Both the position numbers and the translations under genes were made by a program. A DNA stretch of 18,865 bases from Azolla caroliniana (lineage: Eukaryota > Plantae > Polypodiophyta), in contig JBHGNT010000626.1 in assembly GCA_043228905.1 (NCBI GenBank), forward strand, positions 1 to 18,865, given 5' to 3'. Below are positions 1 through 18,865 of this stretch, piece after piece. The notes below the pieces were generated by a model that searched no databases, was not told the origin of the DNA, and worked only from the letters and a program-made list of their open reading frames with translations. Every line of letters starts with the position of its first letter. The stretch's first letter is position 1.

Positions 1-101
1 AAAAAACAAATATTTATATTATGGAATAACTTAGTTTTTTGTTTAGAATAAGTAGTATTAAGTATCTAAATTGCTTTATTGCTAATAATTTTAATGTTTA
101 C

Positions 102-221
102 CTGTTTAAAAGTTCATACTGGTGTTCGGAATTGTATGCTCTGGCATAGAGGATATTTTCAAGCACAGCAGTTTGATCTAAATCAAATCTATCCGCGATA
201 GTTTTTACTCTATCCGGGCGA
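102..221 (-). CDS. DMC1: DMC1 exon 4
   Basis: Acceptor TTTACAG|221. (F)[39 protein letters not shown]; donor AG|GTAAAC at 101. Not in the ORF track. Confidence 0.9.
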
Positions 222-711
222 CTGTAAATATACAATAAGGAAAACATAATTGACTCCTGAAAAGAATGGAATTAAAATTAAAAAATGGGATTCCCAAATC
301 ACAAACTAAGTTTTGAATATAAAAATAATAAAATTTAAAAAGCTAATAATTAAAATTATAAAACAGATTTTTAATCAGACTTCTGGCTCAGTAATACAAT
401 TTTTAAAATTTTACCAGCTTGTAGCTGTGCCACTACATGATTTGGAAATTGAATGTATCATGTAATTTTCTTTGTCTATTAGTTAGTCTAAACTTAGGCT
501 CGCTACAGATAACTGTCTAACTTTTTCCGGAGTCAGACACCTTAAAAAAAAATTGTGTGAATTTTTTTTTTTTTTAAATTCACTTCCATTTATAAAAAAG
601 TACAAGTATTTAGTTATTTGAATTATCTTTTAAAATCATAGCAACAAATTTTTCAGATTTTATAGAAATATATTTTAAAAATATATAATCCAATCGAGTA
701 TTTTTTTGGTA

Positions 712-784
712 GCTTGAAACATAAATCAATTGTTTAAATTTGTCGCTTAGCTAACTCAACTGCTTTTGACTTTTTGGTTAATTT
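712..784 (+). repeat. Dispersed repeat fragment in DMC1 intron 3, homologous to 1909-1981 and (inverted) 2633-2705
   Basis: Ungapped alignment with 1909-1981 gives 55/73 identities by hand count, including GCTTGAAA, TCAATTGTTT, CGCTTAGC and GTTAATTT. Confidence 0.7.
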
Positions 785-873
785 CATATGATCATTTTAA
801 ATATTTGATGTAACTTTTCTGACTTTAACTGTGACAAATAAAATAACTTATACAAATAATTATTAAAGGATAC

Positions 874-1041
874 AAGGTGTGTTCGGTATCAATAAACATA
901 ACTTTTCCTCCAATATACCCATTAGATCCTGGCATTTGAGCTGTGACACATAAAGTGTGCGAAATCTGTGTTTTTCCTGTTCGAAACTCGCCAAAAACTT
1001 CAATTATTGACATAGATTCTAGACCTCCTCCTAGCAAATTA
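874..1041 (-). CDS. DMC1: DMC1 exon 3 (Walker A)
   Basis: Follows a 62-nt intron (1103-1042). [55 protein letters not shown]; donor TT|GTATCC at 873. Confidence 0.92.
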
Positions 1042-1103
1042 CTAACAGACAAGTCATAATTAATAAGACATTTATGAATAATTTTTTTCCCATAACAACA
1101 TAC

Positions 1104-1255
1104 TCCAAATTACGACTCCCAGTGCTAATCTTGAATATTTATTAAAAAGCAGTTAGTCATAGAGACTTTGCAACATGCGTCTTTAATTTGTTCTACCTTC
1201 TTGTCAGTAAATCCTTTAATGCCTAATAGTTTTTTACGGGTACACATTTGGACAC
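1104..1255 (-). CDS. DMC1: DMC1 exon 2, frameshifted
   Basis: Acceptor TTTAG|1255. Reads [37 protein letters not shown], then only 4 nt (1142-1139), then [12 protein letters not shown] in another frame. Donor GA|GTATGT at 1103. Confidence 0.85.
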
Positions 1256-1396
1256 CTAAAATTACTTTTATTAGTAGTTGTGAAGCTTATAAATTGTTTT
1301 GAATATCAGCTGTGCATCTACAAACTACATGTTAATAAAAACTTTTGTGTTTCTTTTTATAATAGTATTGGCTTTTACTTGATGAAAATCCGTTAA

Positions 1397-1564
1397 AATT
1401 ATTTAAATCAATAAGACAATGAGTTTAAGATTTTCACAAAAAAGTAAACATTATATTAAAAATGTGACATGTTTCGAAGAAGTTACTGTGTTAACCAAAT
1501 ATGTCACATTTTTGAAATAATGTTTATTATTTTGCGAAAATCTTAACTCATTATTTAAATAATT
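1397..1564. repeat. MITE-like small foldback in DMC1 intron 1 (left palindrome arm)
   Basis: AATTATTTAAAT..ATGAGTTTAAGATTTTCACAAAA..AAAAATGTGACAT (1397-1470) is inverted in ATGTCACATTTTT..TTTTGCGAAAATCTTAACTCATTATTTAAATAATT (1501-1564). Confidence 0.7.
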
Positions 1565-1599
1565 ACTTTTTTGTTTAATGTCAACTTAAGTTCGCGTAC

Positions 1600-1825
1600 C
1601 TTTTATAGTATTTATTCCAAATTTCTTCATAGCTTTTATATCTTCTGGGGCAATATTTTGTTCAACCAACACGTCTATATCCAAGAACACCATATCTTCC
1701 TCTTCGATGTTTCCGATAGAACCTTCTTCAGTTCTACATTCTTCTTCGGTCACCGTTCTGCAATCTTCCTCAGTTCTAGAACCAGTCAAGGCCGCTAGAT
1801 CGGGTTTTTGAAGCATTTCGGTCAT
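1600..1825 (-). CDS. DMC1: DMC1 coding exon 1 (ATG at 1825), with acidic N-terminal extension
   Basis: MTEMLQKP...EEEDMVFLDIDVLVEQNIAPEDIKAMKKFGINTIK-G; donor G|GTACGC at 1599. An acceptor-like polypyrimidine tract plus TAG at 1861-1859 suggests an upstream UTR exon. Confidence 0.85.
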
Positions 1826-2379
1826 TTTATTTGAGATTGAAGATATGCCGTGCAAAATCTATTTAAGACGAAAAAAAATCTAAAACTCCTAAAGCAGTTT
1901 TTGAGATGGCTTGAAATGTTAGTCAATTGTTTGAATTTGGCGCTTAGCCTGCTCGATTGCTTACCACTCCTCAGTTAATTTTAATGGTCCAACCCCAACC
2001 ATCGAAAATGGTCCCGGTTAATGATAACCAAAAAAGTATGACTTATTGAAACGGTAAAATAATTTAGCGAAAACCATTTATTATTTATGATAAGGTATAC
2101 GGTAGTTCCTTAATTGAAAATTAAAATCATTAGCAAAAAATACCAAAGTAATGTTAAGGTTACAAATATCAGAAAACGCCGCGACAAAAAACGCGTGCAT
2201 AAAAGCAGCCTAAATCCTTTATGATCAATTTTTCCAGAAATAAGAAATTAGTGAAAAACAGTACTATATGGGTAATCTAACTATAATGTCCGATGATTTA
2301 TTCTCATTCAATCTTCGTTAGTTAAATTTAGGTAAACGTTTAATAGTATAAATCAGTAAATCTACTGGAAAATTAGATC

Positions 2380-2390
2380 TGGTAACACTG
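2380..2390 (+). promoter_or_regulatory. Candidate core-promoter element (Ohler motif 1 / M1BP-like) in the palindrome spacer
   Basis: TGGTAACACTG matches YGGTCACACTR at 10/11 positions and lies upstream of both DMC1 exon 1 copies. Confidence 0.35.
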
Positions 2391-2756
2391 CGAATATTTC
2401 TGCTTTTAATAGATTGGCAGCTCTTTTGGCTGCATAATTTTTCTGATATTTGTAACCTTAACATTACTTTGGTCTTTTTTGCTAATGATTTTAATTTTCA
2501 ACTAAGGAACTACCGTATGCCTTAGCATAAATAATAAATGGTTTTCGCTAAATTATTTTACCGTTTCAATAAGTCGTACTTTTTTGGTTATCATTAACCG
2601 AGACATTTTCGATGGTTGGAGTTTGACCATTAAAATTAACTGAGGAGTTTTACGCATTCGAGTAGGCTAAGCGCCAAATTCAAACAATTAACTAACATTT
2701 CAAGCCATCTCAAAAACTGCTTTTAGGAGTTTTAGATTTTTTTTCGTTTTTAATAG

Positions 2757-3011
2757 ATTTTGCCCGACATTTCTTTAAATAAAATAACCGAAATGATTCA
2801 AAAACCCGATATTGCGGCCGTGACTCGTTCTAGAACTGAGGAAGATTGCAGAACGGTGACCGAAGAAGAATGTAGAACTGAAGAAGGATCTATTGGAAAC
2901 ATCGAAGAGGAAGATATGGTGTTCTTGGATATAGACGTGTTGGTTGAACAAAATATTGCCCCAGAAGATATAAAACCTATGAAGACATTTTGAATAAATA
3001 CTATATAAAAG
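2757..3011 (+). pseudogene. DMC1: Inverted, dead duplicate of DMC1 exon 1
   Basis: Same peptide as exon 1 (RTEEDCRTVTEEECRTEEGSIGNIEEEDMVFLDIDVLVEQNIAPEDIK). Lesions: ATG->ATA start loss, GGA->TGA at 2991-2993, a 2-nt insertion before the retained donor G|GTACGC, and a 6-nt deletion upstream. No exon 2 copy follows. Confidence 0.92.
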
Positions 3012-3046
3012 GTACGCGAACTTAAGTTGAAATTAAACAAAAAAGT

Positions 3047-3215
3047 AATTATTTAAATAATGAGTTTAAGATTTTCACAAAAAAATAATAAACATTATAT
3101 TAAATATGTGACATATTTGATGAACATAGTAACTTCTTCGAAACATGTCACATTTTTAATATATTTATTTTTTTGTGAAAATCTAAAACTCATTGTTTTA
3201 TTGATTTAAATAATT
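3047..3215. repeat. Copy of the MITE-like foldback in the right palindrome arm
   Basis: Same nested inverted repeat, carried along in the duplication. Confidence 0.7.
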
Positions 3216-4368
3216 TTAACGGATTTTCATCAAGTCAAAGACAATACTATTATACCACAAGATGGATCTGGTGGAGATCAAGACATAGAGAGCATGTAAA
3301 AATCATTTGGCACCTTTGAAAGAGATTGGGTATTCCCACTTTGGGATTTTTCTTGATCATTTCAAAATTACATTAATTTTTTGAAAAGTTATATGGGTGG
3401 CACAACATGGTTTAGAGCCAGACGGTCCATGATCATCTTCAAAATGGACTGACAAATTGCCTTATAGCAGTCCATAAAACAAAGAACAAAAACCAACTGC
3501 AAAAAATTACATTTTTGATCCAACTGTTAATTGAATGGGCTTGCCATAATAAAAACTGACACCAGAGAGATATATATTATTGTGTCCTAAACTAATATCA
3601 ACGATTCCTTGACACTCCTGAACAAAGGTCTCTTTCATTTGTTCCCATGCTGGTCTGGTTTTTACTTTATAGTACCATGTTAACACCATATAACTACCTC
3701 ATGCCGACACGATTCCTTTTCTCTAATAATAAATTCTGATTTGTTAATGTAAATCACCAATATGGATATCAAAAATTTAATATACTTAAAGCTATGTCTA
3801 AAAATGGCGTGGAATAAAACAAATAATTTAAAAAACGTCTAATTATATTTATTTAATGTTAAAAAGGTGTCGGGGACTGTACAAGGGGACGCGGTACAAA
3901 TAACGAAACTCGATATAATTAAAAACATATTGCTAAATACTTAATATACACGCTAAATTACTAAAAAATACACAACCTAATTTTTTCATATTAAAAACAA
4001 AGCTTAGCTTATTCTTAATATAAAAAAAAATACAATATTTGGCTATCAGTTTATACTATCAATGTTGAAAATACAACTGTTTAAAGGTTACCACAAGGGG
4101 TAATAGTTTATTTATAATATACTACCTAATCTAACATAAAATTGTTTTTCATTCGGACATTTTGACGAAATTGAAGTCTTTGATAAAGTCAAATTTAACT
4201 AATTAAAAATATATGTTGAATTGACCTTTTGGCGATACAATTTTCAACAGTATTATAACTGGTTAATTACAAAATTAGTCCGACGCGCTATCTACCGATA
4301 ACGGTAGAAATCACAAAGCTGACGTGAAGTACTCAGCGAAGCAATAATTCCAATGTCGGATTCAACGA

Positions 4369-4725
4369 TTTGAATTTTGGCCAACCAAACATATATTTGA
4401 GAAAATTTATCCAACGACATCCTACGACCGGTTTTGAACTCTATCAGTTCTCACCATGCAAGCTAGTCAAAATTCCCAGATGTTAAAGTTTTGTTGGGAT
4501 CAAATTAGATGAAATATCTCAGTTTACCAAACCGATATATTTAAATTATTCCGCACAAGCATGGAGCACAACATTCCTAGTGTTTACAACACATTCTTTG
4601 CCAACAAAATTATAGAAATTTTTGAGATATTTATCCTTTGACTAGCTGATGCAGTTCGAAACCGGTCGAAAGATGTCGTTGAATGAATTCTCCCAACAAT
4701 ATGTTTTGTTTACCAAACTGCAAAT
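4369..4725. mobile_element. Inverted pair of a decayed hammerhead-bearing repeat (Penelope pseudo-LTR-like or retrozyme-like)
   Basis: 4369-4471 aligns to the reverse complement of ~4637-4725 (CAACGACATC, CGACCGGTTT, GAACT, GCTAGTCAAA). Contains GAAACCGGTC and the GAAC/GTTC stem. Confidence 0.65.
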
Positions 4726-5794
4726 ATTTGATTAATTATATAATTAATTCATATTTTAGACAAATATACACATATTTTTTGCCATGGGTTATAGTGTTTT
4801 TTGTGTATTCCTTTTATATTTAATTTTAAAACATATTGATAGTTTGGGAGCTATACATTGGCACCAACTTTTATAAATATTTTTAAACAGAGTATTATAA
4901 TGTATTTAATTTACTAAAACCTGACAATAGTATATATGGTTTAGAAAACCTTTAGGACTGCATTGCTTGAGATATATTTAAAAAAACTCTTCCAAAAAAA
5001 TGGGTGTATTGCATGTATGGCAAATAGTTTTTCTTAGATTTCAATGCACATGGACCAACATATCTATACTAAATTGGATTATTTAAAATGTGACTAACAA
5101 TATTTTTAGCATTTCAAAAAATATTTACATGTACATGTTCAATATTCACCAGCATGTATATATTAAAACCATTATTATAATTTTGACCTATTAATACTAT
5201 ACTATAGTGGCCCTTTGTGCTTTAGAAATGTGCACATTTGTTTTAGGAAACTAATATACTTTTTTCGTGCCTCTAATTAGGTAACAAAACAGAAGTAACT
5301 TGCTATTGTACAATGAACTGAGGCCGAGGCAAAAATGGTAAGGGAAATTTCTCAGGAAAAGAGCATAGAGCATACTTTATTATCATAGTATGGAGGATAT
5401 GTGGTCCAAACCTAACGCAAATTAGGTAGCACTGTCAGGTGATTCAGTCAGTTGGGTCAATTTTAAATTTACAGTCATTAAGTAAGGAATGTTTAAAAGC
5501 ATTTATTTTAAAATGTTAACTTTTAAAACACATACATATTAATCATTCCCAAATGATCTGTCTCGAAATGAGAAATTATATAGACATTTCACAGATAGAA
5601 ATATTTCACTTTACACCATTAAAATTCTATAGAACACAGTATTTCAAAGTCAGTGTCAGAAATATTAGTCATTTACCTAAAATATGTACACAATATCAAT
5701 AATCCCTTAAAATCGACCCAAATAAAAACTGGACTCTTGTAAACCTTAACTCAAAACATCTCTATCTAGCCATTTTTACAATATGGAAGATGCA

Positions 5795-5944
5795 TTACCG
5801 AAACCGATAACTGTTCTTATGGAAATTGTTTTTGTGATGAAAGTTCCTTTTATGTCGATTGCCATGGTAAAAATGCTTGTTGTAATGATGGTTACCGCCG
5901 CTTGAACCGTTTGTTTGAGTCCAGTTCTTCGTGTTATGGAACTC
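5795..5944 (-). CDS. USP36: USP36 terminal coding exon
   Basis: Acceptor TTTTTGTTCCAG|5944. [52 protein letters not shown] at 5797-5795, phase 0. Candidate AATAAA signals downstream at 5507-5502 and 5381-5376. Confidence 0.82.
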   Translation of the reverse strand, partial: EFHNTKNWTQTNGSSGGNHHYNKHFYHGNRHKRNFHHKNNFHKNSYRFR

Positions 5945-8900
5945 CTGGAACAAAAAAATTTATAAATACAATTTAGTTAAATACAAAATAGTTACAATTG
6001 AATGTGATTGGGTGACATGATATTGGTTTAACTAATGTTCATTTGTAACCCCATTTTCTTGATATTTTATTCAATAGTTCTATCATATTATTAAGCTCTT
6101 CTGAATCATTGGAGATGACCAATCCATTTCTTTAAATATCTCTTCCAGTGCCATCCTTTAGATTTTAGGAATACAATAGACTTAATATTTATCACAATTT
6201 TTTTAAATATTATTTAATTATTTGGTAAAATATTCACAAATATTAATAGTTGAATGCTAAAATTTTTCAGATGAAACAAAGATGTATGTGAAGACTTGTA
6301 GTAACTTAATTATTGAATAATTATGTCTAATATTTATGCTTACCCTAAAGAGTTAAATATATAATGTAAATTTAGAATCGTTTAGCTTATAAAATATTAA
6401 ATTCAGAAAACTACCGATTAATACCAACCAAACTGGTTAAGACTTAAGATACTCACAGCAATAAAAAATAAATATTTTTATCAATACATGGATTTTATAA
6501 TTTAAATATTCATAATCATGTTGACTAATTATATATTTCTTGTTTAATAAGTAAATTACATATAAAAAAACAATTATTTTTAATTTTAAGCTTAAAAGTA
6601 AGATCCGACCTTTCTCCTTGTCAGACCCCTCTTTTTACGTTTATTTTGGACGTTATGTTTTTGTTGATTGTATCATGCATGTATACATTGCTATTAGCGC
6701 AATAAATATCCGACTTTGGTCATAAATTTAAACATTTTTTTTAATTTTGCGGGGCTTAAAAGAATGGTTATAATAGAATCAATTATCAAAAAGATAATAA
6801 TAATTAATAATAAATGCAACGAAATTTATTTGAGCTGTTCATTTTAAGTAATATTTTTATGTCAAAATTGAAATTTATACTTTTATAATTAAATCTATTA
6901 AAAAAACATAACTTTTAATATTAAGTATAGATAGTGGACCTAAAATAGATCTCTGCGGAACACCAAATCCAATATCTCCACAAGCAGAGTCTGCCATTGA
7001 GTCTGACACCTTGACGCCTATTCCTAGATATCCACGAAAAAAACCACAAGAGACCGTATTTAACCCAATATAATGCAACTTAGCACATAGCAAGTTATGG
7101 TCCAACAAATAAAAGGCCTTTGAGTGGTCCAAAGACACCGAAATAACACTTATATTTCTATCTAACATTGTAACTATGTTGTCAATGAGGTTTAACAAGA
7201 CTGTTGCTGTACTATGGCCTGATCTGAACGCCGATTGATGCACTGGAAGTAATTTGTGCCAGTTGAGTAGTCAATGACTACTTAACTGAAACATCGAGCC
7301 CTGAGAAGACATTTAACTGCTTCAGGCCCTTCCAAAAGTCCCTCGATTTCTCCAGATAAGCAGCCTTTTATCGACGAATGGAGATTAGCGCGAAGTTACG
7401 CAATCTTTTATATTTCTCTATTTTCAGGAGTTTTGTTGTCCTTATATCTAATGTATTGTCTATCTCGCTCCCGCATTAAAGCTTTTAGAGCTGGCGTAAG
7501 TCAGGGTGCTGGAGGCATGTTCACTCTCACCGTCCTAAAGGGAGCATGGACCTCAAATTACTGCATTAAATCAAACATTGAAAATTGAACTTTATCTTCA
7601 ATATTTTGCATATAGTAAATTTCATTCCACAGAATTACGGACAAGTCATCATAAAACGCCACATTATCAAAATGAAATTCCTGAAGGTTACATATCTCTG
7701 ATGCCCTCTTGTTCCTGGTAAATTTGTGTTACAAAATGTCAATCTGTGATTACCCATATTATTAGCATGACATGTACCGGCTGACAAACCACTATCTGCA
7801 TTACTCGCATATATATTATCAAGAAGAGTAGAACATCTAGCAGTAACTCGAGTAGGCTCATTGATTACGTGTGACAATCCATAAGAATCAAACACCTCTG
7901 TCAAAGGATTCGACACATCTCCCAATAACAGGACAACATTTATGTCTCCCAAAATAAGAATGTGGTCAGAAATAGGCAATATATCCGACAGGAAACCATT
8001 AAGGGCTTGAGCACATATTATAATTATTCTTTTTTCTATAAATAATACAAACTATAATTGCAACCCTGCAATAACTTTCACTTTAATTCACATGTTTTTA
8101 AAACCATCAATTCTCTCTTGCACATAAAACATTTCACACTGATACATCTTCTTCAAATATATATCAACACCTCCGCCTCTACCTCCAACACGATCGGAAA
8201 CAGCAACAACACCATAATCACCCCTCACAATCATATTTACCAATTCTTAAAAAATTGATTTCAAATTCAAATGTGCCATCCCAAATGCAAGAGAATTATT
8301 AGCATTTATAATGTTAGTTATAGGTCTTAGGAACTACGATTTACAGAAATAATTAGTTTTTGAACTTTGAAAACGAATTTCCCACTGCAAACAAGGACAG
8401 TCAATTTAAGGATGTATGGTTGCTGACAACTGATTCATTTTTCCAGTTACTAATTTTAGAGCAATACACACACTTCTTTTCTTGGGATTTACAGTCTTTA
8501 TATGAACACATACGCTTCAATTTAGTCTTGGCAAAGTGAGCAAAACTCATGCAGTTAAAACACCGGAGAACACTCACATGATCAAATACTGGGCACCTTG
8601 ACCATCCTATCCTGACCCGTTTCAAAAAGGTATCATGATAATTCGGATCATATATGATCTATATTTTTATACTTATTGACTTCTTAATTACTTTGATGTC
8701 CATATTTTCCGCATCCAATTCATTTGATTTCACAACTCTATTAACAATAAAATCATCTGAGGCTTCCATGCTATCATGGGCGCTAATGTTCACATTCTTA
8801 ATTTTAGGTTTCTTTGGTCAAGGTCAACACTGTTCCTCTAGTCTGGACGGAAACTTAGTTATATTAAAGGATACCAGTTGGTTGACCTTTTTTTAAATCT

Positions 8901-11900
8901 CCAGCTTTGTAAGAAAACTTCTTTGCTGTTTGTTGGCCTGACAATAACAACAACCTCCGATCCACTTAAAGGTTTAACTCTTTTAGCAACATCAGCATAG
9001 TTGTCCTTATGCCCATAATCACTGATATTTCCAACAATCTGACATGCTTTTAAATCATTCATAATTTTGTTCTTTTCATTTATAACCAATCTCCTCTTTA
9101 GAACCAAGAAGCTCCCTAAGCAGTTCAATTTCTTTTTAAAATGTTATTATTAATATAGACAAACTCACCTGTACAGGATTGTATCCCGGATTGGATTTTC
9201 CATTTCCATAACTAGAGCTAACTTTTGGATGTTTAACCCTTCCTTGATCAATATTGCTGTCATTCATACTTCTTTTTCTTTCCTCTCTGCGTTCTTGAGC
9301 AACTTCTTTATCCATTTGTGACCTGTAAACAAATTGAAACAATAGAATTCACCTCTAATGTTATAGTATCAAACTTACCTATTGCCGTTCCAAGTGCTAA
9401 CAGGCTGACCATAACCTGAATGAGACATTTTTAATAGCTCGCTGACTACGCTTCCACTGGATATTTCAATATTTTTCTTTAATAGTTCTAGGTGTCACGT
9501 CTGTCGACGATGTTACTTGCCATTCACCAGCGGTGGCTTTTGTTGAAACCCTGAAGGAGTTTTTAAGTATTTTACTGATATACATAACTTTATTAAAACA
9601 AAAACGTTCTCGATTAACTACATATTTCATTTTAACCCATCTTTATTTTTATCAGCCATGTAAAAATGTGCCCTTGCGCATGACTATAAGGCTTATTAAA
9701 TGAATACTTTACACATCAAACCATATAAGTATATTTCGGATACCTAAAACCAAAACTGTGAGGAGTAAAGAAAAATATGTTTTAAGCCTATTGTTTGTTA
9801 ATCTACATAATAAAAAATCAATTTTTATACATAACATAAATTATACTATAACTTTTTGAACTGAACGTATGTACTTAGTATATTTAAACAAACATTACAT
9901 GTGGCAAACACAATTTTGTGTAATTGTAATTAAGAGATTAAAAAGATCATGACCAAATCTTGCAAATATTTTTTTTTAGAAGATATATCATAAATCTAAT
10001 TTTCTTCTAATTTGCAATCACTTATCTAGAACTGAAAACATTTGATATATGTTGTTGCCAGTAGAAAAGAAAACTCACGTCTATACTCGTCAATTTGTTA
10101 AAAAAGTATATTCTTAAAAACTGTCTCAATGCCTTGAACGATAAAGTGTTTCTTTACAAATAAAAAAATATACCCTTAGTAATATACAAAATGAAATTGA
10201 TTTTCAATTAGTAATGTCAAACTTTTTATCATCCATAATTTGTATCATTGTAAACGAAATTAAGACTTAAATGGTGGATATTTTTCGGGTAGTTAGGCCG
10301 TGCTCTAGTAAGAATATGACTTCAGTAAAAGAGGTATTTCGGACTGACATTGTCTTTATTAAATAAGTTTTTCCACGACGTTTCGATTAGTAAAATATCT
10401 CTAATCGTTATCAAGTGTTAAGATAAACTAAAGTTCTTAAAGCTACGTTACGCTATTTATAGTCACGATGTGGGAAGCCACGCCCCCTTATGTTCCTATT
10501 GGCCAATTTCTTTCCAATAGCGGGCGCCACACGCTGGATATCTCAACGCTTGGATGACTAAAAACCCCGTCACCCTGTGCGATGTAGACTGCTTCTTTAA
10601 ATTTCCGTTTTCGTCAGATTTCTTCTTTGTGGAGAATCTTGGCTTCGGACCAATGAATATTATGTCCGTTAGTCCATGCATGCTCTGCCAGACCCGATCT
10701 TGATGTTTCTTCCATCCTTGTAAATTTCTGGTGTTCCTGAACTCTAACCTCCAGCGGTCTTTTGGTTTCACCTATGTAGGAATCCCCACACTCACACGGA
10801 ATTTGGTAGATGCAGTTTTTCTTGTCATTTTGCCCTTGTCCTGGTTTTGTTTTACAAAGCAAACTTCTAAGAGTTTGCTTTGATGTAAAAGCCGTCTTAA
10901 TATTCTTAGAAAAGTAGACCTGTATCAAGCTACTATACTTCTGGTCTACTGTCAAGTAGAAATATAAAACTTACTTCTTTCTATCACCTATACCAAGTAC
11001 TTTTCACAAACAAACCTTTATAAAAACATTTCCACTCACCTATTATTATCCGAATGATTAGAGTCCTCGCTTCCACTGGTATCTCCAGTCTCGTAGGGCA
11101 CCAAACTCTTCGATGGGGAAATAGCGGTCTTTGTAACGGTCCCAATCACCTCAGGACTACTTAAACTTGACACGCTAGTCGAGATATTGGAACTACTGCT
11201 TGGCGACGCGTCCGGACTAATGTCCGGTTCCTCATTGGCAGTTGAACTGTCCGCCTCTTTAGTAGGCGGCGAATCCGGCGTGGTCTTGTGGTCCTCCTCT
11301 TCGCTGGATTCCGTGCTAGATTCGTCCGTGACTTCGGGCGATTGAGAGGAGCTAGTTACGATCTTTTCCTTGCCATTGGTCACGGATGAAGTGGACGGAA
11401 CACCACCCGGAGGTAGTTCAGGACCATAAACCTTGGTGCTGGTAAAACCAATACCTAGCGGTTTGGCGGGACTGGAAATTAACGGTTTTGGGGCGGGATT
11501 TAGTTGCTTGGAGGCGGGACTCTGCGATTTTGTGAAAGAAGTTGGACTTTTCGTAGCGTTGGACGAACCCGGAGTTTCCGCGGAGGAAAAAGTGGGGCTT
11601 TTGCTGTTGCTAGAGGTGGTATTAACAGAGTCGGTACTCGACGGCTCTGTTATGGTACTGGGCAGTTTAGATTTCAGAGTTTGGACGGATTTTTGAATAT
11701 GAGGCGCTGATTCCAGCTCATAGAGCATTATGTAGGCGTTTGTGCTAAACATTGTTTGCAGAGATATTGGTCTAACCTAAAATATAGATATATTATAATT
11801 TTACAAAACCAAAAGTTCTGTCAAAATGTATGCTGATTACATTTTATTTAATATATCAGCTGATGTTAAGTATAAATTTAAATATAGTTAGTAAAACTGC

Positions 11901-14900
11901 CTTAAAGAGGATGGCTGGTCTAAAGGAATGGTATTAACCGAAATTCTATGTGTTGGTTTCTACTTTAAGAAACTAAGGCTTTCTAAATGTTAGACTTAAA
12001 TATAAACATTGATAAAATTAGTTCTCTTTATATGAAAATCCATATTTCTTCTTGTTAAGTACGAAAAAATCCGCCCCTTTATGGGGAGAAATTCTGTAGC
12101 CTATTCAGTATTCTCATACTTTACTTGAACAGAAAAAAAATAGTGTTCTTTGTGCTAATTTTTATTAAACTTGATTGTGTTTTCAGCTAATTGTCAGATT
12201 CCTAATAAATATTATTTATAGAGATTTAATGGATCCTCAATTTGCAATGTAAAAGAGTATGAAAAAGTGGTCACACTGAGGTTAGATAACAGTTTTAAAT
12301 ACAAAATATGATTGACAATAAAATATATTATTGGTGTAACTTACCATACTGTCGTCAAACTGATAAAAATTTTCCGATGGAGCCTGAGCTACTGCTGTGT
12401 AGTGACCACAGCTCACTGTGGGACCCATGTGGGTAACCAGAGCGACGAGGCGGTAAATCAAAGGCACTGTAGACCTAAATTACACACTTTCATGAGCTAT
12501 TTTTATTATAAATTTAAAAGAGTATAATTGCAGGTGCCCATTAAATTATAAAATGGCTTGGGTGTTGTTAATTTTTTTAAGACAAATAAGCGCTGTTTTG
12601 ATTTTTTTACATTTACAATTTGAAGAAATGGAATGGCAACCTTAAGTACGAGTAGTTGTCAAGAGAGATAGTAGTTTAAGACCGGTGAATTGGACATGAG
12701 ACAATTTATGTTAAATGAAAGAATTTTTAGCACTACATTAAAAATGAGCTTTATATTGGTTAAAACACCATTCAAACATTATTTCGAACCATTCAATAAA
12801 AGAGTTTTTATATCTTCCTACGCTGCAAATTTTAGCAGACCTTGGTCCTTTCGATTATAACTTATTTTTTTCAAGAACCCATGACATATCTGAGCTCTAC
12901 TCCTTTATAAATAAGTCATCTCTTATATGCCTTATGTTTTATAACATAGATGGCCCACATTTCCTAGAACGTTTTTTATGTAAACTTGGCACATACATTA
13001 AATTAAATTCTACATTAATATTCAATAACAAATTGCACCACGTAACTTTGCTAAATTAAACCTATTAACAGTTATTTTATAAAACTGTATACTAAACATG
13101 AAAAATTGAGGTTAAGGGCCCAAATACGTACGATAGTTCCTAAACTATTGTAGAAACGCCATGTTACGTAATTAACTTGCCACTAAGAAAAATACCACAA
13201 TTCGATTATCACAAATAAGCCATTAAGAAAAGCTAAGCAGCTGGGCCAGATTTTAGGAACAAGATTTGCAACTGGGCCATACAAAAGATAAAGTCTATAA
13301 CATATTCAAAATACGCAAATCGGTGCGCGTATGTGTACACTAAAAGAAAAAAATGCACCTCCTTAGCAGGTCACAAGTAGTTATAATATACTTATTTGTG
13401 TTTGCAATCCTTATATTCTATCTTGAAATTTTTTTTACGCGTCTGAATGCAAATTCCCAATCCAAAAATGTTTCATTTCTTGCAGTATACTGCTGTAAAT
13501 TTTTGACACCCTATTACAAATATTAAAAAAATATGTCATGATATTTATTTTTTGGGGCCTGTGTAATAAAATATTTTGTGCTGTGTTTAATTGAATAAAT
13601 TAATTTGATAAATGAACAGTTTACCTTTGCCGCGCATATCTCGTAAGGTCCATTCTTTGCCTGAAGGCAACGTGTTTGGTAATTTTATTATTGCTGACGG
13701 AAAAACGTTTTAGTTGAATGCACAGCACCATTGGCGCTCGTTCCAATGAAAACTGTTTAGTAGCTGGAACCTAGAATTAAATTGCTAAATTATTTTTTAA
13801 ACCCAAAACATCCTGGAGGAAAATATTAAATCTTAATTAAGTTAAGACTTATGTTTAACTTACCACTAGCTAAAGTAAAATAAAAGGTCAAAAAAGCACT
13901 TAATTCTCCCAAAAATAGTAAATAATCACCAAAATTTAAATTCCATTTTAATGTAAAATTGTACATCTCGCTATCCTATTAAAGCAAACGACCCTAAATT
14001 AGTAATTGTTAACCCAAAAATTGTAAATAATCCTCAATTATTAAAAATTTTGTCGACAATCCGCTCTATAATGAAGACCACTAATAAGGCGAATGCATTT
14101 GCGTTGTAATCCAAATAGTTTTTTTGTGTGGCAAGAATGACCGCAGGCTAACAGCATATAATAAATAGTGGAAATAGCCATAATATGCTGTTAGAACGGT
14201 ATTACGAGAAGTATTCTTTACGATCCATTATTAAAAAGAGGTAATTAGACAACTTTGGATTTACTCACAATATGACCACGACAAACCTGGATCCATGTAT
14301 GCTCCCAAAAATTTAACCTCGGTGGCACAACCAACCAGAATTGGGTGATGAAGTTCAGTTTTTTTTTAGTGAAAAGTTTATTTTTTTGAGATTTAAAGTG
14401 ATTAAGGGAAATTCTATTTGCGAGAAACTACTACTGCAATCTTTGCCTCTTATGGATAACTTTGAAAGAATGTAGTATCATCAGTTTTGGCCCTAGTGAG
14501 CTGAGACAAGGTTGTAAATATATATAAGAAATAAAGTTGGACCCTACAAAGAGCCCTGGGGCAGTTCAAACATCAGGTGTTGCTGAGATAGTTTATTTAT
14601 GGTACTAGACATACTGTTTACGTTCTGAAAGATAGGATTTTACTAGGGTAACAGAATCATCATGAAAATTATAGAGCTACTACTACTTTTCAAAGAGAAT
14701 CTCATGTGTTACACAGTCAAATGCCTTGGTAAGGTCTAAAAATGAGGCATAGGAGTCTAAAAAAATTTCGAAGCCATCCAGGGTACCCTCAGTTAGACAG
14801 TTTATTGCTGGACTTGTGGATTTGTGTTGTCTAAAGTCAAATTGGCTAAATGTAAATAAATGATTTGCCTTAAAGTGTTGACTTATTTGATTCTTTAAAA

Positions 14901-17900
14901 TGCGCTTAAACGCATTGGATAGAACTGGCAGAAGCGATATCGGGCGAAAATTGTTGTAGTCTTTAGAATAGCCTTTGCCTTTACACAAGGAAATCACTTT
15001 AGCAATCTTAAAAATTGCTGAAAATGTGTTTGAAGAAATTGATTTGTTGATGCACTTTTATTTGGCAATATACCTATGTTTTTTGGCAATTGTAATGGTT
15101 TATTTAAATTAATTAATTTAAAAATTATCCTTTGGGAAATTTAAATAAAATGTTCTGTGGAGTTAATGCCACATAGATATTTATTAACGGTAGTGTTAAA
15201 ACAACAAAAACATCCTGCACTTGGCGCAAGTCTCAAACAACATCCAACAGAAAATTATATATTTTGTGATTTTGACAAAATAATCTACCTATTTTGAAAA
15301 AATATAGTAATCCATCATTAGGTGTTATTGTTATATCTTAAAAAAGTTGAGGAGGGCATATATTTTGAAATTTGCTGCAAAATTAATTGGTTTAAGTTTT
15401 TAAAAATATCCCTTACCTTTTTCTGGCACGCCTCGCACTGATAACTCTCATCATCTAATTTCTCTCTGCTAAAATACAACTCCATGGCTTCGTCAATGGT
15501 TTGAGCTTTCCTTATATCTAAAAGAAGGTCTTGAAAATGCTGAAACGTCGTGCTCACGTGACCACATCGAAGGCATCGAACCGCCGAACGTAGGTAACCG
15601 CCCAAAATTTGATTAAGAGGAGTTGTTTCCTGGAGAACAAATAATGTAAATATTGTATTTTTCTTTTTGTCACTAACAATTTTTTAATAGTATTTTATGA
15701 TTTATTTTAATTTAAAATATTAATGACCACAAAAACTAAACCACAATGAATAACAAAGGAAGCTTAAGATATATCTAAATGTTGGTAAATCAATCATATG
15801 TTTAAGCAATACCATCCATTGACGTCCTATGACCAGTTTCAAATTATATCAGCTGTCATCAGATAAGCTAGTTAAGAATGACTAGCACTTGAAATTCTCA
15901 TTACTTAAATAGAATTTGTTAGCATGAAGCAAAATAATGATACGGGAGAAAATCGCAGGGCTAATGCGCCCGGCAACTTTTTCAAATTTAAATCAAAAGT
16001 TGGCTCAAAAATCGACAGATTGCACCTGAGTCACCTACGCTTCGCGCATAACAACTGAATACAACATCGAGGAGATTATGTCACCCAAACACATTCAATT
16101 AACACTATCTAACGAAAAAAAATGTCAGTTTAAATCATTAATGTAGAGACCACACCAGACGATGATACCGTATCTGAGAATGGACTTATTTAAAGATTTA
16201 TACAAATAATTAAAAACTTTGTATTAACAATTTTTCATACTTCATACAATTTGTGTATAAAACTGTGTAGTTGCAGATAATGTATTTATTTCACCTGTAC
16301 ATTCAATATTTTTTTTTAGCATAAGCATCCTTAGTGAGGCCACACCTGGAATATTGTTCTTCCGTGTGGTCTCCCTCTTACAATGTACATATTCAGGCTA
16401 TTTAAAACGTTCAGCATAAGTTCTTAAGATACATTGCATTTAAGAAACAGAGAGGAGTTGATGACATAATTTATGCTGAACTTGAGAACTTACTGCAAAT
16501 AACTACCCTTCAAGTTCGGCGTATGCACAGGGATCTTACGATGTTTTATAATTTGTTGCACTCTCATTCCCATGGCCCTGTACTCACAAGTAAAATAGGA
16601 GTACATACTCCCTCTCGGCGAACTAGACTAAACCATTCTTTCCATGTAAAGCCCCATCGTACAAACTATGGCCAAAATTCTTTTTTGGCCAGATCAGCCA
16701 GACTAGCAAATAACTTTTCAGATCAAATAGATTTCTTTCAAAATTGCAAAACATTTAAAAAACAACTTATAGACTGCACATGAAGGGCCAATGTTATCTG
16801 TGGGGGCTATATCTCTCCTGTTGGTATTGGGTTGTTAATTGTTGAAATAGTTACTCCCAGTGATTTTGTTTTTTTCATTTTAATTGTTAATTATTTTCAT
16901 TTTAATTAATTATTTTTACATAATTTATAAATTAGTTTGTTATGCATAGGTTAGGTTTAATTTCTGTTGTTCTTCCTTGTTTTATTTGTAAATTCTTTAT
17001 ATTGGGCAATAGCCCGTTGATAAATAAATAAATAAATAAATACCCAGATACCTTATTTAATTAGTCCTCATTATTTCTTTATAATAGAAGTGCCTGTCTG
17101 GGCCTTTTCCCCAACATGTGTCGTCAGCAAATGACACAATACTGTGATCAGTAACTGTATTTAATAAAGAATTTAAATACATAATAAAAATAAGTGGTCT
17201 CGGGACTATTCCTTGCTGCACTCTTTCCCGATAAATAGTTTCTGAAAAGCTTCCAAACGCTACACCTAATGCCGTACCGCTTAAGAACATTTAAAAGAGA
17301 TGTGTAGAAAACAGTACGAAAGGCCTTTGCTAATTTGAGAAGAACAGCAATGCATTTTCTATGATATTCTTAATGCTATTTACCACTTAAAAGTGCCTTG
17401 TTTGTACTTATACCCCAGCAAATTTCAAATGGATTTTGGTGTAAAATTTTGTTATGTAGTAGAAAATTGTTTGTTCTTGCTTTTGGACGCCATTTTAATA
17501 CCAATATTTATGAAGTATTTTTTACAAAAGCTTGTCATTTCTTTGTCATCATAAAATTAATATCCATTATTATTGGTTATAAGTATGTCGTACTTACCTT
17601 TTTTAATATTCTCATTAGTGGCATCCTTAGTAATTTTATAAATTTTTTCATATCCTTTCCAAACTTGGATATGAGATATGAGTAATAGTCAGATTAAGTT
17701 ATTTTTATTGGTTAATTTTTAAAAACATATATTTTAAAATCAAGTACCATAAAAAAAACAACTCACCTTAACCTTAGAATCAAATTGAGTGTAATTCTTA
17801 AACCTCTGCAAATAAGACTTCTCCATGGCCTCAACCAAATACCTTAAGAACTCGTGTGCATCTTCCTGTCGACCTGGAATCAAGTTTCGACACACCAAAC

Positions 17901-18643
17901 GGAGCTTGTTGTAAATTAAAATTGGCCTAATTGCGCTTATATTTCTTTGTTGCGACTCTTGCAGTGTTTTCCGCATAGCACAGATTATACAGAAACCTGT
18001 AAATTAAAAAAGAGGTTTTTTCTGTAAGTTGATAATATTTTATATTGTCAAATAATATTTATTTTGCAAAAAACATATGGTTTTAGTAGTATCAATGCTG
18101 TTTAACTGCTAGTCTGGTAAGACCTTTCTTGGAAAATTCTCTACGATTTGGAGAATTTGTTGTCTTATAGGAAAAAAATACCTAGTAGTACCTAACAAGT
18201 AAGACCAATCTACGCCCTTAAAAAAATTTACTTTGCCTATTTTAGGATTAAAAAAAAAATTATGTTGGATTTAAAAAGTTGTTTTTTTATGACTTTGTTA
18301 AATTTGCAATTCCATATAAATTATTTATGAAGTAAATTATTCAAAGGGCCTTTGGTACTATTACACTGCACAGCCCATTAATAAACAATATGAATTACCG
18401 GTATCTTGACATTCAGAAGCGTGTTTTCTGTCGGAAATAAGCCAATTTACCAATGAAGGCACGTGAAACAATGCCTGAAGCGTCGAATTAAGATAGCAAG
18501 TGTTACCCATATTGACCATACCAGCACCTACACTCCAATCGCTCGTGTTTGACCATCCTAACTGAATTTTTTCAAGGGGAAACAGCTCCTGCTTGGCTGG
18601 CTTAAGACAGTCTTCAAAGCCGTTTTCCCCTTCTTTTTTGGAG
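5795..18643 (-). CDS. USP36: Ubiquitin carboxyl-terminal hydrolase 36 (USP36/USP42 family, scrawny ortholog); gene span of 9 exons, 5'-partial
   Basis: Cys box [39 protein letters not shown] and YQCEAC zinc-site motifs, LCIQLKRF, His box HMG..SCGHY, QFDDS, AYIMLYE, and a C-terminal [14 protein letters not shown] block. All junctions are GT-AG and phase-compatible except exon 7. Confidence 0.93.
6010..6155 (-). mobile_element. RTE-clade LINE reverse transcriptase relic
   Basis: Fragments across frameshifts read [11 protein letters not shown] / [20 protein letters not shown] / GLQMNIS*TNIM. Confidence 0.55.
6930..9130 (-). mobile_element. Decayed, internally deleted non-LTR retrotransposon (CR1/L2/Jockey group): ORF1, APE endonuclease, RT
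   Basis: ORF1-like YADVAK and [23 protein letters not shown] (zinc knuckle). APE motifs [10 protein letters not shown] (~8195-8168), ILGDIN and EPTRVT..STLLDNI. RT motifs [17 protein letters not shown] and [10 protein letters not shown]. All in the correct order, with many stops and frameshifts. Confidence 0.88.
9169..9322 (-). CDS. USP36: USP36 exon 8 (basic region)
   Basis: Follows a 56-nt intron. [18 protein letters not shown]...DQGRVKHPK...NPGYNPVQ; donor CAG|GTGAGT. Confidence 0.88.
9379..9550 (-). CDS. USP36: USP36 exon 7, with apparent frameshift
   Basis: Acceptor CCTTCAG|9550 gives [27 protein letters not shown] (TGA 9468-9466). [23 protein letters not shown] is in the +1 frame. Donor AG|GTAAGT. 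Confidence 0.75.
10270..10905 (-). mobile_element. 5'-truncated Penelope-like element: GIY-YIG endonuclease C-terminus plus pseudo-LTR
   Basis: [56 protein letters not shown]. Past one in-frame TGA (10616-10614) it continues [26 protein letters not shown] to TAA at 10490-10488. Followed by a TATA box, a hammerhead motif and AATAAA. Boundaries approximate. Confidence 0.9.
10374..10417 (-). ncRNA. Minimal type I hammerhead ribozyme motif (U3-A8 core variant) in the Penelope pseudo-LTR
   Basis: CAC-UUGAUAA-C-GAUUAG(10-nt loop)CUAAUC-GAAA-CG-UC-GUG: 3-bp stem I, perfect 6-bp stem II, palindromic ACGU in place of stem III. Confidence 0.7.
11040..11776 (-). CDS. USP36: USP36 exon 6 (end of USP domain plus S/T/P-rich disordered region)
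   Basis: [20 protein letters not shown]...KVYGPELP...KSLVPYE...DNN; donor AG|GTGAGT. Confidence 0.93.
12345..12474 (-). CDS. USP36: USP36 exon 5 (His box)
   Basis: [43 protein letters not shown]; donor |GTAAGT. Confidence 0.94.
13625..13770 (-). CDS. USP36: USP36 exon 4
   Basis: [48 protein letters not shown]; acceptor TTCTAG|, donor AG|GTAAAC. Missed by the ORF track. Confidence 0.93.
14020..15060 (-). mobile_element. Decayed LINE RT fragment (CR1/L2 group) in USP36 intron 3
   Basis: [56 protein letters not shown] and [17 protein letters not shown] appear in order, with stops and deletions. Confidence 0.88.
15417..15629 (-). CDS. USP36: USP36 exon 3
   Basis: [39 protein letters not shown]...YQCEACQKK; 213 nt, phase 0-0. 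Confidence 0.94.
15782..15878 (-). mobile_element. Third copy of the same hammerhead-bearing repeat, in USP36 intron 2
   Basis: Colinear with ~4377-4471. The minus strand reads CTTAT-CTGATGA-(15 nt)-GAAACTGGTC-ATAGG (15867-15826). Confidence 0.65.
15990..16160 (+). mobile_element. Short RTE-like RT relic
   Basis: [15 protein letters not shown] resembles the RTE motif LSHLRFADD. Confidence 0.4.
16320..17041 (+). mobile_element. 3' end of a CR1-group LINE with 3' UTR, terminal stem-loop and (TAAA)5 tail
   Basis: [35 protein letters not shown], stop at 16783. GGGC-AATA-GCCC hairpin at 17004-17015; TAAA x5 at 17021-17040. Confidence 0.88.
17090..17360 (-). mobile_element. Heavily deleted LINE RT fragment
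   Basis: [19 protein letters not shown] and VSFADDT motifs. Confidence 0.7.
17767..17996 (-). CDS. USP36: USP36 exon 2
   Basis: [11 protein letters not shown]...[22 protein letters not shown]...KVK; acceptor TTTACAG|, donor |GTGAGT. Confidence 0.94.
18399..18643 (-). CDS. USP36: USP36 exon 1 in window (catalytic Cys box)
   Basis: Acceptor TTGTAG|18643. SKKEGENG...[49 protein letters not shown]...CQDT; donor G|GTAATT. Missed by the ORF track. Confidence 0.93.
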
Positions 18644-18865
18644 CTACAATTTTAAAATAAAATAAATATATAAATCTTGTTAAACTATCCAAACATCAAT
18701 ATTTTTGCAGTCAAAAAATTTCCTTACTTAAATTTAAAACCTTTAACAGATTATTACCTTGGTTTATCAAAAATTAATATAAAGACCTTCTTGTGCATTA
18801 CACGTTTTAATTTTAAAAATCGCCTGTTGACTACAACGGGTAACACTTTTAAAAGAAAATCGAAT

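What the first reader, a model, noticed from the sequence alone, without database searches (positions are those of the whole stretch)
1358..3254. 1.9-kb palindrome made from DMC1 exon 1: candidate hairpin-RNA / self-silencing locus for a meiotic recombinase
Seen: ~820 bp (part of intron 1, all of coding exon 1 and ~350 bp upstream) is duplicated head-to-head around a unique 262-bp spacer. Arm identity is roughly 90-95% by eye, so this looks like an aged duplication rather than a read fold-back. The duplicate stops ~100 bp short of exon 2 and has lost its ATG and gained a stop, so it cannot encode DMC1. Established: long inverted-repeat transcripts in insects (Drosophila hpRNAs) are diced into endo-siRNAs, are often testis-biased and repress genes of related sequence. 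Inference: any transcript crossing both arms folds into ~800 bp of dsRNA covering the DMC1 start codon and both exon 1 splice sites. USP36 is transcribed toward the palindrome and its stop codon is only ~2.5 kb away, so read-through, or a DMC1 5' UTR exon upstream of 3254, could supply such a transcript. This could silence this DMC1 in cis and any intact paralog or allele in trans, for example as a route to sex-specific or lineage-wide loss of meiotic recombination.
Basis: partly seen in the sequence, partly recalled or inferred. Interest (0 to 1): 0.82.

Follow-up and report, generated by a model that had tools for sequence, protein, structure and literature searches.

The report
Transposon-anchored palindrome beside broken weevil DMC1
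A weevil's meiotic recombinase gene DMC1 has its first coding exon copied head-to-head into a 1.9-kb palindrome that ends exactly at a small transposon's tip and was likely made by it, and the gene itself is knocked out by a separate 29-base deletion, so this is likely a decaying locus rather than a working self-silencing switch.

Summary
The palindrome is real: arms 1358-2176 and 2439-3254, 94.7% identical without gaps, 262-nt spacer; one public run's contigs hold the spacer with both junctions and arm-specific letters. The host is likely a weevil. (1) Both outer ends sit on the terminus of a high-copy MITE-like repeat in DMC1 intron 1, so a transposon end likely made the duplication. (2) The 'parent' DMC1 is itself broken: exon 2 is 29 nt short, loses 11 codons kept in 20 of 20 beetle orthologues, including half of the FxxA polymerisation motif, and stops at 1127-1125. 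The right arm drifts neutrally (dN/dS about 1) and the arms show no sign of selection for pairing. No RNA data exist here, so a hairpin RNA is untested. Its geometry has a precedent (D. simulans ballchen hpRNA), but it needs a transcript across both arms, which nothing here shows. Best reading: a neutral, transposon-anchored inverted duplication at a DMC1 copy that later became null. The residual interest is a recent DMC1 inactivation in a beetle.

The parts
1358..2176 (.). left (original) arm: MITE-like repeat, 35 nt of intron 1, DMC1 first coding exon, 351 nt upstream
2177..2438 (.). 262-nt unique spacer; possible promoter (inferred; one Motif-1-like site with 1 mismatch at 2380-2390 on +, not above chance)
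2439..3254 (.). right (duplicated) arm, inverted; decaying neutrally
1355..1565 (.). high-copy MITE-like repeat in DMC1 intron 1: one intact end at about 1355-1358, internal hairpin 1397-1564, far end apparently about 45 nt short
   Evidence: summed contig depth 330-1180 over 1338-1523 against 2-7 beside it; 37 X1 contigs run into unrelated flanks before 1354-1355; self-symmetry
3047..3254 (.). copy of the same repeat at the outer end of the right arm; shares four private letters with the left copy against the family majority
1600..1825 (-). DMC1 first coding exon, open, canonical GT donor
2784..3011 (+). dead copy of exon 1: ATG>ATA, codon-4 ATG kept, TGA at 2991-2993, 2-nt insertion before the donor
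1104..1255 (-). DMC1 exon 2, 152 nt against 181 expected; lesion at about 1139-1142, frameshift, TAG at 1127-1125
874..1041 (-). DMC1 exon 3 (Walker A), open, 85-93% identical to the top beetle DMC1 hits
102..221 (-). DMC1 exon 4, open; the gene continues beyond the window's left end
5795..5947 (-). USP36 last coding exon and stop; AATAAA on the minus strand at 5502 and 5376

Best explanation
The palindrome is a real local inverted duplication of the 5' part of a weevil DMC1, likely made by repair or aberrant transposition at the one intact end of a MITE-like repeat in intron 1 and likely without function, and the DMC1 copy beside it is a null through a separate, likely later, 29-nt deletion in exon 2. 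Order of events: (1) the repeat inserts in intron 1 and loses its far end (shown: the truncation is in both arms); (2) DNA attached to the intact end, running through exon 1 and 351 nt upstream, is copied in inverted orientation 262 nt further on (end coincidence shown; one-ended transposition, gap repair or template switching inferred and not separable here); (3) the copy decays neutrally to 5.5% divergence (shown); (4) the original exons stay constrained for a while (weakly inferred); (5) exon 2 loses 29 nt, which removes the alanine of the FxxA polymerisation motif and stops translation before the ATPase domain (shown in the assembly, not checked in reads).
For: Outer ends lie within 3 nt of the repeat's terminus: depth jumps from 0 to 365-1183 at 1338-1399 and 37 X1 contigs leave into unrelated flanks before 1354-1355; other copies end at 3252-3254; the chance of such a coincidence is 0.4-2%. 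Both arms share letters at 1392, 1395, 1409 and 1442 against the family majority, so this is one insertion copied, not two. Divergence is even along the arms (MITE 5.9%, exon 4.9%, upstream 7.7% and 3.4%); the longest perfect run is not unusual (p=0.21; best 160-nt window p=0.35); G-U-tolerated mismatches are 9 and 8 of 43 for the two strands. Exon 1 left against right: 8 non-synonymous and 2 synonymous codon changes, ratio 1.0. Exon 2 is 152 nt; 20 of 20 beetle DMC1 keep a 17-residue F..FK(L) span that the window lacks; the lost stretch corresponds to human DMC1 T87-M97 and FxxA is essential for filaments (PMC12409439, passages). DMC1 has been lost repeatedly in insects (PMC10403939, PMC11906883, passages).
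Against: No target-site duplication at the flanks tested, and the repeat's superfamily and transposase are not identified. The inner junction is not a transposon end, unlike maize composite insertions. The 29-nt deletion is not covered by any laid contig (depth 0 over 1090-1337), so it rests on the assembly. Evidence for the order of duplication and deletion is weak (p=0.053, 0.13 and 0.07-0.17). No RNA data test 'without function'. An intact DMC1 allele or copy elsewhere cannot be excluded, since no genome is held.
Confidence: 0.62

Rival explanations
1. The locus works as a hairpin-RNA gene: a minus-strand transcript (DMC1 pre-mRNA from a 5' UTR exon right of 3254, or USP36 read-through) crosses both arms and is diced; the siRNAs would repress DMC1 alleles or copies and the MITE family, and the silenced DMC1 then decayed.
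For: Long stable duplex if transcribed. A predicted acceptor at about 1858 implies an upstream exon whose place is unknown. [quoted passage not shown] Inverted duplications made by alternative transposition give siRNAs from flanking promoters in maize (10.1101/2020.01.07.897926, passages).
Against: No sign of selection on pairing. Two AATAAA lie 290 and 420 nt after the USP36 stop, though the four in the interval equal chance (3.8). A promoter in the spacer or arms gives two outward transcripts that are not complementary. Host DMC1 shows 5 of 91 departures at conserved columns, two shared with unnamed relatives, against 5.8 expected on top of the baseline if it had been neutral since the duplication.
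Confidence: 0.15
2. The rearrangement itself disabled DMC1: a staggered-break micro-inversion of the spacer, or insertion of the right arm, cut exon 1 off from its promoter or 5' UTR exon, and the exon 2 deletion followed.
For: The structure a-s-a' fits a staggered-break inversion (inference). The one Motif-1-like site in the spacer points away from DMC1. The amount of decay is statistically compatible with neutrality since the duplication (P=0.48 for 5 or fewer departures).
Against: The motif match is not above chance (2 hits, 12 of 200 shuffles reach 2; the perfect hit is in a USP36 intron). All 5 polarisable amino-acid changes in exon 1 are in the right arm. The splice sites of the left copy are canonical.
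Confidence: 0.1
3. The duplication arose by fold-back or replication template switching unrelated to transposon ends; the coincidence with the repeat's terminus is chance or reflects later loss of the outer part.
For: No target-site duplication. A short inverted hexamer lies just inside the spacer on both sides.
Against: Coincidence probability 0.4-2%.
Confidence: 0.09
4. Palindrome or deletion is an assembly artefact.
For: No laid piece spans the whole palindrome, and none covers exon 2.
Against: 43 arm differences with arm-specific contigs at 0 mismatches and a spacer-bridging contig. A 29-nt loss is not a homopolymer error (general knowledge).
Confidence: 0.04

Closest known systems
Inverted duplications and composite insertions from alternative transposition of maize Ac/fAc (p1-ww-id1, id4) and Mu killer (10.1101/2020.01.07.897926; abstract and 12 passages seen)
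   Same: A terminally deleted element in a gene's intron; an inverted duplication bounded by a transposon end; potential dsRNA if a flanking promoter reads through.
   Different: Here 0.8 kb, only the outer ends are transposon ends, no target-site duplication found, three quarters of the arm is host sequence, no transcript or siRNA shown.
De novo hpRNAs of Drosophila simulans: ballchen partial 5' duplication, hp58 (PMC10317233; sections 11, 12 and 12 passages seen)
   Same: Inverted repeat built from an exon of a neighbouring gene, with some transposon sequence.
   Different: Those are defined by Dcr-2-dependent siRNAs and primary transcripts; none is shown here, the parent gene is already null, and the host is a beetle.
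Beetle DMC1/LIM15 orthologues (Cylas, Anoplophora, Diabrotica, Gonioctena and others)
   Same: Exon 3 is 85-93% identical to the top beetle hits; Walker A intact; same length of longest contig as USP36 in 4 of 14 species with both listed (4 of 8 with contigs above 5 Mb), which suggests old linkage.
   Different: 29-nt frameshift deletion in exon 2, absent in 20 of 20 compared.
DMC1 losses in Drosophila, Anopheles, most Hymenoptera, aphids (PMC10403939, PMC11906883; passages seen)
   Same: An insect lineage apparently tolerating loss of DMC1.
   Different: Those are old, complete losses; this copy is nearly intact with one lesion in 664 coding nt seen, and whether the species lacks a working copy is unknown.

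Membership tests
hpRNA (endo-siRNA) locus | Long inverted repeat able to form a duplex | tested here: met
hpRNA (endo-siRNA) locus | One primary transcript across both arms | not testable with these tools
   no RNA holder listed
hpRNA (endo-siRNA) locus | Dcr-2-dependent ~21-nt RNAs from the arms | not testable with these tools
   no small-RNA data
hpRNA (endo-siRNA) locus | An expressed complementary target that is derepressed without RNAi | tested here: inconclusive
   the cis DMC1 is frameshifted; other copies cannot be searched
hpRNA (endo-siRNA) locus | Selection to keep pairing (supporting, not required) | tested here: not met
   no excess perfect runs, no G-U bias
MITE | Short, non-coding, high copy, sharp terminus | tested here: met
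MITE | Terminal inverted repeats | tested here: inconclusive
   symmetry 1397-1564; contigs turn at 1476; the far end is truncated in this copy and no full copy was read
MITE | Target-site duplication and a cognate transposase | not testable with these tools
   no genome held
Composite insertion by alternative transposition | Duplication bounded by a transposon end | tested here: met
   outer ends
Composite insertion by alternative transposition | Transposon ends on both borders with a target-site duplication | tested here: not met
   inner junction is single-copy sequence; no duplication of 2-10 nt at the flanks tested
DMC1 orthologue | Best matches are DMC1; Rad51 domain | tested here: met
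   (PF08423, 9.4e-24)
Functional DMC1 | Open frame into the ATPase domain and intact FxxA motif | tested here: not met

The most novel reading that the evidence does not exclude
A transposon-made inverted duplication turned the 5' end of DMC1 into a hairpin-RNA gene that dominantly silences every DMC1 allele, and the gene has begun to decay behind it: a weevil caught losing its meiotic recombinase through its own RNAi, a route that would switch off all copies at once in a polyploid or parthenogenetic lineage.
Probability: 0.07. Interest if true: 0.8.

Novelty: new member of a known kind. Interest (0 to 1): 0.33.

Why it matters
As a transposon-anchored inverted duplication it is ordinary. What carries over is a nearly intact, recently broken DMC1 in a weevil. 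DMC1 loss is recorded for flies, most wasps and aphids as old events whose effects are unclear (PMC11906883). A young null would allow one to ask what comes first: loss of need (parthenogenesis, achiasmy, RAD51-only meiosis) or loss of the gene. Four literature searches listed no paper on DMC1 loss in weevils; the library lacks most subscription journals. If small RNAs were found, the locus would be a beetle hpRNA aimed at a core meiotic gene.

Tried and rejected
Whole-genome search: no genome held, so no look for other DMC1 copies, other meiotic genes or full repeat copies. Sequencing runs: 3 listed, all DNA contigs of one sample; no RNA holder listed, which is no evidence on expression. No laid contig covers 1090-1337; holes prove nothing. 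'DMC1 is absent from true weevils': no Curculionidae name among the 120 of 871 rows shown or the 12 rows, but other beetles present in the USP36 list (Tribolium, Aethina, Leptinotarsa, Coccinella) are also missing there, and unnamed close relatives have DMC1 exons; not claimed. Tc1 transposase remnant at 3255-3900, a guess from memory: 0 Pfam families in 6 of 6 frames; dropped. Rfam on 1-7000: 2 weak miRNA matches far below threshold, on the repeat's hairpin; chance. Metagenome scan: 68 loci, none matching USP36 and only weak matches (E 2e-4 or worse) to exon 1. Rescue of the frameshift by a 37-nt GT-AG segment in exon 2 would restore the frame but remove 22 residues including FxxA, and is below usual insect intron size (general knowledge); rejected. 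The DMC1 tree was poorly resolved and not used for placement. Earlier findings: 6 of 7 look-ups returned nothing; the seventh returned 8 notes on plant transposons that do not bear on this locus. Supplements and figures of the papers were not read; the ballchen locus details may lie there.

Full report
Observation. A local alignment gives arms 1358-2176 and 2439-3254 over 826 columns: 766 matches, 43 mismatches, 17 gap columns, or 94.7% without gaps, 5.5% after Jukes-Cantor correction. The spacer is 262 nt. Of 3 runs laid, X1 has contigs with left-arm letters, with right-arm letters, across the spacer with 30 nt of each arm, and across the right outer junction, all without other letters. X1 may be the source sample and no listed piece spans the whole, but a fold-back artefact would not give two diverged arms.

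Organism and genes. The USP36 exon's best named matches are Anthonomus, Sitophilus, Euwallacea and Hypothenemus, so the host is likely a true weevil. USP36 runs on the minus strand and stops at 5797-5795. Exon 3 of the left gene matches beetle DMC1 at 85-93% in the top beetle rows. The DMC1 exons are 1825-1600, 1255-1104, 1041-874 and 221-102, with canonical splice sites; the gene leaves the window. DMC1 and USP36 have equal longest-contig lengths in 4 of 14 beetles listed in both tables, and 4 of 8 with contigs above 5 Mb. That suggests old linkage and an orthologous locus, but it is indirect.

First missed feature: the parent gene is broken. Exon 2 is 152 nt, where the orthologues imply 181. 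After the codons for ...TNCFL four bases stand where 33 should; the frame shifts and meets TAG at 1127-1125, while [11 protein letters not shown] continues in another frame. All 20 of 20 beetle orthologues aligned keep a 17-residue span from the F of FxTA to FK(L). The lost stretch maps to human DMC1 T87-M97 and takes the alanine of the FxxA motif, which is essential for filament formation (PMC12409439, three passages). The product would end before the ATPase domain. No laid contig covers this place, so the lesion rests on the assembly, and it may be one haplotype only.

Second missed feature: the outer ends are a transposon end. Summed contig depth in X1 rises from 0 to 365-1183 at 1338-1399, stays at 330-430 to 1523 and falls to 4-7 by 1555; 14 and 23 contigs run into unrelated flanks before 1354 and 1355 (agreement 0.45-0.46). 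On the right, other copies end at 3252-3254. The repeat is self-symmetric over 1397-1564 and appears to lack about 45 nt of its far end, in both arms. I call it MITE-like; the superfamily is not typed. The arms share letters at 1392, 1395, 1409 and 1442 against the family majority, so one insertion was copied. A breakpoint within 3 nt of this end has a chance of 0.4-2%. No target-site duplication of 2-10 nt was found at the flanks tested, and the inner junction is single-copy, so this is not a textbook composite insertion. One-ended transposition, gap repair running past the missing end, and template switching at the terminus all fit, and I cannot separate them.

Evolution of the arms. Divergence is even (MITE 12/205, intron 1/35, exon 11/225, upstream 13/169 and 6/175); the longest perfect run (81) and the cleanest 160-nt window are not unusual (p=0.21, 0.35); G-U-tolerated mismatches are 9 and 8 of 43 for the two strands. 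In exon 1, 8 codon changes are non-synonymous and 2 synonymous, a ratio of 1.0. The copy keeps the codon-4 ATG but has lost the first ATG, gained a TGA at codon 70 and a 2-nt insertion. For order of events the hints are weak. Three lesions fall in the copy's 225 nt against one in 664 coding nt of the original (p=0.053). All five amino-acid changes I could polarise by eye with relatives P0245 and P0246 are on the right, against at least 5 of 12 neutral MITE changes on the left (p=0.13). The original departs at 5 of 91 conserved columns, where the 20 orthologues show 0-9; two of the five are shared with unnamed relatives, and 5.8 would be expected if it had been neutral since the duplication (P=0.07-0.17 for 2-3, 0.48 for 5). 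Together they lean towards DMC1 working for a time beside the palindrome.

The hairpin hypothesis. A transcript across both arms would fold strongly; that is true of any such repeat. The geometry is head-to-head around the likely promoter region, and a start site in the spacer or the arms gives outward transcripts that are not complementary. A duplex needs a 5' UTR exon right of 3254 or USP36 read-through over 2.5 kb. A predicted acceptor at about 1858 leaves the first option open. Two AATAAA lie 290 and 420 nt past the USP36 stop, but their number in the interval equals chance (4 against 3.8). No RNA run was listed, so the matter is untested. [quoted passage not shown] So the idea is plausible and would be a new member of a known class, not a new class.

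Context. DMC1 is absent in Drosophila and most Hymenoptera assayed (PMC10403939, passages) and in aphids and Anopheles (PMC11906883, passages). Searches listed no paper on weevil DMC1. That some weevils are apomictic polyploids is recalled knowledge; one search listed no genome paper on them, and nothing here shows this species' mode of reproduction. I do not claim family-wide loss, because the protein lists also omit other beetles and unnamed relatives have DMC1 exons.

Verdict. Real structure, likely made at a transposon end and likely neutral (0.62), beside a DMC1 copy that is null in this assembly. Hairpin silencing 0.15, promoter disruption by the rearrangement 0.10, transposon-independent origin 0.09, artefact 0.04. 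New member of a known kind; interest 0.33, mostly for the young DMC1 null.

Noticed in passing
window 701-794 and 1888-1981 (copy at 2624-2716): An 84-94-nt stretch upstream of DMC1 exon 1 is 72-74% like a stretch in DMC1 intron 3, in the same orientation; likely an old repeat.
   Followed up: partly
window about 1715-1780 (minus): DMC1 exon 1 holds a short internal repeat (RTEEDCRT..TEEECRTEE) that is about 6 residues longer than in the unnamed relative P0245; present in both arms, so older than the palindrome.
   Followed up: no
window 4260-4740: A second high-copy repeat with inverted arms 4362-4447 and 4646-4731; related sequence at 15778-15875. An X1 contig of 5,038 nt leaves the window at 4592, possibly another haplotype or an insertion.
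   Followed up: no
window 3255-3900: Mostly single-copy sequence with a short shared repeat at 3316-3358; no Pfam match in six frames.
   Followed up: partly
window 6875-9150, 10614-10970, 14683-15057, 16406-17290: Decayed frames in USP36 introns that look by eye like non-LTR retrotransposon fragments (reverse transcriptase, endonuclease, GIY-YIG); labels recalled, not tested.
   Followed up: no
proteins P0020, P0249-P0255: An unnamed relative's DMC1 exon 3 has A in place of the conserved F just before the Walker A RTGKT and shares KTQISHT with the window; close relatives may have a faster-evolving DMC1.
   Followed up: no
window 2380-2390 and 12268-12278: Motif-1-like promoter words, one in the spacer (1 mismatch) and one perfect in a USP36 intron; not above chance.
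   Followed up: partly
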